Origin: Escherichia phage vB_EcoM_G2494
Sequence record: MK327935.1
Strand: one strand, 5' to 3'
Length of the DNA: 64,000 bases
Position numbers and translations under genes: made by a program. Positions 1 through 64,000 of this stretch are shown here, one piece after another (positions within the stretch are counted from its first letter, which is position 1; the number at the start of each line of letters is the position of its first letter). Below the pieces are notes generated by a model. That model worked only from the letters and a program-made list of their open reading frames with translations. It was not told the DNA's origin and ran no database searches.

Positions 1-438
1 TCTCTGAAAGATGTTTTCGTTACTCACAATGTTGTAGTACCGGAAGAATCTGTAGACGTTGTTTCTGAACTTGACGAAGCACTCAAAGAAGAAAAAGAAA
101 AAACCTCCGAACTCTTTGATGCCAAACTGCAACTTGAAAGCGAAATTCGTGGCATGAAGCGCGAACAAGCGATCAATGAAAGCACTCGTGATCTTTCCGA
201 TACTCAGAAAGAAAAAGTAACCGCGCTGATTGAAGGTCTGGAATATAGCGAAACTTTCGATAAGAAATTAACTGCAATTGTCGAAATGGTTGCTAAGAAA
301 GAAGACAAACCAGCGAAGATTGAAGAATCACTAAATACTGATGCCGACAAGCTGAATGTTATTGCAGAAGCTGTCGAAGAATCAGAGAAAAAGGCAACTG
401 TAGATTCCGGCGTATCCCGCTACCTGAATTTCATCTAA
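1..438 (+). CDS. 22: prohead core scaffold protein gp22, C-terminal part (5' end lies upstream of window)
   Basis: Frame 1 is open from base 1 to TAA 436-438; Lys/Glu-rich coiled sequence; sits directly upstream of gp23 as in T4-type genomes. Confidence 0.7.
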   Translation, partial: SLKDVFVTHNVVVPEESVDVVSELDEALKEEKEKTSELFDAKLQLESEIRGMKREQAINESTRDLSDTQKEKVTALIEGLEYSETFDKKLTAIVEMVAKKEDKPAKIEESLNTDADKLNVIAEAVEESEKKATVDSGVSRYLNFI

Positions 439-456
439 TGTAATTCAAATCTACTT

Positions 457-464
457 TATAAATA
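457..464 (+). promoter_or_regulatory. T4-type late promoter TATAAATA for gene 23
   Basis: tataaata about 30 nt upstream of gp23 ATG. Confidence 0.7.
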
Positions 465-497
465 CTTTAGGTTAACAACAAACAAGGTTTAAAGAAC

Positions 498-2081
498 ATG
501 AAAACTACCAAAGAACTGATGGAAAAATGGTCCCCGCTGCTGGAGAACGAAAAACTGCCGGAAATCGCAACTGCGTCTAAGCAGAAACTGGTTGCTAAAA
601 TTCTGGAATCTCAGGAAGCGGATTTTGCTGTAGACCCGATCTATAAGGATGAAAAAGTTGTTGAAGCATTTGGTGGCTTTATCACCGAAGCAGAAGTTGC
701 TGGCGACCACGGTTACGATGCATCCAAAATCGCCGCAGGTCAGACCACTGGTGCAATCACCAACGTAGGTCCGGCTGTTATCGGTATGGTTCGCCGTGCT
801 ATCCCTAACCTGATCGCATTTGATATTTGTGGCGTTCAGCCGATGAGCACTCCGACTAGCCAGATCTTTGCAATCCGTTCTGTATACGGTGGCGATCCGC
901 TGAAATCCGATGCTCGCGAAGCATTCCACCCGATGTTTGCGCCGGATGTATATCATAGCTCTCTTGCCGCTAAAGACGCAACCGCAAGCTCTCCGACTGG
1001 TACTGCATTCCAGAAACTGCAAAACAGCCAAGCAATCAACGAAGGTGATATTGTATATCACGTATTCGAACAGACTGGTATTGCATATCTGCAAAACGTT
1101 AAAGGTTCTACCGTAACACCTACTCAGGCGGGAGATACCCTTGATGAATGCGTAATGAAGCTGATCGAAAAAGGCGAACTGGCTGAAATTGCTGCTGGTA
1201 TGGCTACTTCCATCGCTGAATTGCAGCAAGGGTTTAATGGTTCTCAGAATAACCCGTGGAACGAAATGTCAATGCGTATTGACAAACAGGTTGTTGAAGC
1301 GAAATCTCGCCAACTGAAAGCCCGTTACTCTATCGAAGTTGCGCAGGATCTGCGTGCTGTACACGGTATGGATGCTGACGCTGAACTGAATGCTATCCTG
1401 GCTAACGAAGTTCTGCTGGAAATCAACCGTGAAATCGTTGACGTCATCAACTTTACCGCTCAGGTTGGTAAGACTGGTATGACTCAGACCGTTGGTTCTA
1501 AAGCTGGTGTATTTGACCTGCAAGACCCGATCGATACTCGCGGTGCTCGTTGGGCTGGTGAATCCTTCAAATCTCTGATCTATCAGATCGACAAAGAAGC
1601 TGCTGAAATCGCTCGTCAGACTGGTCGCGGTGCTGGTAACTTTATTATCGCTTCCCGTAACGTTGTAAACATTCTGGCTTCTGCTGATCAGGGTATCAGT
1701 CTTGCTATGCAGGGTGCTGCACAGGGTCTGAACACCGACACCACTAAAGCTGTTTTCGCTGGTGTTCTGGCTGGTAAGTATAAAGTATTCATCGACCAGT
1801 ATGCTCGTCAGGACTACTTCACCGTAGGTTACAAAGGCGACAACGAAATGGATGCTGGTATCTACTATGCTCCGTATGTTGCTCTGACTCCGCTGCGTGC
1901 AACTGATCCGCAGTCTTTCCACCCGGTTCTGGGCTTCAAGACTCGCTACGGCATCGGTATTAACCCGTTTGCAGACAGCAAATCCCAGGCACCGTCCGCT
2001 CGCATCACCTCCGGTATGTTGAGCAAAGACAGCGTAGGTAAAAACGCATACTTCCGTCGTGTATGGGTTAAAGGTTGCTAA
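498..2081 (+). CDS. 23: major capsid protein gp23
   Basis: 527 aa; long collinear identity to T4 gp23 recalled from memory (e.g. GPAVMGMVRRAIPNLIAFDICGVQPM, GKNAYFRRV C-terminus). Confidence 0.97.
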   Translation: MKTTKELMEKWSPLLENEKLPEIATASKQKLVAKILESQEADFAVDPIYKDEKVVEAFGGFITEAEVAGDHGYDASKIAAGQTTGAITNVGPAVIGMVRRAIPNLIAFDICGVQPMSTPTSQIFAIRSVYGGDPLKSDAREAFHPMFAPDVYHSSLAAKDATASSPTGTAFQKLQNSQAINEGDIVYHVFEQTGIAYLQNVKGSTVTPTQAGDTLDECVMKLIEKGELAEIAAGMATSIAELQQGFNGSQNNPWNEMSMRIDKQVVEAKSRQLKARYSIEVAQDLRAVHGMDADAELNAILANEVLLEINREIVDVINFTAQVGKTGMTQTVGSKAGVFDLQDPIDTRGARWAGESFKSLIYQIDKEAAEIARQTGRGAGNFIIASRNVVNILASADQGISLAMQGAAQGLNTDTTKAVFAGVLAGKYKVFIDQYARQDYFTVGYKGDNEMDAGIYYAPYVALTPLRATDPQSFHPVLGFKTRYGIGINPFADSKSQAPSARITSGMLSKDSVGKNAYFRRVWVKGC

Positions 2082-2166
2082 TATAAGCCAATTCCTGAAA
2101 ACTCCGGTCGGGTGCAATACCCGACTTATCATAAACCTTATGACAGTGTAAAGTGTTAATTCCAAA

Positions 2167-2196
2167 GGGAAGACTCGAAAGGGTCTTCCCTTTTTG
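2167..2196 (+). terminator. rho-independent terminator after gene 23
   Basis: gggaagac-tcgaaagg-gtcttccc hairpin followed by TTTTT. Confidence 0.75.
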
Positions 2197-2580
2197 CGTA
2201 TTATATCCCGTTATAAATAAGGTTGCAAGCCTATATTCTATTGGGAGCGAAAATAGATACACACAACAAAGACAGGAAGATGCAGAACATCGGTGGGTTG
2301 CTAGCCTAAATCCGGTGGCTATAATATGTGATTTCTTTTGATGCTGGATTTATTAAAACACAACAAACAATTCCACCAATTTTCGTAGTAACTGCATGGC
2401 AAAGGGACAAATGAATGAAATGAGCGTTCATGTTGATATTGGGTCGGATAGATTTTGTAGATATACAGATCTGGTGTATGCCGACCTTGTTATGACATTC
2501 CAGCGTGACGCTAGCGGTAATTTTTGGTTTTGGTACGCTGTTCCCTGAATTAACCCAAAATTCTCCATAAGGAGGAATGC

Positions 2581-2733
2581 ATGAGTAAGAAAGAAAACAG
2601 CTATGTTATGACTCGTAAGGAATACAACGAATTGATGTTAGCATTAGCTTATGCAATTATTCGTTCTGATCATGCAATTAATCTGGTAAACAAAGTTAAC
2701 CGTAGCGTTGATAATGTTTCTAGGAAGAAGTAA
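2581..2733 (+). CDS. small hypothetical protein (50 aa)
   Basis: ATG preceded by AAGGAGG; clean 51-codon frame; followed by hairpin terminator. Confidence 0.45.
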   Translation: MSKKENSYVMTRKEYNELMLALAYAIIRSDHAINLVNKVNRSVDNVSRKK

Positions 2734-2742
2734 GTTTATTTT

Positions 2743-2770
2743 GGAATCCTTCGGATTCCTTTTTCTTTTT
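2743..2770 (+). terminator. rho-independent terminator
   Basis: ggaatcc-ttc-ggattcc hairpin followed by T-run. Confidence 0.6.
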
Positions 2771-2772
2771 GT

Positions 2773-2780
2773 ATAAATAT
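2773..2780 (+). promoter_or_regulatory. T4-type late promoter TATAAATA for gene 24
   Basis: tataaata about 37 nt upstream of the gp24 ATG at 2817. Confidence 0.65.
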
Positions 2781-2816
2781 GATATATCCATTAAGGCAAA
2801 TACAGGATTCATAAAC

Positions 2817-4058
2817 ATGACTCATATTTTTACTGAACTGTTGCGGGAATCTACTTCCTCAGTAGCTAACCAGACAGCGCGACCGCAACTATTATCATTA
2901 ACTCGCGCGGTAAACAACCTGATTTTCTCTGATCTGGTAGCAATCCAGCCAACGGATCAACCAGTATCTGCATTGTACGGCCTACGTTATCTTAATCGTG
3001 ATGGTCAGATGACTTTCCGAACTGCTGCGACCTACGGTGGCGCGGCTGGTGATCGCACAGAGATTGAAGAGTTTTCAAAAGAAAAATCTTATGACGAAGG
3101 CGCACTGTTCAAATCAGGCGATGTTGTATACGAAGTTGTGACCGCTGGTACAGTCGGTGAAGATGCCGAAACTCCAGAATCTGCAATCTTTAAAGGCGTA
3201 ATGACAAACAAAATTCGTTTCTATAGCGATTGTGCATCGGTAGAATACTTTGAAGATAAAAACACCGAAATTGCGTCTACCTCTATGCAGTTTGACAAGT
3301 GGCAAGTTAATGTAGGTTCTCGTAAACTGAAAACCTCGTTCACCACTGAATTAATGCAGGATCTTGAGGCAAGCCAAATCAACTCTGAAAACTCTGTAAT
3401 TGATCTTCTGGCTACTGTTGCTTCCGAAGAGATCAACAAAGATATTATTCAGAAGTTGATCACTGTATCATCTCGCTATAAAATTAAAGGGATCACCCCT
3501 GATGGCGTACTTTCTCTCGTTAGCGTTCAGGATGCACCAACACAATCGCGTGAACTTTACCGCTATGCTTGCGAGATGAGCAATCAAATGTTGCGGACTT
3601 CCTCCTTTGCTGGTACATACGTTTTGGCGTCTTCTCGCGTGGTTGGCCTCCTGCAATCATCCGGTTGGATGGAAGAAACCGACAATGCTCTAAGCGAAGG
3701 TCGTCTACGTTGCGGTCTGGAAGTGTACGCAGACACGACAACACCTTTCGATTATATGCTCGTTGGTTGTAAGCACATGATCGGTGATATGGAGAGTGTC
3801 GGTTCTCTGTTCTACTCCCCATATACAGAAGCCGACGGCGCTGGCGCGTATAAGAGCGTAATTGACCCTAATAGCTTCCAGCATCATGTAGCTATTATGA
3901 ATCGTTATTCACTCTCTGTCAACCCATACACATCAAAAGTTGATCAGGAAGAACACCAGGTCATCAAGGGTGACGATTGGGGTAAAATGGCTGGACGTTC
4001 AGAAATGTCCTACATTTTAGGAATCGAACTGCCACCACTTGAGATTGACAACGCTTAA
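2817..4058 (+). CDS. 24: capsid vertex protein gp24
   Basis: Collinear similarity to T4 gp24 (ELLREST start, C-terminal MAGRS motif); true ATG at 2817, the ORF-track start at 2769 is a TTG. Confidence 0.93.
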   Translation: MTHIFTELLRESTSSVANQTARPQLLSLTRAVNNLIFSDLVAIQPTDQPVSALYGLRYLNRDGQMTFRTAATYGGAAGDRTEIEEFSKEKSYDEGALFKSGDVVYEVVTAGTVGEDAETPESAIFKGVMTNKIRFYSDCASVEYFEDKNTEIASTSMQFDKWQVNVGSRKLKTSFTTELMQDLEASQINSENSVIDLLATVASEEINKDIIQKLITVSSRYKIKGITPDGVLSLVSVQDAPTQSRELYRYACEMSNQMLRTSSFAGTYVLASSRVVGLLQSSGWMEETDNALSEGRLRCGLEVYADTTTPFDYMLVGCKHMIGDMESVGSLFYSPYTEADGAGAYKSVIDPNSFQHHVAIMNRYSLSVNPYTSKVDQEEHQVIKGDDWGKMAGRSEMSYILGIELPPLEIDNA

Positions 4059-4646
4059 CTAAATATCTAACCAAGACAAGTCAGATCCGCCAAAGATTTT
4101 TTCGACGGCGGATCTATTTTCTTGATGATATAAGTTAAAACATGGTATCCCATGTCTACGGGCAACATAAACAGCAATTCTAGTTCCTCCCGAAACGATT
4201 CCATTAACTTCTTTCGCCCAAAATATCACACAATCTACAGGGTCATCAAGTGTCTCACCTAAGACTTGAGCAACATTTCTAGAAAACAGATTTTGCATGT
4301 ATAACGGTATAGAACGAGGATTATCATAAACGTGTTCTAATTCATCCATCGCCAGATTTTTTTGTTCTAAGGTTTGCCATGCAATCACATCATGACCGTT
4401 ATGCTTGTGGTCATAAAACTTCCAATTTGGAATGAAAATTTTTCTATAATCTGGATCGTAATACTTCATGAAAGCATTGTCCATACCGTAAGCCCCTCCA
4501 GAATGCGCTACAACGCGATTTTCTGACAATACCCTCCCAATGGTACTAGCCATTATCAAAATGTCGCTAGGCGCTTTTCTAGAGCCTATTAAAGCACATC
4601 TACGAAGTGGTTTTACTCCAAATAGATCTTGTAACTGGTCAAACAT
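4059..4646 (-). CDS. SLOG/DprA-like Rossmann-fold protein (195 aa)
   Basis: GSR motif (res 21-23) and SGGAYGMD (res 49-56) typical of the DprA/Smf-LOG (SLOG) superfamily; ATG start. Confidence 0.5.
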   Translation of the reverse strand: MFDQLQDLFGVKPLRRCALIGSRKAPSDILIMASTIGRVLSENRVVAHSGGAYGMDNAFMKYYDPDYRKIFIPNWKFYDHKHNGHDVIAWQTLEQKNLAMDELEHVYDNPRSIPLYMQNLFSRNVAQVLGETLDDPVDCVIFWAKEVNGIVSGGTRIAVYVARRHGIPCFNLYHQENRSAVEKIFGGSDLSWLDI

Positions 4647-4771
4647 AATATTTCCTCCATAGAAAGCAATATCATACTACAAGTTAATAACAAATACAAG
4701 TATCCGCGTAGCGGAAGCGAGCACAGCGAGCAATAAAAACACTTCCAGTAATTGATTAATAAATGTTCGAA

Positions 4772-4825
4772 ACAAATTTTTATTATTCTATAAGATAAGT
4801 CTTCGTTTTGATCATAATTTAATCA
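4772..4825. repeat. intergenic dispersed repeat, copy 1
   Basis: acaaattttt-attattcta...cttcgttttgatcataatttaatca; related to 4925-4974 and to reverse complement of 57378-57420. Confidence 0.6.
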
Positions 4826-4924
4826 CACATGTAAAAACTACACAAAAGGATATCGCTTCGCGAACTCCTACGGAGTATAACATTTGTGTTACAATATGTA
4901 GTGATTAATAATTAACCAAAGATA

Positions 4925-4974
4925 CATTTTCTATGTTCTAAAGATCTTTCTTCGTTTTGATCATAATTTAATCA
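4925..4974. repeat. intergenic dispersed repeat, copy 2
   Basis: ttctaaagatctttcttcgttttgatcataatttaatca; about 90 percent identical to reverse complement of 57378-57420. Confidence 0.6.
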
Positions 4975-5027
4975 AACAGTATTAATATCGTGCACATGTA
5001 AACTAAAATTATGTTAATAACATATAC

Positions 5028-5054
5028 AAAAAAAGCCGCCCCGAAGGACGGCTA
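5028..5054 (-). terminator. rho-independent terminator (minus strand)
   Basis: A-run then agccgcc-ccgaagg-acggct hairpin on plus strand, i.e. hairpin plus U-run on minus strand after gene 5062-5499. Confidence 0.55.
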
Positions 5055-5061
5055 ATGTTAA

Positions 5062-5499
5062 TTATTTGTTGATAACGATCTGATTTCGGCGAATGGTAAC
5101 ATTACTCTTAGAGATGATCAGATCATCCGGCACTACGTTAGTTTTGTATGGTTGGAAGCGAACAAGCATCTGATTGCGTTTAGACCCTTCCTTAATCTTG
5201 ATTTCCATCTGGATATTGTTGCCTACGTGAGCAACCGCAATTTCACCTTTATTCTCATAGACCCACTTGCTGGTAACGTCTCCAGCAAAAGCCTTAATAA
5301 CTTGCAATGCTTCGTCGTATGCGGTAGAGCTGTGAACTTTCAGAAGGCCAGCCGTAGCAAGACGGGAGCAGGTGATCGCCGGAGATTGCCAAACATCAAC
5401 ATTAATTTGCTCAATCAGAGTAACACCGCCCTGATCAACTGCTTTGAATGCTTCGAACATTGCCTTTTTCATTGCTACGTGGGTTTTACGGAATTTCAT
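5062..5499 (-). CDS. hypothetical protein (145 aa)
   Basis: ATG with AGAGGTG SD; no recognisable motif. Confidence 0.6.
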   Translation of the reverse strand: MKFRKTHVAMKKAMFEAFKAVDQGGVTLIEQINVDVWQSPAITCSRLATAGLLKVHSSTAYDEALQVIKAFAGDVTSKWVYENKGEIAVAHVGNNIQMEIKIKEGSKRNQMLVRFQPYKTNVVPDDLIISKSNVTIRRNQIVINK

Positions 5500-5545
5500 A
5501 ATTAGTCACCTCTATTGATTAGTTATTCAGAATATTAATTACAAA

Positions 5546-5821
5546 TCAGGACATTGCCCGTTTGAATGCGTCCATTATAACAGTGTTATTTGGCTTGTCA
5601 ACACGTTTTTGAACTTTATTTTTAAATTTTTTGTTGATGTGGTGTTTACGATAAACAACCTTTTCACGGTTGGCGTAAGCCTCGCGTGCATCTTTTACCA
5701 TCAACCATGCCTTAGCCGCATCTTGTCCGCTGATCCCGCCAATCTTTTTAGCAATATCAACAAAATTAAGACCGTGGTCTTCTCGTAGCATGTAAACCAT
5801 TAACGCTGTTTTCTTGTCCAT
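5546..5821 (-). CDS. hypothetical protein, possible helix-turn-helix (91 aa from internal ATG)
   Basis: ATG at 5821 overlaps the TGA of upstream ORF (ATGA-type coupling); ORF-track start at 5929 lacks an SD; start uncertain. Confidence 0.4.
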   Translation of the reverse strand: MDKKTALMVYMLREDHGLNFVDIAKKIGGISGQDAAKAWLMVKDAREAYANREKVVYRKHHINKKFKNKVQKRVDKPNNTVIMDAFKRAMS

Positions 5822-6018
5822 CACTTCGCCCCATTGACGATTAACAGGATAGTGATCAGCACCGGAAACTGGATCATGATAGTGCCAATAAACCGGATAA
5901 ACGCATTTTCTGACTTCCACACATGACATGCGACTAGCTGATATACCATTGTTGCCACCAAAGCCAGAAAATACATCTCGATTGGTGTTTCTTTGATCAA
6001 TCGTACAATCTCATTCAT
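5821..6018 (-). CDS. small membrane protein (65 aa)
   Basis: GAGGTG SD 4 nt upstream of ATG; two hydrophobic segments. Confidence 0.45.
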   Translation of the reverse strand: MNEIVRLIKETPIEMYFLALVATMVYQLVACHVWKSENAFIRFIGTIMIQFPVLITILLIVNGAK

Positions 6019-6183
6019 ACTTCACCTCATACATTCATAAACACAACAACGAATAGGACAGTAACAGTTATCAACGCCATTTTCAACCCCACATTCATAA
6101 TATTTTCTTCGCCTCACTATGGACAGTAGCATGTCGATGTGTGCCATTATAGGCATCTAAATCGCTCTGTCAAGCACAAAAAC

Positions 6184-6208
6184 AAAAAAGCCACCCCGAA
6201 GGATGGCT
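6184..6208 (-). terminator. rho-independent terminator (minus strand) after hoc
   Basis: A-run plus agccacc-ccgaagg-atggct hairpin on plus strand. Confidence 0.5.
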
Positions 6209-6219
6209 GATATATTTCA

Positions 6220-7434
6220 TTAAGCAGGATGCATTTCACGAATGCGTAGAACTCGCTCTAACGTCTCTCGGTCCAGTTTATGTAACTCTTTGGAATGATA
6301 CATGAAACCATTGCGAGATTCCATGCAAGTGCAATCACTATATTTTTCTTCCGCTGCCGCGATTGTCTCCAGATCTTTGGCGTACTTGCTTGTTGAATAA
6401 ACTTCTCGATCACGCCACTCTAACCCAGCCTCATTGAATTTAACAATCTCGTCAAATACCCACCATCCAATGTAGATAAATGAAGTTTTGCGCCACGGGA
6501 TCGGGTGTACGTAACGAAACATTTTAACAACTTCCATCGAACATTTTCGGCTTGTACTTGCTGCAACTTCTACTGTTTCATCTTCGATCTGTTGATATAG
6601 TTTAGCAACACACCAGAATTTGGCTGTGTCATCGTAAGTAGCACTCTCTTTGAACAGATGACCGTCTGGAGTGATAGAAAATCCTTCCAGTGCTTCGCCG
6701 ACCTCACTACCGATCAGAGTCGGTGACATTTGCCCTTCGCGCTGCAAATACCAGTTATATTTGATCGTCAAATTAGGCATACCGCTAGAATCGCCTACAA
6801 TGTTCTCTGACACAACATAATTAAGTAAGATCTCATTACCTAGTGCCACGGTCTTTGATTCCACCACATCCTGATCTAAGTTCATTGTTGCCAGCATTAT
6901 TTTAGTCGATGCGCTAGCGGCTGAATCTTCCGACTCACCCCACACTTTTACAGTATACACGCCGTTTTTATCTGCTGTAAATTCTTGGATTGTAATATCT
7001 TTTTTTGTGTCTATAACGTCTTCGCCCTTACTCCAACTATAATGTAGTTCATAGTTGTCTGCTGGAGTCTTCCCACCAGAAAATTTTACTGTTGCATGTA
7101 ATTCTACGTCTGTTTGTGATGATACGTAGAAATGCTGCGGTTCGGTGATATTTACGATTAATTCAGCTTCTTCCATGAGAAAAACTTCAGATTCTACTGA
7201 TTCCATCGTATCGGTATCCTGTACCGTTACTTTATAGATACCCGCATTTTCACTTGTTGCGTCTGCTACAGATAGCGTAGCTGTGCTATTTTCATGTGGT
7301 TGGTCGTCTTTTGTCCATGTATATGTCAAATTGCTGGGTAATGGTTCGTCACCCGATACAGTCGCCGTTAAGGTGAAACCATCGCCAGCAAGAAAACATC
7401 TTTTGTCAGATTTAATTGATACTGTGAAAGCCAT
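6220..7434 (-). CDS. hoc: highly immunogenic outer capsid protein Hoc (Ig-like domains plus capsid-binding C-terminus)
   Basis: 404 aa; C-terminal YVHPIPWRKTSFIYIGWWVFDEIVK ... ESRNGF matches the T4 Hoc capsid-binding module. Confidence 0.8.
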   Translation of the reverse strand: MAFTVSIKSDKRCFLAGDGFTLTATVSGDEPLPSNLTYTWTKDDQPHENSTATLSVADATSENAGIYKVTVQDTDTMESVESEVFLMEEAELIVNITEPQHFYVSSQTDVELHATVKFSGGKTPADNYELHYSWSKGEDVIDTKKDITIQEFTADKNGVYTVKVWGESEDSAASASTKIMLATMNLDQDVVESKTVALGNEILLNYVVSENIVGDSSGMPNLTIKYNWYLQREGQMSPTLIGSEVGEALEGFSITPDGHLFKESATYDDTAKFWCVAKLYQQIEDETVEVAASTSRKCSMEVVKMFRYVHPIPWRKTSFIYIGWWVFDEIVKFNEAGLEWRDREVYSTSKYAKDLETIAAAEEKYSDCTCMESRNGFMYHSKELHKLDRETLERVLRIREMHPA

Positions 7435-7603
7435 ATAAAGCCACTCCCATAGAAAATCCGAATTTAATTAATTGAAATAGTTGATTGCCATCAACCAGAT
7501 AACCATTGCGAGATTCCAATACATGAGTATTAGAATAGTGATGCAACGAGGCCGAAATAGTATCGATCTCGTCTGGGTATTTGTTCTGTTTGATGTAATA
7601 CAT
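7412..7603 (-). CDS. small ORF with Hoc C-terminus-like motif (possible gene remnant)
   Basis: KYPDEID ... ESRNGY resembles T4 Hoc C-terminal DYPEVDVQESRNGY; overlaps hoc start by 23 nt. Confidence 0.3.
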   Translation of the reverse strand: MYYIKQNKYPDEIDTISASLHHYSNTHVLESRNGYLVDGNQLFQLIKFGFSMGVALYGFHSIN

Positions 7604-7699
7604 TTATTTTGTTAGACATGTAGTATCCTCTTTTTAATTGCATAACGGAACTACAATTAAAATTATAACAAATATTTCACAACTTTTATCACCCAAAAA

Positions 7700-8425
7700 T
7701 TACTTGAGTGTGTGGAATTGGCTGTGTTTAGTCTCTCGCACCTTGACAGACCCATCGCGTTTGATATAATAGATCAGTGACTTGAGTGTGTCGTGTACAT
7801 ACGCGTGCGGGAAACGCTCTGGATACTTCTTCCAATCTGGAGTATTAACGATCCAGTCGAAAATCCACCACGGGCAGGAGTAGTAACCACGACCGCCACC
7901 GATCAAGCAAATGGTCGGACGGAAACCAGTAAGATCGCAAAATGAATCAGTGTCATGTGCTGGGGAACGATGCTCTGCTTCGTTAGAGAAAATGTTGGCT
8001 ACCGGAGATTCCACTTTAACTTCCGGTGCTTCTTCAACATCTGACTTAACTTCTTCGACCACTGGTTCAACTGCCGGAGATTCTTCTTTTGTTTCTTCAA
8101 TGACGATCTCAGGTTCTTTCATTGCTTCAACCAGAGACGGATCAACTTCGTCGAATACCACTTTATCATCTGCGGTGTCTGTTGCCAGAATAAGATCGTT
8201 AATACTGGTTCCTTCTGCCGGAGTTTCTTCTTCCATTTCGGAAGCCAGTTTAGTTAATTCTGTTTCTACGAACTCGATCATGTTCTCTAGCGAGAGCGTC
8301 TTTTTGACCTTTATATCAAATTGTTTTGCGTAGTCCGCTAATTCTGTTTTAGCGGCTTTCTGTGATTCTTTGTCGTCGGACGCCGCAATAGCGCGGAGTT
8401 CTTCGAAATATTCTTTATCAAACAT
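7700..8425 (-). CDS. inh: Inh-like protein (acidic N-terminal region, Hoc-related C-terminal WWIFDWIV motif)
   Basis: Position between hoc and uvsW as for T4 inh; C-terminal similarity to Hoc capsid-binding region; identity to Inh from synteny only. Confidence 0.45.
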   Translation of the reverse strand: MFDKEYFEELRAIAASDDKESQKAAKTELADYAKQFDIKVKKTLSLENMIEFVETELTKLASEMEEETPAEGTSINDLILATDTADDKVVFDEVDPSLVEAMKEPEIVIEETKEESPAVEPVVEEVKSDVEEAPEVKVESPVANIFSNEAEHRSPAHDTDSFCDLTGFRPTICLIGGGRGYYSCPWWIFDWIVNTPDWKKYPERFPHAYVHDTLKSLIYYIKRDGSVKVRETKHSQFHTLK

Positions 8426-8452
8426 GTTATTCTCCTGATTGGTGGTGTTTGT

Positions 8453-8460
8453 ATAAATAT
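8453..8460 (+). promoter_or_regulatory. T4-type late promoter TATAAATA for uvsW
   Basis: tataaata about 36 nt upstream of uvsW ATG. Confidence 0.6.
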
Positions 8461-8495
8461 TTGTATACTGTATTTATTGAGTGAGGCTATTCGCT

Positions 8496-9998
8496 ATGCA
8501 AGATATTAAAATTCACTTTCTGAACTACTCCCATGTTCAAATTGAATGTAGCGATTCAATTTTATTAGAAATGCGAGATTATTTTAGTTTTGAAGTCGAG
8601 GGAGCGCGGTTTCAAAAAAGATTTAAGTATGGTGGATGGGATGGGCGTATTCGTCTTTTAGATTACAACGGAAAGCTGCCAATCGGCCTAACTAAAACCG
8701 TGGGAATCTTCGCTAAAAATATGGGCTATAGCGTATGGGTAGATCCTCGCTTATTCGAAAAAGAACAAGTTACAGAAGAAGAAATTACAAAATGGTGTAA
8801 TGACTTAGAATTATATTCCGGTGCTAACAGGATCACCCCGCATTGGTATCAATCAAAGGCTGTCTTTGAAGGTATTCATCATAAACGCCGTATGTTAGTT
8901 TTGCCTACGTCCGCTGGTAAATCTGCGATTGCTTGTATGTTGTCTCGCTGGTACTTAGAGAACTACGAAGGGAAAGTGCTGATCATCGTTCCTACCACGT
9001 CGCTAGTGCTGCAAATGCGTGATGACTTTGTTGATTATCGCCAGTTTCCTTATGAAGCAATTCATACTATCATGAGCGGTACTAGTAAACACGTAGGTGA
9101 TCGCCTGATCGTTGTTAGTACGTGGCAATCAGCATGTAAACAGCCTCGTGAGTGGTTCCAGCAATTTGGGATGGTTATTGTTGACGAATGTCACAAAGCC
9201 ACTGCTAAAAACCTGCTAAACATCGTTACTGATATGGATCATTGCCAATTTAAGATCGGCATGACTGGTTCCCCTCGTGACGGGAAAGCTAACATGATGC
9301 AGTATGTCGGGCTTTTCGGTGATATTTCTAAGATCGTGAGTATTGACCGCCTGATGGAAGAAGGGCAGGTGACAAAACTGAAAATTAACTGTCTTTTCCT
9401 TCGTTATACCGATGATGAATGTAGCGCGGTTAAGGGGCGAGAATATGCGGAAGAGATCAAGTATATTACGTCTAACCCACGACGAAATAAGTTTGCTTGT
9501 AATTTGGCGCTAAAACTCGCTAAGAAGGGCGAAAACGTATTCCTGATGTTCCGCAATACTAAGCACGGAAAACTTATGTATGATGCGTTACAGAAGGTAC
9601 ACGACAAGGTTTATTATATTGACGGTGGAGTTAAGACAGAAGAACGTGATGAATTTAAGAAATTAGCGGAAGGGGAAACCGGGATCATTTGCGTTGCATC
9701 CTATGGTGTGTTCTCTACTGGTGTTTCAATTAAGAATTTGCATCATGTTATTTTCGGTCATCCAGTGAAGGAATCAACTATCGTTCGTCAGAGTATCGGT
9801 CGTGCATTGCGTAAACATGGTTCTAAGGATATTGCAACGGTCTGGGATCTTATAGATCATCTGGCGGTGAAGACAAAGAGCAAGAATGCTAAGAAACAGT
9901 TTAGTCACCTTAATTATGCTCTTAAACATGCCATTGAAAGAATAAAAATTTACAACACCGACCGATTCGAATATGCCACGAAAACCATCGAGATTTAA
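8496..9998 (+). CDS. uvsW: UvsW ATP-dependent DNA/RNA helicase
   Basis: Collinear identity to T4 UvsW (LPTSAGKS Walker A, DECH box); ATG at 8496, ORF-track start 8481 is GTG. Confidence 0.93.
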   Translation: MQDIKIHFLNYSHVQIECSDSILLEMRDYFSFEVEGARFQKRFKYGGWDGRIRLLDYNGKLPIGLTKTVGIFAKNMGYSVWVDPRLFEKEQVTEEEITKWCNDLELYSGANRITPHWYQSKAVFEGIHHKRRMLVLPTSAGKSAIACMLSRWYLENYEGKVLIIVPTTSLVLQMRDDFVDYRQFPYEAIHTIMSGTSKHVGDRLIVVSTWQSACKQPREWFQQFGMVIVDECHKATAKNLLNIVTDMDHCQFKIGMTGSPRDGKANMMQYVGLFGDISKIVSIDRLMEEGQVTKLKINCLFLRYTDDECSAVKGREYAEEIKYITSNPRRNKFACNLALKLAKKGENVFLMFRNTKHGKLMYDALQKVHDKVYYIDGGVKTEERDEFKKLAEGETGIICVASYGVFSTGVSIKNLHHVIFGHPVKESTIVRQSIGRALRKHGSKDIATVWDLIDHLAVKTKSKNAKKQFSHLNYALKHAIERIKIYNTDRFEYATKTIEI

Positions 9999-10041
9999 TA
10001 AATAGGGGATTTAATGCCCCTTTATTCTACGGAGATTAAAA

Positions 10042-10278
10042 ATGATTAGCTTTAAACGTTTTTTGGTTGAGGCCGCTATTGACGGTTTCATGAGTAAGAT
10101 TTATTCTTGTAATACTATCGAGGGATTAAATGAACTTGAGGCATATTATGAGAAGCGCAAGAAAGAAACAGAATTGAAACCTGCTGATGATATTTCGATC
10201 CGTGATGCCATCGCTGGACGCCGTAAGCAATTGGAAGCGGACAACGAGCCAGAAGAGGAGCCGGAAGAGGATTTTTAA
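10042..10278 (+). CDS. uvsW.1: UvsW.1-like small acidic protein
   Basis: 78 aa directly downstream of uvsW with GGAG SD. Confidence 0.55.
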   Translation: MISFKRFLVEAAIDGFMSKIYSCNTIEGLNELEAYYEKRKKETELKPADDISIRDAIAGRRKQLEADNEPEEEPEEDF

Positions 10279-10341
10279 GATATAAAAAAGCCCCATCAAT
10301 GATGGGGCAAAATAAACCAATTAAAATCGGTTATCAACAAA

Positions 10342-10518
10342 TTACATTAACAGCATTGTTTGCTCTACGAGTTGTTCTTGTTCTTCGCCGTTCGCATCTT
10401 CACTAATCGAACGTTCTGTTACTAGCTGTAAGCAGTAGCCAGTGTGAACAACGCCGTTTTCTGTCTGGACGGCTAACGCATCCTCGACAGGTTGTTTACA
10501 ACAAATACAGATTTTCAT
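10342..10518 (-). CDS. small Cys-rich protein (58 aa), uvsY.-2 position
   Basis: ATG with GGAGG SD; CICCK ... C motif; translated by hand. Confidence 0.4.
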   Translation of the reverse strand: MKICICCKQPVEDALAVQTENGVVHTGYCLQLVTERSISEDANGEEQEQLVEQTMLLM

Positions 10519-10539
10519 AAAAATTCCTCCTGCATGTAT

Positions 10540-10947
10540 TTAGCGTCCAGATTCCAGCATACGCAATTCTATAGCATTCTTGATCGCAAATCCACGAGAT
10601 TTAACGATATCAAGTGCGCGACCAGCAAAATCCATTACCATCTGGTAATATGCAATTTTCGTATCAAGCGGTAAGATCTCGTCGTCTGCTGCCATGACAA
10701 CTTTCAATTCTGATTTCTCATATTCAGCGCGACACCAGTCATCACTACGGTTAGTGTAAAAGTCAAGACGATTTTTCATAGCCTTTTTCTTTTTAGCCTC
10801 AAGAGCAATCGTCTCTCTTTTCGCCTCGCTGTAAATCCTTAACCACTTTGAGTATACTACCGGATTATTCAGCGCCTCCCATTGCAACTTAGTCGCATCG
10901 ATCTTCATGTCAGCTTCTAATTGTTCTTTCAAATCGTTTAGGTCCAT
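10540..10947 (-). CDS. uvsY: UvsY recombination mediator protein
   Basis: 135 aa; similarity to T4 UvsY (KSRGFAIK C-terminal motif). Confidence 0.9.
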   Translation of the reverse strand: MDLNDLKEQLEADMKIDATKLQWEALNNPVVYSKWLRIYSEAKRETIALEAKKKKAMKNRLDFYTNRSDDWCRAEYEKSELKVVMAADDEILPLDTKIAYYQMVMDFAGRALDIVKSRGFAIKNAIELRMLESGR

Positions 10948-10994
10948 AATATCCCCTTATTCACACTAAGACCTATATCATATCACACACAAAA

Positions 10995-11381
10995 TCACTT
11001 TGCAAGTCTTATGCGTAGTTGTTCAAGATCATCTGGGTTATCTATTACTGAAAAGTAGATTGATACTATGATTGAGTTATCGTCGTACTGCGGAGTTACT
11101 TCTACTGTCAGGTTTCGGACCCGTGGTTCATAGTTTCGGATCGCCTCATTGATGTTTTTTGATAAGGTGTCCACTGTCAGTGGGTTCATGTTCTCAAACA
11201 GTGATTTATTGAGATCGCATCCAAACAGTGGATCAAATGGACGAGATCCCTTGCGAGTAGTCACGATCAGTAGAATAGAATCCTTAACCGCTTTAATCCC
11301 TATGTTCTTTTTAACGTCGTTATTCCACGATCTGGATATATTGAGATCCAAATCAGTATACATCTGATTAATAGTTGCCAT
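10995..11381 (-). CDS. 25: baseplate wedge subunit gp25
   Basis: TTRKGSRPFDP..FGCDL, FSVIDNPDD match T4 gp25; ATG at 11381 with GAGG SD (ORF-track start is TTG). Confidence 0.9.
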   Translation of the reverse strand: MATINQMYTDLDLNISRSWNNDVKKNIGIKAVKDSILLIVTTRKGSRPFDPLFGCDLNKSLFENMNPLTVDTLSKNINEAIRNYEPRVRNLTVEVTPQYDDNSIIVSIYFSVIDNPDDLEQLRIRLAK

Positions 11382-11389
11382 GTTATACC

Positions 11390-12019
11390 TCAAAGAATTT
11401 TAAGGAAACTGGATAGACCTGATAATGAATATACACCAGATTCCCCGCATTCGCACTTGATCGGTACTGCCAGCGTGATTTGATTTCTTGTTAGCTCGTC
11501 GATCACTTCTTCCACTTTATCCGTGGTAAGCATATCCAGCACGCGGTCAAAGTCCTGTGCGTTCAGGTCGTCTATATTGAATTGCTGATCGCCGATCACG
11601 ATATATTCGATACATGCAATTACCATCTGCATAATATCAACATCTTCTGTAAACTTAGGTTGACGAAATTTGATTTTTACTTGCCCTAAGTCCAGAATAT
11701 ACGGTTCAACTTCTGGTATCTGTGTGCGTGAAACATCAAGAGAATATACTTTCTCTTTATTGCATACACCACATACCCAAGTAGCATCAATTTTCATCTT
11801 ATTGAGGCTGTGACACCATAAGAGAAGAAAAATATATTCTGCTTCGCATTTCTCTAGCTCTAATGCATTGATCCCCGTACATTCATGTATGATCTCTATA
11901 ACAACCTCTGACAGCTTGCCAGTCTCTTTTGCTGCTACCAGTTTTTGAAATTCGCCGAAGGTGAAAGCACGGGCGTGTATCAACTTTTCGCCTAATTGGA
12001 TCTTGAAAAAGTATTGCAT
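11390..12019 (-). CDS. 26: baseplate hub subunit gp26
   Basis: Synteny (between 25 and 51) and size about 209 aa. Confidence 0.75.
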   Translation of the reverse strand: MQYFFKIQLGEKLIHARAFTFGEFQKLVAAKETGKLSEVVIEIIHECTGINALELEKCEAEYIFLLLWCHSLNKMKIDATWVCGVCNKEKVYSLDVSRTQIPEVEPYILDLGQVKIKFRQPKFTEDVDIMQMVIACIEYIVIGDQQFNIDDLNAQDFDRVLDMLTTDKVEEVIDELTRNQITLAVPIKCECGESGVYSLSGLSSFLKIL

Positions 12020-12061
12020 AATAAAACACCCTTTATAAACACATAGAATTATTTAGTATTT

Positions 12062-12069
12062 TATAAATA
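12062..12069 (+). promoter_or_regulatory. T4-type late promoter TATAAATA for gene 51
   Basis: tataaata 20 nt upstream of gp51 ATG. Confidence 0.6.
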
Positions 12070-12089
12070 CCCGAAAGGGGGATTATACC

Positions 12090-12860
12090 ATGAATATTAT
12101 CCGAATAAAACTACCGGAAGGTGTGCAGAGATTTAAACCATTCACGGTAAAAGATTATAGAGATTTCCTTCTGGTGTCAACTGAAATTAAGATGAATCCA
12201 GAAGAAGAACAAACGATTCTGGATGAGCTATTAGAAGAAATATATCCAGAAGTAGATCCGGCATTTCGTGAATATATTTTCCTGAATGTCTTTACTAGTT
12301 CAATTGGTAAAACAAAGATACCGCTTTGTTTTACTTGCCCGACTTGCAACAAAGAAAGAAAAATGTTGCTTAACTTACAGGTTGAAGCACTAAAACCAAT
12401 CGTTCTAGAGGCCGCAGGGCTTAAAATAACTTTCCGGTATGTTAAACCATCAACCGACTATGCAAAAACGTTTCTGGATGCGATAGAGCGTGTATCTGAT
12501 GGTGTTAATGATTATCTATGGACTGAATTACCGGAAGAAGTTAGAGAACAGGTTATAGATTCAATCTCATTTGCTGAATTTGAAGAAGTTGTTAAGCAGA
12601 TGCACACAATCAAGATCGAACAAAAGATATCTTGTTGTGAAAGTCATGACCTGAAATACATAGGTCTTCTTCCATTATTCAAATTGTTGTTGAATCCAGA
12701 TGAGTTATTCATCTTTTATCGAATAAACCATCTATTGGCAAAATCAAATTATTCTATCAGTGATCTTATGGATATGTTACCGATTGAGAGAAACATTGCA
12801 CTGACACTGGTCGAGAAAGACGTAAAAGAGGCAAATAATGCAAAGAACGGGGTTTCCTAA
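12090..12860 (+). CDS. 51: baseplate hub assembly protein gp51
   Basis: Synteny and size; divergent transcription from 25/26 as in T4. Confidence 0.75.
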   Translation: MNIIRIKLPEGVQRFKPFTVKDYRDFLLVSTEIKMNPEEEQTILDELLEEIYPEVDPAFREYIFLNVFTSSIGKTKIPLCFTCPTCNKERKMLLNLQVEALKPIVLEAAGLKITFRYVKPSTDYAKTFLDAIERVSDGVNDYLWTELPEEVREQVIDSISFAEFEEVVKQMHTIKIEQKISCCESHDLKYIGLLPLFKLLLNPDELFIFYRINHLLAKSNYSISDLMDMLPIERNIALTLVEKDVKEANNAKNGVS

Positions 12861-13947
12861 TGTCTCAATAAAACTTTATCAGGATTATGAGGCATTTCTA
12901 AATCATCGCTTTATAGAATTGGGTGCTACCTTTGTTACAATGACTCTGCGTGATTCGATTCGTGGGGTGAACGAAGGATTGTTGCAATTCTATGATAATA
13001 AGGCGATGCATACAAAATTAAATGGACGAGAGATCATTCAGATTTCGCTATCCACTGCTAATACAGATGAAGTGTTTAACCGAATCTATGGGATCTCTCA
13101 TAGTAATGTAACAATTGACCAAAAATCCGACAACATTTTAACATTCCAGTTAAAGAGCTATCACGAAACACTAAACCTTAAATTTTCTCGCTCATTGACA
13201 AATAACGCTGTTAATAACGTAACTAGCATGATTGATGCCATCTATAAGGAAGTTCCTTTATGGAAACCTACTATAAAGGGTGATAACGTTGTTATTCCTC
13301 GTTGTCCGTGGGTTAGTACCATAAATGACTATATGGATTTTGTGAGGGCATACGGGCAAAGCGTAGAAACAGAGTCTTTCGTGTATTGCTGGGAAGATTT
13401 TGATGGTATAACGATCGCTGGACACGATACAATATTAAAAAATGAGCCAATACCAGCTATAATCTGTGAGCCTAGACTCATGGGGCAATTTATTGATATG
13501 TCGCCTAATCTGATGGTTTTTAATTTCGAGTGGCAGACTAAGAGCAATGCTAAAGTTAAAAATTCATTTAGCAATGTGACATACACAACTATTGATTTTG
13601 TTACTAAGCAGTATAATAAAATTATTGTTGGTAATGGAGATAATATTGCACACTTTGCTCATGGTGGCGCTTATGGCGATTTAACTTATAAGAATGCGTT
13701 TTTGGAAGGTTCTAAACTTGCCACAATAGAACAATATGATTCATATGCTACCGCCGTGTGTCACGGTAATTTCTCGTTGCGCCCCGGTATGGTTATTCGA
13801 TTCTTTGATGAGAAGCAACAAGCACGCAATGATTTTATTGTTGACGAAGTGGTGCATGAAATTAGCCGAGAGCAATCATTAACTCACCTGTATATGATCG
13901 GTAACAGCGAAGAATTACAGGAAGTCAAATTTGAAGGTAAGATATAA
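12838..13947 (+). CDS. 27: baseplate hub subunit gp27
   Basis: N-terminal and central similarity to T4 gp27 (PNVSIKL, RNEGLLQFYD). Confidence 0.88.
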   Translation: MQRTGFPNVSIKLYQDYEAFLNHRFIELGATFVTMTLRDSIRGVNEGLLQFYDNKAMHTKLNGREIIQISLSTANTDEVFNRIYGISHSNVTIDQKSDNILTFQLKSYHETLNLKFSRSLTNNAVNNVTSMIDAIYKEVPLWKPTIKGDNVVIPRCPWVSTINDYMDFVRAYGQSVETESFVYCWEDFDGITIAGHDTILKNEPIPAIICEPRLMGQFIDMSPNLMVFNFEWQTKSNAKVKNSFSNVTYTTIDFVTKQYNKIIVGNGDNIAHFAHGGAYGDLTYKNAFLEGSKLATIEQYDSYATAVCHGNFSLRPGMVIRFFDEKQQARNDFIVDEVVHEISREQSLTHLYMIGNSEELQEVKFEGKI

Positions 13948-14465
13948 TGACAGAAACTAAACCTATGCTAAAATTTGTTGTTCCTGTAAAAAAATTAGAG
14001 ATAAACGGGAAACATATCAAGATCCCAAAAATGGGGATTAAGCAACATCGATTATTAAAAGATGTTCGTAGCTGTGATGAAACATTAAAGATTCTTCTTG
14101 ATTCAATCTGTCCTGGGTTAAACGCTGCCGAGTCTGAATTGGTTATGCTTAACCTTTGTGCGTTTAATGGCAAGTGTCTGGAAGAAAAAGATGGTCTTAA
14201 GCTGTCTGATGTGTATATTTGTACAGAGACTGAATTTACTTTAAATGGTAAAGTCTTTAAATTTAAAAATCCAGTGTATACTTCTGACCCCATTATCGAT
14301 GACGCTGATTTCTTGAGTCATCATTATCACGATCCTAGCGTAGACTTCCATGATTTCCCCGCTTTTATTATGGATTGGGCTACAGGATTAAGAAAAACTA
14401 TTGCACTGGATACACCGGAAGGTACTATCTATGGTGGAATTAACATATTGGATCGCCTATCATGA
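13947..14465 (+). CDS. 28: baseplate hub distal subunit gp28
   Basis: Synteny, size about 172 aa, overlapping stop/start with neighbours. Confidence 0.75.
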   Translation: MTETKPMLKFVVPVKKLEINGKHIKIPKMGIKQHRLLKDVRSCDETLKILLDSICPGLNAAESELVMLNLCAFNGKCLEEKDGLKLSDVYICTETEFTLNGKVFKFKNPVYTSDPIIDDADFLSHHYHDPSVDFHDFPAFIMDWATGLRKTIALDTPEGTIYGGINILDRLS

Positions 14466-16195
14466 ATAACGCATTAACATCATTTCGCGGGATGCGCAAG
14501 GAAGCGGAAGAAAACCCGATTGATAAACTTAACAAATTAGATAAACTTGATTCTATTGATAATTTGCAAGCTGCTACCGAATTGGTGGCAGAGACAGTAG
14601 AACAAAAATCTAATGAAGTTGTTGGTGCGGTCGAGGATAACACCGCAGCCAATGAATTGACGGCAGAAAATACACAATCTACCGCTGGCAATACCCAAAA
14701 AACTTATGAAGAATTGCAAAAACTCAATAATTTCTCTTCTCAGATGAATGAGAAATTACGTGGTTTTGGTGTTATGATGGAACGTAGATTTGGTGTTGTC
14801 AGTAAAATGGCTAGCGGTATTGGTGCGATTGAAGAAGCATTGAAAAAACCGGAACAACCGCAAACAATGCCATCACCTCAGCCAGTTTTGCCTACTGTAC
14901 CGGAACAGCCTAACAATGACAACTATCAAGGTCTTCCAAAGAAAAAACCAGATGCTGATGACCGAAAGAAAAAGAACGTCACAGATAAGCGTAATGCTGA
15001 TTCTATGGAAAATCTTCTTAAAGTTGTTCGTGGAGGATTTAAAGAAACCATAGGTATCTCTAATAAGGTCTTAGGGATGTTATTTAAGATCACCTTGACC
15101 GCTATGGCAGAAGCCGCAAAATGGGGTGCCATTTTGATGGGTATTGTTTTTGTCATTGATACCCTGATGGTTCATTTCAGATATTGGAGCGATTTATTCG
15201 AGACAAAATTCAGTGAATTTATGGATAAAGCCGGAGAATGGGCTGGACCAATTAGTGATATTCTAACAACTATTCGTCAAGTTCGAGATTATTGGTCTAA
15301 AGGCGAATATGGAGAGTTAATTAAATCTCTTGTTATGGGTATTGGTGATGCATTCTATAAAACCTTTATCCAACTTGATCGAATTATCACTACTGGTATT
15401 GCTAAAATTCTTCGCATGATCCCTGGTATGGGTGATTATGCCGATAAGTTAGAATATGGTGCTTTAAAATCTGCTGTCGCTCAAGGCTATACGCCAAATG
15501 AAAGAGAACTCGAATTAATGGATAAGGTCGAGTCTGAACACGAAGAGGACAAATACGGGGAGCGTACTGGTTGGGCCGGAAAAGCCCGTGATATTGGTGA
15601 GGCTATCGGTGACTCCATTAAAGATAAAGTTAATGAAGGACTTGTTAGTCTGGGATGGAGAGATCAAAAGGATGTTGACGCAGAGAAGCGACAAGAAGAA
15701 TTAAAGCGCGGGGAATATGAGTCTGTTTCTGCTGAACAACGATCTGCTAGTCGTAAACTTAGAATTAAAAGTGAGGGCGCGATCAATAATATTAATGAAG
15801 TTATGGAGAACTTGAGCGGTGACTATGACAAAGAAAGAATGGGAGAGTTGAAAAGGGATATTGATGTTTACCGTGAGAAAGTTCAAGATCCTACATTAGT
15901 TGAAAGTGATCGTTCTCAGTTAGAGCGTCTTATTGAAAAATTTGATGAGATGTATGCTGATAAGACTAAGGGTGTTGTGCAAACACAGCCGGTTCCTGCA
16001 ACTGAAACGGAAACAGCAAAACAAGCGGAGCGTACTGAACAAATGCAGAAACAAGCTGCAATCCAGCAACAAACGACAAATCAGACCTCAAACGTAAATA
16101 ATACACAAATTGTAACAAACAATAGAACTATTAAACAGGGTGCACCAACAACTAGAATTGATGCCCCCGGTACAATTAATATGGGGAACTTTTAA
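14462..16195 (+). CDS. 29: baseplate hub / tail-length determinator gp29
   Basis: 577 aa, synteny, coiled/extended composition. Confidence 0.78.
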   Translation: MNNALTSFRGMRKEAEENPIDKLNKLDKLDSIDNLQAATELVAETVEQKSNEVVGAVEDNTAANELTAENTQSTAGNTQKTYEELQKLNNFSSQMNEKLRGFGVMMERRFGVVSKMASGIGAIEEALKKPEQPQTMPSPQPVLPTVPEQPNNDNYQGLPKKKPDADDRKKKNVTDKRNADSMENLLKVVRGGFKETIGISNKVLGMLFKITLTAMAEAAKWGAILMGIVFVIDTLMVHFRYWSDLFETKFSEFMDKAGEWAGPISDILTTIRQVRDYWSKGEYGELIKSLVMGIGDAFYKTFIQLDRIITTGIAKILRMIPGMGDYADKLEYGALKSAVAQGYTPNERELELMDKVESEHEEDKYGERTGWAGKARDIGEAIGDSIKDKVNEGLVSLGWRDQKDVDAEKRQEELKRGEYESVSAEQRSASRKLRIKSEGAINNINEVMENLSGDYDKERMGELKRDIDVYREKVQDPTLVESDRSQLERLIEKFDEMYADKTKGVVQTQPVPATETETAKQAERTEQMQKQAAIQQQTTNQTSNVNNTQIVTNNRTIKQGAPTTRIDAPGTINMGNF

Positions 16196-17253
16196 TGAAA
16201 ATTAGTGTTATCAATGATGCCGTTGATAGCTTTAAAGCGGGGGTTAAAACCTCCGCTGGTTTTACCTCAAAAAATAAAGGGAAAACATTAACCGCTCAAT
16301 TCCCCGCTGAACGTGCTAGCGGTAATGATGCTAGCGGTTATTATATCAACGACTTATATAATAATGGTCTGTTATTCACTGCATACGATTACACATCTCG
16401 TACTACTGGATCGCTGCGTGATTTCAGGAAAAAGAAAAATGTTGCTAGCGGTTTTGGCGGTAGCGTTAATATCGCTGGTTTTGATTTAAATTTGGGTGGG
16501 AGAAATGCTGCATTTGACCGAGAGGCAATTGCTAATATTCTTCTTCCTCGTAGTCAATCTGACGTTGACGCTGCCAGCCATAAGTTTAATGATGTTGGTG
16601 AATCTGTTATTTCTCGCGGCGGTGGTACTTTAGGCGGTGCTCTTTCTAATATGGCATCTACTGCCGTTTTTGGTGGTATCGAAAGTATTACTGGTGGATA
16701 CCTTGCCGATCACGGTGAACAGATTTATAATACTGCGCGAAGCATGTATGCGGGTGCTGACGCACGAACGAAAAACTACGTATGGCATCTAACCCCACGT
16801 AGTATTGAAGACCTTCGCAATATTCTGATCATATACGAAACGTTTTTAGAATTGTCTTATGGTTCTAGTGGTATTTCCAGCACCGCAAAAGAATTAAAAG
16901 CGGAAGTTGATGCGTGGTATAAAAATACACTATTGAGAAAATCCACTCCAGAGGAAGCGAAGAGAAATGATACTCTGTTTGAAGGGATCACCGATTTTCT
17001 ATCAAACGTAATTACTGTATCTAACCCGACAATATGGATGATCTCTAACTTCGGCAAGCGTACATCGTTTGAAGGGCGTAGCGATGCATTTGGTCCCGCT
17101 CAGATCTCAAGTGTACGTCTGGACAAGTCGCCTGATGGTAAGTTTAATGGCCTTGCTATTTCTCCTAACTTGCCGAGTACCTTTGTTCTGGAAGTAACAT
17201 TTAGAGAGATCTTGACACTTTCCCGTGGTACTATATTTGGGAGTGCGGCATAA
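16195..17253 (+). CDS. 48: baseplate tail-tube cap gp48
   Basis: Synteny and size. Confidence 0.78.
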   Translation: MKISVINDAVDSFKAGVKTSAGFTSKNKGKTLTAQFPAERASGNDASGYYINDLYNNGLLFTAYDYTSRTTGSLRDFRKKKNVASGFGGSVNIAGFDLNLGGRNAAFDREAIANILLPRSQSDVDAASHKFNDVGESVISRGGGTLGGALSNMASTAVFGGIESITGGYLADHGEQIYNTARSMYAGADARTKNYVWHLTPRSIEDLRNILIIYETFLELSYGSSGISSTAKELKAEVDAWYKNTLLRKSTPEEAKRNDTLFEGITDFLSNVITVSNPTIWMISNFGKRTSFEGRSDAFGPAQISSVRLDKSPDGKFNGLAISPNLPSTFVLEVTFREILTLSRGTIFGSAA

Positions 17254-18185
17254 TGTTTGATTTAAATGACTTTAACGAACAAGCCGCTAACCTTGACTTT
17301 CAGCGATCTAACTTATTCAGCGTGGCATTTGCCACCACTCCAAGTAATAAGACACAAGCGATCCTAGAAAGTATGGGTGGTGCGGTATATGATATTATAC
17401 CAAATGCATTAAATGACTATTTCGGGATTACTCGTGGTGATTATACTGACGCATTAACAAATCTTGCTGTACAGGGTGTTAGGCGTGCTGTTGATTCATC
17501 TGGTGTCAAAAAGTATCTTTTAGGTGCAATGTCATCCCGCGTAGTTCAATCTCTTCTGGGGCAATTTGATGTTGGTACGTATGCTCTTGACTGGTTCAAT
17601 ATGGCATATAAGACAAGCGGTCTTCTGGTGTATGCTGTTAAGGTTCCAGAAAACAGATTGAATTATGAAATGGACCGCAACCACAATGCGCCAAACATTC
17701 GAATTACCGGACGTGATTTTGATCCGCTTGTATTGAGCTTTAGAATGGACTCTAGCGCATCAAACTATAGAGCAATGCAGGATTGGGTTAACTCAGTAGA
17801 AGACCCCGTTACAGGGCTTCGTGCGCTTCCTGTTGACGTTGAAGCAGATATTCAGGTTAACTTACATAACCGAATGGGAGTTCCTCACACGATCATGATG
17901 TTTAATGGTTGTGTTCCTGTTGGTGTGAGTGCACCGGAATTAACCTATGAAAATAACAACGAAATTACAACATTCGATGTTACTTTCGCATATCGTTCTA
18001 TGCAAACTGGTGCTGTAGGAGAGCAAGCCGCGCGAGAATGGATTGAGGATAAGGCAATAAACGCAATAACAAACACTTTCGGCAATAATTTACTTGATAG
18101 TGGGTTATCTGCTGCTGGTAATGCTTTATCGCGTCTAAATGGCGTTGGTGGGCGTGTGGTGAATACTGTCACTAACTGGTTCTGA
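17253..18185 (+). CDS. 54: baseplate tail-tube initiator gp54
   Basis: Synteny and size. Confidence 0.78.
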   Translation: MFDLNDFNEQAANLDFQRSNLFSVAFATTPSNKTQAILESMGGAVYDIIPNALNDYFGITRGDYTDALTNLAVQGVRRAVDSSGVKKYLLGAMSSRVVQSLLGQFDVGTYALDWFNMAYKTSGLLVYAVKVPENRLNYEMDRNHNAPNIRITGRDFDPLVLSFRMDSSASNYRAMQDWVNSVEDPVTGLRALPVDVEADIQVNLHNRMGVPHTIMMFNGCVPVGVSAPELTYENNNEITTFDVTFAYRSMQTGAVGEQAAREWIEDKAINAITNTFGNNLLDSGLSAAGNALSRLNGVGGRVVNTVTNWF

Positions 18186-18194
18186 TAAGCGAAA

Positions 18195-18220
18195 GGCGGG
18201 GATTATCCCCCGCCTTTTTA
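18195..18220. terminator. bidirectional rho-independent terminator
   Basis: ggcgggg-attatc-ccccgcc hairpin followed by TTTTT; convergent genes end on both sides. Confidence 0.7.
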
Positions 18221-18703
18221 TTTTGCTAAATCATTGCAATATTTTAGTGCCTTAGTTTGAAATTCTGCGCTGTTAAGTTCTTCATAACGGTCATAATCAC
18301 CGTTTAATGCTGCCTTTCTTGCTTCTTGCTCTATCTGCATGTCAGACATGATAATACAGCGATCCCGTGCTTTCATCTTCTCAAGTTGTATAGACTCTTC
18401 TTTCTGCTTGCGCAATTCTTCTTGACGCTTCTTTTCTTCTTGTGCTTTCTCTTCCCGCGCTTCTTTGATTGCATCCTTGAACATCTGCGTTTGTGGTGCT
18501 AAACCAACTTTAACGCGATCTACGTCTCGACGTTCCATTTTAGAAATAAAGCATGATTCGATCTTATCATCACTTGCATATGTTGCTTTACATTCACGAA
18601 GCAAGAAAACCGGATCTGATTTAGCATTCATCATAGCTTCCATGTTAGCACAACCAGTAAGCATGAATACAGCCGCAAGACCAATTAGTTTAATCATTTT
18701 CAT
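18218..18703 (-). CDS. predicted lipoprotein with coiled-coil region (161 aa)
   Basis: Signal peptide with lipobox LTGC (MKMIKLIGLAAVFMLTGC); GAGGTG SD. Confidence 0.6.
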   Translation of the reverse strand: MKMIKLIGLAAVFMLTGCANMEAMMNAKSDPVFLLRECKATYASDDKIESCFISKMERRDVDRVKVGLAPQTQMFKDAIKEAREEKAQEEKKRQEELRKQKEESIQLEKMKARDRCIIMSDMQIEQEARKAALNGDYDRYEELNSAEFQTKALKYCNDLAK

Positions 18704-19524
18704 TTAGTCACCTCACCGAAAATTGTAAATTGTCTACGATTCTCATCGCCGAAAGATTCTACTACGTCGTTTACCTTGACGCAAGTCCCGCGCGGTAAAA
18801 TTACTTCACATTCGCAAGGGTTCCATGCAATGGACCCAACAACAAAACCTTTATGATCTTTTACATCAATCACCCATGATACATTACAAGAATGTTGCAT
18901 CTTTCCGGTCATTGATTCATATCGATTCTCACAATAAAGGCTAGTGCTGTTTGAAAGCCATCCTCCAAAGATGATCGGTGTCATGCTAGTAGATACAAAG
19001 TTTTTAAAGGTAAATTCCTTATCTTCAATAATACGCTCTATTGTCTGAATGTCAAGATGTTGACCGCGATAAAGAGTACCGTTTAACTTTTCGGTTTTAT
19101 CCATGACACAATCCATCAAATCAACAATCTCTGATATCTCATCGGTCATGTCTTCTTCCCCTAAGAGAGCACCATTTACCCATTCGTATTGTTCAGACAC
19201 ATAATCACAGATTGCATTATATTCTGCTGGGGTTATGTTGTTATGTTTGTAATGTTTGAATACATTATCTCCAAAGTCTTCGGAGTGTACTTCATACATC
19301 ACATTAATGATTTTCTTTACAAATCCATAATCTTGTGTCTCGCGCTCAAGGAAGCGGATAACCTTCACATAATCATCAAAGTTAATCTGATCGCTGATCA
19401 TTTCAGTGATCATGTAACCATTAATACCATCAATGTCATATGTTTCGATGTAATTATCCATACGTTCCATCATTGATTCGCGTGATTCTTCCGAAAGACG
19501 AAAATCCTGTAATTTCTTGAACAT
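18700..19524 (-). CDS. ADP-ribosyltransferase-like protein (Alt/Mod family paralog, 274 aa)
   Basis: R (LYRGQ), STS (FVSTSMT) and ExE (CECEVILPRG) motifs in the order seen in the Alt C-terminal domain. Confidence 0.6.
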   Translation of the reverse strand: MFKKLQDFRLSEESRESMMERMDNYIETYDIDGINGYMITEMISDQINFDDYVKVIRFLERETQDYGFVKKIINVMYEVHSEDFGDNVFKHYKHNNITPAEYNAICDYVSEQYEWVNGALLGEEDMTDEISEIVDLMDCVMDKTEKLNGTLYRGQHLDIQTIERIIEDKEFTFKNFVSTSMTPIIFGGWLSNSTSLYCENRYESMTGKMQHSCNVSWVIDVKDHKGFVVGSIAWNPCECEVILPRGTCVKVNDVVESFGDENRRQFTIFGEVTK

Positions 19525-19556
19525 TTTAAACCTCCCATATAACAGAAAACGGGGCT

Positions 19557-19585
19557 AGTATAAAACTAGTCCCCGTTTGAGTCAA
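19557..19585 (-). promoter_or_regulatory. early promoter with stem-loop (TTGACT-17-TATACT)
   Basis: Minus strand GTTGACT ... TATACT; GGGGACTAGT/ACTAGCCCC inverted repeat spans the -10. Confidence 0.5.
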
Positions 19586-19602
19586 CCATTATTTCTTAAA
19601 AA

Positions 19603-21654
19603 TTACATTTTAAATTTATCTGGCATTGCGTCTACCGATACCAGATCAGCGATAAGCTGACGTAGAGTTGCCTTATCTGCTTTCTTACGTTCGGTTTTAG
19701 CTTCGGTAATAAATCTGGAGAAAGACAGGTCAGAAGCAGGTTTAACAACACCTTCACGGATGAATGCATCACCGTCCGCGATCATCTCACCAGATTCTTG
19801 TAATGCTGCCAGTTCATTTTTGTTCATAATATGTGCCTCAATGTAATAAGTTTCTTGTGAATCCGTCGATGCCGTAGCACGAGTTACCGTATCAAAGGAT
19901 AACACAACACCGCGAGGAAGTAAAATCTCGCATTCTTTGTAAGCAAATGCTTTGTTACCTACTGGCAACACAGGGATGTTTTCCGCGCCAGCAATGGAGA
20001 AAGCAACATTAGCGCCACCTTCACCGCGAGAGCCAGCCATAGAATCAACACCAGCAACGGCACTAGCCACGTTTGCATTCCAGCCGCCAAAAATGTTAGG
20101 TGCAAGGGAAGTGCTCACATAGTTTTTAAAGTAAAACGCTTTTTGCTTACGTGCAGTTTCCCACATTTGCGACCGGAAGTCCATACCACGATACAGAATA
20201 GTACCCGGATCAAGTTTAACGCCATAGTTGGAGAAGGCATTATCCAGTGCATCACACATCTTGACCAATTCTTCTGGATCTGCGATGCCTTCAAACTCTT
20301 CCAGCTTACGGTCGGTTAGGAAGTTGTTCATATTGATGTATGCTGCATCGGCATATTCGCTCAACACAAAACCTTCCGCGCCTGGCAGATCAAGATCAAT
20401 ATTTGCCATCATTTCACCCATGTTGCTAGCAATTGCTTCAAACATACCGGAAGCAACATTACGTAGGGCATCGGTTTTAATCTGGGTGATATGACTACGC
20501 AGCATTTCAGCTTTTACATCTGCTGGCATAGACTGGTCTACTCGATCCATTGCCAGGGCGGTGATCTTGTTTTCGAATACTTCCTCGCTCATGATTTCTT
20601 TTAAGCGTTTGATTGATGCTGCGATAACTTCCGCAGACAACGGATCATATTGATCCTGAACTTTTACCAGTTCGCTTACTGCGTATTTTGCATCGGCTTC
20701 GCTTTCAAAAATAGTACGCATGAAACCATAGCGAGTGATAATATCACTTGTCCATTCATTCAGAGAACGGGCGGTTGAACGTTCTAAGGCTTGACGATCA
20801 ATCAGAGTATTAAACTGTTTCTTAGGTTCGGCTTCGGTGATATCTTCTTCCGGTTTAAGATTAATTTTTTCTGGATGATTCACATAGTCGCTGTTATAGG
20901 TCGCTTGAGTTTTCAGCATTTCTTCTTTAGTCAAACGAGATTTAGCCGCTACGCGTTGTTCCGCTTCCGCGTTTCGTTCTTCTTCTGACACCAGACTAGC
21001 CGCATACGCCTCATCTTTAGTCAGAGATTCACCAGTAGCCTTAGATACCCAGCGATCACCTAAATCACTTTCTACTTTAGTGAACAAGGAATCATCAAGT
21101 TTAATCCCTTTAATCTTATCAATCGCCATACCGCGACGTTTGACAACAACTAAAGCGATCTTTTTGCTGGTCATTACTTCCTGCTGGAATACTTCAAACT
21201 TCGGTGTACGACGCACCAAACGCTCTATAACGCGCTTAACCAGTTCGGTCTTACCTTTCATGCGGGATACGTTAAAACGGAACATAACAGCGTCTAATTG
21301 CGCTTTACGGGCTGTTTCCATAACCACATCAAAAGCACTTGCCATAACTGCAATCGGGTTATCGCCTAGACCATTTTTAAGCTGTACAATACGACCGCTT
21401 TTGTTCATTTCGCACAGTACAACATGTGCGGTCTTGTCACCCATACGAATGATTTTAGGTGTTTTGTTGGTGAAGTTACAAAGACGGACAATCACATCTT
21501 TATCGCGTGTCTGTACTGCAAAAAGCTGTTTAGGATTCTGCTTAGGCTTTAAGCACTGTACCGGAGCAATACTGCCAAAGTTTTCTTCCTCTTCCGTCAA
21601 CAGCCATTTCTCGAAAGATTCAATCATTAGATCGTCGATTTCTAAGTTAAACAT
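19603..21654 (-). CDS. alt: Alt ADP-ribosyltransferase (packaged early-acting ART)
   Basis: 683 aa; C-terminal YRGMDFRS ... YVSTSLAP ... YKECEILLPRG R-S-ExE motifs; position between 54 and 30 as in T4. Confidence 0.8.
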   Translation of the reverse strand: MFNLEIDDLMIESFEKWLLTEEEENFGSIAPVQCLKPKQNPKQLFAVQTRDKDVIVRLCNFTNKTPKIIRMGDKTAHVVLCEMNKSGRIVQLKNGLGDNPIAVMASAFDVVMETARKAQLDAVMFRFNVSRMKGKTELVKRVIERLVRRTPKFEVFQQEVMTSKKIALVVVKRRGMAIDKIKGIKLDDSLFTKVESDLGDRWVSKATGESLTKDEAYAASLVSEEERNAEAEQRVAAKSRLTKEEMLKTQATYNSDYVNHPEKINLKPEEDITEAEPKKQFNTLIDRQALERSTARSLNEWTSDIITRYGFMRTIFESEADAKYAVSELVKVQDQYDPLSAEVIAASIKRLKEIMSEEVFENKITALAMDRVDQSMPADVKAEMLRSHITQIKTDALRNVASGMFEAIASNMGEMMANIDLDLPGAEGFVLSEYADAAYINMNNFLTDRKLEEFEGIADPEELVKMCDALDNAFSNYGVKLDPGTILYRGMDFRSQMWETARKQKAFYFKNYVSTSLAPNIFGGWNANVASAVAGVDSMAGSRGEGGANVAFSIAGAENIPVLPVGNKAFAYKECEILLPRGVVLSFDTVTRATASTDSQETYYIEAHIMNKNELAALQESGEMIADGDAFIREGVVKPASDLSFSRFITEAKTERKKADKATLRQLIADLVSVDAMPDKFKM

Positions 21655-21722
21655 TTTATATCCTCTAGTTGATAACCTATAAACCTATATTTATGAAAAC
21701 GGGGCTTAACGCCCCCTTTTTA

Positions 21723-21935
21723 TTATAATGCACCATCGAGCAATTGCTCTAAGGTGTATCCTGAATAGTCTTTTTCAATCAGGATATATTTTCCTACTCG
21801 TTTAATACAACCGCGCATTTCAACGTATTCTGCGTAGTTGATGGTACGAGTTGTTCCATCTTCCAGTAATGCAGTACCGATTTCGTTAATGCGGTCATAA
21901 GTTACGTCGGTAATGATGATTTCGATGTTAGCCAT
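21723..21935 (-). CDS. hypothetical protein (70 aa)
   Basis: ATG with AAGGAG SD downstream of promoter 21972-22000. Confidence 0.55.
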   Translation of the reverse strand: MANIEIIITDVTYDRINEIGTALLEDGTTRTINYAEYVEMRGCIKRVGKYILIEKDYSGYTLEQLLDGAL

Positions 21936-21971
21936 TTGATACTCCTTAGTAGTTCGTTTCTGTATGTGTGT

Positions 21972-22000
21972 ATTATGATATACACCCTCTGTTATGTCAA
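21972..22000 (-). promoter_or_regulatory. early sigma70-type promoter (TTGACA-17-CATAAT) with upstream A-tract
   Basis: Read on minus strand. Confidence 0.6.
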
Positions 22001-22006
22001 CAACTT

Positions 22007-22186
22007 TTAGAACATTTTTGAAATTAATTCTGCTTTGATTTCGCAGAGAACATCTAAAGATTTCTCGTCACCCGCTTTTGCTGCTTCTGCTTGCATTTTT
22101 GAAATGGCTTCAATCTCAGTGCAATTATAAGCCGCTTGAACTTTAGCGATTGCGAGGATTGCCGATTCGATGGTTAAGTGTTTTAT
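22007..22186 (-). CDS. hypothetical protein, ATA at expected start position (possible pseudogene or non-canonical start)
   Basis: 59-codon open frame placed exactly like neighbouring genes behind AGGAGAATCAAAC, but start codon is ATA. Confidence 0.3.
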   Translation of the reverse strand: MKHLTIESAILAIAKVQAAYNCTEIEAISKMQAEAAKAGDEKSLDVLCEIKAELISKMF

Positions 22187-22218
22187 GTTTGATTCTCCTT
22201 TCGTTTCGGTATGTGTGT

Positions 22219-22247
22219 ATTATAGGGGATCGATGATCCCCTGTCAA
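22219..22247 (-). promoter_or_regulatory. early promoter, consensus TTGACA-17-TATAAT with perfect palindromic spacer GGGGATCATCGATCCCC
   Basis: Read on minus strand; A-tract UP element upstream. Confidence 0.7.
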
Positions 22248-22255
22248 CAACTTTT

Positions 22256-22774
22256 TTAGTTATTTTTTAATTGCTCATCTTGCAATAGGGCAATCACATG
22301 CTGGCGATGTTCTTCCGATTGAGGCACACCGAAAAAGTTTGTTTTGTAGAAATACTCTAATCGGTCTTCTCGTGTGCTCTCTTCCATCATGATCGCGGGT
22401 AGTCCGAGATTTCGGAAACGTCGCTTTTCTGCTGGCGTAAAATCACTGTAATACATCATAGAATCATCATTACCAGCAATGCTAAACTCATCCTTCATGA
22501 AGGAGAATATTGCGTTTAAACGCTGTTTACCGTCCACGATTTCGATCTCATAGCGAGAGCCATCATCAATCTTAGCCATTGCGATAGCACCAACCGGAAA
22601 ATCATTAATCAGGTTTTCGATAAACATACGTTTGTTTTCGGTGTCCCATACTAAAGGACGCTGATAATCTGGGTTCATGTTGATATAGCCATCTTCTAAC
22701 CATGCATCATAAACAGAGATGACAAAGTTTTTAGTATTGGTATAGTAACGGCGTTTAGGCGTTAAACGGTTCAT
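22256..22774 (-). CDS. DUF262 / ParB-like domain protein (172 aa)
   Basis: DYQRPLVW and DGKQR motifs; ATG at 22774 with AGGAG SD, 1 nt after upstream stop (ORF-track start 22810 overlaps the upstream gene). Confidence 0.6.
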   Translation of the reverse strand: MNRLTPKRRYYTNTKNFVISVYDAWLEDGYINMNPDYQRPLVWDTENKRMFIENLINDFPVGAIAMAKIDDGSRYEIEIVDGKQRLNAIFSFMKDEFSIAGNDDSMMYYSDFTPAEKRRFRNLGLPAIMMEESTREDRLEYFYKTNFFGVPQSEEHRQHVIALLQDEQLKNN

Positions 22775-22775
22775 G

Positions 22776-23105
22776 TTATAGTCTCCTGAATGGATCATCA
22801 CGTAAATCAATATCTTTTAAGAACTCATCCCATGAATGGCGGATATTGTTCTTAATTCTCCAGATAAGAGCAGGGATTGAACGCTCTCCCATCTGGAAGT
22901 ATGGATCATATGATCCGTATGCCCAATATGCTACTACAATTCCACAATCAGCGCAATAGTATTCTATTTCACTTGCTGGCGACAAAAGTCCATCAATATG
23001 ATCGGTGATCTTGCTTTCGATGTTATGGCTATGACAATCAGGGCAACGGATGCAATGACCTTGTTTATCGTAATTTGATGTTAGTGAATACTTAAACAAT
23101 CTCAT
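22776..23105 (-). CDS. Cys-rich zinc-ribbon protein (109 aa)
   Basis: CIRCPDCHSH ... CADCG cysteine pairs. Confidence 0.55.
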   Translation of the reverse strand: MRLFKYSLTSNYDKQGHCIRCPDCHSHNIESKITDHIDGLLSPASEIEYYCADCGIVVAYWAYGSYDPYFQMGERSIPALIWRIKNNIRHSWDEFLKDIDLRDDPFRRL

Positions 23106-23821
23106 TATAGATCCTTATTTGCTTCAAATACTGCCTTTGCGAATCCTCGCGGGGTAAGTGACCTTATAGTCTTTGTTTTCGTTCCTTTCCCGCCTAGCTT
23201 AGAATGCTGTTTACTGTACCCTTTATTAATCTGCAACGGTTTCTTTTCTGGCATTATAAAGCCTTGTCCGGTCCATAAGCAAGTCTTTTTTGGGTACATA
23301 TCACGGGCGGCAATATACTCAGGAAACGTAGGATGCTTATCATCTTCCGGCAAATAACCGCCATATTCCCACGGATGGAACATATAATCAGGCTTACGCC
23401 ACATGCTAGAGATAACGCTTACAGGATTCTCTATCATGTAGGGAACTCCTAGCCATTCACCCAAATAAGCGGTTATTTTGGCTGCCCTTACATCATGAAC
23501 TTGAATCAATGGTCCTTGTTCTCGTTTCTTTCGTTCAAAGTGCGCAGCGCCACTAACAGCTAAATTGGTGCATGGTGGGAATGCAAAGATAATATCCGGT
23601 TTCCCCCATTCAAGGTCCATTGCTCTTTCTAGCCAGTTAAAATCAATCCATGTGTTTACATAGGTAATGTTTGGATGTTCAAATCTGGTATTATACTTTT
23701 TGTATGTTCCGTGGTCGCCATCGTCAGCATTAAAGCAGATCACCTTATGACCTGCTTTAGCCCATTCTAACCCCATTATCCCCGATCCGTCAAAGTTACA
23801 GAATATTAATTTTTGTTTCAT
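23105..23821 (-). CDS. compact cytosine-C5 methyltransferase-like protein (238 aa)
   Basis: FxGxG (res 10-14), acidic FNADD (res 30-34), PPC (res 82-84) and ENP (res 131-133) with spacing like C5-MTase motifs I, II, IV, VI; no obvious target-recognition domain. Confidence 0.5.
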   Translation of the reverse strand: MKQKLIFCNFDGSGIMGLEWAKAGHKVICFNADDGDHGTYKKYNTRFEHPNITYVNTWIDFNWLERAMDLEWGKPDIIFAFPPCTNLAVSGAAHFERKKREQGPLIQVHDVRAAKITAYLGEWLGVPYMIENPVSVISSMWRKPDYMFHPWEYGGYLPEDDKHPTFPEYIAARDMYPKKTCLWTGQGFIMPEKKPLQINKGYSKQHSKLGGKGTKTKTIRSLTPRGFAKAVFEANKDL

Positions 23822-24063
23822 ATACGCCCCTTTAATCCAACACAGATTTTAGAAGGTTCTTTGCCGTGCCACATTAAGTAAAGTCCGTTAATGCGGCCTT
23901 GTTTTGTATATGATTCTTTTCTGATCTTCTTATAGTGTCGTGCTTCCTCAGCCGATTGTTTAGAATACCAATCATAAAGGAAGAGGCACAAAGGCCACCC
24001 ATTAGCGGCCTTAATGCAGTTATTAAGAAATTCCTTATTGCGTTTAATTAATTTTCTTTTCAC
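23818..24063 (-). CDS. hypothetical basic protein (81 aa, GTG start)
   Basis: GTG start overlapping upstream stop; part of coupled operon. Confidence 0.4.
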   Translation of the reverse strand: MKRKLIKRNKEFLNNCIKAANGWPLCLFLYDWYSKQSAEEARHYKKIRKESYTKQGRINGLYLMWHGKEPSKICVGLKGRI

Positions 24064-24311
24064 GCTGCCCCCATTGGTTTGATAGTAACAGAATCTAAAA
24101 GACCTTTGTTAGCCAGTTCGCGGCAAGTTTTCAGATCCGCAACTTCCCAGCCAGCCGCAATCAGGTTATCAATGAGGCTGTTAGCAACTTCTTCGCTCAT
24201 GAAAGAGCACTGTTTGCCGATGGTGTAGCGTACACGCTGTAATTTCAGTTTACGGAAGCCTTTAACGTTCAGGTCTTTAGCGATTTTCTTTGCGGTTTCG
24301 ATGTTAGCCAT
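24060..24311 (-). CDS. hypothetical protein (83 aa)
   Basis: First gene behind promoter 24352-24380; AGGAG SD. Confidence 0.55.
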   Translation of the reverse strand: MANIETAKKIAKDLNVKGFRKLKLQRVRYTIGKQCSFMSEEVANSLIDNLIAAGWEVADLKTCRELANKGLLDSVTIKPMGAA

Positions 24312-24351
24312 TGTTTGATTCTCCTAAGTGGTATCTCGTCTTGATGGTTGT

Positions 24352-24380
24352 ATTGTAGGGGAGTTATCCTCCCCTGTCAA
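24352..24380 (-). promoter_or_regulatory. early promoter TTGACA-17-TACAAT with palindromic spacer GGGGAGTTATCCTCCCC
   Basis: Read on minus strand. Confidence 0.6.
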
Positions 24381-24394
24381 CACTTTTTATAAAA

Positions 24395-24562
24395 TTATTT
24401 GTTAATTTCCGGTGCGTTGCTTGGATAGTAACCTTCTTTAACACCCAGGTATTTCGCAACCATCCCTACAATCTTCTGTGCTACTACAATGTCAAATTTC
24501 AGATAATCTTCGCCGTGGGTTTCAATGATATATGCTTCACATGCTGCTTTAGTCTCGAACAT
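24395..24562 (-). CDS. small protein (55 aa), duplicate copy A
   Basis: MFETKAACEAY ...; about 89 percent identical to product of 28188-28355. Confidence 0.55.
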   Translation of the reverse strand: MFETKAACEAYIIETHGEDYLKFDIVVAQKIVGMVAKYLGVKEGYYPSNAPEINK

Positions 24563-24595
24563 TTTGATTCTCCTATTTCGTTTCGTTATGTGTGT

Positions 24596-24625
24596 ATTAT
24601 AGGGGATCTCCCGATCCCCGTCAAC
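24596..24625 (-). promoter_or_regulatory. early promoter (TTGACG-18-TATAAT) with palindromic spacer GGGGATCGGGAGATCCCC
   Basis: Read on minus strand. Confidence 0.55.
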
Positions 24626-24637
24626 AACTTTTTAAAA

Positions 24638-25111
24638 TTATTTGCACCAAATTCGAATGATTTCGTCTCGTTCAAATTTTTGCCAGATTACTCGGTCGCC
24701 CGCTGCCATAATCCTGACAAATCCAGTTATATTTCCGGTGTACTTGCTTTTAGTTTCTGCATCATATTCAAAGAATGGAGCTTTAAGATCGCTAAACTCA
24801 TCTTTTCCCACAAACTTCATAACATGACGGTGTGCGTAATATTCGCTTCTTAGTGTTGTTGTGATAGTTCCGTCATCATTTGATTTCAGATGCAATTCGG
24901 CATCTTCATAAAGACTTGCATCTCGTTGTTTACTTTCGATACCATCATTATATGTTGATTTGGTTGCACTCCAACATTGATATGTCTTATCTACATTTTC
25001 GATCTTTTCCTGTGTCATGTCAAAAAGCGGCGCAACCTTTTTCTTAGCCGCGTGCGCAACGTTGGTCATAGACAGTGCCGCAACAACCGCAATAGCAATA
25101 ATTTTCTTCAT
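24638..25111 (-). CDS. secreted/periplasmic protein with signal peptide (157 aa)
   Basis: MKKIIAIAVVAALSMTNVAHA signal peptide; AAAGGAG SD. Confidence 0.6.
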   Translation of the reverse strand: MKKIIAIAVVAALSMTNVAHAAKKKVAPLFDMTQEKIENVDKTYQCWSATKSTYNDGIESKQRDASLYEDAELHLKSNDDGTITTTLRSEYYAHRHVMKFVGKDEFSDLKAPFFEYDAETKSKYTGNITGFVRIMAAGDRVIWQKFERDEIIRIWCK

Positions 25112-25172
25112 AATATCATCTCCTTTGGTTTATATGGCGGGAGTATCTTAGCAATACTCCCTTAATACTATA

Positions 25173-25454
25173 TTATTCGTGATTAGTTTCGATGTTGTGC
25201 ATTTTGCACCAGTTCAGCCAATCGCCCAGATCTTGATAGTTGATGCTTTTATCTGCTGCCATCGTTTTTGTCTTGATACCCATATGTGCGTTATGAGTAA
25301 GCATTTTTACAGTGAACTCAATTTTATCACCTTTAGCTTTAACATCAACCAGTTTGGTCCACTGGCTACCAGCGCCGCGAATGTTCATACCAACGATGTT
25401 TCCGATGTATGCTTCTTTGTTTTTCAGGATTTCGGTTGCTTTGATGAATTTCAT
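25173..25454 (-). CDS. hypothetical protein (93 aa)
   Basis: ATG with GGAGAATCAAAA spacing typical of this region. Confidence 0.55.
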   Translation of the reverse strand: MKFIKATEILKNKEAYIGNIVGMNIRGAGSQWTKLVDVKAKGDKIEFTVKMLTHNAHMGIKTKTMAADKSINYQDLGDWLNWCKMHNIETNHE

Positions 25455-25487
25455 TTTTGATTCTCCAGTTCGTTTCGGTATGGGTGT

Positions 25488-25516
25488 ATTATGCTATGTT
25501 CTTACTTTGGTGTCAA
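25488..25516 (-). promoter_or_regulatory. early promoter TTGACA-17-CATAAT
   Basis: Read on minus strand. Confidence 0.55.
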
Positions 25517-25524
25517 CAACTTTT

Positions 25525-25794
25525 TTAGATATTTTCAGAAATAAATTTTAAAACTTGACGTAAATGTTTCTCGTCTTTGATAGTCGCCGGAAGTTCTTCT
25601 TTTACTTCCTGTGCAAGATAGATATTTCCGTTCCAAGTGAAAGATCCGTCTTCGTTTACGCGATAGCTGAACATCCACTCGCAATCATTTTCGATTTCAT
25701 ATACACACAGAAGGGTGTAATCTTCAAAGCTATTGATTTCAAGGTCGAAGCCGTGACGTTTTGCAAAGTTGGTAGTGGTTTTAGTCAGTGCCAT
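25525..25794 (-). CDS. hypothetical protein (89 aa)
   Basis: ATG start behind promoter 25835-25863. Confidence 0.55.
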   Translation of the reverse strand: MALTKTTTNFAKRHGFDLEINSFEDYTLLCVYEIENDCEWMFSYRVNEDGSFTWNGNIYLAQEVKEELPATIKDEKHLRQVLKFISENI

Positions 25795-25834
25795 TGTTTG
25801 ATTCTCCTAAGTGGTATCTCGTTTCGATGTGTGT

Positions 25835-25863
25835 ATTATGCTATAGGCGTGATCTGGTGTCAA
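25835..25863 (-). promoter_or_regulatory. early promoter TTGACA-17-CATAAT
   Basis: Read on minus strand. Confidence 0.55.
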
Positions 25864-25920
25864 TGCCTTTTTTAAAATTTTATGCAATAAAAAAGCCGAC
25901 ACTAAGGTCGGCTAATAAAA

Positions 25921-26229
25921 TCATTTAGACAAATAATCATTCTGTGCAATCCGGTCGGCGTATGCTGGTGTTATGTCAATCGCCAGCACTTTAACGCGTG
26001 CTTTCTTGCGACCTGGGTTTTCTCGTAACCAGTGCTCATGACCGTGAACATTTTTATACTGCGATGCTTCTTCGAAGGTACGGATCGGACCTGGGTAATC
26101 AGCGTAAAGGATCTCTAGATCTTCGGTGATGTAAAAATATACATCGTAATTGCTGTTCTCTAGCTTAAGCAGAGACTTTCGGAACATTGGGAGATTTTCG
26201 CGGGTAAATTCAAAGATATTATCTTTCAT
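25921..26229 (-). CDS. HxHxW-motif paralog family member A (102 aa)
   Basis: YFYITEDLEILY ... HGHEHW ... VLAIDI shared with six neighbours. Confidence 0.55.
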   Translation of the reverse strand: MKDNIFEFTRENLPMFRKSLLKLENSNYDVYFYITEDLEILYADYPGPIRTFEEASQYKNVHGHEHWLRENPGRKKARVKVLAIDITPAYADRIAQNDYLSK

Positions 26230-26279
26230 AGTATTATCCTCAATAGTTGGATGAAAAGGGGGGCTTAACGCCCCGTATA

Positions 26280-26567
26280 TTAAAACAGTCCTTCCTGTAC
26301 ACCGTAGTAGAGTTCATCGCTGATAATTTCATTAATGCGACGGTGTGCATATTCCTGATTTGCGAAGTTGTCAGCAAGTTCTACTTTAGTTTCGCCGTCA
26401 TGAGTCCATTTAGTGATAACTTTACCATCTGCAAATTTGAAGTTGAACTCTTTAGCTACCGCATCGCGTACCAGACGTGCAAACTTATTGTTGCGGATTG
26501 CATTGTCGGTTTCGTGTTCAGCGTGAGCGAATTTGTTAACTTTCAGAGTGATAGTAATGTATGCCAT
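26280..26567 (-). CDS. hypothetical protein, KEFN-motif paralog 1 (95 aa)
   Basis: RLVRDAVAKEFNFK; paralog of 29845-30156. Confidence 0.5.
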   Translation of the reverse strand: MAYITITLKVNKFAHAEHETDNAIRNNKFARLVRDAVAKEFNFKFADGKVITKWTHDGETKVELADNFANQEYAHRRINEIISDELYYGVQEGLF

Positions 26568-26613
26568 AATTTGATTCTCCTAGTTAGAAAGTGTATCTCG
26601 TTTCGATGGGTGT

Positions 26614-26642
26614 ATTATGCTATACACCCGATCTTATGTCAA
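26614..26642 (-). promoter_or_regulatory. early promoter TTGACA-17-CATAAT
   Basis: Read on minus strand. Confidence 0.55.
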
Positions 26643-26648
26643 CACTTT

Positions 26649-26927
26649 TTATAAAATAATTTTTTGATATTTTTCTATGATGTTTGTGTAGGTCACATCA
26701 ACCGCGAGCACCGTTGCTTCGAATCCACCGTTTAGCCAATGGCTATGATCGTGATCGTTAAAGAAACCGAGGCCAGTGCGAAGACCTTCTTTATATTCGG
26801 CGCGTACATTCAGTTTGTCGTCGATAAACAGATAAAACCATGAATTTTTACTAGGATTGATGATACAACCTTTCAGATTAGGGAGAATATCACGACTAAG
26901 AATAAACTTATCACCTACTTTGAACAT
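26649..26927 (-). CDS. HxHxW-motif paralog family member B
   Basis: HDHSHW ... VLAVDV; ATG at 26927 with GAGGA SD (ORF-track start 26942 is GTG). Confidence 0.5.
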   Translation of the reverse strand: MFKVGDKFILSRDILPNLKGCIINPSKNSWFYLFIDDKLNVRAEYKEGLRTGLGFFNDHDHSHWLNGGFEATVLAVDVTYTNIIEKYQKIIL

Positions 26928-26931
26928 AATA

Positions 26932-27252
26932 TTAGTCCTCACTTATAAGGTCAAACCAATTGTTTTTCGCATAATGCTTAATGCGTGCTTGATCTGCTTC
27001 CGCTGGTGATAGATTCCATGCGATCACTACAACTTCTGACGCATCGTCATCCGTTTCTGATATCCAATGATTGTGATTCATACAGTTATTTGCTATCGCG
27101 TGAGCAAATGATCTCATTACTGGAGACGTATAATCATAGTAACGGATTTTCAGATTTTCATCAACGTACAAATAGATCGTATAAGGTTTATATTCAGTAA
27201 CCAGTAACAGACAGTTACGCAATTCTGGGAAAATCTTTTTAGTTAATTTCAT
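26932..27252 (-). CDS. HxHxW-motif paralog family member C (106 aa)
   Basis: YLYVDENLKIRY ... NHNHW ... VVVIAW. Confidence 0.5.
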   Translation of the reverse strand: MKLTKKIFPELRNCLLLVTEYKPYTIYLYVDENLKIRYYDYTSPVMRSFAHAIANNCMNHNHWISETDDDASEVVVIAWNLSPAEADQARIKHYAKNNWFDLISED

Positions 27253-27454
27253 AGTCTATTTCTCCGTAATACACGGTAATCCATTTTTCTTCATACTTTG
27301 TATCTTTCCAACACACAATCCCGTTTACTGTGCAATCTTTGGAATTGACGAATGATTCATATTGTTCTGCGTCTTCCATCATTGCATGAGCGGTCTTTTC
27401 ATCGAATATATCGCAGATCGCTTTATATGCTCAATAATCTTTAAATTTGCTCAT
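27239..27454 (-). pseudogene. paralog of 27457-27666 with in-frame TGA at codon 8 (27431-27433)
   Basis: Identical first 7 codons (MSKFKDY), then TGA, then 63 further open codons; no alternative start with SD. Confidence 0.45.
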
Positions 27455-27456
27455 AA

Positions 27457-27666
27457 TTAAGACCACTCAAGAGTTTTTGAAAACACATCTATCCATTGTT
27501 GAGTATATGCGGTTTCTTTCCATGATACAATACCAGTAGAATAATGGTTTTTGTTTCCAGAAAAGGACGGGCATTTTGATGCGTCTTCCATCATCTTTTC
27601 GGCGAACTCTGGTTCGTATACTCGCAAGATCTGTTGATATGCTTTGTAGTCTTTAAATTTGCTCAT
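27457..27666 (-). CDS. hypothetical protein (69 aa)
   Basis: ATG start; intact paralog of 27239-27454. Confidence 0.5.
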   Translation of the reverse strand: MSKFKDYKAYQQILRVYEPEFAEKMMEDASKCPSFSGNKNHYSTGIVSWKETAYTQQWIDVFSKTLEWS

Positions 27667-27931
27667 AATCGTTAACTACCTTATCAGCTTCTTTTATTGT
27701 TTTTACATCAACTGCGATAACCCGTAAAGGTTCGTCATGGTTCCACCAATGATCGTGAATATCGGCTTGTGATTTATCACCAAAGGAATCACGAATATCA
27801 TTTTTACATTTATAGCTAATGTGACCTTCATAGTCAACATAAAGGTAATTATCGAAAATCGGCGTTTTTAAGATCATACCGAAAAATCTTTCTTTGTGTG
27901 TCTTATCCAGTGTTGCAGTAATTCGCATCAT
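27653..27931 (-). CDS. HxHxW-motif paralog family member D (92 aa)
   Basis: YLYVDYEGHISY ... HDHWW ... VIAVDV; AAGAGGAA SD. Confidence 0.5.
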   Translation of the reverse strand: MMRITATLDKTHKERFFGMILKTPIFDNYLYVDYEGHISYKCKNDIRDSFGDKSQADIHDHWWNHDEPLRVIAVDVKTIKEADKVVNDYEQI

Positions 27932-27943
27932 AATATATTCCTC

Positions 27944-28123
27944 TTAGAAAGGGATGGTCATTTCTTGAGCTTGTACATTCTCGTTAGGATTAAACTTCAT
28001 CCAACCGATATTGTCTACCAGCATATGCACATTTTTATCATATCCTACGTGAGTAGTCAACACTAAATGTGATTTACCTTCAACGATGATTTCCATGTAC
28101 TTCTGAACTTCGATAGCTTTCAT
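27944..28123 (-). CDS. small hypothetical protein (59 aa)
   Basis: Hand-translated; ATG behind GGAGAATCAAA; below ORF-track size cutoff. Confidence 0.4.
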   Translation of the reverse strand: MKAIEVQKYMEIIVEGKSHLVLTTHVGYDKNVHMLVDNIGWMKFNPNENVQAQEMTIPF

Positions 28124-28155
28124 TTTGATTCTCCGTTTGTTGTCTTGATGGGAGT

Positions 28156-28184
28156 ATCTTACTACTCCCTTTAATCATTGTCAA
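28156..28184 (-). promoter_or_regulatory. putative early promoter (TTGACA-17-TAAGAT) with stem-loop
   Basis: GGGAGTAGTAAGATACTCCC hairpin overlaps the -10. Confidence 0.4.
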
Positions 28185-28187
28185 CGA

Positions 28188-28355
28188 TTATTTGTTAATT
28201 TCCGGTGCGTTGCTTGGATAGTAGCCTTCTTTAACACCCAGATATTTTGCAACCATTCCGGTGATCTTCTGTGCTACTACGATATCGAATTTCAGGTAGT
28301 CTTCACCGTGGTTTGCTACAATGTATGCTTCGCATTCTGCTTTAGTCTGGAACAT
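28188..28355 (-). CDS. small protein (55 aa), duplicate copy B
   Basis: MFQTKAECEAY ...; ATG behind AGGAGAATCAAAA; ORF-track N-terminal extension is the promoter region. Confidence 0.55.
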   Translation of the reverse strand: MFQTKAECEAYIVANHGEDYLKFDIVVAQKITGMVAKYLGVKEGYYPSNAPEINK

Positions 28356-28389
28356 TTTTGATTCTCCTATATCTCGTTGGTATGTGTGT

Positions 28390-28418
28390 AGTATAGGGGA
28401 TCGGTGATCCCCTGTCAA
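28390..28418 (-). promoter_or_regulatory. early promoter TTGACA-17-TATACT with palindromic spacer GGGGATCACCGATCCCC
   Basis: Read on minus strand. Confidence 0.6.
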
Positions 28419-28428
28419 CAACTTTTTT

Positions 28429-28737
28429 TTATTCTTCATCTTCATCATTATCTTTATATGCGTACTTCATAAATTTGTCTGCTACTTCGTCCGCGTTTTC
28501 AGGTTCTACGTCTGACGCTAGGACAACAGCTAGTTCGGTTTTGTCGTTTCCATCATACCAATGATTATGAGTGTCGTTTTCTTCGATATAAAACGAATCA
28601 GTTGGAGTTGTGCGACAATATACGTCTAAATTCCCATCGATATAAAAGATCCAATCCGAATACAAAATGATTGTTTTAGCAAGATTTTTATTGTCTCTCA
28701 CAAAAGGTTCTGAGACAAATAGCTTAGTTTGTTCCAT
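28429..28737 (-). CDS. HxHxW-motif paralog family member E (acidic C-terminus)
   Basis: DWIFYIDGNLDVY ... THNHW ... LAVVLA; ATG at 28737 with GAGGA SD (ORF-track start is GTG). Confidence 0.5.
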   Translation of the reverse strand: MEQTKLFVSEPFVRDNKNLAKTIILYSDWIFYIDGNLDVYCRTTPTDSFYIEENDTHNHWYDGNDKTELAVVLASDVEPENADEVADKFMKYAYKDNDEDEE

Positions 28738-28753
28738 AACATTTTCCTCAAAA

Positions 28754-28945
28754 TTATACAGCTTCGTAAACTTCCCAATGTCCAGCGCCAACACGCTTAA
28801 CGAAAAGGTTTTCTTTGATGTTATTCATAAACGTCTGGATGGATTTAATGCGGTTTGAAGGTTTCCAGTCTTCGTTGGAATTGCGTCGATACATCATAAC
28901 ATTACCAGTTCGCTTATATTCAGCAACCATTTTAAGACCATACAT
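28754..28945 (-). CDS. hypothetical protein (63 aa)
   Basis: ATG start downstream of promoter 28994-29022. Confidence 0.45.
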   Translation of the reverse strand: MYGLKMVAEYKRTGNVMMYRRNSNEDWKPSNRIKSIQTFMNNIKENLFVKRVGAGHWEVYEAV

Positions 28946-28993
28946 AATATTATCATCAATTTGTGGGAGAGTATTACCCTCCCGATTATTGTT

Positions 28994-29022
28994 ATACTAC
29001 ATTACGCAAAATGGCGTGTCAA
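28994..29022 (-). promoter_or_regulatory. early promoter TTGACA-17-TAGTAT embedded in 3' end of upstream gene
   Basis: Read on minus strand; followed by GGGAG ... CTCCC hairpin. Confidence 0.45.
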
Positions 29023-29305
29023 TACTTCTTTTTGCTGTTCCGCTAAGATTCTCGATCTCTCCTGGCATAACATCAACCGCCAGAACTTCTACAACATCCT
29101 CTGATCCTAACCAGTGAGTATGACCTTTGTAGAACTTGATATCCCATTTATCGCTATCGCTAGCCCACCACACATCACCGTCTATAAAGTTGATGTAAAG
29201 CACACTACGACACATTGAATTAGTTACTTTCAATACTGCGCCTTTCATCTCTTCCACGGTATGGTCTTCCATTTTGAAGACCTCGCCTACCTTAACTTTT
29301 GCCAT
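28997..29305 (-). CDS. HxHxW-motif paralog family member F
   Basis: VLYINFIDGDVWW ... GHTHW ... VLAVDV; ATG at 29305 chosen by alignment with paralogs, weak SD. Confidence 0.45.
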   Translation of the reverse strand: MAKVKVGEVFKMEDHTVEEMKGAVLKVTNSMCRSVLYINFIDGDVWWASDSDKWDIKFYKGHTHWLGSEDVVEVLAVDVMPGEIENLSGTAKRSIDTPFCVM

Positions 29306-29306
29306 G

Positions 29307-29573
29307 TTACATGTTCCGAATATGTTTAGATGCATCTTCCAGTTCGTCGATAGTGACACTGTGAGCCAGTAAGTGTACTGGTTGTGGTTCTTCACCTTCC
29401 ATAGTATTGATCAGATGACCGTTTCCTGGGTGGAATGTATCGTTGCCGTTCCAAATAGCATACACATCATCTTCTGTTACGTAGATAATAAGTCCAATCG
29501 GTGATTCTGGTAATTGAAAAATTTTACCCACTGCATCTTTGCGATTGTCTACGATATCTTTGACTGTCTTCAT
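29307..29573 (-). CDS. divergent member G of HxHxW paralog family (88 aa)
   Basis: LIIYVTEDDVYAIW ... HPGNGH ... VHLLAHSV; AGAGAGG SD. Confidence 0.45.
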   Translation of the reverse strand: MKTVKDIVDNRKDAVGKIFQLPESPIGLIIYVTEDDVYAIWNGNDTFHPGNGHLINTMEGEEPQPVHLLAHSVTIDELEDASKHIRNM

Positions 29574-29592
29574 TTAGTTACCTCTCTTTAAA

Positions 29593-29772
29593 TTACATCA
29601 CAATCACGCCAGCCGTAGAAAGTTGATGTTTCAACTGAGCATTTTCTGCTACTGTCAAATCAATAATTTCTTGTGACGCTGCAATCATATAGCCATTGGT
29701 GATATTGTTTTGCATCAGTTCAATGGTTTCTTCGTTGTAGCGGATTTTAGCGATGATTTCGTTGAAGTTCAT
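29593..29772 (-). CDS. small hypothetical protein (59 aa)
   Basis: Hand-translated; ATG behind AGGAGAATCAATT. Confidence 0.4.
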   Translation of the reverse strand: MNFNEIIAKIRYNEETIELMQNNITNGYMIAASQEIIDLTVAENAQLKHQLSTAGVIVM

Positions 29773-29806
29773 AATTGATTCTCCTAGTTCGTTTCGGTAT
29801 GTGTGT

Positions 29807-29836
29807 ATTATAGGGGAGTTTAACCTCCCCTGTCAA
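29807..29836 (-). promoter_or_regulatory. early promoter (TTGACA-18-TATAAT) with palindromic spacer GGGGAGGTTAAACTCCCC
   Basis: Read on minus strand. Confidence 0.55.
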
Positions 29837-29844
29837 CAACTTTT

Positions 29845-30156
29845 TTAAAGTTTTTCCATGATAACGGTCATAATTACATCTTCTGCGCGAGCGGTCAGAT
29901 TATCAGCGTCAGCATGTGGGCGGTTGGTTGTTACAGAGATAACACCGTTGCGCACTGGTTTGATATTGATATCAAGATGATCCGCGAAACGTTCGCCAGT
30001 TACAGAATGAATTTTGGTGTTAAATTCTTTTGCCAGTGCCTTGCGAACTTCACGAATCAGGATAGCGTTTTTCAGTTGGTTCTCCGCGCTCATGGTCTTC
30101 TGGGTGTTCATGGTTCCGTCGAAGTCAATCATTGGCAGCGTTACGATGTATTTCAT
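29845..30156 (-). CDS. hypothetical protein, KEFN-motif paralog 2 (103 aa)
   Basis: REVRKALAKEFNTK; paralog of 26280-26567. Confidence 0.5.
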   Translation of the reverse strand: MKYIVTLPMIDFDGTMNTQKTMSAENQLKNAILIREVRKALAKEFNTKIHSVTGERFADHLDINIKPVRNGVISVTTNRPHADADNLTARAEDVIMTVIMEKL

Positions 30157-30201
30157 TTTTGATTCTCCGTTTAAGAAAGTGTGTTTCGTTTTGATGTGTG
30201 T

Positions 30202-30230
30202 AGTATAGGGGATACGTGATCCCCTGTCAA
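30202..30230 (-). promoter_or_regulatory. early promoter TTGACA-17-TATACT with palindromic spacer GGGGATCACGTATCCCC
   Basis: Read on minus strand. Confidence 0.6.
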
Positions 30231-30323
30231 CAACTTTTTTGAATTATTTTTTCATGAGCTTAATGGCTTCTTCCATAGCCAGCACATTTCGATAGTTAGG
30301 GTATCGTGTTAGATCGTCATACA

Positions 30324-30355
30324 TTCGCTTAAGGGTGGATTCGCTTAAGGGTGGA
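30324..30355. repeat. perfect 16-bp tandem duplication (ttcgcttaagggtgga x2)
   Basis: Direct reading; sits at the 3' end of CDS 30329-30589 and shifts its frame. Confidence 0.9.
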
Positions 30356-30589
30356 AACTTCCTCAAACTCTGGGTTTTCTAGATACAGTTGAACAAATTG
30401 TTTCTCTACCATCTCGGCTTTTAGCTTGTCTGCTTGTTCCTGTTCATATGATTTAGTTGGACCCAACACCAACAAAATGATAAAGGTGATCAACGATAGG
30501 AGAACATAACCGATAACGCTACGGTTTAAACGGCTTGCGTACATGCCTACCAGGAAAACAAAAAGGATATAGATAAACAGAAAGAACAT
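30329..30589 (-). CDS. small membrane protein, C-terminally truncated by 16-bp duplication
   Basis: Two hydrophobic helices; without the duplication the frame would run 25 codons further and stop at about 30244-30246, directly at the next promoter UP element. Confidence 0.5.
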   Translation of the reverse strand: MFFLFIYILFVFLVGMYASRLNRSVIGYVLLSLITFIILLVLGPTKSYEQEQADKLKAEMVEKQFVQLYLENPEFEEVSTLKRIHP

Positions 30590-30596
30590 ATAATGG

Positions 30597-31070
30597 TTAC
30601 TCCTTATTTTCGCGCTCGTACTTTTCGAAATAAAATTCTACTGGCTGGTCGTGGATTGACAGTAAGCCAAAGCGTTTAGCCGCTCGCAATCCCATATTGC
30701 GCTGAATGTACTTCTGGAAGTTCTCGCGTATACACTTACGCCAGTATTCTAAGCCCATACAGCTTTTGTAAAGATTGCATTGCACACAAGCCGGATTCAT
30801 ATTATCAAGTATATCGTGCTCCGGTTTATGCATTCCTACAACCTTATACTTCCACGATCCATCATCATTACGGGCAATTCGTCCATTTTCATCATAGACT
30901 ACCTTTGAGCGTCGCAATACTGGTTTGATGTGGTCTGCGTGCCATCGGTCCCCTAGTTCCTCGCCACAATAGGCACAACGCCCACCGTATTTCATTTTCA
31001 GGATCTGGCGTTGCTCTTTCTTTGACAATTTTTTAGGTTTAGGGGCTTTCGCCCCTTCATTATCACACAT
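30597..31070 (-). CDS. free-standing HNH endonuclease (157 aa)
   Basis: CAYCG ... HADHIKP ... CVQCN HNH/zinc motifs. Confidence 0.65.
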   Translation of the reverse strand: MCDNEGAKAPKPKKLSKKEQRQILKMKYGGRCAYCGEELGDRWHADHIKPVLRRSKVVYDENGRIARNDDGSWKYKVVGMHKPEHDILDNMNPACVQCNLYKSCMGLEYWRKCIRENFQKYIQRNMGLRAAKRFGLLSIHDQPVEFYFEKYERENKE

Positions 31071-32559
31071 CGAATACCTCTTTTACTGTATTTGCAGTGG
31101 TCTTGTCGTAGCGAATACGTTTGATGATCGGGAGAAATAAAGAGAACTCCGGTTCATCTTCTTTACGTGATTTGCTGCGGATATACCCGTTGCATGTCAT
31201 CTCAATGACTTTTCCAATCAGGTTATGACGGTCAGCCCATAACATTTCTCGGTCGAGTTCATTTCGACGATCGAACGGAATTACACGTTCAGTACCATCA
31301 TCACCTTTTTCGGTTGTAGTGTCGGTTAATCCCGATCCGGTGTTAGTCATCATTCGTCCGCACGCACTACGGACAGTAAAACCGCCTACCTTATTGGGGT
31401 CTTTACTATGCGGATATGCATCAACAATTTCCGCGTCGAAGTCAATCACTTCTTTAAATTTAACCTGATCTTTACTACGGCGATCTTCAAATACACCATG
31501 TAAATTTTTAAGGATAATACCTTCTAAGCCCATGTTTACATAGCGATGATATACTTCGCGAGCTTCATCGATATTGTTAACTACAGTGTTTTCGATTATC
31601 TGAACACGAGGATCGTTAAGTTCTTCAACAATCTGTTTTAGTTCTTCGAATCGATCTTTATATTGCTTCGTTGCTTTCTCGTTTCCGTAATACACATCAC
31701 GGTCGATAACATCCCAGACAGTGTAAACAATACATTGGGCTTCTTCTTTTGGAATAGTTCCTTTAAGTGATTTGTTGAGGATACCATTTCCGGTCTGACG
31801 ATCTGCAACAACGGATTCTTTCACTGCTTCCGCTACTGGCGTTAATGGCATTTCCTCTTCTTCAAATATCCATGACAGAGTACCATCATAAACGCTTTCA
31901 ACGAAGTTCTGCGCTGGTGTTTGCGAAAGGGTAGGCATATATACCAATTCGCCATCTAGAACAATTCCACGGCCTCGTAGACGCTCTAAAACCGCAAACA
32001 AATCATCAAGTCCTTGATAGGTATTACCTGAGCGGGTATAGATTGCTAATGTTTCCCCGTCAATATCAGCCATACCACGAGCGCCATCGCTTTTAAGTTG
32101 TGCATACGCCGGATACTTGATATTAGCAATAGTCTTATCAGAACATGACGATGCAAGGTGGCACGGCTGCTGGGGGATCAGTTTCTTCCATACCTTGTTT
32201 GCAGTGGTAGCGGAACAACCGCATTCCAGGTCACGATTCAGGACCATCATTGCAACTTTAGCATCATCTTCTGACAAGCAAGTCAGAGTATCGGTAACTA
32301 GCTGTAATGCTGCATTACCAGTTACTTGACGCGTGGCAAGTTTATTTTTAAAGACCTGCAATGCACCGGATAAAGACAATACAGACGAATAACGCGATGG
32401 TTTATCGTATTTCTTTACGCCAAACGTAACCTGTTTGCAATATGCCAGATAAAAGCATTCTTTCAGCGTTTCATTGCTCGCGGATTCTTTCAGAATCTTT
32501 TCTTTCAGCGATGTTTTGTCTGTTGTTGCAAGCTGATTAATGATATTAAGAATTGACAT
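31063..32559 (-). CDS. 30: ATP-dependent DNA ligase gp30
   Basis: KSDGAR adenylation motif (QLKSDGARG), collinear similarity to T4 ligase; ATG at 32559 with GAGGTG SD (track start GTG at 32565). Confidence 0.9.
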   Translation of the reverse strand: MSILNIINQLATTDKTSLKEKILKESASNETLKECFYLAYCKQVTFGVKKYDKPSRYSSVLSLSGALQVFKNKLATRQVTGNAALQLVTDTLTCLSEDDAKVAMMVLNRDLECGCSATTANKVWKKLIPQQPCHLASSCSDKTIANIKYPAYAQLKSDGARGMADIDGETLAIYTRSGNTYQGLDDLFAVLERLRGRGIVLDGELVYMPTLSQTPAQNFVESVYDGTLSWIFEEEEMPLTPVAEAVKESVVADRQTGNGILNKSLKGTIPKEEAQCIVYTVWDVIDRDVYYGNEKATKQYKDRFEELKQIVEELNDPRVQIIENTVVNNIDEAREVYHRYVNMGLEGIILKNLHGVFEDRRSKDQVKFKEVIDFDAEIVDAYPHSKDPNKVGGFTVRSACGRMMTNTGSGLTDTTTEKGDDGTERVIPFDRRNELDREMLWADRHNLIGKVIEMTCNGYIRSKSRKEDEPEFSLFLPIIKRIRYDKTTANTVKEVFDV

Positions 32560-33025
32560 TTTCACCTCGTTTTGTTAAACGTTCACGAATATCATTGAGG
32601 ATACTACAAAATTCCGATTCAGTCAATATAGTCTTTAACGGATCTGTTCCACCTATACTATGACGCAATTTCTTATTTCCTGTAGCGAGTAATGCTTTAC
32701 AAAATTCTGGGTTATTCCGTGCCATCGTAACAAATGCCAGATGTACCAGTCTGTAATAATGCTCACTCATTCGATGAATCGGGCGACCCTGAAAATATAA
32801 CATGTGATTCTCAGTCTTTTCAGTTCTTCCGGTTCTTTTTGCTTTGCCACCGTGCATCAAAAAGATTTCTCTTTGTCTCTGAGGGTTCTTAAATCTTAGC
32901 CCCTGTAAAAATCCTTCTGTGCTGTTAATATCGCAACCAAATAGACGGAATGGTCTTTTATTGAAGTTACTCAATTCACCAGATGGATAAGGTCCACCCG
33001 CATAGATATCAATTTCAGAAGTCAT
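32546..33025 (-). CDS. NADAR (YbiA/DUF1768)-like protein (159 aa)
   Basis: GELSNF ... INSTEGFLQGLRF ... CKALLATGNKKL resembles YbiA FSNF ... TSEHYFQAQKF ... LRALLLAT pattern. Confidence 0.5.
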   Translation of the reverse strand: MTSEIDIYAGGPYPSGELSNFNKRPFRLFGCDINSTEGFLQGLRFKNPQRQREIFLMHGGKAKRTGRTEKTENHMLYFQGRPIHRMSEHYYRLVHLAFVTMARNNPEFCKALLATGNKKLRHSIGGTDPLKTILTESEFCSILNDIRERLTKRGENVNS

Positions 33026-33179
33026 TGAAACTAATCTCGCTAATCAGAGAGAACGGATCATAATCGTCATTAGGAATATCGATAGTAATCGAATGAGGAT
33101 TTACCCATACACCAAAGTGGTCTTCTTCGGTGAATACTTCGGTATGGATTTCGTGGATGTTTACATTCATAGTTTTCAT
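33015..33179 (-). CDS. small hypothetical protein (54 aa)
   Basis: Hand-translated; AAGGAA SD. Confidence 0.35.
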   Translation of the reverse strand: MKTMNVNIHEIHTEVFTEEDHFGVWVNPHSITIDIPNDDYDPFSLISEISFNDF

Positions 33180-33261
33180 AATAAAATTCCTTAATAATCA
33201 ATAACTTACAAAATCATATAGCCAAAATATAGGCGGGATTATTTCCCGCCGTTTAAAATCA

Positions 33262-33585
33262 TTAACCGTAAACTACCACAATATTCTGTTTGTGCGTTAC
33301 AGTCCATTTCAGGTCGATCTCTTCTTCCTTCTTAACGCCGTTAATAACGTCTGGATGAGGAACTTTATTAAGTTTCCCATGAGGAAGCAATACAGTCTTG
33401 CCCAGCAATTCTTTATCAACGTTATCACCGATATCAATAATCTTACCGACTAAAGGAATCTCTCCCATAGTTCGTTTTTGCTCGATGATAATACCAAAAT
33501 CGCTCTTTACTTCGGTCCCTGCGCTTTCCGCTTTAGCTTCAATGATCACATAGTCACCAAGTGCTTTAGGAGTTTTAACGGTCAT
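33262..33585 (-). CDS. 31: co-chaperonin gp31 (GroES-like)
   Basis: 107 aa, GroES-like sequence, position after gene 30 as in T4. Confidence 0.8.
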   Translation of the reverse strand: MTVKTPKALGDYVIIEAKAESAGTEVKSDFGIIIEQKRTMGEIPLVGKIIDIGDNVDKELLGKTVLLPHGKLNKVPHPDVINGVKKEEEIDLKWTVTHKQNIVVVYG

Positions 33586-33621
33586 AATTTTCTTACCTCT
33601 TCAATTCATCTCAATAGTAAA

Positions 33622-34233
33622 TTATTTATATTTCGCGACCTTTGGATTTCGCCGCAGACCGGAATGTATTTGCGCTATACAACAATAAGAAACATTAAAC
33701 ATATCAGCTATAATTTGCTTCTTAACTTTTCCTTTAAGCCGCATTATTTCTTCGACTTGCGCATTTGTCAGTTTTGCCCGTGAGTGGTTTTCACCGACAT
33801 TGTTATTGAGTCCAGTTCTAAATGAATGTCTCATATTTTCTAGTAAGGTTACTATTTCTAGATTCCACACATAATTGCAGGTTTTTACACCATTGATGTG
33901 ATTAACCTCAAGTCCGGTAACGTCTCCTAGAAATGCATTTGCTACAAGTCGATGTATCTTTTCGGCTTTAACTGAGATTTTACCATTGTCGTTTTGTTTT
34001 GACAATGTTGAATAATAATATCCATATCGGTCTAAAATTGGTTTTATTATTTTACCAGCACGTTTTTGCTTTACGAGCTTAATATTACCGGGAGAAACTT
34101 CTCTATAAAATTCGATACTTCGGTCAATAGATCTCAATCTACCATAATTAGAGATTTCATACCACGGATAACCTACAGCTTGTCTCCATTCTTCCGGCGC
34201 TGGTAATATGATATTATCATCTTTTGTTTCCAT
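33622..34233 (-). CDS. HNH homing endonuclease with NUMOD4-like N-terminal motif
   Basis: EWRQAVGYPWYEISNYGRLRS and HRLVANAF ... VNHINGV ... NLE; ATG at 34233 (track start TTG). Confidence 0.7.
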   Translation of the reverse strand: METKDDNIILPAPEEWRQAVGYPWYEISNYGRLRSIDRSIEFYREVSPGNIKLVKQKRAGKIIKPILDRYGYYYSTLSKQNDNGKISVKAEKIHRLVANAFLGDVTGLEVNHINGVKTCNYVWNLEIVTLLENMRHSFRTGLNNNVGENHSRAKLTNAQVEEIMRLKGKVKKQIIADMFNVSYCCIAQIHSGLRRNPKVAKYK

Positions 34234-34235
34234 TG

Positions 34236-34556
34236 TCAACTGCCACCATGAATTTCGACGATCTGCGCTGGTGTTAAACCGTCTACATTAATCAGACTAT
34301 CAAGCCCAAAACTACAGAAACCTTCAACTGCAATTTCATATACTGGCAAAGATGTTTCTGATTCTTTACGCGGTTTTTCAACATTAGGAACTAACCACTT
34401 TTCGTATGTTTCGAAAGGCATCAGTGCCGGATCTCGCGTGGCGATCATCTCACGGACAGTACCATCTTTCTTAGTAAACTGCAAAGAGTGAGTACCGACC
34501 GAAAACATTTTCTTTAGTGCTTCACGAAGTGCGATATTATCAACTTGTTCAGTCAT
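34236..34556 (-). CDS. hypothetical protein (106 aa)
   Basis: ATG at 34556 (track start TTG). Confidence 0.5.
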   Translation of the reverse strand: MTEQVDNIALREALKKMFSVGTHSLQFTKKDGTVREMIATRDPALMPFETYEKWLVPNVEKPRKESETSLPVYEIAVEGFCSFGLDSLINVDGLTPAQIVEIHGGS

Positions 34557-35055
34557 TATCAATACCCTTCAAATCAGTCAATAATGCTTTTGGAATACGC
34601 GTGATCGTAATATCTGCATTATTCAGAATATCAGCCCAATCACGCCCACCATTTCGATCATATGTGTCGCAATAGTATAAATGTTTAATTCCACTGTTTG
34701 CAATTGCTTTAGCGCAATCTGGACACGGTGAAGCAGTACACCACATACTAGCGCCTTCAATCGATACACCGCTACGGGCAGCAAACAAAATAGCATTTAA
34801 TTCAGCGTGGATCTCGTTTTTCTGTGACCATGCACTATGCTCTGGTCGTTTTTCTGGGATCATTTTTCCTTCATCATCCAGCCAACCGCTTTTATGTGCA
34901 TGACAGCTACAGTTTTCTTGTCCTGCTGGAGTGCCGTTAAATCCAGTAGAAATGATTCGCCCGTCTTTTTCGATCAGTGCGCCTACCTTCCACGAAACGC
35001 ATTTAGAGTTCTTTGCGATTAGATAGGCGATCTGCATGTAAGTTTGTGACAACAT
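34549..35055 (-). CDS. cd: dCMP deaminase
   Basis: HAELNAI and PCPDCAKAI zinc-binding motifs. Confidence 0.88.
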   Translation of the reverse strand: MLSQTYMQIAYLIAKNSKCVSWKVGALIEKDGRIISTGFNGTPAGQENCSCHAHKSGWLDDEGKMIPEKRPEHSAWSQKNEIHAELNAILFAARSGVSIEGASMWCTASPCPDCAKAIANSGIKHLYYCDTYDRNGGRDWADILNNADITITRIPKALLTDLKGIDND

Positions 35056-35076
35056 AATATAATCCTCACATATTAA

Positions 35077-35280
35077 TTAACCGTATACGCGAAAGTATTC
35101 TACTGATCCGTCGCTATACTGTTTTACATTGAATGTATTCACACCATGATCATTGCTCATAATGACATACACACTGCGACGCTCATCACTAAACGGGTTA
35201 ACTGGTGCGGGTTCAATTTCAACATTAAAACCACGTTTAGCAAGTGCTTCGCCTAATTGCTTGAGTTTATCGGTAAACAT
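35077..35280 (-). CDS. hypothetical protein (67 aa)
   Basis: ATG start, ORF between cd and pseT. Confidence 0.5.
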   Translation of the reverse strand: MFTDKLKQLGEALAKRGFNVEIEPAPVNPFSDERRSVYVIMSNDHGVNTFNVKQYSDGSVEYFRVYG

Positions 35281-36158
35281 TAAAAGTCTCCGTAGTTAAC
35301 CTGAAAACATTCTACACCAATTGAGCGGTACATGTCAACCACTTGATCACGGTCATCTACTGCCAACACAACATGATAACGCGGTGCAATTTCAGAGAAG
35401 AAAATCTCTTTCTTCACTTCATGATCAGGACGACGATCATTAGTTTCACGTTGAAAGTGATCGCTAGGTTCAATACCCTGTTCACGCAACCATTGCAGAG
35501 TATCTTCTTCGCAAACATCCTCACGCCCTGAGCATGTAATGATACGATAACCATTATCACGATACAGTTTAAGCATTTCGATCACTTGCGGACGCGGTTT
35601 ATCTTCTTTGACCTTTGTCCAGTCAAACGGATGACGACCGCCCTTATCCGCTAATGTTCCATCAATATCAAAGATCACTGCCTTCGGCAGCATGGTATTC
35701 GGTTTGTATACTTCTTGACCCATATATTCCTGCATCAGATAAAATTGGTTACGCAAATGAGAAAGTGGAATTGCTTTCTCGCCTCGATAGAAATTACGTT
35801 TCTTTAGTGTCTCAAATGATTCATTGAACACTTGTTCAGTATACACCGCGTTAAATTCTTTTGCAAGTTCTTTGTAGAATACACGATGTTTTTCTTTCAG
35901 GTTAGTATCAGAGATAATGATACTTAATCCGCGTGATAGAGTCTCACGAGCAATCATTCTCTGAATAGACTCTACCAGCTTTTCTTTTTCCTTAGTATAC
36001 TTGTATTTCAAATGTGAGTCAACACCAAACAACATAAGACGAAGATCATCACGATTCACATTACGATAATTACTAAACCGGTTACATGTTTCCATAGCCC
36101 ATGTAGTTTTACCAGACCTAGAACAACCAACGGTTAAAATCACTTCACATTTCGGCAT
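35280..36158 (-). CDS. pseT: polynucleotide 5'-kinase / 3'-phosphatase
   Basis: GCSRSGKTT P-loop, DIDGTL HAD motif, C-terminal similarity to T4 Pnk; ATG at 36158 with GGAG SD. Confidence 0.9.
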   Translation of the reverse strand: MPKCEVILTVGCSRSGKTTWAMETCNRFSNYRNVNRDDLRLMLFGVDSHLKYKYTKEKEKLVESIQRMIARETLSRGLSIIISDTNLKEKHRVFYKELAKEFNAVYTEQVFNESFETLKKRNFYRGEKAIPLSHLRNQFYLMQEYMGQEVYKPNTMLPKAVIFDIDGTLADKGGRHPFDWTKVKEDKPRPQVIEMLKLYRDNGYRIITCSGREDVCEEDTLQWLREQGIEPSDHFQRETNDRRPDHEVKKEIFFSEIAPRYHVVLAVDDRDQVVDMYRSIGVECFQVNYGDF

Positions 36159-36613
36159 TATTTCTCCTTCGGTTTGCACCGTTCCTCATTAAGTTCTTTT
36201 CGATAATAACACATGATCAACTTACTTTCAAGTGTATATCTCTTAATATCCGCAAGCCAGACTCTGAATTTTTGGGAGTCCTCCCACGACATAGAAACTC
36301 TAGGTTTACCGTCTATTGTATCCACTTTCAGGTCAATGTCAACTTTTTCTATTGGTGCTGGTAGTTGAGGATGTAATTTCGGTTCCTGTGAATACTGGTC
36401 CATTGTACACGAAGAAAGAGCAAATACAATAGGCACAGCGAAGACATGGATTATGGCGGTCTGAAAATTCTTATGTGCTTTCTTAAACATCCGGTGTATC
36501 ACGAAAATTGAAAACACCATCAGGATAATAATAATGCTTGCCCCTATCCCCAGATAATCAACCAGATTAAAATTGCTTATCTGCTCTTGCGTAGGCAATA
36601 TTTCTATGCTCAT
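36158..36613 (-). CDS. membrane/lipoprotein-like protein, putative o-spanin (start ambiguous)
   Basis: Strong AAAGGAGG SD at 36613; internal signal-peptide-like segment with lipobox LSSC after Met42; downstream of i-spanin. Confidence 0.4.
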   Translation of the reverse strand: MSIEILPTQEQISNFNLVDYLGIGASIIIILMVFSIFVIHRMFKKAHKNFQTAIIHVFAVPIVFALSSCTMDQYSQEPKLHPQLPAPIEKVDIDLKVDTIDGKPRVSMSWEDSQKFRVWLADIKRYTLESKLIMCYYRKELNEERCKPKEK

Positions 36614-36933
36614 TTAGTAGCCTCCTTTAATTCTTCGGTAAACTCCTTAAATGAATCATTAAGCTGTTTCTCTACCAACTTGGGTTTTTGTGCTACTACA
36701 TAGCCTCGTGTAGCGTCTTTCATTGCTTTGTTTTGTTCTTCTGCAAACTTAGTTCTTATTCCGTACATCTCCTTTTGTAGTGAGTCTACGACCTTCATCT
36801 TTTCATCGGTCTTTTTCTTATACTCTGTAAATTCCCGATTCAGTCGATCTACCTCCTTTTTATTTTCCCACCACATATTGCCACCTACCCCTAGCAACAC
36901 AGAGATGATAACAATGTATATCAGCTTTGACAT
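36610..36933 (-). CDS. i-spanin (N-terminal TM, periplasmic coiled-coil)
   Basis: MSKLIYIVIISVLLGVGG TM then charged coiled-coil; position as T4 pseT.3. Confidence 0.6.
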   Translation of the reverse strand: MSKLIYIVIISVLLGVGGNMWWENKKEVDRLNREFTEYKKKTDEKMKVVDSLQKEMYGIRTKFAEEQNKAMKDATRGYVVAQKPKLVEKQLNDSFKEFTEELKEATK

Positions 36934-36977
36934 ATTACCCCCAACGACAAAAGGCGGGGAACTAGCCCCGCTTATTA

Positions 36978-38147
36978 TTACCAATCAATCTTATCAGCCG
37001 GAATCAGTTTCTTATAATTCCGTAGATAGTAAGTTTTCATTGAATCCAGAATACGGTCATAATCAAGACCATCAAATGCAATCATCAGACACATGAAAAT
37101 ATATGCTTGTGCATCACCATGTTTACGTGATTCGATAGTCGCATTTGATGCATATGTCTTTCTGTCTTCTCCCGCGTGTGCGTTATAAAATTCTGTTGCT
37201 GTAGTGAAGGCATTGCGAAGAATAGACCTGAATGCTTCCTCGAATAACTCGATTCGTTCCAGTGCTTCCGGTTCGCCTTCATATGCAGCACGCAAATCAT
37301 CGGTTTCGCTTTCTACGACATAGTAGATCAGGTTATTAGGAAACATCGATGTGTTTTTAATGTTATGCACACCAATATACCATTCACTCTTCACTTTGAA
37401 CATTTGACCGTCTTTAGTGCGTGCAACAATTCCTTCGATACCTTCTGCGGTCCGAACTTCATCAAGAATATTGCTAAAATGCGCTGAATCAACCTGTAAC
37501 GCATTTACCAGATGAGGACGTAGGATTGCGTCAGCAAATAGCATTTGATGCGGTACGTACTCTCCTGTGACGTTATGGCGTACATTCAGAAGTGTTAGCG
37601 ACGGTTCAGAATATTCTACAACAATTCGGTTGCTGGGTGCTGTATATTCAAAGTTGAAAGTATAATCAGACCCAATATCAGCAATCTTAGCGCGTAGATC
37701 CGCATACTTCTCTGAATACAGAAGACCGTTTGCTCTCTCTGCCTGGCTTGAGTACAAGGCCGCTTTAGACTTCAACTGAACATAGCCGTTATCAATGTAG
37801 GTGCTTACTAGACTACCGTCCATTTTGTCCATGACCATTTCCACATCTTCCGGCTTAAAGCGAGCGCGATCATTCTCACCCAAATTAAAAAACTTCTCCA
37901 TAGGACGAGATGCGATGCGGACCGGACGACCTTTATCGTCAATTTCAAACATGATCCCGCGACACTCTAACGCATCTGGTTTATTCCACATTTCCGGTTT
38001 GCTCAAGTACAGATAGCTAAAAATGCGCATACGGGTTTGCATCGCCGTAATTTCATCTTTGTAATAGAACGTATCAGATCCGTCACACAGTGCCATCAGA
38101 TTTTTGAACAATGCTAAAACTTTTTTGTTGTTTTCTTTTGTTGACAT
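36978..38147 (-). CDS. rnlA: RNA ligase 1
   Basis: DKMDGSLV KxDG motif, IFSYLY, ALECRGIMFE match T4 Rnl1. Confidence 0.9.
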   Translation of the reverse strand: MSTKENNKKVLALFKNLMALCDGSDTFYYKDEITAMQTRMRIFSYLYLSKPEMWNKPDALECRGIMFEIDDKGRPVRIASRPMEKFFNLGENDRARFKPEDVEMVMDKMDGSLVSTYIDNGYVQLKSKAALYSSQAERANGLLYSEKYADLRAKIADIGSDYTFNFEYTAPSNRIVVEYSEPSLTLLNVRHNVTGEYVPHQMLFADAILRPHLVNALQVDSAHFSNILDEVRTAEGIEGIVARTKDGQMFKVKSEWYIGVHNIKNTSMFPNNLIYYVVESETDDLRAAYEGEPEALERIELFEEAFRSILRNAFTTATEFYNAHAGEDRKTYASNATIESRKHGDAQAYIFMCLMIAFDGLDYDRILDSMKTYYLRNYKKLIPADKIDW

Positions 38148-38544
38148 AATTTGTGTTCCATTCTGGTTTAAATTTGGTGATCAAAACAGGTTCTTCGATA
38201 TCGGCAGTGCTTATAATATCCTTACCCGTTGGATTCTCGATGTACAACTCAAAACACTGGCGGTAATAGAATGTTACTGTCTTACCTTCCTCTAGCGCCT
38301 TATGAATATTCTTACTCTTGCGAGTATCCGCTGTTGGTGTTTGTCTGTTAATGCTGGTCCGGTAATAATTGATCCGCTTTCTGAGATTGACAGTCTGACC
38401 AATGTATACCAGTTCATCATCAACCACAATAGCATAAAGAACATTTAAACGGTTCTTCTGAGGAGGTAGAATCACATCACCATCTTTACACTCTAAACAT
38501 GAATATTTAACGAATCCATAGTTTTCTATTAGCTCATTAATCAT
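38083..38544 (-). CDS. denA: endonuclease II (GIY-YIG family)
   Basis: VLYAIVVDDELVYIGQTVNLRKRINYYRTSINR closely matches T4 DenA. Confidence 0.88.
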   Translation of the reverse strand: MINELIENYGFVKYSCLECKDGDVILPPQKNRLNVLYAIVVDDELVYIGQTVNLRKRINYYRTSINRQTPTADTRKSKNIHKALEEGKTVTFYYRQCFELYIENPTGKDIISTADIEEPVLITKFKPEWNTNYVNKRKQQKSFSIVQKSDGTV

Positions 38545-38561
38545 TATCCTTTCCTCACGTC

Positions 38562-38587
38562 ACAACAAAGGCGGGATTTCTCCCGCC
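38562..38587 (-). terminator. hairpin terminator-like element (minus strand)
   Basis: ggcgggatttctcccgcc hairpin with T-rich tail on minus strand. Confidence 0.45.
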
Positions 38588-38594
38588 CACCTTA

Positions 38595-38993
38595 TTAACT
38601 TTCCAGAATATCGCGAGCTTCGTTACGCTCCTTGATGATTTTCAGGACAAATTCCAGTTTTTCTTTGTTTAGTGTTCCGTTTTCCATTGCTTCTTTGACG
38701 GTAAACACTCCGCCACCTTGCCCGTATACAGTGACAGTGATTTCACCTAACATCGTGGTATGAAAACCTCCAATTTTCGGTGATTCGAAAGAAACAATTA
38801 CCTCGCGGACAGTATTACCGTCGTTGATTTCTGAGAGGGTAATGTCGTTTTTGTAGGCGGTTGCTTTAACCATACGGATCAGCATAGTCTGATCTGGGGA
38901 GATGGTCATTTTGTCCATTGCATGTTGCAATGCAGCGTAACCGAAAACTTTAACGAAGTCCAGAACATCTTTGCGAGTTTGAAATTTAATCAT
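38595..38993 (-). CDS. hypothetical protein (132 aa)
   Basis: ATG with AAGGAG SD behind promoter 39035-39063. Confidence 0.55.
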   Translation of the reverse strand: MIKFQTRKDVLDFVKVFGYAALQHAMDKMTISPDQTMLIRMVKATAYKNDITLSEINDGNTVREVIVSFESPKIGGFHTTMLGEITVTVYGQGGGVFTVKEAMENGTLNKEKLEFVLKIIKERNEARDILES

Positions 38994-39034
38994 CTTGATA
39001 CTCCTTAGTAAGTTAGTTTCGTTTCGATGGGGGT

Positions 39035-39063
39035 ATATTACTACCCCCGTTTCATGCTGTCAA
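39035..39063 (-). promoter_or_regulatory. early promoter TTGACA-17-TAATAT with stem-loop GGGGGTAGTAATATACCCCC over the -10
   Basis: Read on minus strand. Confidence 0.55.
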
Positions 39064-39282
39064 CTACTTTTTAATGACAAGTTCGAATTTTGCTACCTTG
39101 CGTCCTCGTTTATTGAAAGCAACCCACGGACGGTTTTCAATGTAGAACAATTCTTCGCCAATAATGAATACTGGCTGATTGTAAAGGCGACCCATCAGGT
39201 CACGCTGGCGAATGGTAGTAGATTCGTATACTTCGCCTACTACAAAGTGCTTGCTGATAGAGTCGGTGCAAGTAAATTTCAT
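39064..39282 (-). CDS. hypothetical protein (72 aa)
   Basis: ATG start behind promoter 39316-39344. Confidence 0.5.
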   Translation of the reverse strand: MKFTCTDSISKHFVVGEVYESTTIRQRDLMGRLYNQPVFIIGEELFYIENRPWVAFNKRGRKVAKFELVIKK

Positions 39283-39315
39283 TTTGATTCTCCTTTGTTT
39301 CGTTTCGATGGGGGT

Positions 39316-39344
39316 ATATTACTACCCCCGTTATTCAGTGTCAA
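39316..39344 (-). promoter_or_regulatory. early promoter TTGACA-17-TAATAT with stem-loop
   Basis: Near-duplicate of 39035-39063. Confidence 0.55.
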
Positions 39345-39351
39345 CTACTTT

Positions 39352-39570
39352 TTACTTGTTGTATTCATTCCACCATTGGGTTAGCTTATCAATTATTTTT
39401 GTGTTTCTATCCAACTTCTCCCACCGTTTTCTAGGGTTTATCAACCGGAATAGGTAAGGTGTACTTGTTAAGTGGACTCGGTCAATGCAGTGATTGATGT
39501 ACTGCTTTTCAATTCTAAGTTTCATCTTTTTACGATGAAAATATGCAATGACTTGTTCTTCTGTTTCCAT
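39352..39570 (-). CDS. hypothetical protein (72 aa)
   Basis: ATG with GGAGGAACAT SD. Confidence 0.5.
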   Translation of the reverse strand: METEEQVIAYFHRKKMKLRIEKQYINHCIDRVHLTSTPYLFRLINPRKRWEKLDRNTKIIDKLTQWWNEYNK

Positions 39571-39594
39571 ATGTTCCTCCGTTTAGATGTGCGT

Positions 39595-39623
39595 ATTATG
39601 CTATGGCAAGATCAGATTGTCAA
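39595..39623 (-). promoter_or_regulatory. early promoter TTGACA-17-CATAAT
   Basis: Read on minus strand. Confidence 0.55.
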
Positions 39624-39634
39624 CACCCAATAAC

Positions 39635-39659
39635 AAAAAAGTCGCCACTATGGGCGACT
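39635..39659 (-). terminator. rho-independent terminator (minus strand)
   Basis: gtcgcc-actatg-ggcgac hairpin followed by T-run on minus strand. Confidence 0.6.
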
Positions 39660-39670
39660 TTGAACAAACA

Positions 39671-40147
39671 TTAATCATGACCGTGATTTGCAATATCCGC
39701 TCGCGTCTTATCTTTGTGATTTCCTACGTCAAAGACACGATAACCATTTTCACGCAAAACTTTAATCACTTCTGGGTTATCCTCAAAGACTCCGACAACT
39801 TCATCCTTATCAAAGGATTTAATTACCTCTAATTTGATGTGATAGTCTTTACGGGAATCGGTACGGCCTCTCATAAAGATTTTATCAAAACACACCCCGT
39901 TAGAAATTAACCAATCAATTGTTTCCATGTAAGCATGTGAACTTCGTCCGGTGAGGATGTAAATCAAATGCCCGTTGTCGGAAAGAGCATTAATAACACG
40001 AATTACATCGTAAATGGGGGAATCTCCCCCACATGCCTTGTTATATTCGATCCATGACTCGACTTTATCAAGATTTTCGGTTGGCATCTTTGCTAGTCGA
40101 TGTGTTGGATCTGTAATCGTAAAATCTAAATCGACAAAATATATCAT
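39671..40147 (-). CDS. HAD-superfamily phosphatase-like protein (resembles Pnk phosphatase domain)
   Basis: VDLDFT (DxDxT), ILTGRS, FEDNPEVIKVLRENGYRVFDVG parallel the Pnk C-terminal domain motifs. Confidence 0.5.
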   Translation of the reverse strand: MIYFVDLDFTITDPTHRLAKMPTENLDKVESWIEYNKACGGDSPIYDVIRVINALSDNGHLIYILTGRSSHAYMETIDWLISNGVCFDKIFMRGRTDSRKDYHIKLEVIKSFDKDEVVGVFEDNPEVIKVLRENGYRVFDVGNHKDKTRADIANHGHD

Positions 40148-41331
40148 AGATATTTCCCGAATCGGTTGTAGTCATCGTCTGTTAAATCGGTATTAACCTG
40201 AGATACCAGATACATGATCTCTACTTCTTGCGCCGCGTTTTGAACTTCGTCAGAGTTTAACCACTTACGCATCCACGGTAAAGGATGACGACGAACACTA
40301 AACGGGCTTTTCAGTCCGGCAGCACGCATACGGGAATCTGCCAGGTATTCTACATAGGTTTTCAGAATTTCCGGTGACAGGTTAGGAATTGCCCCCATTG
40401 CGAATAGGTGGTCTACCCATTCTTTTTCTTGCTCGACAACATCCAGAAAGATTTTCGTTGCTTCGCCTTCAAGTTCTTCCGCAATCTGTTTCCACTCATC
40501 ACCATCAACCCCAGTTTGCCATTGACGAATAATGTATTGTGTGCCTTTTAAGTGAAGTTGTTCATCACGCGCAATAAATTTCATGATCTTCGCGTTACCT
40601 TCCAGTAAACCACGTTCGGCAAAGCTGAAAGTACATGCAAAGGACACATAAAAACGGATTGCTTCCAGTGCATTTACGCAGTGTGCACACAGATAAATCG
40701 AAGCCATCAGATCTCGTTTTGTGTCTTCAAAAAATCTTCTTGCATCATCTAATTCTGTCTGATCGTCTCGTTCTTCCCAATAGTGGTGGAGAACTTCTTC
40801 TTCCCAATAGCGGAGATCTTCTTTTGCATTCTCATACTTACGAATCCAATAGAGAACATCATCATAATATTTCCCGATAGATTCCGCTCGCTTCATGATA
40901 GAAGGGTTATCGATGATCTGGTCGAACTCACTAGCAGGATCAATAAAACAGTTACGCATAATGTGTGTATAGCTTCTGCTATGAATCGTTTCGCTGAATG
41001 TCCATGTTTGCAACCATGTATCGAGAGTTGGATCAGATACAATTGGACCAAATACACGGGCTGGCGCTCTGCCTTGAATCGAATCTAGCAAAGTTTGATA
41101 ACGTAAGTTCTCGGTGAAGAAACGCTTTTCAACATCGCTCATATTCAGATATTGAATGCGGTCAGTTGCAAGTGAAATCTCTTCTGGACGCCAGAAAAAT
41201 GACAACTGCTTCTCGATCAACTCTTCAAATACTTGATGACGCTGAATATCATAACGGGCAATCCCTAAATCACTACCAAAAAACATCGGTTCGGTCATAA
41301 TATCAACATGTTCACGATTAAATACGCTCAT
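40144..41331 (-). CDS. nrdB: ribonucleotide reductase small subunit NrdB
   Basis: RNR beta diiron motifs; ATG at 41331 (track start GTG). Confidence 0.92.
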   Translation of the reverse strand: MSVFNREHVDIMTEPMFFGSDLGIARYDIQRHQVFEELIEKQLSFFWRPEEISLATDRIQYLNMSDVEKRFFTENLRYQTLLDSIQGRAPARVFGPIVSDPTLDTWLQTWTFSETIHSRSYTHIMRNCFIDPASEFDQIIDNPSIMKRAESIGKYYDDVLYWIRKYENAKEDLRYWEEEVLHHYWEERDDQTELDDARRFFEDTKRDLMASIYLCAHCVNALEAIRFYVSFACTFSFAERGLLEGNAKIMKFIARDEQLHLKGTQYIIRQWQTGVDGDEWKQIAEELEGEATKIFLDVVEQEKEWVDHLFAMGAIPNLSPEILKTYVEYLADSRMRAAGLKSPFSVRRHPLPWMRKWLNSDEVQNAAQEVEIMYLVSQVNTDLTDDDYNRFGKYL

Positions 41332-41333
41332 CA

Positions 41334-41873
41334 CTATTCTCCATCAATTTTGTTTATATTGTAGCCCATGTTGCCTTTTTCTATTTCTCTCAACGCAACT
41401 GAATTAAACGCTCTTGCCGCATCTTGTTCGCTATCAAATCTCCCTATATGAACACTCTTTCCTTGTATATTAATATGAACTAGCCATCTATTTGTGTACT
41501 TACACCAACTTACCCCGTTATATTTTGATGATGCACCTTTAAATTTAGTTCTGTTTCTATTATTGACAGAATAATCAGTACCTCGTAAATTTTCTATATG
41601 ATTGTTCAGCTTGTTTCGGTCGATGTGATCTATAACTTTAGGCTTATGCCCGTGAAACATATGATAAATCACATGATGTATTAACTTCTTTCTATTGTCT
41701 ACTGTTAGTTGAAGATATCCCCCATTATGTGGACTTCCAACCTCATCACCAACTTTAACTTTATTGCTTGTTGAAACCTTTCTGAAAAGTTTACCATCTT
41801 CGTATTTAAATAGATAATGATACCTTTCGTAAAGTATTCGGTCCTCTTCCGTATAATGTATTACCTCATACAT
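41334..41873 (-). CDS. HNH-AP2 homing endonuclease (mobE-like position between nrdA and nrdB)
   Basis: IDHIDRNKLNNHIENLR HNH motif plus AP2-like YNGVSW ... GRFDSEQDAARAFN. Confidence 0.7.
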   Translation of the reverse strand: MYEVIHYTEEDRILYERYHYLFKYEDGKLFRKVSTSNKVKVGDEVGSPHNGGYLQLTVDNRKKLIHHVIYHMFHGHKPKVIDHIDRNKLNNHIENLRGTDYSVNNRNRTKFKGASSKYNGVSWCKYTNRWLVHINIQGKSVHIGRFDSEQDAARAFNSVALREIEKGNMGYNINKIDGE

Positions 41874-41883
41874 AATATTTTAC

Positions 41884-42051
41884 TCACTTTTTAACACAAA
41901 ATAACTTAGTATTTCTGTTTACTTCGCTATCCCGCTGCAATTCCTGCACAGCTTCAAAACAATTTTGATATGATGAAAACTCTACGCTGGTAACAGTTCC
42001 TTTATTATATACGCCTACGCTAACGGAAAGCAATAACCATAATGTAGCCAT
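41884..42051 (-). CDS. small hydrophobic-N-terminus protein (55 aa), tandem paralog 1
   Basis: Hand-translated MATLWLLLSVSV ...; paralog of 42051-42224. Confidence 0.4.
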   Translation of the reverse strand: MATLWLLLSVSVGVYNKGTVTSVEFSSYQNCFEAVQELQRDSEVNRNTKLFCVKK

Positions 42052-42224
42052 TAGTTCACCTTTTGTTTTTCAACGCAATATAGATTCATAAAGCGTTTAT
42101 TGTCTTCGCTGATAATCTCGCGAGCTTTAACGCAATCCTGCTTTGTTGCAAACTCAATGCTTGACATATTTCCGTAATTATACATTGAATTGCTTATTGC
42201 AATCAATAACCATACAGTAGCCAT
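42051..42224 (-). CDS. small hydrophobic-N-terminus protein (57 aa), tandem paralog 2
   Basis: Hand-translated MATVWLLIAISN ... Confidence 0.4.
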   Translation of the reverse strand: MATVWLLIAISNSMYNYGNMSSIEFATKQDCVKAREIISEDNKRFMNLYCVEKQKVN

Positions 42225-42391
42225 TATCCGACAACCTCAAAACATTTATCATCAGGAAGAATCGCCCATTCTACACCGTATTCATCCTCGACGTAGTAGC
42301 AAGTCCCATCATGTCGAGCATCATATTCATCACCAACAACAAAGCTATCAGCTAGTTCAAAATCTACAGCAACACATTTTAATTTGGTCAT
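42224..42391 (-). CDS. hypothetical protein (55 aa from ATG at 42391)
   Basis: GTGAGGA SD; ORF-track N-terminal extension covers the promoter. Confidence 0.45.
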   Translation of the reverse strand: MTKLKCVAVDFELADSFVVGDEYDARHDGTCYYVEDEYGVEWAILPDDKCFEVVG

Positions 42392-42422
42392 AATAAAATC
42401 CTCACTTGTTTTTGATGGTTGT

Positions 42423-42451
42423 ATTATAGCGGGGATTTCTCCCCGCGTCAA
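42423..42451 (-). promoter_or_regulatory. early promoter TTGACG-17-TATAAT with palindromic spacer GCGGGGAGAAATCCCCGC
   Basis: Read on minus strand. Confidence 0.55.
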
Positions 42452-42459
42452 CACTTATT

Positions 42460-44703
42460 TTACAGCTTGCAAGATGAGCACTCGCTAGCGTCTTCCGTAC
42501 CATCTGCACCGTCGCGAACGTTCGCATAATACAGGGTTTTCAGACCGTAATATTGAGCAAACAACATATCATCTAATACATCAGCAATATCGACTTTACC
42601 AGTCTTATAAGTGCTTGGATCGTAGGATGTGTTGGAACTAATCGCCTGATCTACAAACTTCTGCATGATCGCTGCCAGTGTCAGATAAGGCTTGTTACCT
42701 TTCTTGATCAGTGTCCAAAGCAGGTCAATAACATCAGCATTATTCTCTACGTTCGGAATAACCTGATTAAATTGCCCTTCTTTCGATCCTTTAACCGATA
42801 CAATACCGCGAGGCGGTTCAATACCGTTTGTGCTGTTAGATACCTGAGAAGACGACTCACAAGGCATCAGAGCCGAAAGCGTACTGTTACGAATGCCATA
42901 TTTTTTCAGGTCTTCGCGCAGTTCTTCCCAATCCATCTCATATACCGGATCAACCAGTTCATCTACTGTCTTTTTGTACCAGTCGATAGGCAGTTCACCG
43001 CGTCCATAACGTGTTTCGTGCATCAGTTCGCAAGCACCCTTCTCTTTAGCCAGTTGCACACTAGCCTTAATCAGAGCATATTGCAAGCGTTCAAACGTTT
43101 TATGCGTAAACTCGTTAGCGTCTTCATATGTGAAGAAATTATCCGCGAGATACGATGCAAAGTTAGTCACCCCAACACCCAGAGAGCGACGTTTTTTGGC
43201 TGTCAGAGCTTGCTCTACAGGATAATCCTGGTAATCTAACAGGTTGTCAAGTGCACGCACCATAACCATAGCAATGCGTTCTACTTCTTCCATATTTTCG
43301 ATATCAAAGTTTCCTAAAACATATGCTGCCAAAGTACATAGGCTGATCTCTGAATCATCACGACCCATCGGTTTTGTAGGCAGAGCAATTTCACAACACA
43401 GGTTGGATTGTTTAATCGGTGCTACATTACGAATAAACGCCCCGTGATTGTTCATGTTGTCTGTGAACGTTGGGTAGATTCGACCAGTGTTAAAACGTTC
43501 AATTGCCACCGCTAAAAACAGGTCTTCGGCTTTAACACGAGTTTTACGAACACTCGGATCTTTTTCCAGTTTTTCGTAAAGCTGGCGGAAACCTTCCTCA
43601 TCTCGGAAGTATAGATCCCACAACAAGCCACCTGCAACATCTGGACTAAACAGAGTAATGTAATCCCGTTTAAGGAATCGCTCTACCATCAGGTTATTAA
43701 TCTGTACGCCGTAATCAAGATGACGAATGCGGTTATCTTCCACCCCCTTATTGTTCTTTAACACAATCAGACTTTCAAACTCTAAATGCCACATTGGGTA
43801 ATAGAGAGTCGCCGCCCCGCCACGAATACCGCCTTGTGAGCATGACTTAACGGCAGTCTGAAAATGTTTCCAGAATGGGATAACGCCAGTATGACGAACT
43901 TCACCATGCCCGATCTTAGATCCTTCCGCGCGAATCATGCCAGCGTTGATACCGATACCAGCACGCTTGCTAATATACTTGATGATTGCATTTGCTGTTT
44001 CGTTGATGCCCTGCAATGAGTCATCACTTTCAATCACCACACACGAACTAAATTGGCGTGTTGGGGTACGCACACCTGCCATAATCGGAGTAGGCAGAGA
44101 GATTTGCTTATTCGCAACAGCATTATAAAAATCAATCACATGTTCAAGTCGATTTTCGGTCTCTTCTTGATGCAAGCACATACCGATCAGCATATACGCA
44201 AATTGCGGTGTTTCGATGATTTTCTTAGTGCTGCGATCCTGAACAAGATATTTCTCTTTTAACTGCATCGCACCAGCATAGGTCATTTTAAAATCAAGTT
44301 TATGGTCGATGAATTTCTCCAGATATTCCACTTCTTCACGGGAATACTTTTGCAGAATTTCGCGATCATATTTTCCGATTGCAATATTACGCTCAATATG
44401 GCTATAAAAATCAATAGGTTGGAATTGACCGTATACTGATTTACGAAGCGCGAACATTGCAAGGTTACTTGCTACATATTGATAATCGGGTGTTTCTACC
44501 GTGATGTTATCTGCGGCGACCTTAATCAATACTTTCTGGATATCATTGGTAGACATACCTTCTGTCAGAAGTGGTTCAACCATATCAAACAATTCATATG
44601 GATCAACGTTATGACCTTCGGCTGCCGCTTCCAGAATTTTCATTACTTTTTCTTTTTCAAACGGAACAGTCAGACCGGAAGACTTAACAACATTTTTAAT
44701 CAT
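42460..44703 (-). CDS. nrdA: ribonucleotide reductase large subunit NrdA
   Basis: 747 aa; ATP-cone N-terminus, catalytic NLCCE / LCTL and C-terminal CSSC motifs. Confidence 0.93.
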   Translation of the reverse strand: MIKNVVKSSGLTVPFEKEKVMKILEAAAEGHNVDPYELFDMVEPLLTEGMSTNDIQKVLIKVAADNITVETPDYQYVASNLAMFALRKSVYGQFQPIDFYSHIERNIAIGKYDREILQKYSREEVEYLEKFIDHKLDFKMTYAGAMQLKEKYLVQDRSTKKIIETPQFAYMLIGMCLHQEETENRLEHVIDFYNAVANKQISLPTPIMAGVRTPTRQFSSCVVIESDDSLQGINETANAIIKYISKRAGIGINAGMIRAEGSKIGHGEVRHTGVIPFWKHFQTAVKSCSQGGIRGGAATLYYPMWHLEFESLIVLKNNKGVEDNRIRHLDYGVQINNLMVERFLKRDYITLFSPDVAGGLLWDLYFRDEEGFRQLYEKLEKDPSVRKTRVKAEDLFLAVAIERFNTGRIYPTFTDNMNNHGAFIRNVAPIKQSNLCCEIALPTKPMGRDDSEISLCTLAAYVLGNFDIENMEEVERIAMVMVRALDNLLDYQDYPVEQALTAKKRRSLGVGVTNFASYLADNFFTYEDANEFTHKTFERLQYALIKASVQLAKEKGACELMHETRYGRGELPIDWYKKTVDELVDPVYEMDWEELREDLKKYGIRNSTLSALMPCESSSQVSNSTNGIEPPRGIVSVKGSKEGQFNQVIPNVENNADVIDLLWTLIKKGNKPYLTLAAIMQKFVDQAISSNTSYDPSTYKTGKVDIADVLDDMLFAQYYGLKTLYYANVRDGADGTEDASECSSCKL

Positions 44704-44771
44704 ATTACCTCACTTCATATTTTAGCAGGAACAAGTTTATCCTCCATATTGGGGGCTTTCGCCCCCTTTGT

Positions 44772-45992
44772 TTATACTGCCATTTGAGCGGTGATCGCTG
44801 GATGGCTTTGATAGTTGTGAATTTTAAAGTCTTTCGGAGTCTTTGTCAATACCTCATCTAAAGATTTAAATTCCGGCAACTCAATTGTTGGTTTATCAAA
44901 CGGAACACGGCTTAACTGTTCCATAACTTGATCAAAGTGGTTTTTGTAAATGTGAGTATCTCCACCAGAGAAAATCAGTTCTCCTACCTCAAGATCACAC
45001 ATTTTCGCTATGATGTGAGTTAACAGCGCATAGCTGGCAACATTAAAGGGCAAGCCCAAAAAGCTGTCTACGCTTCGCTGAAACCACATACAAGACAGTT
45101 TACCTTCATTGACGTAGAATTGCACGAAAGGATGACATACACCTAATACAGCATTATGTGTTCCTTGTACGTTCCATGAGTCAATAATGATCCGGCGATC
45201 CGTTGGATTATTTTTAATTTGTTCAATCACGTTTTGTAACTGGTCTTCCCAAATCTTCGGGCGATAGACATATTCTTCATCGTCTTTAGGGCTTGATGTG
45301 TCTACATCCATACTAACAAAGATCGTGGTATCAGGTGCTAAAATGTCACCGCCCAGATATTCATTATCAAACAGATAACCGAAATAACCATCATCTACCC
45401 ATTCCTGGAATCCCCACAAGCAATATGCATCATTAACAAAATTAGATTGAGTCTTCCAGTGATCTGCTACCAGAATATAATCAAACTCTTCATAACGCAT
45501 ACCACGCCAGATAGCACATAAACGGTCTTCTGTTTCATTGGTTGGCGTAAAGTCTTCTACCCACGGGTGTTTAAATGTATGTGTATATTTGCTCTTAACG
45601 CGCTTAATTTTGATTTCACCGTGTGGATGAATCGGTTTGCGTCGCCATGCCATACCATACATATTGCCGACATTATAACCATTGAATCGCAAAGGATTCT
45701 TTTCTTTCATATCAAGACAGTTGCCGCGCCAAATGTCGAAGGCTTCTTCGTCAAACTTACCGCGTGTAATTTCCTGTAAGCGACGGCGGTCAAGTGATCC
45801 CTCCATAAACCATAGCAATTCACCAATTACAGAGGCTGTAGCCATCTTTTTAGTGGTCAGTAAGGGGAAACCCTTGCTTAAGTCAATTCGCATTTCTGCA
45901 CCGAATTTAGAGAGCGTACCTATCCCCGTTCGGTCTTCACGAGGCCAGCCATTATCAAGAACATCACGCAACAGTTTCAAATATTCTTTCAT
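44772..45992 (-). CDS. td: thymidylate synthase with about 115-residue internal insertion
   Basis: ThyA motifs (DRTGIGT, LGVCHPFVQFY, DRRIIIDSWNV, C-terminal AITAQMAV) but 406 aa versus 264-286 aa typical; insert between WRR and DQLQNVIEQIK. Confidence 0.85.
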   Translation of the reverse strand: MKEYLKLLRDVLDNGWPREDRTGIGTLSKFGAEMRIDLSKGFPLLTTKKMATASVIGELLWFMEGSLDRRRLQEITRGKFDEEAFDIWRGNCLDMKEKNPLRFNGYNVGNMYGMAWRRKPIHPHGEIKIKRVKSKYTHTFKHPWVEDFTPTNETEDRLCAIWRGMRYEEFDYILVADHWKTQSNFVNDAYCLWGFQEWVDDGYFGYLFDNEYLGGDILAPDTTIFVSMDVDTSSPKDDEEYVYRPKIWEDQLQNVIEQIKNNPTDRRIIIDSWNVQGTHNAVLGVCHPFVQFYVNEGKLSCMWFQRSVDSFLGLPFNVASYALLTHIIAKMCDLEVGELIFSGGDTHIYKNHFDQVMEQLSRVPFDKPTIELPEFKSLDEVLTKTPKDFKIHNYQSHPAITAQMAV

Positions 45993-46232
45993 CCCACATC
46001 ACCTTTTTCTTATTGATTGCTTTCTTACGCAGTTTTGCTACTGTCTCGTCAATATCGATAAAGACAACGCCACGGTCGAATACAGTAGCAGGTCTTGAGA
46101 TATCGCTATTTTCTTGCACAGGAAGCCATGATGCGCTCGCTTCATCATAGAGATATTATAAACCGTAATAATCTACGGCTACTGCGTAGTTTTCACTGGT
46201 AGCCGTCCATAATTGAATAATACCGACTTTCA

Positions 46233-46325
46233 TTATTGTTCCCGTCCGCAATGTAAGCACCGACTACCAGCAAACATTAAAGATTCACCACAATGTTTGC
46301 ACTCATAATCTGTCAGAATTTTCAT
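46233..46325 (-). CDS. tiny zinc-ribbon-like ORF (30 aa)
   Basis: CKHCG ... CLHCG; ATG 1 nt after frd stop; hand-called. Confidence 0.3.
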   Translation of the reverse strand: MKILTDYECKHCGESLMFAGSRCLHCGREQ

Positions 46326-46326
46326 G

Positions 46327-46908
46327 TTACGCCTTCTTACGTTCTAAAATTTGTTCGCTGATCAGGTAATTATCAAGGAAGTAATTATGTTCTTCTTTGG
46401 TTACAAAGTCAAAATACAATTCCTGAATCATTTCCTTAGATATACCAACATCATATTCAAATGGATCGTTGATCCCTGAACGTTGAACATACGTTAACAC
46501 AATACGGTCCGCAAAGTCAACTGCTTTTTCAATCAGGGAAGGTCCGCCAATAACGCTTACCAAACCTTGCAATTTCTCTATGACTTCTAATAATTCCTTC
46601 AATCCACCATCATTAGTAATCGCGGTATACACATCTGGTTGGTCGCCGTTTTTTGCTTTCGGTGCTGGCTTACTGGTATCGGTGCTAACAACCACATTCA
46701 CACGGCCTTCCAGTGCTTTAGGTAGACTTTCAAAGGTATTACGTCCCATTACAACCGCCGCAAGATCAACATCTCCCATAGTGCGCATTTTAAAGTTTTC
46801 CATGTCTTTTTTGATTGGACGTCCCCACGGTAAACCGCCTTTAAAACCAAAAGCCCAATTTTCATCTGACATTTTAGTATCACCAATCGCAAATACACAT
46901 TGAATCAT
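46327..46908 (-). CDS. frd: dihydrofolate reductase
   Basis: 193 aa; GLPW, VMGRNTFES DHFR motifs; adjacent to td. Confidence 0.88.
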   Translation of the reverse strand: MIQCVFAIGDTKMSDENWAFGFKGGLPWGRPIKKDMENFKMRTMGDVDLAAVVMGRNTFESLPKALEGRVNVVVSTDTSKPAPKAKNGDQPDVYTAITNDGGLKELLEVIEKLQGLVSVIGGPSLIEKAVDFADRIVLTYVQRSGINDPFEYDVGISKEMIQELYFDFVTKEEHNYFLDNYLISEQILERKKA

Positions 46909-46923
46909 AATATAAATCTCCCA

Positions 46924-47253
46924 TCAAATCAGTTTGAAATAGTTTTCATTTACATTTTCTTCTGTGATTGCTGTCTTAAATTCTTGACCGTTATCCGGTG
47001 TGATGAAATAACGGTCTGAATAATCACGAAAACGTTTTAAGTGAGATACCCCAACATTAACACCATGTTCCCAAAAACGAAAGGTAATCATTTTTGGTTC
47101 ATATCGATAGTCGCTGGTCAACACAGTACCATCACCGCGACGGGCTTCATAAACCGTAATACATTCACGATTGGCGGCTTTTAGGCATTCTTCAATAGTG
47201 CCGCACGAGATAATACTTACTTTTTCATCTACGATTTGTTCTACAGTCCACAT
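46924..47253 (-). CDS. hypothetical protein (109 aa)
   Basis: ATG start behind promoter 47285-47312. Confidence 0.55.
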   Translation of the reverse strand: MWTVEQIVDEKVSIISCGTIEECLKAANRECITVYEARRGDGTVLTSDYRYEPKMITFRFWEHGVNVGVSHLKRFRDYSDRYFITPDNGQEFKTAITEENVNENYFKLI

Positions 47254-47284
47254 AATATAATCCTCTCTTTGTTTCGATGTTTGT

Positions 47285-47312
47285 ATTATACATCATCTGT
47301 GTTCGGCGTCAA
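47285..47312 (-). promoter_or_regulatory. early promoter TTGACG-16-TATAAT
   Basis: Read on minus strand. Confidence 0.5.
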
Positions 47313-47638
47313 CCTTTTTGTTCCATGAAAAGCGGTGCTGTTTCTTCTTTCAGTTTAATAACTAGCGCGGAAACTTCATCAAGAAAATCTTTTTCCATAT
47401 GAGCAAGCATTGATTTAGAATCTTTGATGACTTTCAAAGAATATTCACTTAGATTTCCTTTTCCTAACAATAATGCAGGATACACACTATGTGGGATCTC
47501 GATTTCATGATATTCACTCATAGTATAATATTTGTGAATTTTTAAATCTATATTTCTTCGTTGTACGTCTACATCAGCAATGACATACAGACGTTCGATT
47601 TTATCACTTTTTTGAGAAAGGGTAGCATTCAAAAACAT
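47309..47638 (-). CDS. hypothetical protein (109 aa)
   Basis: ATG start behind promoter 47668-47695. Confidence 0.55.
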   Translation of the reverse strand: MFLNATLSQKSDKIERLYVIADVDVQRRNIDLKIHKYYTMSEYHEIEIPHSVYPALLLGKGNLSEYSLKVIKDSKSMLAHMEKDFLDEVSALVIKLKEETAPLFMEQKG

Positions 47639-47667
47639 TGTTAATCCTCCGTTGTTTCGATGTGTGT

Positions 47668-47695
47668 ATTATACATTACCGCGCCAGCATGTCAA
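47668..47695 (-). promoter_or_regulatory. early promoter TTGACA-16-TATAAT
   Basis: Read on minus strand. Confidence 0.5.
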
Positions 47696-47721
47696 TATAT
47701 TTTTCATAAAAATTTAGGTAA

Positions 47722-47750
47722 TAAAAAAGCCCCCCGAAGGAAGGCTTTAA
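47722..47750 (-). terminator. hairpin terminator-like element after gene 32 (minus strand)
   Basis: A-run plus aagcc ... ggctt hairpin on plus strand. Confidence 0.4.
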
Positions 47751-47756
47751 AATTCA

Positions 47757-48731
47757 TTACATCCCTAACAGAGCGTCAAGATCATCCAGATCAGAAGCGG
47801 AGGAAGTACCGCCACCCAGATCCAGCGATGCCATCAGGTCATCAGCGGAAGAATCTAACGCCGTGCTAGCTGCGTTAATACCAACTACAGTGCTAGCTGC
47901 GTTAATACCAGCATCGAATGCATTCATCTGTGCGTCAAAATCGTCAAGCTGGCTGTTAATCGCTGCCGCAGCACTGAAAGCCACAGCACCAGCTACCATA
48001 GAAACGCCCATAGTTTTCTTAAATTTGGTTTCCAGTTCATCGAACGGTTTAAACTGGCTAGGTGCTACAATCTCACTCAGATCAACCATGTTTTCCATCA
48101 GATATTTCTGATATGCTTCGTCTTCAATTTTCGGAAGCTGTGATTGCTGCATGAAACGAGAATCATCATAGTTCTGGTGTTTATCAACCTTCTTAGCTTT
48201 CAGGAGGAAGTTAGCACCGGAGAACACACAAGTTACATCTACCGGAACTTCGCCCATGTCGGTATTCACGTTCACCATTGCAACGATCTTATCATAAATT
48301 TTCTGACCGAAGCGGAATTTGAATACCTTACCTTCATTTTCTGGTGCTTGAGGATCTTTCAGTACCAGAATATTTGCGTAGTAAGACGCTTTACGCTTAA
48401 TCAGTTGCCATTCGGTTTTATCGGTATTGTACAGGTCTTTTTCGTTAATATATTTGCACACAGGGCAAGAATCAAAATCACCGTGGGTGCTGGAGCAGTT
48501 TTCCCAATACCATTTGCCATTAACTTTGAAGGAATGGTTTACCAGTTTCACAATCGGCAGACCGTCTTCTGTCTTAGGCGGCAGGAAGCGAATCAGGGCT
48601 TCACCGTTACCTGCTGCATCAGTCTTAATCTTCCACTCTTTCGGATCTTCTTTGGAGAAACCGTTGCCACCTTTCAGTGCGGCCAGTTGAGCTTGCAGTT
48701 TGGAGCTATCTTGACGACGAAACATGTTCAT
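47757..48731 (-). CDS. 32: single-stranded DNA-binding protein gp32
   Basis: Collinear identity to T4 gp32 (HGDYDSCPVC zinc site, KDPAAPENEGKVFK); acidic C-terminal tail. Confidence 0.93.
   Translation of the reverse strand: MNMFRRQDSSKLQAQLAALKGGNGFSKEDPKEWKIKTDAAGNGEALIRFLPPKTEDGLPIVKLVNHSFKVNGKWYWENCSSTHGDFDSCPVCKYINEKDLYNTDKTEWQLIKRKASYYANILVLKDPQAPENEGKVFKFRFGQKIYDKIVAMVNVNTDMGEVPVDVTCVFSGANFLLKAKKVDKHQNYDDSRFMQQSQLPKIEDEAYQKYLMENMVDLSEIVAPSQFKPFDELETKFKKTMGVSMVAGAVAFSAAAAINSQLDDFDAQMNAFDAGINAASTVVGINAASTALDSSADDLMASLDLGGGTSSASDLDDLDALLGM
47863..47909. repeat. 27-bp-period in-frame tandem repeat in gp32 acidic tail coding region
   Basis: gtgctagctgcgttaatacc occurs twice 27 bp apart. 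Confidence 0.7.
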
Positions 48732-48791
48732 AATTATACCTCTTTATACATTAACTATTGATTAATTTACGTTTTATACTATATCAGATAC

Positions 48792-49388
48792 TTAATTGCT
48801 TGTCAATACTTTATCAATTATATCTAACAGTTTTGGCTTTCTATTTTCAAATTCTAACATCTCTTCGGGAGAAATGTCAACTACTTCTGTTTTGTTGAAA
48901 AAGTTTGGGTCTATAGCATCAGCAACAAAGTTTCTCGCAAGTGCTGCCGCTTTCTCATGAACATATATTCCCAAATATATCAACTTCTTTCTTTCGACCT
49001 GAATATTGGCAACATATTTACCATCTCGTTTATAAAGACTAACACCGATATATTCAGACGATCGACCTTTCTGTTTACCCATATTTCTTGAGTTTTGTTG
49101 CTCGTTCGCATCTCTCAAGTTTTCAATCCGATTATCTGTTATAATTCGGTTAACATGGTCAACGTATTTTGGCATGTATCCATGATGCATAAAGAAAATT
49201 ATTCTATGCTCTTTATGATGTTTACCATCGATACACACCAATCTGTATCCATGACTAGGATTAACTCCACCCGCTCTAGATCCGACTTTATGCTTTCTGT
49301 TTGTCGATATCTTGCGAATCAGCTTACCGTTATCATATTTAAAGAGTTCATGACAACGAGCATACAATTCAGGATCATATGTTTTCAC
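48792..49388 (-). CDS. HNH-AP2 homing endonuclease (GTG start), between genes 32 and 59
   Basis: VDHVNRIITDNRIENLR HNH motif and AP2-like YIGVSL ... paralog of 41334-41873. Confidence 0.65.
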   Translation of the reverse strand: MKTYDPELYARCHELFKYDNGKLIRKISTNRKHKVGSRAGGVNPSHGYRLVCIDGKHHKEHRIIFFMHHGYMPKYVDHVNRIITDNRIENLRDANEQQNSRNMGKQKGRSSEYIGVSLYKRDGKYVANIQVERKKLIYLGIYVHEKAAALARNFVADAIDPNFFNKTEVVDISPEEMLEFENRKPKLLDIIDKVLTSN

Positions 49389-50052
49389 CTTTTAACCTCG
49401 ATATTTCTTTACACTCTTTAACTACTTTAACAAATAATGCTCTTGCTTTTGCGGCGTCAATAACAAGTAGTTTCTTGTACGCCTTCATTTTAACACTATA
49501 AGTTTGCCAAATCAAGTCTTTGGCTACCTTGTCGTGTTCGTCGATTATATTTAGAAAGCTATCTAACAACATAAACGACTCAAACGATATAATCCGATTT
49601 TGCAGTAGTTTAAAGATACCGCTAGTTTCGGTTGCGGGATTGTATGTAATTAGCTCTTTAAGAGTAACCCCGCGTTTCTCGGAGAAGTATACCAGACTTT
49701 TAATGTCATCGTCAAATCGTGTTGCTGCATCGGTTATCTTTCCTATGTATTCCATATAAAAGCCGTATGCGTCAACATCAGTGATTTCACCTACCCATGC
49801 ATCGGTATTAGCTACCAGATTGCTTAGGAATAGGAAGTATAATTCTCTTAGATTGTACTTTTCCGCTAATTTTGCGAAATAATACTTATCTCTGCGTTTA
49901 TTGAATGCGGCATCAGACAACCGCATCCTCCAATTGTATTTTACGCAATCATAACGCCCGTTCATATGAGCTTTCATCATGCAATATAACATATACACAG
50001 ATTTAGCATTAATTCGCATATCTGGTTCTGGAGGAAGACGGTTTCTGATCAT
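49375..50052 (-). CDS. 59: helicase loader gp59
   Basis: KSVYMLYCMMKAHMNGRYD ... ISFESFMLLDSFLNIID matches T4 gp59. Confidence 0.9.
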   Translation of the reverse strand: MIRNRLPPEPDMRINAKSVYMLYCMMKAHMNGRYDCVKYNWRMRLSDAAFNKRRDKYYFAKLAEKYNLRELYFLFLSNLVANTDAWVGEITDVDAYGFYMEYIGKITDAATRFDDDIKSLVYFSEKRGVTLKELITYNPATETSGIFKLLQNRIISFESFMLLDSFLNIIDEHDKVAKDLIWQTYSVKMKAYKKLLVIDAAKARALFVKVVKECKEISRLKGENI

Positions 50053-50061
50053 ACATACCCC

Positions 50062-50331
50062 TTAAATATCGAGAGTGTTGGTCGGTTCGTCGATCACTCC
50101 CTTCCTGAGTGTTCTATTTACTATACATTCTTGTGTGATCTTGTCAATAATGGACACCGGAATATACTTCTGATAGTGACCATATTCTATAGAGTTTTCC
50201 TCTACAAACTGAGTGGTCGCTTCAAGATAAGTCAATCCCTCTTCAACAACCAGTTTTTCGATTGCAAGACCGTTTGCTGTTTTGTTCGCGGCTTTTACCG
50301 CATGTTCATTAAGCATTGAACACCCGATCAT
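50062..50331 (-). CDS. 33: late transcription co-activator gp33
   Basis: YLEATTQFVEENSI matches T4 gp33; start may be the internal ATG at 50316. Confidence 0.75.
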   Translation of the reverse strand: MIGCSMLNEHAVKAANKTANGLAIEKLVVEEGLTYLEATTQFVEENSIEYGHYQKYIPVSIIDKITQECIVNRTLRKGVIDEPTNTLDI

Positions 50332-50584
50332 AGAGTTCTACCGCTTCGTCGCGTTCTGCTTCGAAGGTTTCGCGCTGTTGCTGGTGATACAGTTTAAACA
50401 GAATGCCCCACATTTTACCATCTACGCCTAATTCTTCTTTAGCACGCTGTTTGATCTCTTTGATCTTATCGCCGTATGCTTCTTGAATGGTTTTCTGATC
50501 GCTGGCTTCTTTAATCAGTTGTGCCAGGGTATTTCCGTGTACATTTTCATCGAATACTACTTTTTCTTTTTTCTGTTCAGTCAT
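50309..50584 (-). CDS. dsbA: dsDNA-binding protein DsbA
   Basis: RAKEELGVDGKM ... FEAE ... VELYD matches T4 DsbA. Confidence 0.8.
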   Translation of the reverse strand: MTEQKKEKVVFDENVHGNTLAQLIKEASDQKTIQEAYGDKIKEIKQRAKEELGVDGKMWGILFKLYHQQQRETFEAERDEAVELYDRVFNA

Positions 50585-50589
50585 AATAT

Positions 50590-50982
50590 TTAACCCTCTT
50601 TCGTCATTAATTGAAAACCACGTTCAGCTTTTGAGATTTCGCTAGGACTTAAATCGTCACCCACATATTCTAGCATCATTTCTCGGATAATGTCAAGTGC
50701 TTTTTCATCACCTGATTTTAACTCGAACTCAAGTTCATAGTGAGCATCTCCCATGACTTCGCCGACTTTGCAATAATAGAAAGTGTCTTTGCACATTTCC
50801 ACTATAGCACCCTCAAGGTCAAGTGTCAATGACTTGCGGTATGTCCTTACTTGCAATAAAGGAACGATAAGGTCGGAGTTTACGCCTAGACTATCAACAT
50901 AATGATAGAAATCATCCATTGTTGAAAAAGTGATTTCTTCTCGGTTGAATAGTCCAGATTCACGATCACCTATTTTGAGCAT
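50590..50982 (-). CDS. hypothetical protein (130 aa)
   Basis: ATG at 50982 (track start TTG); accessory gene between dsbA and rnh. Confidence 0.5.
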   Translation of the reverse strand: MLKIGDRESGLFNREEITFSTMDDFYHYVDSLGVNSDLIVPLLQVRTYRKSLTLDLEGAIVEMCKDTFYYCKVGEVMGDAHYELEFELKSGDEKALDIIREMMLEYVGDDLSPSEISKAERGFQLMTKEG

Positions 50983-50984
50983 GA

Positions 50985-51185
50985 TCAATGATCTATTAAC
51001 GTCAAGTCTAGATAAATTCCTTTTCGACGCAGTGCATGATCTTCGTTATCATAATAAAATTCGTGTTTTAGTGTGTTAGCATGATCTACGATATTGTACC
51101 CGTCATACATTGCTACCCACAAATCACAGATTGTTTCGACGCCAATTTGTGAGTGTGCATAGTATTTTAATTCAAGTTCTTTCAT
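50985..51185 (-). CDS. hypothetical protein (66 aa)
   Basis: ATG start; accessory gene. Confidence 0.45.
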   Translation of the reverse strand: MKELELKYYAHSQIGVETICDLWVAMYDGYNIVDHANTLKHEFYYDNEDHALRRKGIYLDLTLIDH

Positions 51186-51195
51186 ATGTCAACCC

Positions 51196-52143
51196 TTAGA
51201 ACTCACCAATTTTCTGCAACATTTTAACTAACGCATTTGTTACAAAATAGTTATAAATTTTACCGCGTGGTGCTGGTTTAGATTTTTCCCATGCTAACAA
51301 AATTTCATATTCGATGTTATCAGGAATAAATTCAAAATCAATAAGTTCGCGGTTTTCGTCAAAGCGTCGTGCTTCTTCCTCTGTCATCAAAGACTTTGGA
51401 TCTTCGGCATCGAAAATTTGCTCTAACCATTTGGTTGCAATTGGTTTAGCTCGTTCCCCTTCCAGTCGTGAGATAATGAAATCACTACGGCACTTGATCG
51501 AAGCTACACCGTCTTTTGCGTCACCCTTAACACATTTTACCATCAGGTCTTTGTAAGGGCTACCATATTTGCATTTCTTCCATGCTTTCTGTACTGGCGC
51601 CCACTGTTTCACGTTTTTGTATTTGTGCAACTGTGTGTAGTCACCATCACCTGAGTTGATCAGCACCTGGCGACCTTCGACAGAAAACTTTTTAGTTAAT
51701 ACAGCGATTATATCATCTGCTTCAACTTTGTCAACCTTAATAACGTGATAAGGCATGTTCTCTTTAAACTCTTCGGTGATCTTATTGATCGCAGCAAAGA
51801 TCATCTCCCAATCACGCGGATCTGCGTCTCGTTTTTCCTTACGGTTGCGTTTATAGTAAGGGGCGATATCACGTCGCCAGTAACCTTTACTTGAATCAAA
51901 GGCAAGTACCGTAATTGGGTATTGCTCTTTGAATTTTGTCATATTATAACGCATGGTGTCAAGGATAAGATGACGGATCATGCCTTCATTAATAGGGTCT
52001 TCCGGTTTAAAGGTATGCGAGATAGTAGCAATCATAAGCTGCGACATATCAATCAAATGCACACCTTCCGGTAGTTTATCTTCTGGATCATCAAAGAAAT
52101 CATTAAGTGTAGCGATAGTTTTTGTAAACGGGTTATACGTCAT
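51196..52143 (-). CDS. rnh: RNase H (FEN-family 5'-3' exonuclease)
   Basis: GYWRRD, YHVIKVDKVEADDIIAVL, HKYKNVKQW match T4 RNase H. Confidence 0.9.
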   Translation of the reverse strand: MTYNPFTKTIATLNDFFDDPEDKLPEGVHLIDMSQLMIATISHTFKPEDPINEGMIRHLILDTMRYNMTKFKEQYPITVLAFDSSKGYWRRDIAPYYKRNRKEKRDADPRDWEMIFAAINKITEEFKENMPYHVIKVDKVEADDIIAVLTKKFSVEGRQVLINSGDGDYTQLHKYKNVKQWAPVQKAWKKCKYGSPYKDLMVKCVKGDAKDGVASIKCRSDFIISRLEGERAKPIATKWLEQIFDAEDPKSLMTEEEARRFDENRELIDFEFIPDNIEYEILLAWEKSKPAPRGKIYNYFVTNALVKMLQKIGEF

Positions 52144-52145
52144 AA

Positions 52146-52331
52146 TTAAGTTCTCTCCACTCTCACAACAACAGACTCATCAAACGAGCTAGATACTTCA
52201 CGATCATACCCGTATTTCTCCATAACTCGCAGAATTGCATTGTTTAATTCGGCACGGAAATAATTGTAATCCTTATCTGGGATTCTGTCAACTACCCATT
52301 TTGCACCATCTGACAAATCAACTTTAACCAT
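52146..52331 (-). CDS. hypothetical protein (61 aa)
   Basis: ATG start; small ORF upstream of rnh. Confidence 0.4.
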   Translation of the reverse strand: MVKVDLSDGAKWVVDRIPDKDYNYFRAELNNAILRVMEKYGYDREVSSSFDESVVVRVERT

Positions 52332-52369
52332 AATATATCATCCTCTTTTGTTTCTATCAAGCCTTATTT

Positions 52370-52377
52370 TATAAATA
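52370..52377 (+). promoter_or_regulatory. T4-type late promoter TATAAATA for gene 34
   Basis: tataaata about 30 nt upstream of gp34 ATG. Confidence 0.65.
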
Positions 52378-52405
52378 TGAACATACTATAAAAGGAGACC
52401 CAATA

Positions 52406-55400
52406 ATGGCAGATTTTTCTCAACATTTCAAGGCCACATTTGGCTTTGACGCTGGTAATGAAAAGGTCGTCAATGTAGCATTGGCTGATAAGAATGTCAA
52501 CACCGATGCGGTCAACGTTGAATTTTTCAATTACCATAATGGTATTACTCAGTATGACACAACTCGCGGTTATGATCAATACGGAACTACAATCTATCAA
52601 AACCGCCCGTATTATGCAAAAGAAGATATCGCAAAACCAGCAGGTGACTTTGACCCGACTAAATGGCAAGCACTGCGCACGGACCCACGTTGGGATTATG
52701 TTGCAGCAACTTCCGGCGATACTCCTTTAAAGTCCGGTGATTATATCGCAGCGGACTGTCAGTTTGCAAACTTGACATTCTCAATGCCTACTAATCCGGC
52801 AGAGGGCGACACTATAACAGTAAAAGATATCGGTGGCAAGTGTGGTGTTAATGAGTTATCGTTCCTTGCGGCTGGTCATGAGTTCTATCATAACGGTAAT
52901 GTGTATAACCGCAAATGGTATTGCACTACCCCGTATGCAATGAACTATTTCATCTTTGTTCGTAATCGTTGGCATGTTTATCAGACAGGAACAGAGCCAC
53001 GCGGTGTGTACGCACAGCCAGCGATTGATGCTATTCAAATGCAGAATGGTGATCAGGTATTCCGCCGTAGTTCTTTGGGTAACATTGTTTTGATGCTTCC
53101 TAAGTTTGCTAATAACGGTGATATGATCCAGACTACCGATCTTGACGGATTGACTGCAACCAACCATGTTACGGTAAAAGTGCATGAAGGTGCGCAAGAA
53201 CAATCGATCGGTACTTTCGGGGTAAAAGAAATTGTTGGTAAGCGTAGCGGTCATGGTGTATTCATATTTGACAAACCGGAAAACTTATGGCGTTTGTGGG
53301 ATGGTGATCAGTCTGTTCGCTTGAATCCTATCATTAGTGATACTCGCTTATCCCCTAATAGCTATGTTGCAGTATTTGGTGATCGTGATGTTACCTTGAC
53401 TTTACCGACCAATGTCGAGCCGGGTGATCGCATTCAAGTTTCTATGCAGTATATGCACGGAAACCAGACTTGCCGAATCATTACCTCAGAAGAGGATACA
53501 AAAATCCTTATGCAGAAAAACATGGTTCAGTTTCCTAAGCGTAGCGAGTACCCATTCAATGGGACCGATACATGGAGTGGAGTGTCTGAATTGTCTTTCA
53601 ACGCTGCAAATGATTATGTACCTTATCTGGAGTTCTCTTATTCAGAAGGTGATGATGGTAAGAAATACTGGTTGGTGGCACATGCTCACCCGATTGTAGA
53701 ACGAGTAGATCCGACTCGTAAAGATCGTGTTGGTGTAATTGCACTGGCTACCCAGGATGAAACAAACAAAAACCATGAAGATAATCCTAGCGACGAAGTT
53801 GCGGTGACTCCAAAGGTTCTGGCTAATAAAACAGCCAACGAAACTCGACGCGGTATTGCTCGCATTGCAACTCAAGCGGAAACGCATCAAGATACTGGTT
53901 CCAGCTTCCTGGATGATGTTATCGTTACGCCTAAAAAGTTAAATGATTGTGTTGCTACCGAAGCCCGTCGTGGTGTAATGGAAATTGCAACTCAACATGA
54001 AACCAACGAAGGTTTAGACGATACTCGCGCAATAACTCCTAAGAAGTTAGAAGAACGTCGCGCTTCCGAAGATCTCGCTGGTATTGCTGAAATTGTTCAG
54101 GTTGGCGGTAGTGCTTCCGCTCGACGTGGCGAAGCTGGTACAGGGATCTATAACATCAACGACCATGCTAAAATTGTTACGCCACAAAACATCAACGAAG
54201 TCAAGGCGACCGAAACTTCCCGTGGTGTTGGCTATCTGGCAACTGACGCGGAAGTGCAAGGGGCTACAGAATCAACCCCGCAAGATGCTTTACTAATCAC
54301 GACTCGCACGCTAACGAAGCGTACTGCTACAGAATCGCGTACTGGTATCGCTGAAATTGCAACTCAGGAAGAAACAAACTTAGGTCAAAGTGATAACCAT
54401 ATCATCACGCCTAAAAAGCTGCATAATCGCCGCGCAACGGAAACTTTACACGGTTTAGCAGAAATTGCAACTCAGTCGGAATTTGACGCAGGTCGTGACG
54501 ATGCTCGCATTTCTACCCCATTGAAGATTAAAACCTTCTTTGAGAATGCACAGCGTTTGAAAGTAGATCCGACTCAGGGGCTTAACCTTACGGGTGACTT
54601 GTGGCAAGGTATCATGATCAGCGGTCTTGATGCAACCGAAGACACAAAAGGTGTCGCTAAAGTTGCTACTACTCAGCTTACGGATGTTGGTCAAGATGAT
54701 ACTACAATCATCACTCCTAAAAAGCTGCAAGGCAAAAAGGCCACCGAAGGTAAAGAAGGTATTATCCGAGTTGGTACTCAAGCCGAAACCGTGGCTGGTA
54801 CACTGGCTAATGTAGCAATTTCTCCGAAGAACTTCAAATATGTTGTTCAGACAGAGGATACATGGAAAGCAACCGAAGCGCGTCGTGGATTCTTGAAAGT
54901 TGCTACTCAGGAAAACTGTTTTGTTGGTGATAATCTGCAAGGTTCTACTCAAGAACTAGGAAACTACCAGCATGACGGAATTGCTGTTACTCCGAAAGGA
55001 TTAAACTACGCACTTGCTAATTTCTTACCTAAGATGGCAACCGCTCAGAATAGTTTGAAATTGGGTAACGTAGAGGCCGCTAAATGGGCGCGTAGAGACA
55101 TTGACCAGATCATAGAGAGCAATTACACGTTTAATAAAAACGTTAACGTGAAGGGCGATTTAGAGTGCTTAAAATCTGGTTCCTTTGAAACTCTGTCTGT
55201 GACTAAGAACTCTACTGATGATCTGAGTAATGGTCATCTGGTGTTGGGTGAGCGTGGAGTTGACGGTCACACCGGAATTACTCTGCATGGCACAACCGCA
55301 TCGGAAGGTATGGAAAACTCATGGTCTATTATCGTTGGTGGTACTGGAACAGCGCAAGTCGTTGATAGTGATGCTATCGCTTTCGGTAAAATCAGTGATG

Positions 55401-56146
55401 GTGGAGTCGTCGAGCATTACTCCTTTGCTATGGAACATGACGGCGATGCGTTAGCCTATAGAGACTTTATTGCAGGTCGTAACCTGTATGCGAAACAAGG
55501 CGGTTTATACATTGTTGACCAGTCTAATCCGGCAATGACTCGTTCCCCAGATGGTATGCTGAATATCGGTCACGGTGGAAGTGTTAACATCAAGGCAGGT
55601 CATCAAACGTTAACTACAGAGATCGCCGGACAGAAATATCAGATCGTCCACGCAGGAAACGCAGACGAAGTTCTTAACCGTCAGTTTGTTAAGAATGCTG
55701 GCGATACAATGGTCGGTAAGCTGACTATGGATAATGCGCCTATTGTTTCTGTTAAGCATGAAGCTAGCGCGGCAACCGCTCCGGCAATCGGTAACATCGG
55801 TTTCTGGAACATGCGAGTAACTACCCAAAACATCAAAGAAACCTATCCAGAGAAGAAAAACGGCACATTGATGCAATGGGGTACTGATGAAAACGGCCTT
55901 ACCCAAATCTGGTCACCTGATGGTACTCATAAACATTATATCCGTTCCGGTACTGGTGGTCAATGGACCGCATGGGGTGAAATTTACACCAAACAGAATA
56001 AGCCTACCGCTCAGGAAATCGGGGCAGTAGTTGCAGAAGGTGGTTTAATGAACTCTATGACGGTTCGTGATTGGATCAAAGTTGGTAATGTTAAAATCAT
56101 CGCCAATAATCTGACTCGTACCGTAGACTTTATCTGGGAAGACTAA
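52406..56146 (+). CDS. 34: long tail fibre proximal subunit gp34
   Basis: 1246 aa; repeated motifs GIAEIATQ ... ITPKKL as in T4 gp34; C-terminal GNVKIIANN. Confidence 0.93.
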   Translation: MADFSQHFKATFGFDAGNEKVVNVALADKNVNTDAVNVEFFNYHNGITQYDTTRGYDQYGTTIYQNRPYYAKEDIAKPAGDFDPTKWQALRTDPRWDYVAATSGDTPLKSGDYIAADCQFANLTFSMPTNPAEGDTITVKDIGGKCGVNELSFLAAGHEFYHNGNVYNRKWYCTTPYAMNYFIFVRNRWHVYQTGTEPRGVYAQPAIDAIQMQNGDQVFRRSSLGNIVLMLPKFANNGDMIQTTDLDGLTATNHVTVKVHEGAQEQSIGTFGVKEIVGKRSGHGVFIFDKPENLWRLWDGDQSVRLNPIISDTRLSPNSYVAVFGDRDVTLTLPTNVEPGDRIQVSMQYMHGNQTCRIITSEEDTKILMQKNMVQFPKRSEYPFNGTDTWSGVSELSFNAANDYVPYLEFSYSEGDDGKKYWLVAHAHPIVERVDPTRKDRVGVIALATQDETNKNHEDNPSDEVAVTPKVLANKTANETRRGIARIATQAETHQDTGSSFLDDVIVTPKKLNDCVATEARRGVMEIATQHETNEGLDDTRAITPKKLEERRASEDLAGIAEIVQVGGSASARRGEAGTGIYNINDHAKIVTPQNINEVKATETSRGVGYLATDAEVQGATESTPQDALLITTRTLTKRTATESRTGIAEIATQEETNLGQSDNHIITPKKLHNRRATETLHGLAEIATQSEFDAGRDDARISTPLKIKTFFENAQRLKVDPTQGLNLTGDLWQGIMISGLDATEDTKGVAKVATTQLTDVGQDDTTIITPKKLQGKKATEGKEGIIRVGTQAETVAGTLANVAISPKNFKYVVQTEDTWKATEARRGFLKVATQENCFVGDNLQGSTQELGNYQHDGIAVTPKGLNYALANFLPKMATAQNSLKLGNVEAAKWARRDIDQIIESNYTFNKNVNVKGDLECLKSGSFETLSVTKNSTDDLSNGHLVLGERGVDGHTGITLHGTTASEGMENSWSIIVGGTGTAQVVDSDAIAFGKISDGGVVEHYSFAMEHDGDALAYRDFIAGRNLYAKQGGLYIVDQSNPAMTRSPDGMLNIGHGGSVNIKAGHQTLTTEIAGQKYQIVHAGNADEVLNRQFVKNAGDTMVGKLTMDNAPIVSVKHEASAATAPAIGNIGFWNMRVTTQNIKETYPEKKNGTLMQWGTDENGLTQIWSPDGTHKHYIRSGTGGQWTAWGEIYTKQNKPTAQEIGAVVAEGGLMNSMTVRDWIKVGNVKIIANNLTRTVDFIWED

Positions 56147-56179
56147 TTAAAGGGGGCGAAAGCCCCCTATGGGGTTATT

Positions 56180-57319
56180 ATGACACAAGAGATAGAATTA
56201 CGCAACACTGGAATTAAGTTTGCGCATTTCGACGAAGACTCCGCGACATTTACAAGCATTTCAGAAAACAACTCTGTGATGTATAAGCTGGAAGTGCGCG
56301 GATCTAATGCGGATTCTACCAAACCAGCAAGAATTAGATTTAATGGAGTGGAGATCGTTGGCGCTGGCTATGAAAATGGCCTAAATTTTAAAGTTCTTAC
56401 TCCAACTGGACAACTACACGAAGAAAAGGTATTCTATGGTCGCGGTGCTGTTTTGGCGATGCGTGATTATCTTTCTTTGCTGAAAGGTGATTATATCATT
56501 GCGATGGCAACGCATGGAGAATTGTTTGCAGATCCGATAAGTGATGTTGTATTTTCTAAGATGGGATCTGTATCATTCCCGAATCACATTTTGCTACAGC
56601 AAATGCCTCGTGTATCCTATGCAGCAATTTATTCTACTAAAATGGGTAAAATTGTGTGCGAAGGGATGCAAGCAACGCACGGAGAAGGTCAAGATTCGTC
56701 TATACAAATTGAGAAAGTTTATGATACTATAGACGATCTTGCAATAACAGGAACACCACAACGATTTTTAGATTATCCGGTTGAGTATGTTAGCGAAGAT
56801 GCCGAACATTTCGAGCTAATACAATGGCCTCATGATGAGATCAGCGCACCACTTGAATATTTTAACATAAAGGCAGGTGACAAACTATCAATATCCTTTG
56901 AATTGTTCCGTGATAGTGCCGCAGCCGCAGCCAACGTAACAGCGCGTTTCTATCACAACTACTTCACCGATGGACAATATCAAACTGGTGTTCGATACAA
57001 TGCCAGCAAAAAAGACCAATGGGAAAAGTTTGAAGCCGTCTATACCGTACCGGAAGGAGTTGATAGTGTAGTAACTGGTTGTATCAGATATCCAACCAAC
57101 TCCAATGAAGGTATTGTTAAAATTAGAAACATACTAATAACGCCGATCAGTGGAGTCGTCAAAACTACTGGTCCTACTTCATTTGGTGTTAATGGTGTTA
57201 GAACAACTCATATTCAGGATAACGGTGATTTTACTAACCCTGTAATGAGTCTTCTTAAACTGCCTAGAGATAATAAACACATCACATCCAACAACTTTAA
57301 AGAGTTCGATGTTGATTAA
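56180..57319 (+). CDS. 35: long tail fibre hinge protein gp35
   Basis: Synteny and size (379 aa). Confidence 0.8.
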   Translation: MTQEIELRNTGIKFAHFDEDSATFTSISENNSVMYKLEVRGSNADSTKPARIRFNGVEIVGAGYENGLNFKVLTPTGQLHEEKVFYGRGAVLAMRDYLSLLKGDYIIAMATHGELFADPISDVVFSKMGSVSFPNHILLQQMPRVSYAAIYSTKMGKIVCEGMQATHGEGQDSSIQIEKVYDTIDDLAITGTPQRFLDYPVEYVSEDAEHFELIQWPHDEISAPLEYFNIKAGDKLSISFELFRDSAAAAANVTARFYHNYFTDGQYQTGVRYNASKKDQWEKFEAVYTVPEGVDSVVTGCIRYPTNSNEGIVKIRNILITPISGVVKTTGPTSFGVNGVRTTHIQDNGDFTNPVMSLLKLPRDNKHITSNNFKEFDVD

Positions 57320-57330
57320 CATTTTTAACA

Positions 57331-57360
57331 AGCCGATCCATGTGGTCGGCTTTATTTTTA
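57331..57360 (+). terminator. rho-independent terminator after gene 35
   Basis: agccga ... tcggct hairpin followed by TTTATTTTT. Confidence 0.6.
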
Positions 57361-57377
57361 TACAGTTGGTTAAATTG

Positions 57378-57470
57378 TAACCAAAACGAAGAAAGATCTT
57401 TAGAATAATAGAAAATTTGTTTCGGTTAAAAATTAGTCAGTGCCTACGGCACGTCGCGAAGCGATATTTT
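57378..57470. repeat. intergenic dispersed repeat, inverted copy of elements at 4772-4974
   Basis: Reverse complement closely matches 4772-4825 and 4925-4974, and less closely 4846-4890. Confidence 0.6.
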
Positions 57471-57480
57471 GTTAACATTC

Positions 57481-57488
57481 TATAAATA
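57481..57488 (+). promoter_or_regulatory. T4-type late promoter TATAAATA for gene 36
   Basis: tataaata 36 nt upstream of gp36 ATG. Confidence 0.65.
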
Positions 57489-57523
57489 CTCGGAACTATA
57501 ACTAATTTTTTTGAGGTTACTTT

Positions 57524-59014
57524 ATGGCAGATTTGAAATATGGATCTACTGTAGGCGGATCTCCCATTTGGACGCAAGGAAACTTGACGATCCAGCCAGC
57601 GGGGGATCAGCTTTTCTACAAAGGTCATAAAATCTATACCGCTTTTGATAGACCTTCGGCTACCGATTTTGATGCTGTTAGTGCATCCGAAGGTGGCACA
57701 TTTCAAAAGCAAGTTCATTTCGAGGAAGGTTTAAGCGTAGGTAGCGCATCGGCTGGAGAAACCAAAAAGAACGGGATCTTTAAAGGAAAGAGCGATGCTG
57801 CTAACTTTGATGGTGTAAGTTGGGGTCTGCATTCGTGGAAATCCATTGGTTTTGTTAATGCTCGTGATGATGTTATCATGGCTTATATTGACACTACCAC
57901 AGGTGATTTTAAAACTAAAGGGACCATCGAAGGGACAACCATTAAAGACACTGGTCAACGCGTCTATAGTCCTGTTAATAAGCCGACAAACAATGATTTG
58001 GATTTGGTGTCTCGTCGCGGTGATACTCTCACGGGAACGTATAATTTAAACACGGCTACATTTAAACTTGATGTTAATTCGAAAATACTTGCGCGGGATC
58101 GTGGTTTCATTGCTTTCGATTCTAATGCCATTTATTTTGGAAATAGTCTTGATACTTTGGCATTCAGTAGCAAAAACGAGCCGACAATTTCTGTTAATGG
58201 CAAGGCAGGTAGATTCTACCACACCAACAATAAACCGACTAAAGCCGATGTTGGACTAGGTAATGTCACCAATGATGCACAGGTTAAACGTGCTGGTGAT
58301 ATTATGGAAGGCAACTTGCAAGCGCCTAGAATGTTGGCGACAAACGATCCTGCTGGTCCTAATGAATTGGTTCGTTTGAGCTACTTTGAGAGAAAATCAA
58401 TGGTAGCAAATCCAACAATCATTGGAAACGTTGATTGGAACACTCTTATTAATCGCGGTATCTATCGTGTGGAAAATGCTGGATCAGGTACTAATAAACC
58501 GTCTGATAGCTATTATAACGGCGTTTTGATGGTATATCGCCCAGAAGATGCGGTCGGTACTCGTCGAATTGTTCAGGTATACTATCCTGAATCTATTGAT
58601 CATCCGATGTGCTGGCGTTCTTGTTCTAATGAATCATGGACTGCATGGAACTATGTAGATCACCGTAAATTGGCTGATATTCGCTATGTTAACGTCACTG
58701 GCGATACCATGACAGGACCGTTAACTGTTCCGGCGGCAAATGGCGTTCATACCGCAGAAGCTAACTATAATGGTGATAATTGCTACGCTGGACTTAATAG
58801 CTTAAATGGCACAGCAATGATTCATCGTGTTAGTGATATTAAAGCGCACGAGAAACTAGGCATCACACATGATTCTAAAATTATTTTCGTTAAATCACGC
58901 AACAATACTCAGGACACCGATACATTTGAATTATACCACGAAGGACACAAACCAACTCCTGATGATGTTGGCGCTGTTCCGCTTAATGCGGTAATTGATT
59001 TTGGTACTTTCTAA
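57524..59014 (+). CDS. 36: long tail fibre distal subunit gp36 (extended, 496 aa)
   Basis: N-terminus MADLKYGSTVGGSPIW matches T4 gp36 MADLKVGSTTGGSVIW; much longer than T4 gp36. Confidence 0.8.
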   Translation: MADLKYGSTVGGSPIWTQGNLTIQPAGDQLFYKGHKIYTAFDRPSATDFDAVSASEGGTFQKQVHFEEGLSVGSASAGETKKNGIFKGKSDAANFDGVSWGLHSWKSIGFVNARDDVIMAYIDTTTGDFKTKGTIEGTTIKDTGQRVYSPVNKPTNNDLDLVSRRGDTLTGTYNLNTATFKLDVNSKILARDRGFIAFDSNAIYFGNSLDTLAFSSKNEPTISVNGKAGRFYHTNNKPTKADVGLGNVTNDAQVKRAGDIMEGNLQAPRMLATNDPAGPNELVRLSYFERKSMVANPTIIGNVDWNTLINRGIYRVENAGSGTNKPSDSYYNGVLMVYRPEDAVGTRRIVQVYYPESIDHPMCWRSCSNESWTAWNYVDHRKLADIRYVNVTGDTMTGPLTVPAANGVHTAEANYNGDNCYAGLNSLNGTAMIHRVSDIKAHEKLGITHDSKIIFVKSRNNTQDTDTFELYHEGHKPTPDDVGAVPLNAVIDFGTF

Positions 59015-59016
59015 TT

Positions 59017-59040
59017 CTAGCGGGGATTATCCCCGCTTTT
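59017..59040 (+). terminator. hairpin terminator-like element after gene 36
   Basis: agcgggg-attat-ccccgct followed by TTTT. Confidence 0.5.
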
Positions 59041-59081
59041 CTAAATAATATTATTCTAACAACCGTTAAGGATTTTATAAA

Positions 59082-61862
59082 ATGGCAGATTTACAGAGAA
59101 TCCAATTTAAAAGAACAAGTACGGCAGGTCGCAAGCCGGATGCGAATATTCTAACTCCGGGTGAACTTGCTATTAACCTAGCGGATCGAGAACTATATAC
59201 AAAAGATGACAGCAATAATGTAATTACTTTGGGACACTTTCGCGGTGAGTTGCCATCTGATGCAAATTTAGATAATTATGGACCTACTGGTAAATTTACT
59301 GGCGTTTGGTCTAAATCAACTTCAACAAATGCGCAGCCAGCAAATAAATTCCCAGAAGAGAATGCTGTAGGTGTATTAGAAGTATTTGTGGCTGGTCAAT
59401 TTGCTGGCACTCAGCGTTATACTGTTCGGTCTGGTAACGTTTATATCCGTTCTTTGTCTGCGAAATGGAATGGCGTAGATGGTCCATGGGGTCCGTGGCG
59501 CAATATTCAAACTGGCACACGTCCACTATCAACTACACTAGACTTGAATACTTTAGGTGATGCTTCTCATTTTGGGTTATGGCGAAATAGTTCAAGTTCC
59601 ATTGCATCATTTTCTCGAAATTACCCAGAAGAAGGTGGTCTCGCGCAAGGTCTTTTAGAAATTTATGAAGGTGGTAACTATTCTCGCACGCAACGTTATA
59701 CTACCCGAATGGGTGTTGTATATGTTCGTTGTCTTGCTGGTGCATGGGATCCAGAAGCTCCGAATTGGGGACCGTGGCAACAAGTAGGTATGGTTACTCC
59801 CAACACATTCTATGACGGGGATCTTAATAATTTTCGTTCTCCTGGCTTATATAATATTTTAGGCACTGATGCCGTTATTAACCGTCCAGTTGCAGAAGGT
59901 GTTCCGGTTGAGATGACCGGATTGCTTGAGGTTAAACAGCGTGCTTCCGGTGGCGCTATTTTCCAACGTTTCACTACCGCAGGAACGGGATCTACTACCC
60001 GTGGTCGTGTTTTTGAACGTGCAATGACAAATAATATCTGGGGAAATTGGCATGAAGTATATACATCTTATTCTCTGCCAATTACTTTGGGTATGGGTGG
60101 TATTAAAACTCAATTAGCGGAGCTAGATTGGCAAACATTTGATTTTGTTCCTGGTAGTATGTTTAGCGTTCCTTTGAACAAAATAAAGAACATGCCAGCA
60201 AATATGGATTGGGGTGCGATTGACGGAAACTTGGTTATGTTTTCTGTCGGTCCTAGCGAACACACTAGCACAGGGCGTACTGTTCAGGTTTGGCGTGGTA
60301 CTGTATCCCAGACAAACTACCGTTATTTTGTCGTTCGTGTGTTCGGTAATTCTGGAAATAGAACTTGTACAGTTCGCCGTGTTGTTCTTGAAGACGGATC
60401 ACATACTTGGACTGCTAAACAAGATTTTAATGGTGCTGTCAACTTTGGTGGTTCGACAACTTTTAAGTCCACTACAACTTTTAACACAGAAGTTAAATTC
60501 CGTTCATCCAATGCATTTAAAATGTATGGCGGTAATTTTGGCACAATTTTCCGTAATGATGGTGAAAGTCTTTATATTCTTTCCACCGACGAAAATGATC
60601 AAGATGGAAACTTTAATACAAATAGACCTTTCCGCTATCAATTAAAAACTGGCGATGTTACTTTGGGTGGCACTAGCGGTGCTAACGCTTTAGTATTAAA
60701 AGGCGGTTCTCTTGCTGCTACCTTTAGCGGTGATGTTAATTTAAGTAAAGGTACGCTGACGTTTGAAGCGGGTGGTAAGCAATCACGCGATTATTTCCGG
60801 TTTAATCATTGGGGTGATAGCAATAACGCTCGTGATAACATTATTCAGTTAGAAGATAGTAAAGGCGCTCATTTTTCCACTGAACGTACTTTAGCGACTG
60901 GTGCAATTAAAACTAAATTCTTTGGTGAAGTTGAATCAACTGGTCGATTGACTATTAAACGTCCGGGTGGTGCTATTGTATTATCGACTACAGCCAGCAA
61001 CGCTTTGCATATTCGCGGTGACGTAGACGGGAATGGTAACTGGTATATTGGTAAAGGTGGTGCTGATAATTCGCTAGCATTTTATAGCTATGCTACTCAG
61101 GCGGCAGTACATATAACAAACAATGGTGAGATTGCGTTAAACCCGCAAAATACCTTAATGGTTAACGTTAACCGCGATCGTATGTATATCAATGGTGCAA
61201 GTTGGGTTGCCAGACAACCAGGTGATTGGGGCAACCAATGGCGAGTAGAAGCTCCATTATTCGTTGATCATGGTTATGTTGGTCAAGATAGTTATTATCC
61301 TATTCTTAAAGCAAGAAGCGTTATAACCAATCAAGGATATAGCACCGCTGTTGACTTTGGTATGCGTCGTATTCCATCACAGTGGGGGCAAGCAATCATT
61401 CGTGTCGGATCCACGGAGGCTTCTCCTGATGCTGGACACCCACAAGCTGTGTTTGAATTCCATCATGATGGGTTCTTTTATACACCAGGAAATGGTAGCT
61501 TTAGCGATGTGTATATTCGTTCTGACTCCCGTCTTAAGATTAATAAAGAAGAGTTAGAAAACGGAGCACTTGAAAAAGTATGCCGTCTGAAAGTTTATAC
61601 TTACGATAAAGTTAAGTCTATTAAAGATCGTAGTGTGATTAAACGTGAAGCTGGTATTATTGCTCAGGATCTTGAAAAAGAATTGCCGGAAGCTGTATCT
61701 AAAGTTGAAGTTGATGGATCTGATGTTCTGACAATTTCTAACTCGGCAGTGAATGCTCTTTTAATTAAGGCTATTCAGGAAATGAGTGAAGAAATTAAAG
61801 AATTGAAAACTCCTTTCTTTACTAAAATTGCTCGCAAAATTAGTAAATATTTTAAATTCTAA
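59082..61862 (+). CDS. 37: long tail fibre distal subunit gp37 with C-terminal intramolecular-chaperone-like domain
   Basis: N-terminus IQFKR ... PGELAINLADR ... TKDDSNN matches T4 gp37; C-terminus GIIAQDLEKELPEAV ... NALLIKAIQEMSEEIKELK resembles autoproteolytic chaperone domains of other fibre/spike proteins. Confidence 0.85.
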   Translation: MADLQRIQFKRTSTAGRKPDANILTPGELAINLADRELYTKDDSNNVITLGHFRGELPSDANLDNYGPTGKFTGVWSKSTSTNAQPANKFPEENAVGVLEVFVAGQFAGTQRYTVRSGNVYIRSLSAKWNGVDGPWGPWRNIQTGTRPLSTTLDLNTLGDASHFGLWRNSSSSIASFSRNYPEEGGLAQGLLEIYEGGNYSRTQRYTTRMGVVYVRCLAGAWDPEAPNWGPWQQVGMVTPNTFYDGDLNNFRSPGLYNILGTDAVINRPVAEGVPVEMTGLLEVKQRASGGAIFQRFTTAGTGSTTRGRVFERAMTNNIWGNWHEVYTSYSLPITLGMGGIKTQLAELDWQTFDFVPGSMFSVPLNKIKNMPANMDWGAIDGNLVMFSVGPSEHTSTGRTVQVWRGTVSQTNYRYFVVRVFGNSGNRTCTVRRVVLEDGSHTWTAKQDFNGAVNFGGSTTFKSTTTFNTEVKFRSSNAFKMYGGNFGTIFRNDGESLYILSTDENDQDGNFNTNRPFRYQLKTGDVTLGGTSGANALVLKGGSLAATFSGDVNLSKGTLTFEAGGKQSRDYFRFNHWGDSNNARDNIIQLEDSKGAHFSTERTLATGAIKTKFFGEVESTGRLTIKRPGGAIVLSTTASNALHIRGDVDGNGNWYIGKGGADNSLAFYSYATQAAVHITNNGEIALNPQNTLMVNVNRDRMYINGASWVARQPGDWGNQWRVEAPLFVDHGYVGQDSYYPILKARSVITNQGYSTAVDFGMRRIPSQWGQAIIRVGSTEASPDAGHPQAVFEFHHDGFFYTPGNGSFSDVYIRSDSRLKINKEELENGALEKVCRLKVYTYDKVKSIKDRSVIKREAGIIAQDLEKELPEAVSKVEVDGSDVLTISNSAVNALLIKAIQEMSEEIKELKTPFFTKIARKISKYFKF

Positions 61863-61898
61863 CAACAAGGGGGCGTTGCCCCCTTTGGAGTATAAATT

Positions 61899-62699
61899 AT
61901 GGCAGTAGTTGGTGTTCCTGGTTGGATTGGAAGTTCAGCCGCAAATGAAACAGGACAACGATGGATGAGTCAAGCGGCTGGTCAATTAAGATTGGGTGTT
62001 CCTTGCTGGATGAGTCAATTTGCAGGTCGCTCGCGAGAAATTATTCATACTGTAGGAGCAAACCACAATTTTAATGGTCAGTGGTTCCGTGATAGATGCT
62101 TTGAAGCTGGCGGTGCACCTATTGTATTCAATATTGTTGGTGATATCGTTTCTTATTCTAAAGATGTACCGCTTTTCTTTATGTATGGTGACACTCCTAA
62201 CGAATACGTTGTCCTTAATATTCATGGTGGTGTCCATATGTGGGGTCGAGGTGGTAATGGTGGATACACTCACTCAGGTGGAGATGGTAACGGTACACAA
62301 GGCGGTCATGTTATTCAAAATGATATCGGTGGACGGCTTCGTATTTGGAACTACGGTGTTATAGCTGCTGGCGGTGGTGGCGGTGGTGGTATTGCATATC
62401 GTCCACACTCAGGGGCAAACTGGCAAGATATCGGTGGCGGTGGCGGTCGACCTTTCGGTGGTGCTGGCGGTGGCGGTTATTCCGGTGGTGCTGCTTCTTA
62501 TGAAGGTCCGGGTGGTGGTTACAACTATGGTAACGCACACTCCGGCGCGGGTGGTAATGCTGGCGCTGCTGGTCAGAATGCATGGTCTGATGGCGGTAAA
62601 GTTCTTAAAGTTGGTGTTGGTGGTGCTTCTGGTCATGCCGTGTTTGGATCTTCTCCAACTTGGGGCGCTGTAGGGACAATTTATGGACCTTACATTTAA
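61899..62699 (+). CDS. 38: gp38 receptor-recognising adhesin (T2-type, glycine-rich motifs)
   Basis: N-terminal [14 protein letters not shown] ... and poly-Gly segments as recalled for T2-type gp38. Confidence 0.8.
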
Positions 62700-62758
62700 C
62701 CGTTAAAAAAGAATTAAGGAAAAATCCCAGGGAAGGGAACTACTAAGGAGAAACGGCT

Positions 62759-62998
62759 ATGGTCTATAATATCGTCATTGGTGCTTTGTCTAATTTCGGA
62801 ATGAAATTATTGTCAAAGTTAATTAGTGAAAAGATGCTCACTAAAATTTTCTTCTATTGCGCTCGTCGTCTTGCGGCTTATACCAATACGCCAATTGATG
62901 ATCGTTTTGTGGAAGAACTTTATAAGGAGTTTAATAAAGATCAGTCAGAAGATAGTAACGAGCAAGATAAACCTAGTGATAGTCAACTACCTAAATAA
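62759..62998 (+). CDS. hypothetical protein with hydrophobic N-terminus (79 aa)
   Basis: AAGGAG SD; between gene 38 and holin. Confidence 0.5.
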   Translation: MVYNIVIGALSNFGMKLLSKLISEKMLTKIFFYCARRLAAYTNTPIDDRFVEELYKEFNKDQSEDSNEQDKPSDSQLPK

Positions 62999-63031
62999 GA
63001 GTACACTGTCATAGTTATCTTAGGGCATTAT

Positions 63032-63688
63032 ATGCAAGTTTCTGAAAAAGGGAAAGACTTTGCTATCTCAAATGTCCTGCGCGCTATTTTCACAACTAAA
63101 AGCACGGAGTTGCTCGTACTTCGTGTTTTTGCTGCCGTCGTGTTGTCCATATTAGCATTTGTCGTTTATAGTAAAAACGAGTTATTTGCGCTTTATAAAG
63201 AGACTCGTTATGAGACTTATGCTCACATTCTCCAGGTAGAGAAAGACCGCAATTTTGATAATGCAGCACAGGAGCAGTTACAGATAGTTCATGTGTCGGC
63301 TGATGCCGATTTTTCTGCTGTTTTTAGTTTTCGTCCGAAAAACCTAAACTATTTTGTTGATTTGGTGGCATATGAAGGAAAGCTACCTCACACAATCGAT
63401 GAAAAAAATTTAGGCGGATTCCCTATCAATAAAACGAGTGAAGAATATCGTAGGCATCTTTTAGGTAAATCATATTTTACCGATAAAGATTTCCAGTATA
63501 TTCCATCAAGAGAAAAGAAATTAGAGAATATCGATATAGGGTTTATGTATTCTTGCCCTATATTCAATCTCGATAATGTCTATTCTGGTAGTATCGCCAT
63601 TGCATGGAAGAATAAACCGGATATTGACATTGAGAATTTAGATACTCTTTGCAATCAATCTGCCAGAATCCTCGGAAGGATTAGATAA
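63032..63688 (+). CDS. t: holin T
   Basis: 218 aa; QLQIVHVSADADFSAVFSFRPKNLNYFVDLVAYEGKLP ... ARILGR matches T4 holin. Confidence 0.92.
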   Translation: MQVSEKGKDFAISNVLRAIFTTKSTELLVLRVFAAVVLSILAFVVYSKNELFALYKETRYETYAHILQVEKDRNFDNAAQEQLQIVHVSADADFSAVFSFRPKNLNYFVDLVAYEGKLPHTIDEKNLGGFPINKTSEEYRRHLLGKSYFTDKDFQYIPSREKKLENIDIGFMYSCPIFNLDNVYSGSIAIAWKNKPDIDIENLDTLCNQSARILGRIR

Positions 63689-63693
63689 CTTAA

Positions 63694-63726
63694 AGGGGAA
63701 GCCTTTCGGCCTCCCCTTCTTTTTAT
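63694..63726. terminator. bidirectional rho-independent terminator
   Basis: aggggaagcc-tttc-ggcctcccct hairpin followed by T-run. Confidence 0.65.
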
Positions 63727-63971
63727 TGGCGCATAGAAGCCCCTGAATCACATTTTGACGCTGTATGATGAAAACAGGTAGCGTACCAGTCATCGGCTTG
63801 TTTGTCTTCGTCAGAAAACGCGTAATTGCGTTGTATGCCGTTTTCTACTTTGACCAGTGCAATAGCTGTTTCTGGAAGATCAATCAATCGGACAAAATCA
63901 CCATCTTCCCACTCTACACGAGCAATATCATAGCCCATCTCAAAGTATACAATCGCTTGTTCTAATTTCAT
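63723..63971 (-). CDS. hypothetical protein (82 aa)
   Basis: ATG start near window end; no recognised family. Confidence 0.45.
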   Translation of the reverse strand: MKLEQAIVYFEMGYDIARVEWEDGDFVRLIDLPETAIALVKVENGIQRNYAFSDEDKQADDWYATCFHHTASKCDSGASMRQ

Positions 63972-64000
63972 TCTGGAAACTTCCCGTAAACATTCTCTGC

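Follow-up and report, generated by a model that had tools for sequence, protein, structure and literature searches.

Gene shuffling by promoter-early stem-loops (PeSLs) has been described in the phages RB49 and phi1, where the published work covers insertions, deletions and replacements (Arbiol 2010, PMC2839356; Comeau 2014, PMC4122927). A PeSL is an intergenic element with four parts: before the -35 box an AT-rich tract, in which the stop codon of the previous gene lies; a consensus sigma-70 promoter; a stem-loop of the form Gn-loop-Cn; and, at the 3' end, the Shine-Dalgarno sequence and ATG of an ORFan (PMC2839356). In the same study the RB49 element PeSL206/205 proved to be a strong promoter, yielding approximately 13,000 Miller units in a lacZ fusion, and the stem-loop of PeSL211/210 was found to be a terminator in vivo (PMC2839356). 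Additionally, a mini-circle with ORFs 191-194 was sequenced from RB49-infected cells and virions, its crossover lying between PeSL190/191 and PeSL194/195; the circle reported is that of ORF191-194 only, with no single-gene mini-circle of either ORF191 or ORF205 (PMC2839356). Duplication, paralogy and gene conversion are mentioned in neither of the PeSL papers (PMC2839356, PMC4122927), and our literature search on RB49 paralogues found nothing relevant.

Here we describe a pair of 55-amino-acid genes within a stretch of 64,000 nucleotides from Escherichia phage vB_EcoM_G2494 (MK327935.1), which we refer to as the window. Across the 5.2 kb around the gene pair the window matches 58 phage records at 92-96% identity, all of them RB49-like Krischvirus, and by these matches it is itself a Krischvirus, an RB49-like T4-type coliphage. 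Copy A (24395..24562, minus strand), an early ORFan whose product begins MFETKAACEAY, is the orthologue of RB49 ORF191 (RB49p191) and is included in the published mini-circle. Copy B (28188..28355, minus strand), the paralogue that begins MFQTKAECEAY, is the orthologue of RB49 ORF205 (RB49p205), the gene downstream of the assayed PeSL206/205. In RB49 the alt genes on one side and DNA ligase on the other enclose a block of small hypothetical genes to which these two ORFs belong, and to judge by this position the pair sits in hyperplastic region 3 (HPR3). The "promoter cassettes" that the first-pass annotation placed around both copies are the PeSLs of Arbiol 2010 (PMC2839356); that annotation had recognised neither that the elements were published nor that the locus is one studied experimentally in RB49. 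The gene pair is an ordinary case of the already published PeSL gene-shuffling system, at its type locus. New here are the recognition that ORF191 and ORF205 are paralogues and how old the pair is, together with the mosaics left by conversion and the deletions, of a single cassette or of a whole interval, found in newer genomes.

The two proteins, previously described as about 89 percent identical, share 49 of 55 residues (89.1%), and their genes share 145 of 168 nucleotides (86.3%). The last 36 nt had been reported as identical, and indeed the final difference falls at nt 132, so that nt 133-168 match; the copies also match for 1 nt past the stop codon, making the longest exact match 37 nt. 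The copies are in direct orientation with a spacing of 3793 nt, in agreement with the distance of about 3.8 kb given earlier. In an all-against-all comparison of the region's 28 ORFs they were the sole high-identity pair (BLASTP E = 7e-36). The earlier label "near-identical" fits the pair only in a loose sense: synonymous sites are near saturation in the 5' two-thirds of the genes. For copy B we rejected an 86-aa ORF (28188-28448) as an artefact that reads through the PeSL; the shorter 55-aa gene was preferred because a GGAG Shine-Dalgarno sequence stands 7-8 nt before its ATG and because the upstream part of the longer ORF is not conserved in relatives.

As the first-pass annotation had also proposed, each copy lies alone between two promoter cassettes, with no other ORF between them; each cassette is made of a sigma-70 promoter and a G-rich stem-loop. 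The four cassettes, all on the minus strand, are positional orthologues of RB49 PeSL192/191, 191/190, 206/205 and 205/204 (PMC2839356), whose names we adopt. Upstream of copy A, PeSL192/191 (24563..24637) has an AT-rich tract, a -35 box TTGACG (24624-24619), a -10 box TATAAT (24601-24596), the stem-loop GGGGATC-GGGA-GATCCCC (24619-24602; dG -14.9 in a 57-nt fold) and the Shine-Dalgarno sequence TAGGAGAA. Downstream of copy A, PeSL191/190 (24312..24394) has a -35 box TTGACA (24380-24375), a -10 box TACAAT (24357-24352) and the stem-loop GGGGAG-GATAA-CTCCCC (dG -19.4). PeSL206/205, upstream of copy B (28356..28428), carries a -35 box TTGACA (28418-28413), a -10 box TATACT (28395-28390), the stem-loop GGGGATC-ACC-GATCCCC (dG -13.8) and again the Shine-Dalgarno sequence TAGGAGAA. 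PeSL205/204, downstream of copy B (28124..28187), carries a -35 box TTGACA (28184-28179), a -10 box TAAGAT (28161-28156) and the stem-loop GGGAGTA-GTAAGA-TACTCCC (dG -15.7), which overlaps the -10 box. The -35 box of this last cassette starts 3 nt after the copy B stop codon (TAATCGTTGACA), without the AT-rich tract that is seen before the -35 box in PeSL192/191, PeSL191/190 and PeSL206/205 (TAATTTTAAAAAG..., TAAAAAAAAG...).

All four flanking promoters have a 17-nt spacer and match the sigma-70 consensus (TTGACA, N17, TATAAT) at 10-11 of 12 positions, the stem-loops range in dG from -13.8 to -19.4 kcal/mol (57-nt folds), and (T)AGGAGAATCAAA(A)ATG is found at the 3' end of every one of the cassettes. 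The stem lies between the -35 box and the -10 box in three of the four and overlaps the -10 box in PeSL205/204; both positions are classes described by Arbiol 2010 (PMC2839356). We regard the promoter and terminator activities of the PeSLs in the window as putative, by orthology or family kinship with the RB49 elements. A 31-nt leader, ACGAGATACCACTTAGGAGAATCAAACAATG, is identical in PeSL191/190 and in PeSL195/194 (25795..25920, minus strand, with a -35 box starting at 25863). These two are the same pair whose crossover gave the RB49 ORF191-194 mini-circle (PMC2839356).

In a gapped alignment the similarity between A and B begins at AAAAAGTTGTTGAC, in the AT-rich/-35 part of the upstream PeSL, extends over promoter and leader, then over the Shine-Dalgarno sequence and the gene itself, and ends in TAAT, 1 nt past the stop codon. 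The downstream PeSLs of the two copies differ, and the similarity stops exactly where the downstream cassette starts. Limits of similarity lying off the cassettes had been named as the observation that would count against a cassette-based origin; the limits coincide with the cassettes, and that reading survives. The 5' similarity is not peculiar to this pair. The upstream PeSLs of A and B are 85% alike, and each of them is closer to a third PeSL at 22247 (87% and 90%). We therefore rejected the upstream similarity as a duplication boundary, and consider the 5' boundary to be a family resemblance and no duplication scar. The breakpoints of the first event could also have been erased by PeSL exchanges that came afterwards.

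The synonymous divergence between A and B is high (dS 0.75 for the whole gene, with 1.28 in codons 1-35 against 0.29 in codons 36-55), and on this basis a recent segmental duplication was rejected. The dN/dS ratio is 0.07, with 16 synonymous vs 7 non-synonymous changes, a pattern that places both copies under purifying selection. In a set of 13 A and 15 B copies, taken from the window and 16 relatives, the distance is approximately 2% within each type and 14% between the types, and nine differences are fixed between the two sets. Because dS is high, because the types are 14% and not 2% apart, and because nine differences are fixed, the copy event must predate the radiation of the genus.

Several alleles are mosaics of the two types. 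In the B copies of Brandy and PTE-Eco09 six diagnostic sites in a row (nt 51-75) are A-type, the PTE-Eco09 copy A has B-type sites at nt 7-24, and several A copies have contiguous B-type tracts within nt 108-153, including that of the window, which carries B-type alleles at nt 117, 120, 141 and 153. These mosaic alleles show ectopic gene conversion between A and B, and a B-to-A conversion tract would account for the identical 3' end of the window pair. Taken alone, the identical 3' run of the window pair is not significant (permutation P = 0.07-0.09), and the 3' likeness of paralogues is no higher within the same genome than between different genomes (4.9 vs 4.8 differences). For these two reasons we consider conversion to be occasional, and not a continuous homogenisation.

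Both copies are present in 51 of the 58 Krischvirus records and one copy is present in the other seven, such that none of the 58 is without the gene. Brandy and JK32 have lost copy A alone: ORF193 runs straight into ORF190, and the 193/190 junction is a chimeric PeSL, in which the promoter and stem-loop of the A-upstream PeSL are joined to the leader of PeSL191/190. This deletion is a precise excision of a single-gene cassette, and its chimeric junction provides independent support for cassette-level mobility. In Cognac and FL04 the whole 3.8-kb interval is gone, and a single A-type gene is kept behind the neighbours of B. In Cognac the crossover falls after the Shine-Dalgarno sequence and before nt 7 of the gene, and in FL04 it is at the -35/stem; judged by these junctions, the deletions are two independent events, both within the upstream PeSLs. 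The interval between the copies in the window (24563..28187, minus strand) holds 11 small ORFs, the equivalents of RB49 ORF192-204; it is absent as a block in Cognac and FL04, and is dispensable. MIZ4 has lost ORF192 through ORF186, PeSL-to-PeSL, and phiS and PTE-Eco09 have lost genes upstream of B, whose upstream neighbour varies. Chimeric PeSLs are found at the junctions in Brandy/JK32, Cognac, FL04 and MIZ4.

The region contains other small genes with histories of their own. Seven diverged paralogues of approximately 90-105 aa are encoded on the minus strand (25921-26229, 26649-26927, 26932-27252, 27653-27931, 28429-28737, 28997-29305 and 29307-29573); they are 20-34% identical, share HxHW and V[LI]A[VI]D[VI] motifs, and had no Pfam family that we could find. 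Because this HxHW family makes up most of the interval between the copies, the region must have a long duplication history. A second small paralogous pair lies inside the interval (27239-27382 and 27457-27666, minus strand; 47 and 69 aa), with 41% identity over 44 aa (E = 3e-10). RB49, Cognac, FL04, MIZ4 and Brandy lack the segment 29309-29571, which holds the 88-aa HxHW ORF at 29307-29573, and we read it as another cassette-level indel. JSE and G37-3 have an annotated 267-nt gene at the position that matches 29307-29573, a likeness of length and position only.

Two further ORFs of the window differ from their RB49 counterparts. The N-terminus of the ORF192 homologue (24638-25111, minus strand) resembles a signal peptide; over 46 aa from its start the protein is identical to RB49 ORF192, and the remainder is diverged (58% overall). 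At >99% identity the allele in the window occurs in MIZ2, MIZ3, MIZ6 and FL38 alone, and the gene is absent from most Krischvirus genomes. From its sequence it looks like a mosaic or an allelic replacement inside a PeSL cassette. The ORF186 homologue (22008-22187, minus strand) has ATA in place of the ATG start of RB49 and Phi1; its remaining ORF and its PeSL (-35 starting at 22247) are intact, and it may be a silenced or weakly translated cassette.

We compared the 55-aa protein with multiple sources. Both copies match PHROG 8009 end to end, over residues 1-55 of the 55-position profile (E = 6.8e-38 for A and 1.2e-38 for B); the family is one without functional annotation, and membership in it therefore explains nothing about mechanism. 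There was a weak match to PHROG 485 (E = 0.01), an uninformative family, and searches of Pfam, NCBIfam and PADLOC gave no match even at E <= 10. The search for the protein in other phages, which had been suggested as a check, returned homologues in 45-kb siphoviruses (swi2, SeSz-2 and D10) and in Aeromonas phage Avpd1. An exhaustive HMM search of 1.84 billion representatives yielded four real relatives, along with noise matches in long proteins, and a pattern-based scan of one genome per species in 185,579 bacterial and archaeal species gave no match. Across the family 17 residues are invariant, including C8 and G44-Y45..S48-N49. In an AlphaFold2 model built from a shallow 5-sequence alignment (mean pLDDT 67), residues 5-16 and 18-39 are helical and the tail is disordered, and a Foldseek comparison of this model with the PDB returned no match at E < 5. 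The protein is predicted to be a two-helix hairpin with a conserved GYYPSNAPEI tail.

A more distant relative bears on which of the two loci is the older. Contig L028, from a Logan metagenome assembly (SRR5584643), contains at 5484-5926 an A-like gene, with 83% amino acid identity, that overlaps the stop codon of an ORF194 homologue (ATGA overlap), with no PeSL between them. By this overlap the A-like gene would be translationally coupled to the ORF194 homologue, and the arrangement suggests that the PeSLs and ORF192/193 were inserted between A and ORF194 later, in Krischvirus. When polarised with outgroups, Q3, A14 and N15 are derived in copy B, and A7 is derived in copy A. Given the L028 arrangement and the outgroup-derived residues of B, locus A is probably ancestral and B the inserted copy.

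We think it probable that an old duplication of a PeSL module, PeSL recombination, purifying selection and occasional conversion together explain the pair. This account builds on the architecture, boundaries, age, selection, conversion mosaics and deletion junctions that we observed. Each copy forms a self-contained PeSL module, composed of an early promoter, an embedded stem-loop, a Shine-Dalgarno sequence, one ORF and the next PeSL. Because of this modular structure, host RNA polymerase would be expected to give strong transcription of each copy, independent of the other, immediately upon infection, and the embedded G/C stem-loop would attenuate read-through from upstream. The pair would have arisen long ago, when one PeSL-bounded gene was copied or re-inserted, most likely by PeSL-PeSL recombination in which it was cut out as a mini-circle and then integrated at another PeSL, at a distance of 3.8 kb; for the original copy event, we infer this mini-circle route. 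Short ectopic conversion tracts would still pass between A and B, with both copies kept by purifying selection, and the surrounding PeSLs would, in some relatives, mediate the deletion of just copy A or of the entire interval. The cassette-mediated duplication put forward by the first-pass annotation is, therefore, upheld in part: the boundaries and the cassette excision in Brandy/JK32 speak for it, but the pair is old, the 5' boundary is non-diagnostic, and a duplication is not separable from an import.

Such an import would make A and B xenologues: the gene would first have diverged in a related phage, and one copy would then have arrived from there as a PeSL cassette, for instance within an encapsidated mini-circle or through recombination in a co-infected cell. 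Transfer of this kind was proposed in the PeSL papers (PMC2839356, PMC4122927), and members of the family pass from one phage to another that is unrelated (Swiduovirus swi2, the Salmonella phages SeSz-2 and D10, and Aeromonas phage Avpd1). An import would also fit the near-saturated dS in the 5' two-thirds of the gene, compared with a difference of only 2-5% in the genus's orthologous flanks. However, A and B are mutually the closest known relatives, with 49/55 identities vs at most 45/54 to any other homologue, which favours duplication within the lineage, although import from a close relative is still compatible with these values. Furthermore, no B-type donor lineage is known, either among the four real hits of the HMM search or in bacterial genomes. 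We consider the import to be a credible but unlikely origin.

We give still less credence to unequal crossing-over at misaligned PeSLs in two copies of the genome, by which a multi-gene block would have been duplicated in tandem and all but the 55-aa gene then deleted. T4-type replication is recombination-dependent, kilobase exchanges between PeSLs are known (the Cognac, FL04 and MIZ4 deletions), and the region has the other, older paralogue families described above (the 7-member HxHW family and the second small pair), all of which would be in keeping with such an event. Nevertheless, several additional deletion steps would be required, and because the neighbours of A and B (ORF190 vs ORF204, and ORF192/193 vs ORF206) have no pairwise similarity, there is no trace of a larger duplicated block; this route is very improbable. 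That the repeat is non-coding or regulatory, or a chance likeness of spurious small ORFs, has next to no probability: the shortness of the ORFs (55 aa) and the lack of a Pfam family speak for it, but the reading is refuted by the substitution pattern given above, and each copy has a strong Shine-Dalgarno sequence and belongs to a PHROG 8009 family whose members in unrelated siphoviruses are 45-72% identical and share the invariant residues.

With respect to function, our guess, made with low confidence, is that the 55-aa protein has an accessory early role, in which it binds a target in the host; it is prompted by the early PeSL promoter, the small size, the universal retention in the genus and the strong constraint. 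We also entertained the idea that A and B differ in specificity, as two diverged forms of one small early host-binding protein, and that the A/B repeat with its PeSLs is a built-in recombination switch, which we regard as improbable. If they were specificity variants, for example inhibitors of a polymorphic host factor or defence protein, then selection would explain the presence of at least one copy in every Krischvirus. If the recombination switch were true, then deletion and mini-circle re-insertion would switch the accessory block of 11 ORFs on and off among the phages of a population. Retention in all 58 Krischvirus genomes makes the 55-aa early protein a reasonable target for knock-out or for an interaction screen.

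Returning to a duplicated PeSL module as the preferred reading, the pair is a clean natural example of PeSL-mediated modular shuffling at single-gene resolution. It brings little that is new and opens no new kind of system; its contribution is to carry the published PeSL model beyond insertion, deletion and replacement, so that it takes in duplication and concerted evolution as well. The closest comparison is with the PeSLs of RB49 and phi1 themselves: genus, hyperplastic region and elements are the same, and the indel junctions of the relatives fall inside PeSLs. A more distant parallel is provided by integron gene cassettes, which are likewise single, mostly promoter-proximal ORFs bounded by conserved, recombination-prone repeats; by analogy, PeSL cassettes would leave as circles and re-insert at another repeat, giving rise to duplications and deletions. 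The likeness is one of analogy only, as PeSL cassettes have no integrase and no attC/attI and use instead the general homologous/microhomology recombination of the phage, and each of them brings its own promoter, whereas integron cassettes depend on the common Pc.

Follow-up and report, generated by a model that had tools for sequence, protein, structure and literature searches.

A private opal codon at position 8 of an ORF201-family gene in a Krischvirus phage is probably a recent nonsense allele

The ORF202-ORF201-ORF200 locus

The window (the 64,000-nucleotide stretch of phage DNA analysed here) comes from a Krischvirus, one of the RB49/Phi1-like T4-type coliphages, with RB49, Phi1, JSE, ECD7 and JK32 among its relatives. 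A 1-kb query around the interrupted gene described below matched 56 Krischvirus records at 88-98% identity, none of them identical to the query, and a 24-kb query of the window gave the same Krischvirus picture. When the window is compared with four relatives over 29 kb, 354 differences are private to it, and from its sequence we take the window to be a distinct natural isolate. These private substitutions have an ordinary mixed mutation spectrum, and a mutagenesis or deamination signature is rejected on that account. The locus lies in a block of small early ORFs with alt on one side and DNA ligase on the other, and its features are collected in the table. In a comparison of Phi1 and RB49 (Arbiol et al. 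2010, PMC2839356), blocks of this kind were called hyperplastic regions, with many nonessential ORFans; ORF201 and ORF202 are not mentioned there.

Table. Features of the locus, of related loci and of other private lesions in the window; positions are those of the window except in the last row
Feature	Coordinates	Strand	Basis or remark
ORF201-family gene (phrog_8471), 71 codons, opal stop at codon 8	27239..27454	minus	reading frame and profile match
TGA at codon 8	27431..27433	minus	CGA (Arg) in relatives
Intact tandem paralog, ORF202 ortholog, 69 aa	27457..27666	minus	about 45% identical to ORF201
Residual 47-codon ORF (MMEDAEQ...) from in-frame ATG25/ATG26	27239..27382	minus	no SD
Downstream ORF200 ortholog, 106 aa	26932..27252	minus	own GGAG SD, -6.6 kcal/mol
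Sigma-70/early-type promoter-like site	28156..28184	minus	TTGACA, 17-nt spacer, TAAGAT; consensus match only
Two 14-nt gene overlaps	27653-27666; 27239-27252	minus	similar to each other
H-x-H-W paralogs	25921-26229; 26649-26942; 26932-27252; 27653-27931; 28429-28794; 28997-29395	minus (all)	shared motif
Repeated module, about 240 bp	24394-24643; 28191-28426
16-bp perfect tandem duplication (TCCACCCTTAAGCGAA x2)	30324-30355 (ORFs 30589..30329, 30366..30244)	minus	private
ORF236-like gene, codon 26 CAA to TAA	46156-46158 (ORF 46233..45967)	minus	private C-to-T nonsense change
1-nt deletion, non-homopolymer, with adjacent substitution	51011/51012 (ORFs 51185..50985, 50988..50590)	minus	private
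Single ORF202-type copy in relatives	L008 (JSE) 1195-1736; L009 (KMB43) 1201-1410

On the minus strand the interrupted gene reads ATG AGC AAA TTT AAA GAT TAT TGA, followed by 63 sense codons and a TAA, and its translation is MSKFKDY-stop-AYKAICDIFDEKTAHAMMEDAEQYESFVNSKDCTVNGIVCWKDTKYEEKWITVYYGEIDYEIN-stop (AYKAICD directly after the first stop, EIDYEIN at the end). This bears out an earlier, sequence-only reading of the locus, which had reported a TGA at codon 8 with 63 further open codons and, correctly again, an AAA at the same codon of the intact neighbour, whose protein begins MSKFKDYKAYQQ (MSKFKDYK). That reading had also described the first seven codons and the preceding 20 nt as identical in the two genes. 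The seven codons do agree at the protein level but not at the nucleotide level, where GAT TAT stands against GAC TAC (two synonymous differences), and the statement about the preceding 20 nt was mistaken: the upstream 30 nt are GTTTTCAAAAACTCTTGAGTGGTCTTAATT vs TAAAAGAAGCTGATAAGGTAGTTAACGATT, and the identical run is only the last 3 nt, ATT. What ORF201 and ORF202 share without a difference is a stretch of 20 nt, ATTATGAGCAAATTTAAAGA, that runs from position -3 to +17.

Both proteins gave full-length matches to the profile of phrog_8471, a family with no assigned function (E 2e-35 for ORF201, with R restored at codon 8 for the search, and 1e-36 for ORF202), and the restored ORF201 places residues 1-68 on profile positions 3-70 of 71 (E 2.1e-35). 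Because both match this profile end to end, the similarity of the two proteins reflects homology and not chance. The family is small, with only 10 relatives in a profile search of 1.84 billion representatives, and it has no Pfam match; judged by its position, it would be an early accessory protein family. Within it, the interrupted gene is the ortholog of RB49/Phi1 ORF201, for which intact annotations exist (RB49p201, phi1p201, JK32_00201, FDH53_gp197). It shares with that gene a full-length profile match and its place between the ORF202 and ORF200 orthologs, in a gene order that is the same in JK32, Phi1, ECD7, RB49 and Sf20, and its amino-acid identity to the Phi1-type allele is 94-97%. Where they differ is codon 8, which is CGA in RB49 and Phi1 and in all others but TGA in the window.

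The TAA stop of ORF202 lies 2 nt before the ATG of ORF201, whose own SD is weak (-3.6 kcal/mol), and thus ORF201 is probably translationally coupled. The end of ORF201 in turn overlaps the start of ORF200 by 14 nt, and with a GGAG of its own ORF200 would not be expected to suffer a strong polar effect. Upstream of the whole ORF204-203-202-201-200 series, the promoter-like site in the table is the nearest strong (10/12) consensus match.

The overlap of ORF201 with ORF200 is one of two similar ones, in which ...GAT TAT GAG CAA ATT TAA lies over ATGAGCAAATTTAA and ...GAC TAT GAA ATT AAC TAA over ATGAAATTAACTAA. In both, the upstream protein ends in D-Y-E-x-x over the ATG of the next gene, an arrangement that may be a conserved junction for module exchange. 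Interleaved with the ORF201/202 pair are the members of a second paralog family, each about 90-130 aa long with an H-x-H-W ... VLA-x-DV motif in common; they are orthologs of RB49 ORF197, 199, 200, 203, 206 and 208 and belong to phrog_9345 and phrog_15972 (function unassigned). The repeated module of about 240 bp encodes 55-aa paralogs, the ORF191 and ORF205 orthologs, and metagenome contigs have about 85% nucleotide identity to its second site. This repeat is consistent with the cassette shuffling described for the region.

Codon 8 in relatives and constraint on ORF201

Aligned with the window gene, JK32, Brandy and RB49 have CGA (Arg) at codon 8. We then searched with 41-mers centred on the variant base, for which megablast seeding is possible only across that base. 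The TGA 41-mer had 0 matches in 50,697 phage records, while the CGA 41-mer, which served as the positive control, matched 21 phage records exactly or nearly so, and IMG/VR contained 0 contigs with TGA and 2 with CGA. All 19 retrieved locus entries with the window-type motif have CGA. Among them are 10 contigs whose encoded ORF202 protein is the same, residue for residue, as that of the window, and in 10 of 10 a CGA-bearing 71-codon gene stands alongside. Four of the ten, the metagenome contigs L018, L020, L022 and L024, have the window's own EIDYEIN allele, all with CGA and differing from the window at only two positions within the ORF. A base-by-base check of L024 placed these two differences at 27433 and at 27371, the latter a synonymous site. 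In metagenome and genome contigs, a degenerate pattern of the TGA allele brought up unrelated chance matches only, and an exact-protein look-up of the 47-aa residual ORF returned one contig, which starts just past the mutated site. The TGA allele was found nowhere else in the four collections searched.

The comparison of the orthologous position in related phages, which the sequence-only reading had proposed as a check, thus gave CGA in every relative examined. Because the relatives examined have CGA and a near-identical CGA allele exists, we conclude that a C-to-T change, private and phylogenetically terminal, arose on an allele that is otherwise unchanged. From CGA to TGA it takes one C-to-T transition in the coding strand, seen as G-to-A at plus-strand 27433. 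Very recent pseudogenisation, sequencing error and stop-codon readthrough had been offered as the three alternatives, and the first is the best supported, given the near-identical CGA allele in four contigs and TGA nowhere else.

Pairs of ORF201 orthologs have dN/dS values of 0.05-0.16, a range that takes in the deeply diverged Phi1-type and RB49-type alleles (dS about 1.8), and therefore the gene is protein-coding and under purifying selection where it is present. By tblastn, both paralogs are found in 53 of the 56 Krischvirus records, with at least 80% of the query covered in every case. The records without ORF201 are JSE (two records) and KMB43, which have the ORF202 copy only, with an ORF200 homolog directly after it; this state could reflect either deletion of a tandem paralog or an arrangement that predates the duplication. 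Frameshifted ORF201-like and ORF202-like proteins also occur in public protein sets from other sources (P0005 and P0006). With the gene absent in JSE and KMB43 and family members frameshifted elsewhere, ORF201 is dispensable and prone to decay. The sequence-only reading had held that relatives lacking this copy altogether would count against its observation; such relatives exist, and they show that the copy is dispensable without making the observation wrong.

The same region in the same phage group is the subject of the ORFan flux described by Arbiol et al. (2010, PMC2839356), where close relatives differ by gain, loss or replacement of small early ORFans of the hyperplastic regions, as with the absence of ORF201. 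The losses described there are cassette (PeSL-mediated) deletions or replacements, whereas the loss in the window is a point mutation.

Readthrough and restart

UGA is the leakiest stop codon in E. coli and the frame after codon 8 is open for 63 codons, as it would be if the UGA were read through by design (as Trp or Sec) or if TGA were a sense codon in this phage. An in-frame UGA with a long open frame after it is likewise present in another coliphage, in the coat/A1 extension of the RNA phage Q-beta. Programmed stops of this sort, however, are conserved and lead into a functional extension, whereas the ORF201 stop is private to one genome and falls at the eighth codon of a gene that all relatives have uninterrupted; TGA is found in none of the relatives examined, all of which have CGA. 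A TGA-sense code is opposed by the 20 of 71 window ORFs of at least 100 aa that TGA terminates. It is also opposed by the comparison of the window with 82 complete CDSs of Sf20: the TGA of ORF201 is the only in-frame TGA seen, and among best matches a single in-frame stop was flagged, a TAA in an ORF236-like gene. A tRNA scan of the 64-kb window found no tRNA that could act as a suppressor, and RB49, phi1 and JSE have 0 tRNA genes (PMC2993671). A 76-nt stretch around the UGA and downstream of it has an MFE of -11.1 kcal/mol, no better than shuffled sequence (mean -11.5 kcal/mol, z = 0.17), which argues against a stimulatory structure, and no Rfam match to a known RNA element was found near the UGA at E up to 1. 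Stop-codon readthrough, the third of the earlier alternatives, is thus unsupported as a designed feature: the stop is unconserved, a stimulatory structure, a known RNA element and a window suppressor tRNA are all missing, and TGA is a normal terminator here. Programmed recoding of any of these kinds seems to us extremely improbable.

Leakiness of an undesigned kind is a separate matter. Background decoding of UGA via tRNA-Trp in E. coli runs at roughly 0.1 to a few percent, and position 8 is variable in distant family members. The opal codon might then be tolerated because the host's leakiness supplies a low dose of full-length W8 protein, and the allele would be a dosage-reducing hypomorph instead of a dead gene, although we give this only a slim chance of being the explanation.

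The remaining way to a product would be a functional 47-residue protein made from ATG25/ATG26 by reinitiation after the 7-codon mini-ORF. The two ATGs lie in frame, 48 nt past the TGA, and the most conserved motif of the family (MM.DA...SF...IV.W.DT.Y..W) is downstream of them. But 48 nt is long for termination-reinitiation, and the ATG25/ATG26 start has no SD, with an anti-SD duplex of -0.9 kcal/mol vs -5.3 to -6.6 kcal/mol at neighbouring real starts, so that the earlier statement that no SD-equipped internal start is evident holds. In the predicted fold, a high-confidence model (pLDDT 89.7), the restart point comes after all of helix 1 (residues 8-16) and the greater part of helix 2 (residues 19-29), and no relative uses this start. 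A functional restart product is unlikely, as is programmed readthrough, and we would be very surprised to find one.

Mutation, miscall and meaning for the phage

The phage could instead truly have CGA, with the deposited base a sequencing or consensus error. The T at 27433 is unique to one record among all relatives, and it is one of four private gene-breaking differences within about 25 kb, which could indicate an imperfect consensus. The other three are a nonsense change, a duplication and a deletion; the window was screened for such disruptions against the 82 complete annotated Sf20 CDSs, mechanical stop-to-stop ORFs being too noisy for this use. In the ORF236-like gene, codon 26 is CAA in Phi1, ECD7, JK32 and Sf20, and a 41-mer with the window's T had no match in the phage collection. 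The 16-bp duplication, whose junction was found in no phage record, causes a frameshift relative to Sf20 in an RB49 ORF211-like membrane-protein gene. The 1-nt deletion splits a CYTH-domain ORF245-like gene into ORFs of 66 and 132 aa; the 12 best-matching records listed have the extra base, and a single CDS where annotated.

Several features of these lesions argue against error. Substitution errors are rare in high-coverage consensus sequences, no lesion site is in a homopolymer, the TGA site is outside Dam/Dcm motifs, and a 16-bp tandem duplication is of a kind that typically arises biologically. The core genes, at 97-100% identity to those of Sf20, are undisrupted, and the window-private differences as a whole have, as noted above, the spectrum of ordinary mutation. 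Of the compared coding sequence, 68% belongs to genes with assigned functions, and none of the four lesions is in it; all are in the 32% annotated as 'hypothetical protein' (p about 0.011 under random placement, a post hoc value with n=4). Such confinement is more in keeping with real mutations that selection has filtered than with consensus errors made at random. We therefore regard a miscall as unlikely, though it deserves to be taken seriously.

The locus has what is expected of a recent unitary pseudogene, namely a sense codon and an open frame in the orthologs, purifying selection, and no credible alternative start. We consider it probable that the TGA of ORF201 is a genuine and very recent CGA-to-TGA null or hypomorphic allele. 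A recent C-to-T transition would have turned Arg-8 of this ORF201-family gene into an opal stop, and translation, probably coupled to the upstream paralog, would end after seven of 71 codons. Essentially none of the small helical early protein would then be made, with a presumed loss of function; leakiness of the UGA via tRNA-Trp may allow a trace of full-length W8 protein, and the downstream ORF200 would keep its own ribosome-binding site. The allele would then be null or strongly hypomorphic, in a gene that the phage can dispense with and that lies in a hyperplastic early region.

What we describe is an ordinary recent inactivation, or a miscall, of a dispensable ORFan, and its import beyond annotation is small. 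The proper annotation of the gene is as a pseudogene or a disrupted homolog of ORF201, rather than as a 47-aa ORF or a recoded gene. If the allele were a dosage-reducing hypomorph, ORF201 would be a down-tuned member of a four-helix early protein family (the four helices being those of a model) and, together with the three other lesions, would mark a lineage that is shedding or down-tuning accessory early genes. As a recent nonsense allele, and beside the absence of the gene from JSE and KMB43, it is one more data point that plaque growth does not require ORF201. Should the base be confirmed, this phage would be a naturally occurring knockout, suited to comparison with near-isogenic relatives for an ORF201/202 phenotype.

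What the first reader, a model, noticed from the sequence alone, without database searches (positions are those of the whole stretch)
30324..30355. Perfect 16-bp tandem duplication frameshifts the 3' end of a membrane-protein gene
ttcgcttaagggtgga occurs twice in direct tandem. With both copies the ORF 30329-30589 stops inside the repeat (product ends ... STLKRIHP). Removing one copy restores a frame that continues 25 codons (... STLKRMYDDLTRYPNYRNVLAMEEAIKLMKK) and stops at about 30244-30246, exactly at the UP element of the next promoter as for neighbouring genes. This points to a recent slippage-type duplication, possibly a reversible on/off switch, or an assembly artefact.
Basis: seen in the sequence. 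Interest (0 to 1): 0.45.

Follow-up and report, generated by a model that had tools for sequence, protein, structure and literature searches.

The report
Strain-specific frameshift in dispensable phage gene
A perfect 16-base tandem duplication, found only in this one T4-like coliphage (vB_EcoM_G2494), breaks the reading frame of a small accessory membrane-protein gene that most related phages lack; it looks like ordinary mutational decay, not a genetic switch.

Summary
It truncates the minus-strand ORF 30589-30329 to 86 aa.

The window is a Krischvirus (RB49-like). The 86-aa product is identical to QBO63176.1 of phage vB_EcoM_G2494, and that sequence occurs once among about 15 billion proteins. 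The gene is the homologue of RB49 ORF211 (phrog_25625, function unknown).

All 18 distinct phage genomes and 4 metagenome contigs that carry the gene have one copy of the 16-mer. Apart from two independently damaged metagenome alleles, they encode a 114-aa protein. The two-copy state is therefore derived.

The same gene in the window also has a unique 15-bp deletion. It removes 5 residues (LIISP) from the most conserved motif of the family. The C-terminal tail lost through the frameshift is conserved in relatives of only 26-38% identity.

About two thirds of Krischvirus genomes lack the gene, and two other wild alleles carry independent deletions. ORF211 is the only one of 80 RB49-homologous genes that is frame-broken in the window, which argues against a general assembly problem.

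Best reading: a real, lineage-specific inactivating mutation in a dispensable gene of a hyperplastic region. I found no evidence for a programmed on/off switch. Interest is low.

The parts
30340..30355 (-). First copy, in sense orientation, of the 16-nt unit TCCACCCTTAAGCGAA. It is read in the ancestral frame as S-T-L-K-R.
30324..30339 (-). Second, extra copy of the 16-nt unit. It is read in the +1 frame and contains the premature stop TAA at 30331-30329.
30329..30589 (-). Truncated ORF of 86 aa. It is the homologue of RB49 ORF211 (phrog_25625) and is identical to QBO63176.1 (G2494_00215).
30244..30324 (-). Orphaned 3' end of the ancestral gene: codons for MYDDLTRYPNYRNVLAMEEAIKLMKK plus the stop at 30246-30244. 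It is now out of frame with the upstream ORF. Its DNA is identical to RB49, JSE and G37-3.
   Evidence: alignment A1; second tblastn segment in another frame
30488..30497 (-). Junction of a 15-bp in-frame deletion. One unit of the direct repeat CGTTGATCA-N6-CGTTGATCA is lost, which removes residues LIISP from the invariant TM2 motif LSLIISPLITFIILLV.
30600..30605 (-). Shine-Dalgarno sequence AAGGAG of the gene, intact. It lies next to the stop of the upstream HNH endonuclease gene.
   Evidence: read directly from the sequence; conserved in alignment A4
30202..30250 (-). PeSL211/210-type composite element: A/T-rich leader holding the ancestral stop, -35 TTGACA (30230-30225), 7-bp stem-loop AGGGGAU-CACGU-AUCCCCU (30225-30207) and -10 TATACT (30207-30202).
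   Evidence: definition and in vivo tests in PMC2839356
29845..30156 (-). Downstream gene, the ORF210 homologue (103 aa, phrog_7474). It has its own PeSL promoter, so the frameshift should have no polar effect on it.
30597..31070 (-). Upstream HNH endonuclease gene, 100% identical in protein to RB49 ORF212. The DNA ligase gene (gp30) lies further upstream, from 31063.

Best explanation
The feature is a real, lineage-specific mutation. A 16-bp segment of the accessory gene homologous to RB49 ORF211 was duplicated in direct tandem in the lineage of phage vB_EcoM_G2494. The extra 16 nt shift the frame by +1. Translation therefore ends 5 codons into the second copy (TAA at 30331-30329), giving an 86-aa protein.

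That protein keeps the two transmembrane helices and about half of the soluble helical domain. It lacks the conserved C-terminal part, namely half of helix 84-95 and all of helix 102-113 in the model of the intact protein.

The same allele also lost 15 bp by deletion between 9-bp direct repeats. This removes five residues, including the conserved Ser-Pro kink, from the most conserved motif of the family.

Together the two lesions most likely make the gene a null or strongly impaired allele. The gene is dispensable. It lies in a hyperplastic region bounded by PeSL promoter/terminator cassettes, is absent from about two thirds of Krischvirus genomes, and is independently damaged in other wild alleles. 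The downstream gene has its own promoter, so nothing else is affected.

Shown here: the duplication, its uniqueness, its derived state, the second lesion, the conservation of the lost parts, and the dispensability of the gene. Inferred: loss of function, and origin by replication slippage or unequal exchange. The allele could in principle revert by loss of one copy, but that would be an ordinary revertible mutation, not a regulatory device.
For: The duplication is perfect and not due to chance.

One copy is present in RB49, JSE and G37-3. All 21 phage records with the gene (18 distinct genomes) match the RB49 allele at 98.0-100% over 356/356 nt with equal spans, so none has the 16-bp or the 15-bp indel. 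The metagenome and Logan contigs L005, L011, L018 and L019 all have one copy.

The 86-aa product occurs once among about 15 billion proteins, in G2494. The 114-aa form is on more than 150 contigs.

The motif LSLIISPLITFIILLV is invariant or nearly so in 17 other family members, down to about 31% identity, and only the window lacks LIISP. The C-terminal tail (Y..L....AI..MK) is conserved in full-length relatives at 26-38% identity and is invariant among close variants.

The AlphaFold model of the intact protein has pLDDT 90.7 and shows that the lost residues form structured helices.

The gene is absent from about two thirds of Krischvirus records. It was described as RB49-specific relative to phi1, in a hyperplastic region (PMC2839356). 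Independent damaged alleles exist: a 13-bp frameshifting deletion in L019 and a 15-bp in-frame deletion in L018.

Only ORF211, out of 80 RB49 genes with a counterpart, is split between frames in the window. All other indels of 9 bp or more relative to RB49 are net multiples of three. A comparable perfect 18-bp tandem duplication, unique to RB49, sits in the neighbouring ORF210.
Against: No reads were available, so the two-copy state has not been verified at read level and population heterogeneity is unknown.

Loss of function is inferred from conservation only, because the function of the protein family is unknown. Stand-alone 51-56-aa versions of the transmembrane hairpin exist in other phages. 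The window's two hydrophobic segments remain long enough to span a membrane, at 19 and 22 residues. A truncated protein could therefore keep some activity.

Finding a second indel in the same 345-bp gene is only weakly significant once one conditions on the first. By my rough estimate from 10 indels of 9 bp or more in about 47 kb, P is about 0.07.
Confidence: 0.75

Rival explanations
1. Sequencing or assembly artefact, or a minority variant fixed in the consensus: the phage stock actually carries one copy.
For: The allele is unique to a single GenBank record. The genomes of that study were assembled from PacBio RSII (HGAP3) or MiSeq (SPAdes) data, and no per-site validation was reported.
Against: Of 80 genes comparable with RB49, only this one is frame-broken, so the assembly is not indel-prone. 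From general knowledge, a perfect 16-nt non-homopolymer tandem duplication is not a typical error of either platform. A Sanger-era genome, RB49, shows the same kind of strain-specific perfect duplication (18 bp) in the adjacent gene. The second lesion in the same gene fits real decay.
Confidence: 0.1
2. Reversible on/off (phase-variation-like) switch: the phage population alternates between one-copy (ON) and two-copy (OFF) states of the membrane protein by slippage.
For: From general knowledge, adjacent 16-bp direct repeats can be lost by slippage or recombination, so two-copy to one-copy reversion is mechanistically plausible. Deletion between short direct repeats in T7 depends on repeat length (Pierce et al. 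1991, seen only as a reference).
Against: There is no copy-number polymorphism in 22 other alleles or in more than 150 contigs encoding the 114-aa form. The tract has only two copies of a long unit, and the one-copy sequence has only 1 nt of flanking microhomology, so the forward step should be very rare. The same allele carries a 15-bp deletion in the invariant motif, so reversion would not restore the ancestral protein. Other wild alleles are broken by unrelated deletions, which fits decay better than a dedicated switch.
Confidence: 0.04
3. The truncated, TM2-shortened protein is a functional, possibly adaptive, variant, for example by acting through the transmembrane hairpin alone.
For: The transmembrane hairpin module occurs alone, at 51-56 aa, in other phages and is fused to unrelated C-terminal domains elsewhere. 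The start codon, Shine-Dalgarno sequence and both hydrophobic segments are intact in the window.
Against: The 5 residues deleted from TM2 lie in the only block that is nearly invariant across the whole family. Within the ORF211-type subfamily the C-terminal tail is conserved to 26-38% identity. The allele is seen in one genome only.
Confidence: 0.09
4. Translational recoding restores a full-length product from the two-copy allele. The routes would be a 16-nt ribosome hop between the identical copies, a +1 shift at CCU-UAA-G, or termination and reinitiation at the ATG that lies 4 nt after the stop.
For: The duplication necessarily creates matched take-off and landing codons 16 nt apart. A +1 shift at CCU UAA G would re-enter the ancestral frame. 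An in-frame ATG (30324-30322) follows the stop after 4 nt (read from the sequence).
Against: No stimulatory RNA structure is predicted around the site (z = -0.54). No Shine-Dalgarno-like sequence precedes the ATG. The take-off codons that would restore the frame are not followed by a stop, unlike T4 gene 60. The allele is unique, so selection has not conserved any such signal.
Confidence: 0.02

Closest known systems
Spontaneous tandem-duplication frameshift mutations of T-even phages (Streisinger-type misalignment mutations in T4 rII and lysozyme genes; from general knowledge)
   Same: It is a short, perfect, direct tandem copy of a sequence that is single-copy in the wild type. Its length is not a multiple of three, it causes a premature stop, and it could in principle revert by precise loss of one copy. 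It occurs in a T4-type phage.
   Different: It was found in a natural isolate's genome rather than selected in the laboratory. Only 1 nt of microhomology flanks the unit, so classic slippage between pre-existing repeats is not evident. The reversion frequency is unmeasured.
RB49 ORF210 perfect 18-bp tandem duplication (TGATCCGCGAAACGTTCG x2), found here
   Same: It is a strain-specific, perfect tandem duplication of similar length with no flanking microhomology. It lies in the adjacent gene of the same hyperplastic region of a sister phage, and all other genomes have one copy.
   Different: It is in frame (+6 aa), so the gene stays open. The window's 16-bp event is out of frame.
PeSL-bounded ORFan cassettes of RB49/phi1-type phages (Arbiol et al. 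2010, PMC2839356; Comeau et al. 2014, PMC4122927)
   Same: The affected gene is RB49 ORF211's homologue. It is one of the variable genes of a hyperplastic region and ends at PeSL211/210. The window keeps that element intact.
   Different: PeSL-mediated turnover removes or inserts whole cassettes by recombination between PeSLs. Here the gene is damaged internally by small indels that do not involve PeSLs.
Simple-sequence contingency loci (phase variation by repeat slippage; from general knowledge)
   Same: A change in repeat copy number inside a coding region toggles the reading frame of a surface or membrane protein gene.
   Different: Contingency loci have many copies of 1-8-nt units and show copy-number polymorphism between and within strains. 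Here there are two copies of a 16-nt unit, in one genome only.
T4 gene 60 translational bypass (from general knowledge)
   Same: Identical codons upstream and downstream of a short untranslated gap could serve as take-off and landing sites.
   Different: There is no stop codon directly after a frame-restoring take-off codon, no predicted take-off stem-loop and no conservation. The gap is 16 nt rather than 50 nt.

Membership tests
RB49 ORF211 family (phrog_25625) | Significant full-length match to the family profile | tested here: met
   The window ORF matches phrog_25625 at E = 2.2e-50 over profile positions 1-89 of 114. The RB49 protein matches 1-114 at E = 3.7e-76. The missing C-terminal codons are present out of frame in the DNA.
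RB49 ORF211 family (phrog_25625) | Intact invariant TM2 motif LSLIISPLITFIILLV | tested here: not met
   The window protein lacks LIISP. All 17 other aligned members have it.
RB49 ORF211 family (phrog_25625) | Conserved C-terminal helical tail (Y..L....AI..MK) in frame | tested here: not met
   The window product ends ...STLKRIHP. The tail is conserved in relatives at 26-38% identity. The allele is therefore a damaged member of the family.
Tandem-duplication frameshift mutation | Perfect direct tandem copy of a sequence that is single-copy in all relatives, with a length that is not a multiple of 3 | tested here: met
Tandem-duplication frameshift mutation | Flanking microhomology indicating slipped mispairing as the origin | tested here: inconclusive
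   Only 1 nt (T) is shared between the start of the unit and the base after it.
Phase-variable contingency locus | Copy-number polymorphism of the repeat among related genomes or populations | tested here: not met
   One copy is present in 18 phage genomes and 4 metagenome contigs. Two copies occur only in the window.
Phase-variable contingency locus | A tract of many short units that allows high-rate slippage in both directions | tested here: not met
   Two copies of a 16-nt unit.
Phase-variable contingency locus | Within-stock heterogeneity of copy number | not testable with these tools
   No sequencing reads are available.
PeSL (promoter-early stem-loop) element downstream of the gene | Upstream gene's stop in an A/T-rich tract, sigma-70 -35 and -10 boxes, a stem-loop within or overlapping the promoter, then the Shine-Dalgarno sequence and start of the next gene | tested here: met
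   Ancestral stop at 30246-30244 in AAAAAATAATTCAAAAAAG. TTGACA-17-TATACT scores 11 of 12. A 7-bp G/C-rich stem-loop sits in the spacer. GGAG and the ATG of the ORF210 homologue follow at 30156. The definition is in PMC2839356.
Programmed translational bypass or frameshift | Stimulatory signals (a stop next to the take-off codon, an RNA structure, a Shine-Dalgarno-like element) and evolutionary conservation of the site | tested here: not met
   No significant structure was found, no suitable stop or Shine-Dalgarno arrangement is present, and the allele is unique.

The most novel reading that the evidence does not exclude
The two-copy allele could be one state of a revertible population-level polymorphism that a T4-like phage uses to silence and re-express an accessory membrane protein, for example one that is costly on some hosts. 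Alternatively, ribosomes could hop the 16-nt duplicate to make some full-length protein. Either would be a new kind of long-unit duplication switch in a lytic phage. The evidence does not strictly exclude this because no read-level or protein data exist.
Probability: 0.04. Interest if true: 0.55.

Novelty: new member of a known kind. Interest (0 to 1): 0.12.

Why it matters
The significance is modest. The case shows how accessory ORFs in the hyperplastic regions of T4-like phages are lost. Besides whole-cassette deletion between PeSLs, small slippage-type indels also occur: three independently damaged alleles of one 345-bp gene, plus a sister-strain duplication in the neighbouring gene.

For annotation, G2494_00215 should be flagged as a frameshifted remnant of the ORF211 family rather than a bona fide 86-aa protein.

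The gene family itself is widespread and uncharacterised. It is a conserved two-helix membrane hairpin with the invariant motif LSLIISPLITFIILLV, fused either to a helical tail or to a zinc ribbon. G2494 is a natural probable null mutant that could be compared with its one-copy relatives.

Tried and rejected
- **IMG/VR scans.** Scans for both the two-copy and the one-copy junction returned nothing, so that collection is uninformative for this gene.
- **Genome collection.** A scan of bacterial and archaeal genomes with a 20-mer from the site returned nothing.
- **Metagenome scan.** A scan with a 17-mer gave 12 loci. Only 2 were true homologues and the rest were chance matches.
- **Domain searches.** Pfam and NCBIfam gave no significant family. 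The hits to DUF485 and to the N-terminal part of cardiolipin synthase are weak and far below the curated cut-offs.
- **Fold searches.** Searches of the confident model against BFVD and PDB gave only uncharacterised phage membrane proteins and no functional lead.
- **RNA folding.** Folding around the duplication showed no structure beyond shuffled controls, so a structured recoding signal was rejected.
- **Literature.** A search for T4 duplication-reversion rates was unproductive in the held library, and Pierce et al. 1991 is not held. No reversion rate is therefore quoted.
- **Sequencing platform.** The platform used for G2494 could not be found in the main text of Korf et al. 2019.
- **Window locus in the collection.** A look-up of the contig encoding the exact 86-aa protein found nothing on record.

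Full report
**Observation.** The sequence ttcgcttaagggtgga occupies 30324-30339 and again 30340-30355. Tandem Repeats Finder reports 30323-30355 with period 16, 2.1 copies and 100% matches. It is the only perfect tandem duplication with a unit of 10-40 nt in the window. About 3e-5 such events are expected by chance, and none of 100 Markov-simulated 64-kb sequences had a perfect tandem unit longer than 12 nt.

On the minus strand the ORF 30589-30329 encodes 86 aa ending ...EEVSTLKRIHP. The premature stop TAA lies at 30331-30329, inside the second copy in sense orientation.

**What the locus is.** The window is a Krischvirus, an RB49-like T4-type coliphage. The gene lies downstream of the DNA ligase gene (gp30) and an HNH endonuclease gene, and upstream of the ORF210 homologue.

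The 86-aa product is identical to QBO63176.1, 'hypothetical protein G2494_00215' of Escherichia phage vB_EcoM_G2494 (168,327 bp). That sequence occurs exactly once among about 15 billion proteins. The window is therefore G2494 or an indistinguishable genome. G2494 is not in the phage collection searched, where the nearest relatives are about 96% identical.

The gene is the homologue of RB49 ORF211 (RB49p211), which is 345 nt and 114 aa in RB49, JSE and G37-3. It belongs to phrog_25625, a family of unknown function. It has no Pfam or NCBIfam family.

**Comparative evidence.** Aligned with RB49, JSE and G37-3, the window has exactly one extra 16-nt unit. Downstream of it the DNA is identical through the ancestral stop at 30246-30244.

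All 21 phage records with the gene (18 distinct genomes) match the window's 357-nt segment over 356 nt. They match the RB49 allele at 98.0-100% over 356/356 nt with equal spans. None of them therefore has either indel.

Two metagenome contigs (L005, L011), one Logan contig (L018) and one gut-metagenome contig (L019) also have a single copy. The 114-aa form is recorded on more than 150 contigs. The two-copy state is derived and, so far, private to this genome.

**A second lesion.** The window's allele also lacks 15 bp. In RB49 this segment is flanked by perfect 9-bp direct repeats, CGTTGATCA-ttagcc-CGTTGATCA. The deletion is in frame and removes LIISP from TM2.

In an alignment of 18 family members reaching down to about 31% identity, the block LSLIISPLITFIILLV is invariant or nearly so. 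The window's protein is the only one lacking these residues.

**What the frameshift removes.** A phmmer search of 1.84 billion representative proteins found 270 relatives. Most share only the N-terminal two-helix hairpin, which also exists alone at 51-56 aa and fused to zinc ribbons.

A subfamily of full-length relatives at 26-38% identity conserves the C-terminal tail, Y..L....AI..MK. Close variants keep the tail invariant.

An AlphaFold model of the intact protein (pLDDT 90.7) has these elements:
- TM1 at residues 2-20.
- TM2 at residues 25-34 and 37-47, broken at the conserved Ser-Pro.
- Helices at 53-76, 78-82, 84-95 and 102-113.

The frameshift removes residues 90-114, that is half of one helix and all of the last. 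Hydropathy analysis supports two membrane segments. The second is shortened from 27 to 22 apolar residues in the window. Fold searches gave no functional lead.

**Context and dispensability.** About two thirds of Krischvirus records lack the gene altogether, for example phi1 and GEC-3S. Arbiol et al. 2010 list ORF211 among the RB49-specific genes of a hyperplastic region. They describe it as a homologue of a Vibrio fischeri superintegron ORF, and they showed that the stem-loop of PeSL211/210 terminates transcription in vivo (PMC2839356).

The window retains that element: an A/T-rich leader with the ancestral stop, TTGACA-17-TATACT, and a 7-bp stem-loop in the spacer.

Two other wild alleles are independently damaged:
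- L019 has a 13-bp frameshifting deletion in the same TM2 repeat region, giving a 56-aa product. It is seen on 3 contigs.
- L018 has a different in-frame 15-bp deletion.

**Artefact check.** Of 84 RB49 CDSs, 80 have a counterpart in the window, and only ORF211 is split between two frames. All other indels of 9 bp or more relative to RB49 are net multiples of three.

RB49 itself carries a perfect in-frame 18-bp tandem duplication in the adjacent ORF210. It is unique among 43 records. Events of this kind therefore do occur in these genomes. G2494 was sequenced by PacBio RSII or MiSeq. Without reads the artefact hypothesis cannot be excluded, but it is unlikely.

**Interpretation.** The best explanation is an ordinary, lineage-specific tandem-duplication frameshift in a dispensable accessory gene. 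Together with the TM2 deletion it most likely inactivates the gene (confidence 0.75).

How the duplication arose is unresolved, because only 1 nt of junctional microhomology is present. Loss of one copy by slippage is plausible, which makes the allele revertible in principle. Nothing indicates a programmed switch, however:
- There is no copy-number polymorphism.
- The tract has only two long units.
- The second lesion would persist after reversion.

Recoding (a hop, a +1 shift at CCU-UAA, or reinitiation at the ATG 4 nt after the stop) has no supporting signal.

The novelty is that of a new instance of a well-known kind of mutation. Interest is low.

Noticed in passing
window 30488-30497 (minus-strand gene 30329-30589): A 15-bp in-frame deletion between 9-bp direct repeats (CGTTGATCA) removes LIISP from the invariant TM2 motif of the family. 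It is unique to this genome among all alleles examined.
   Followed up: yes
L003:346-675 / L017:30525-30560 (RB49 ORF210): RB49 carries a perfect in-frame 18-bp tandem duplication (TGATCCGCGAAACGTTCG x2) in the gene next to ORF211. All 41 other records, and the window, have the 312-nt single-copy form.
   Followed up: yes
L019:2552-2722 (gut metagenome ERR2597519) and L018:795-1124 (Logan SRR24962617): These are two further independently damaged alleles of the same gene. L019 has a 13-bp frameshifting deletion in the same TM2 direct-repeat region, giving a 56-aa product. L018 has an in-frame 15-bp deletion that removes FVQLY.
   Followed up: yes
window 40771-40823 (nrdB, minus strand): An imperfect 27-bp in-frame tandem repeat in the ribonucleotide reductase small-subunit gene. 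It is shared with four other phages (pEJ01, phiS, Skers, G5211) and absent from most Krischvirus records, including RB49. It appears to be an older, tolerated duplication polymorphism.
   Followed up: partly
protein P0174 (cluster of the 114-aa form): A 120-aa variant seen on 9 contigs has lost the stop codon and reads 6 extra codons (IIQKSC) into the PeSL leader. By inference this comes from one extra A in the terminal A-run; the DNA was not inspected.
   Followed up: partly
protein P0170 (WP_239815998.1, 3676-bp contig of a Bacillus atrophaeus assembly): A Krischvirus-type 114-aa ORF211 protein is annotated in a Bacillus atrophaeus genome assembly on a very short contig. This is probably coliphage contamination of that assembly.
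   Followed up: no
window-wide (comparison with L017 = RB49 92500-142400): RB49 ORFs 195, 196, 226 and 240 (an endonuclease) have no counterpart in the window. ORF192 is only 58% identical. This is typical hyperplastic-region cassette turnover.
   Followed up: no
window 29807-29836 (minus strand): A second textbook PeSL lies upstream of the ORF209 homologue: TTGACA-18-TATAAT (12 of 12) with a 7-bp GGGGAGG/CCUCCCC-type stem-loop in the spacer (z = -2.9).
   Followed up: partly
proteins P0006-P0018, P0020, P0033: The N-terminal two-helix membrane hairpin with the invariant motif SLIISPLITFIILLV is a widespread module. It is found alone (51-56 aa) or fused to a CPKC...CRFC zinc ribbon in metagenomic proteins. 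No function is known.
   Followed up: partly

Follow-up and report, generated by a model that had tools for sequence, protein, structure and literature searches.

A Krischvirus orthologue of T4 gene 30.3 encodes a NADAR-family protein with a predicted role in escape from DarTG1 defence

Within a 64,000-nt stretch of DNA from Escherichia phage vB_EcoM_G2494 (record MK327935.1; hereafter the window), the open reading frame at positions 32546..33025 of the minus strand is the Krischvirus (RB49-type) orthologue of T4 gene 30.3. Johannesman et al. (Nat Commun 2025; PMC11825919) gave the T4 gene the new name adfN, which stands for anti-DarT factor NADAR. The window frame starts with ATG and encodes 159 amino acids, exactly as had been claimed in an earlier, sequence-only reading of this DNA; its product is a single-domain phage NADAR (PF08010, phrog_652). 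We consider it likely that the product is an RB49-type AdfN, a NADAR-fold N-glycosidase that removes DarT1-made guanine-ADP-ribose from phage DNA and so permits escape from DarTG1 defence. The sequence-only reading had also proposed that the protein resembles NADAR enzymes and undoes the guanine ADP-ribosylation made by DarT-type toxins, with a possible role against DarTG; this proposal draws support by analogy from T4 gp30.3/AdfN, a protein of the same family and fold for which these properties have been demonstrated (PMC11825919, PMC11125620). That reading was essentially right, but the biology had already been published for T4; the gene is of an ordinary, already-known kind, and its protein product is already present in the databases as RB49 gp30.3.

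The DarTG1 resistance determinant of T-even phages was mapped to adfN by chimeric-phage genetics, in a study that covered T2, T4, T6, RB69 and Bas35-47 (PMC11825919). T4 cannot resist DarTG1 without this gene, which is also enough to rescue RB69 on DarTG1 hosts, and T4 AdfN, but not its E36A variant, strips ADP-ribose from DarT1-modified DNA in vitro (PMC11825919). Function is impaired by E36A, by K43A, and by a C-terminal truncation resembling that of RB69, whose natural adfN allele lacks the C-terminal helix and is non-functional; the K43A protein is only partly defective and gives reduced rescue (PMC11825919). The full function of T4 AdfN is seen only in T-even infection; the protein has no neutralising effect on DarT1 in cells that are not infected, and phages T5 and Bas25 are not rescued by it. 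An anti-DarTG1 effect has been shown by three independent phage NADARs, namely T4 AdfN and the unrelated proteins of Bas32 and Bas60 (PMC11825919). T4 gp30.3 acts on guanine-ADP-ribose and not on thymine-ADP-ribose (PMC11125620, PMC12945103). In NADARs, the catalytic Glu contacts the distal ribose (PMC11543638, PMC11825919), and the residue that follows the last strand is Glu in YbiA-type, Asp in DarG1-type and His in phage proteins (PMC11543638, PMC11125620, PMC12945103). A literature search returned no publication connecting DarTG with RB49 or with Krischvirus.

Membership of the window gene in the gp30.3 family is evident at several levels. Genomes of Krischvirus phages, among them G37-3, PHB13, ECD7, KFS-EC and GEC-3S, match the region at 97-99% identity, and the encoded protein is 99.4% identical to that annotated as gp30.3 in the RB49 record AJ550428 (genus Krischvirus). 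The Pfam model PF08010 (Phage_30_3, 'Bacteriophage protein GP30.3') is matched with 133.3 bits (cutoff 36) over profile positions 2-138 of 138. The protein also matches phrog_652 (E 7e-45), the family to which T4 gp30.3 is assigned, and the BLASTP alignment with T4 gp30.3 (NC_000866; E 9e-31) spans nearly all of each protein. The identity to this characterised enzyme is only 38%, a value that counts against equal function. About 1,500 phage records contain homologues of gp30.3; most of these records come from T4-like myoviruses that infect enterobacteria, Acinetobacter, Aeromonas and Vibrio. In a large protein library the family comprises 988 clusters at 50% identity, with varied domain fusions that include Metallophos and LRR. 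In RB49-like public records, the gene is labelled 'gp30.3, unknown' or 'hypothetical protein'.

A search with PF08719 (NADAR), by which the sequence-only reading was to be checked, gave a formally borderline outcome for the single sequence, with a sub-threshold score of 15.5 bits (E 0.021) against a gathering cutoff of 35.1. The same model reaches E<0.01 in 17 of 73 members of the gp30.3 family, with a best value of 1.1e-6. A phmmer search of PDB sequences with the single protein found no NADAR and returned only a spurious match to DltA (E 7e-4), and family profiles were needed. With a profile built from 14 gp30.3 sequences, the sole match in the PDB was E. coli YbiA (2b3w; E 0.01), and with one built from 73 sequences YbiA was again the best match (E 7.9e-4), followed by the Phytophthora NADAR 8bau. 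In NCBIfam, the 'NADAR family anti-phage protein' model scored a very weak 14.7 bits where 240 are required, and we did not use it as evidence.

The motifs quoted in the sequence-only reading, GELSNF (residues 16-21), INSTEGFLQGLRF (residues 33-45) and CKALLATGNKKL (residues 109-120), are all present in the window protein. In the family profile alignment, the SNF, Glu-x6-Lys and LLAT blocks fall in register with YbiA, and their correspondence to the YbiA segments FSNF, TSEHYFQAQKF and LRALLLAT is not a matter of chance. The window protein has the fold of YbiA, an alpha-helical core flanked by two small sheets. Among the viral models of BFVD, its structural neighbours are gp30.3-like phage proteins, with TM values of about 0.9; after them come dozens of proteins that carry the name NADAR. 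The sequence link is weak and points to NADARs only, and it is the fold that decides membership in the NADAR superfamily; the sub-threshold PF08719 score is overridden by the structure together with the family-level evidence. The Pfam family of the protein is PF08010 and not PF08719.

Residue conservation was tallied over 167 family domains drawn from 50%-identity representatives. The N-terminal 'SNF' motif of the NADAR fold, L18-S19-N20-F21 (32963..32974, minus strand), aligns with FSNF in YbiA and LSNF in PnNADAR, and its L, S and N are found in 155-160 of the 167 domains. The catalytic Glu, here Glu37 (codon GAA, 32915..32917, minus strand), is present in 161 of 167 domains and is invariant in alignments A1 and A3. 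It is equivalent to E36 of T4 AdfN, E43 of PnNADAR and E88 of the E. coli C7 NADAR, a register obtained by pairwise alignment for T4 and by profile alignment for the Glu of YbiA (2b3w) and PnNADAR (8bau). The phage-type His, here His122 (codon CAT, 32660..32662, minus strand), follows the strand formed by residues 119-121 of the structure model and aligns with H123 of T4; it is retained in 160 of 167 domains and is likewise invariant in A1 and A3. The C-terminal alpha-helix, residues 136-157 (32555..32620, minus strand), is complete in the model, and the alignment with T4 extends to the last residue of T4 gp30.3.

At the site of the phosphate-binding Lys, seven residues past the catalytic Glu, the window protein carries Arg44 (codon AGA, 32894..32896, minus strand), a conservative replacement of the residue equivalent to T4 K43, PnNADAR K50 and C7 NADAR K95. 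The sequence-only reading had missed this difference. Among the 167 domains, this position is occupied by Lys in 152, Arg in nine and other residues in four. The window protein has Arg44 in common with its 98% cluster and with a metagenomic relative of 68% identity, but not with another of 62% identity; at least seven further clusters at 50% identity have Arg at this position together with the Glu and His. As the Lys is only 'largely conserved' and does not define the family, Arg44 lowers confidence in equal activity and not in family membership. Judged on the alignments, Arg44 appears to be a minor Lys-to-Arg difference found in a minority of natural sequences, and it is the sole point of modest interest in this protein.

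The gene is under strong purifying selection. Values of dN/dS are 0.03-0.07 among Krischvirus alleles and about 0.09-0.12 in comparison with L004, a relative with 68% identity for which synonymous change has reached saturation (dS about 2). The AGA codon for Arg44 is kept in the window, in RB49, in G37-3 and in L004. This retention despite saturated synonymous sites, together with the low dN/dS, speaks in favour of a functional Arg form.

By orthology with T4 AdfN, the Arg44-bearing RB49-type protein would be expected to have the same activity and the same role, both the activity and the anti-DarTG1 phenotype having been shown for T4 only. The protein, probably made early in infection, would bind guanine bearing a DarT1-type ADP-ribose in phage DNA and would hydrolyze the N-glycosidic bond between C1'' of the ADP-ribose and N2 of the guanine, such that ADP-ribose is released and the unmodified base is restored. 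Glu37 would position the distal ribose, Arg44 would bind the ADP-ribose diphosphate in place of the usual Lys, and His122 would fill the role played by the Asp or Glu of cellular NADARs, acting at the distal ribose. A DarT1-type toxin would in this way be neutralised without being bound, and with its DNA made replicable again the phage would escape a DarTG1-type abortive defence.

Alternatively, the protein might share the fold and the N-glycosidase chemistry of AdfN and act physiologically on another substrate, candidates being soluble ADP-ribose derivatives, NAD-derived immune signals, RNA that carries guanine-ADP-ribose, or the adducts of guanine-specific ADP-ribosyltransferases other than DarT1. 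According to a comparative genomics proposal, the main targets of phage NADARs are ADP-ribose derivatives of low molecular weight (PMC9503650), and all NADAR families remove guanine-ADP-ribose from RNA in vitro (PMC12945103). The change from Lys to Arg at the diphosphate-binding position could also shift ligand preference, and the large size of the family and the variety of its fusions also speak for this reading. However, counter-defence against DarTG1 through DNA de-ADP-ribosylation is the sole genetic phenotype known for this family and has been seen with all three of the independent phage NADARs noted above, and the window protein matches T4 AdfN at Glu37, at His122 and in the remaining active-site pattern. 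We therefore regard a different physiological substrate as unlikely.

A related question is whether a fixed Arg at the phosphate-binding Lys position marks a functional subclass of phage NADARs with altered ligand handling. Selection maintains Arg44 across the RB49 lineage, and Arg returns in several unrelated clusters of gp30.3, but we hold this to be a rather doubtful proposition. If it were true, members of such a subclass might be adapted to another variant of DarT1 or another ADP-ribose adduct, or they might work without the putative T-even cofactor that T4 AdfN needs.

The same substitution raises the possibility that the window gene encodes an attenuated or decaying AdfN, in which weakened activity has led to the loss of DarT1 protection, as in the RB69 allele. 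An engineered K95R variant of the E. coli C7 NADAR retains guanine-ADP-ribose hydrolysis in vitro but has lost the ability to rescue cells exposed to the toxicity of DarT1 (PMC11543638), and thus the efficiency of the Arg44 protein in vivo could be lower. The reduced rescue by T4 AdfN K43A and the existence of a non-functional natural allele in RB69 are in keeping with such a loss (PMC11825919). Against it stand the dN/dS values of 0.03-0.12, the persistence of Arg44 across lineages with saturated synonymous sites, the recurrence of Arg in other clusters in the company of the Glu and His, and the full length of the gene, C-terminal helix included; the K95R protein, moreover, is still catalytic. 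Decay of this kind appears quite improbable.

The window phage also encodes ADP-ribosyltransferases of its own. The sequence-only reading had pointed to two of these, at 18700-19524 and 19603-21654, and both frames match PF03496 above threshold; they comprise an Alt-like protein of 683 amino acids and a neighbouring transferase of 274 amino acids. The two genes lie on the same strand as 30.3, about 11-14 kb away from it. The Alt and Mod enzymes of T4 modify arginine in proteins. The further suggestion that the NADAR-like protein erases or tunes the ADP-ribosylation carried out by these transferases found nothing in its favour beyond their presence on the same strand, and we consider it very improbable, given that the targets of T4 Alt and Mod are protein arginines, that the transferase genes are not adjacent to 30.3, that in the cited papers NADAR activity has been demonstrated on nucleobase adducts only (PMC11543638, PMC11125620, PMC12945103), and that the phenotype of the T4 adfN deletion is accounted for by DarTG1 alone (PMC11825919).

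The RB49-type AdfN gene sits within a densely packed block of minus-strand genes in which the order 31 / 30.3 / 30 of T4-like genomes is kept. The same arrangement, pseT, cd, WYL_2, 31, 31.-1, 30.3 and ligase, is found in L004. Upstream of 30.3 lies a frame of 54 amino acids (33015..33179, minus strand; phrog_15277) that corresponds to RB49 gp31.-1 and is kept in L004. Its end overlaps the start of 30.3 by 11 nt, and the two genes are therefore probably translationally coupled. We considered gp31.-1 as a counterpart of T4 gp30.4, and hence as a possible conserved partner, and rejected this candidate, as the two proteins have no similarity and belong to different PHROG families. A search for a promoter between the gene 31 terminator and 31.-1 gave 9 sigma-70-like matches, versus 10.9 in shuffled sequence, and inspection of the 50-nt gap for a promoter revealed nothing convincing.

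On its other side, 30.3 adjoins gene 30, which encodes an ATP-dependent DNA ligase (31063..32559, minus strand; PF01068 at 79.8 bits, and RB49 annotation). With the ligase ATG placed at 32559, as in the RB49 annotation, the two genes overlap by 14 nt. The sequence-only reading had pointed to this adjacency. In T4 the ligase gene is separated from 30.3 by genes 30.1 and 30.2, and hydrolysis of a base adduct would be expected to leave no nick for a ligase to seal. For these reasons, a functional coupling of ligase and NADAR was rejected. The adjacency has no demonstrated functional meaning; the gene order is that of T4 without 30.1 and 30.2.

In comparison with T4 AdfN, the window protein belongs to the same Pfam and PHROG families, consists of a single domain of about 150-160 amino acids, has the same Glu and His together with an intact C-terminal helix, and shares the same three structural neighbours in the PDB; its gene, like that of T4, is located between gene 31 and the ligase gene 30 on the same strand. 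The differences are the Arg in place of K43, a C-terminus that is seven residues longer, the lack of the internal frame 30.3', an upstream partner, gp31.-1, that is unrelated to gp30.4, and the direct junction with the ligase gene, which results from the absence of 30.1 and 30.2. The phage itself also differs, as Krischvirus lies outside Tevenvirinae in current taxonomy.

The resemblance to the cellular NADARs is more distant. DarG1, represented by the proteins of E. coli C7 and Geobacter lovleyi (8bat), has Asp as its third catalytic residue where the window protein has His, and the sequence identity between the two is about 11%. Extra N-terminal elements form an electropositive channel in DarG1, whereas the phage protein is a bare core (PMC12945103). 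DarG1 is the antitoxin of a DarTG1 operon; the phage gene is an orphan, flanked by gp31.-1 and the ligase gene and accompanied by no DarT. The window protein is an antitoxin-like enzyme encoded as an orphan and does not count as a DarG1. In YbiA, the position of the phage His is occupied by Glu, and the window protein scores below threshold against PF08719, the family to which YbiA and PnNADAR belong. YbiA has been implicated in a riboflavin-intermediate N-glycosidase activity and in swarming, and it gives no DarT1 protection in vivo (PMC11125620).

The significance of these observations beyond annotation is small. The gene can reasonably be relabelled as encoding a phage NADAR, an AdfN-like DNA ADP-ribosylglycohydrolase with a predicted function in anti-DarTG1 counter-defence. 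Such a label would be useful in choosing Krischvirus phages for therapy or biocontrol directed against E. coli that carry DarTG1. The natural Lys-to-Arg difference also provides a contrast with the cellular NADAR, in which K95R abolishes rescue from the toxin, yet these phages keep the Arg under selection.

The gp30.3 family extends beyond single-domain enzymes of the T4 AdfN type. Among its representatives in the protein library (clustered at 50% identity), some members (P0018, P0062, P0113 and P0129) carry a tandem pair of NADAR domains. The first copy retains the Glu and Lys of the active site; in the second copy the catalytic Glu is replaced by Asn, Ala or Gln, while the His is retained. 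The second copy may therefore represent a pseudo-enzyme or a substrate-binding copy. The family profile, phrog_652, spans 296 positions, and single-domain proteins align to its second half only. Domain fusions occur as well, in a set comprising P0058, P0060, P0024, P0041 and P0074: P0058 combines the gp30.3 domain with a calcineurin-like phosphoesterase, and P0060 joins BspA-type leucine-rich repeats to it. Further proteins of 465-497 aa carry the gp30.3 domain at their C terminus, and the N-terminal ~315 aa of these 465-497-aa proteins have no Pfam match.

In the window, the block comprising gene 31, 30.3 and the ligase gene is bracketed by two HNH endonuclease ORFs on the minus strand, one encoding a 205-aa protein with NUMOD4 and HNH_3 domains (33622-34239) and the other a 157-aa protein (30597-31070). 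Several close relatives match only ~80% of the interval 31000-34300, and the annotation of phage G37-3 gives shorter ORFs across the NUMOD4 region, a pattern suggestive of mobile homing-endonuclease insertions. At the place occupied in T4 by gene 31.1, the window encodes a 108-aa WYL_2/Sm-like SH3 beta-barrel protein (34236-34562, minus strand; PF10902, 33 bits), and a WYL_2 protein is also present in L004, a relative with a 68%-identical 30.3. Directly 3′ of gene 31 and ahead of gp31.-1 and 30.3 lies a strong terminator-like hairpin (33232-33250, minus strand; GGCGGG-loop-CCCGCC followed by a T-rich tail), which is annotated as a terminator in G37-3 too.

Elsewhere in the window, a 683-aa Alt-like ADP-ribosyltransferase (19603-21654, minus strand; PF03496, 38 bits) is followed directly downstream by a 274-aa ADP-ribosyltransferase (18700-19524, minus strand; PF03496, 59 bits), and the two thus form a tandem pair.

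Whereas T4 has an annotated out-of-frame ORF, 30.3′, within 30.3 (4403-4630 of the T4 sequence, L001), this ORF is not conserved in the window gene (32546-33025, minus strand), as its other minus-strand frames contain no ORF of at least 40 aa. Upstream of 30.3, overlapping its start by 11 nt, is a 54-aa ORF known in RB49 as gp31.-1 (33015-33179, minus strand; phrog_15277), which is kept in L004. In T4 the same position is held by gp30.4, to which gp31.-1 is unrelated. Because T4 AdfN reportedly depends on a further T-even factor (PMC11825919), small co-transcribed ORFs such as gp31.-1 are of possible interest.
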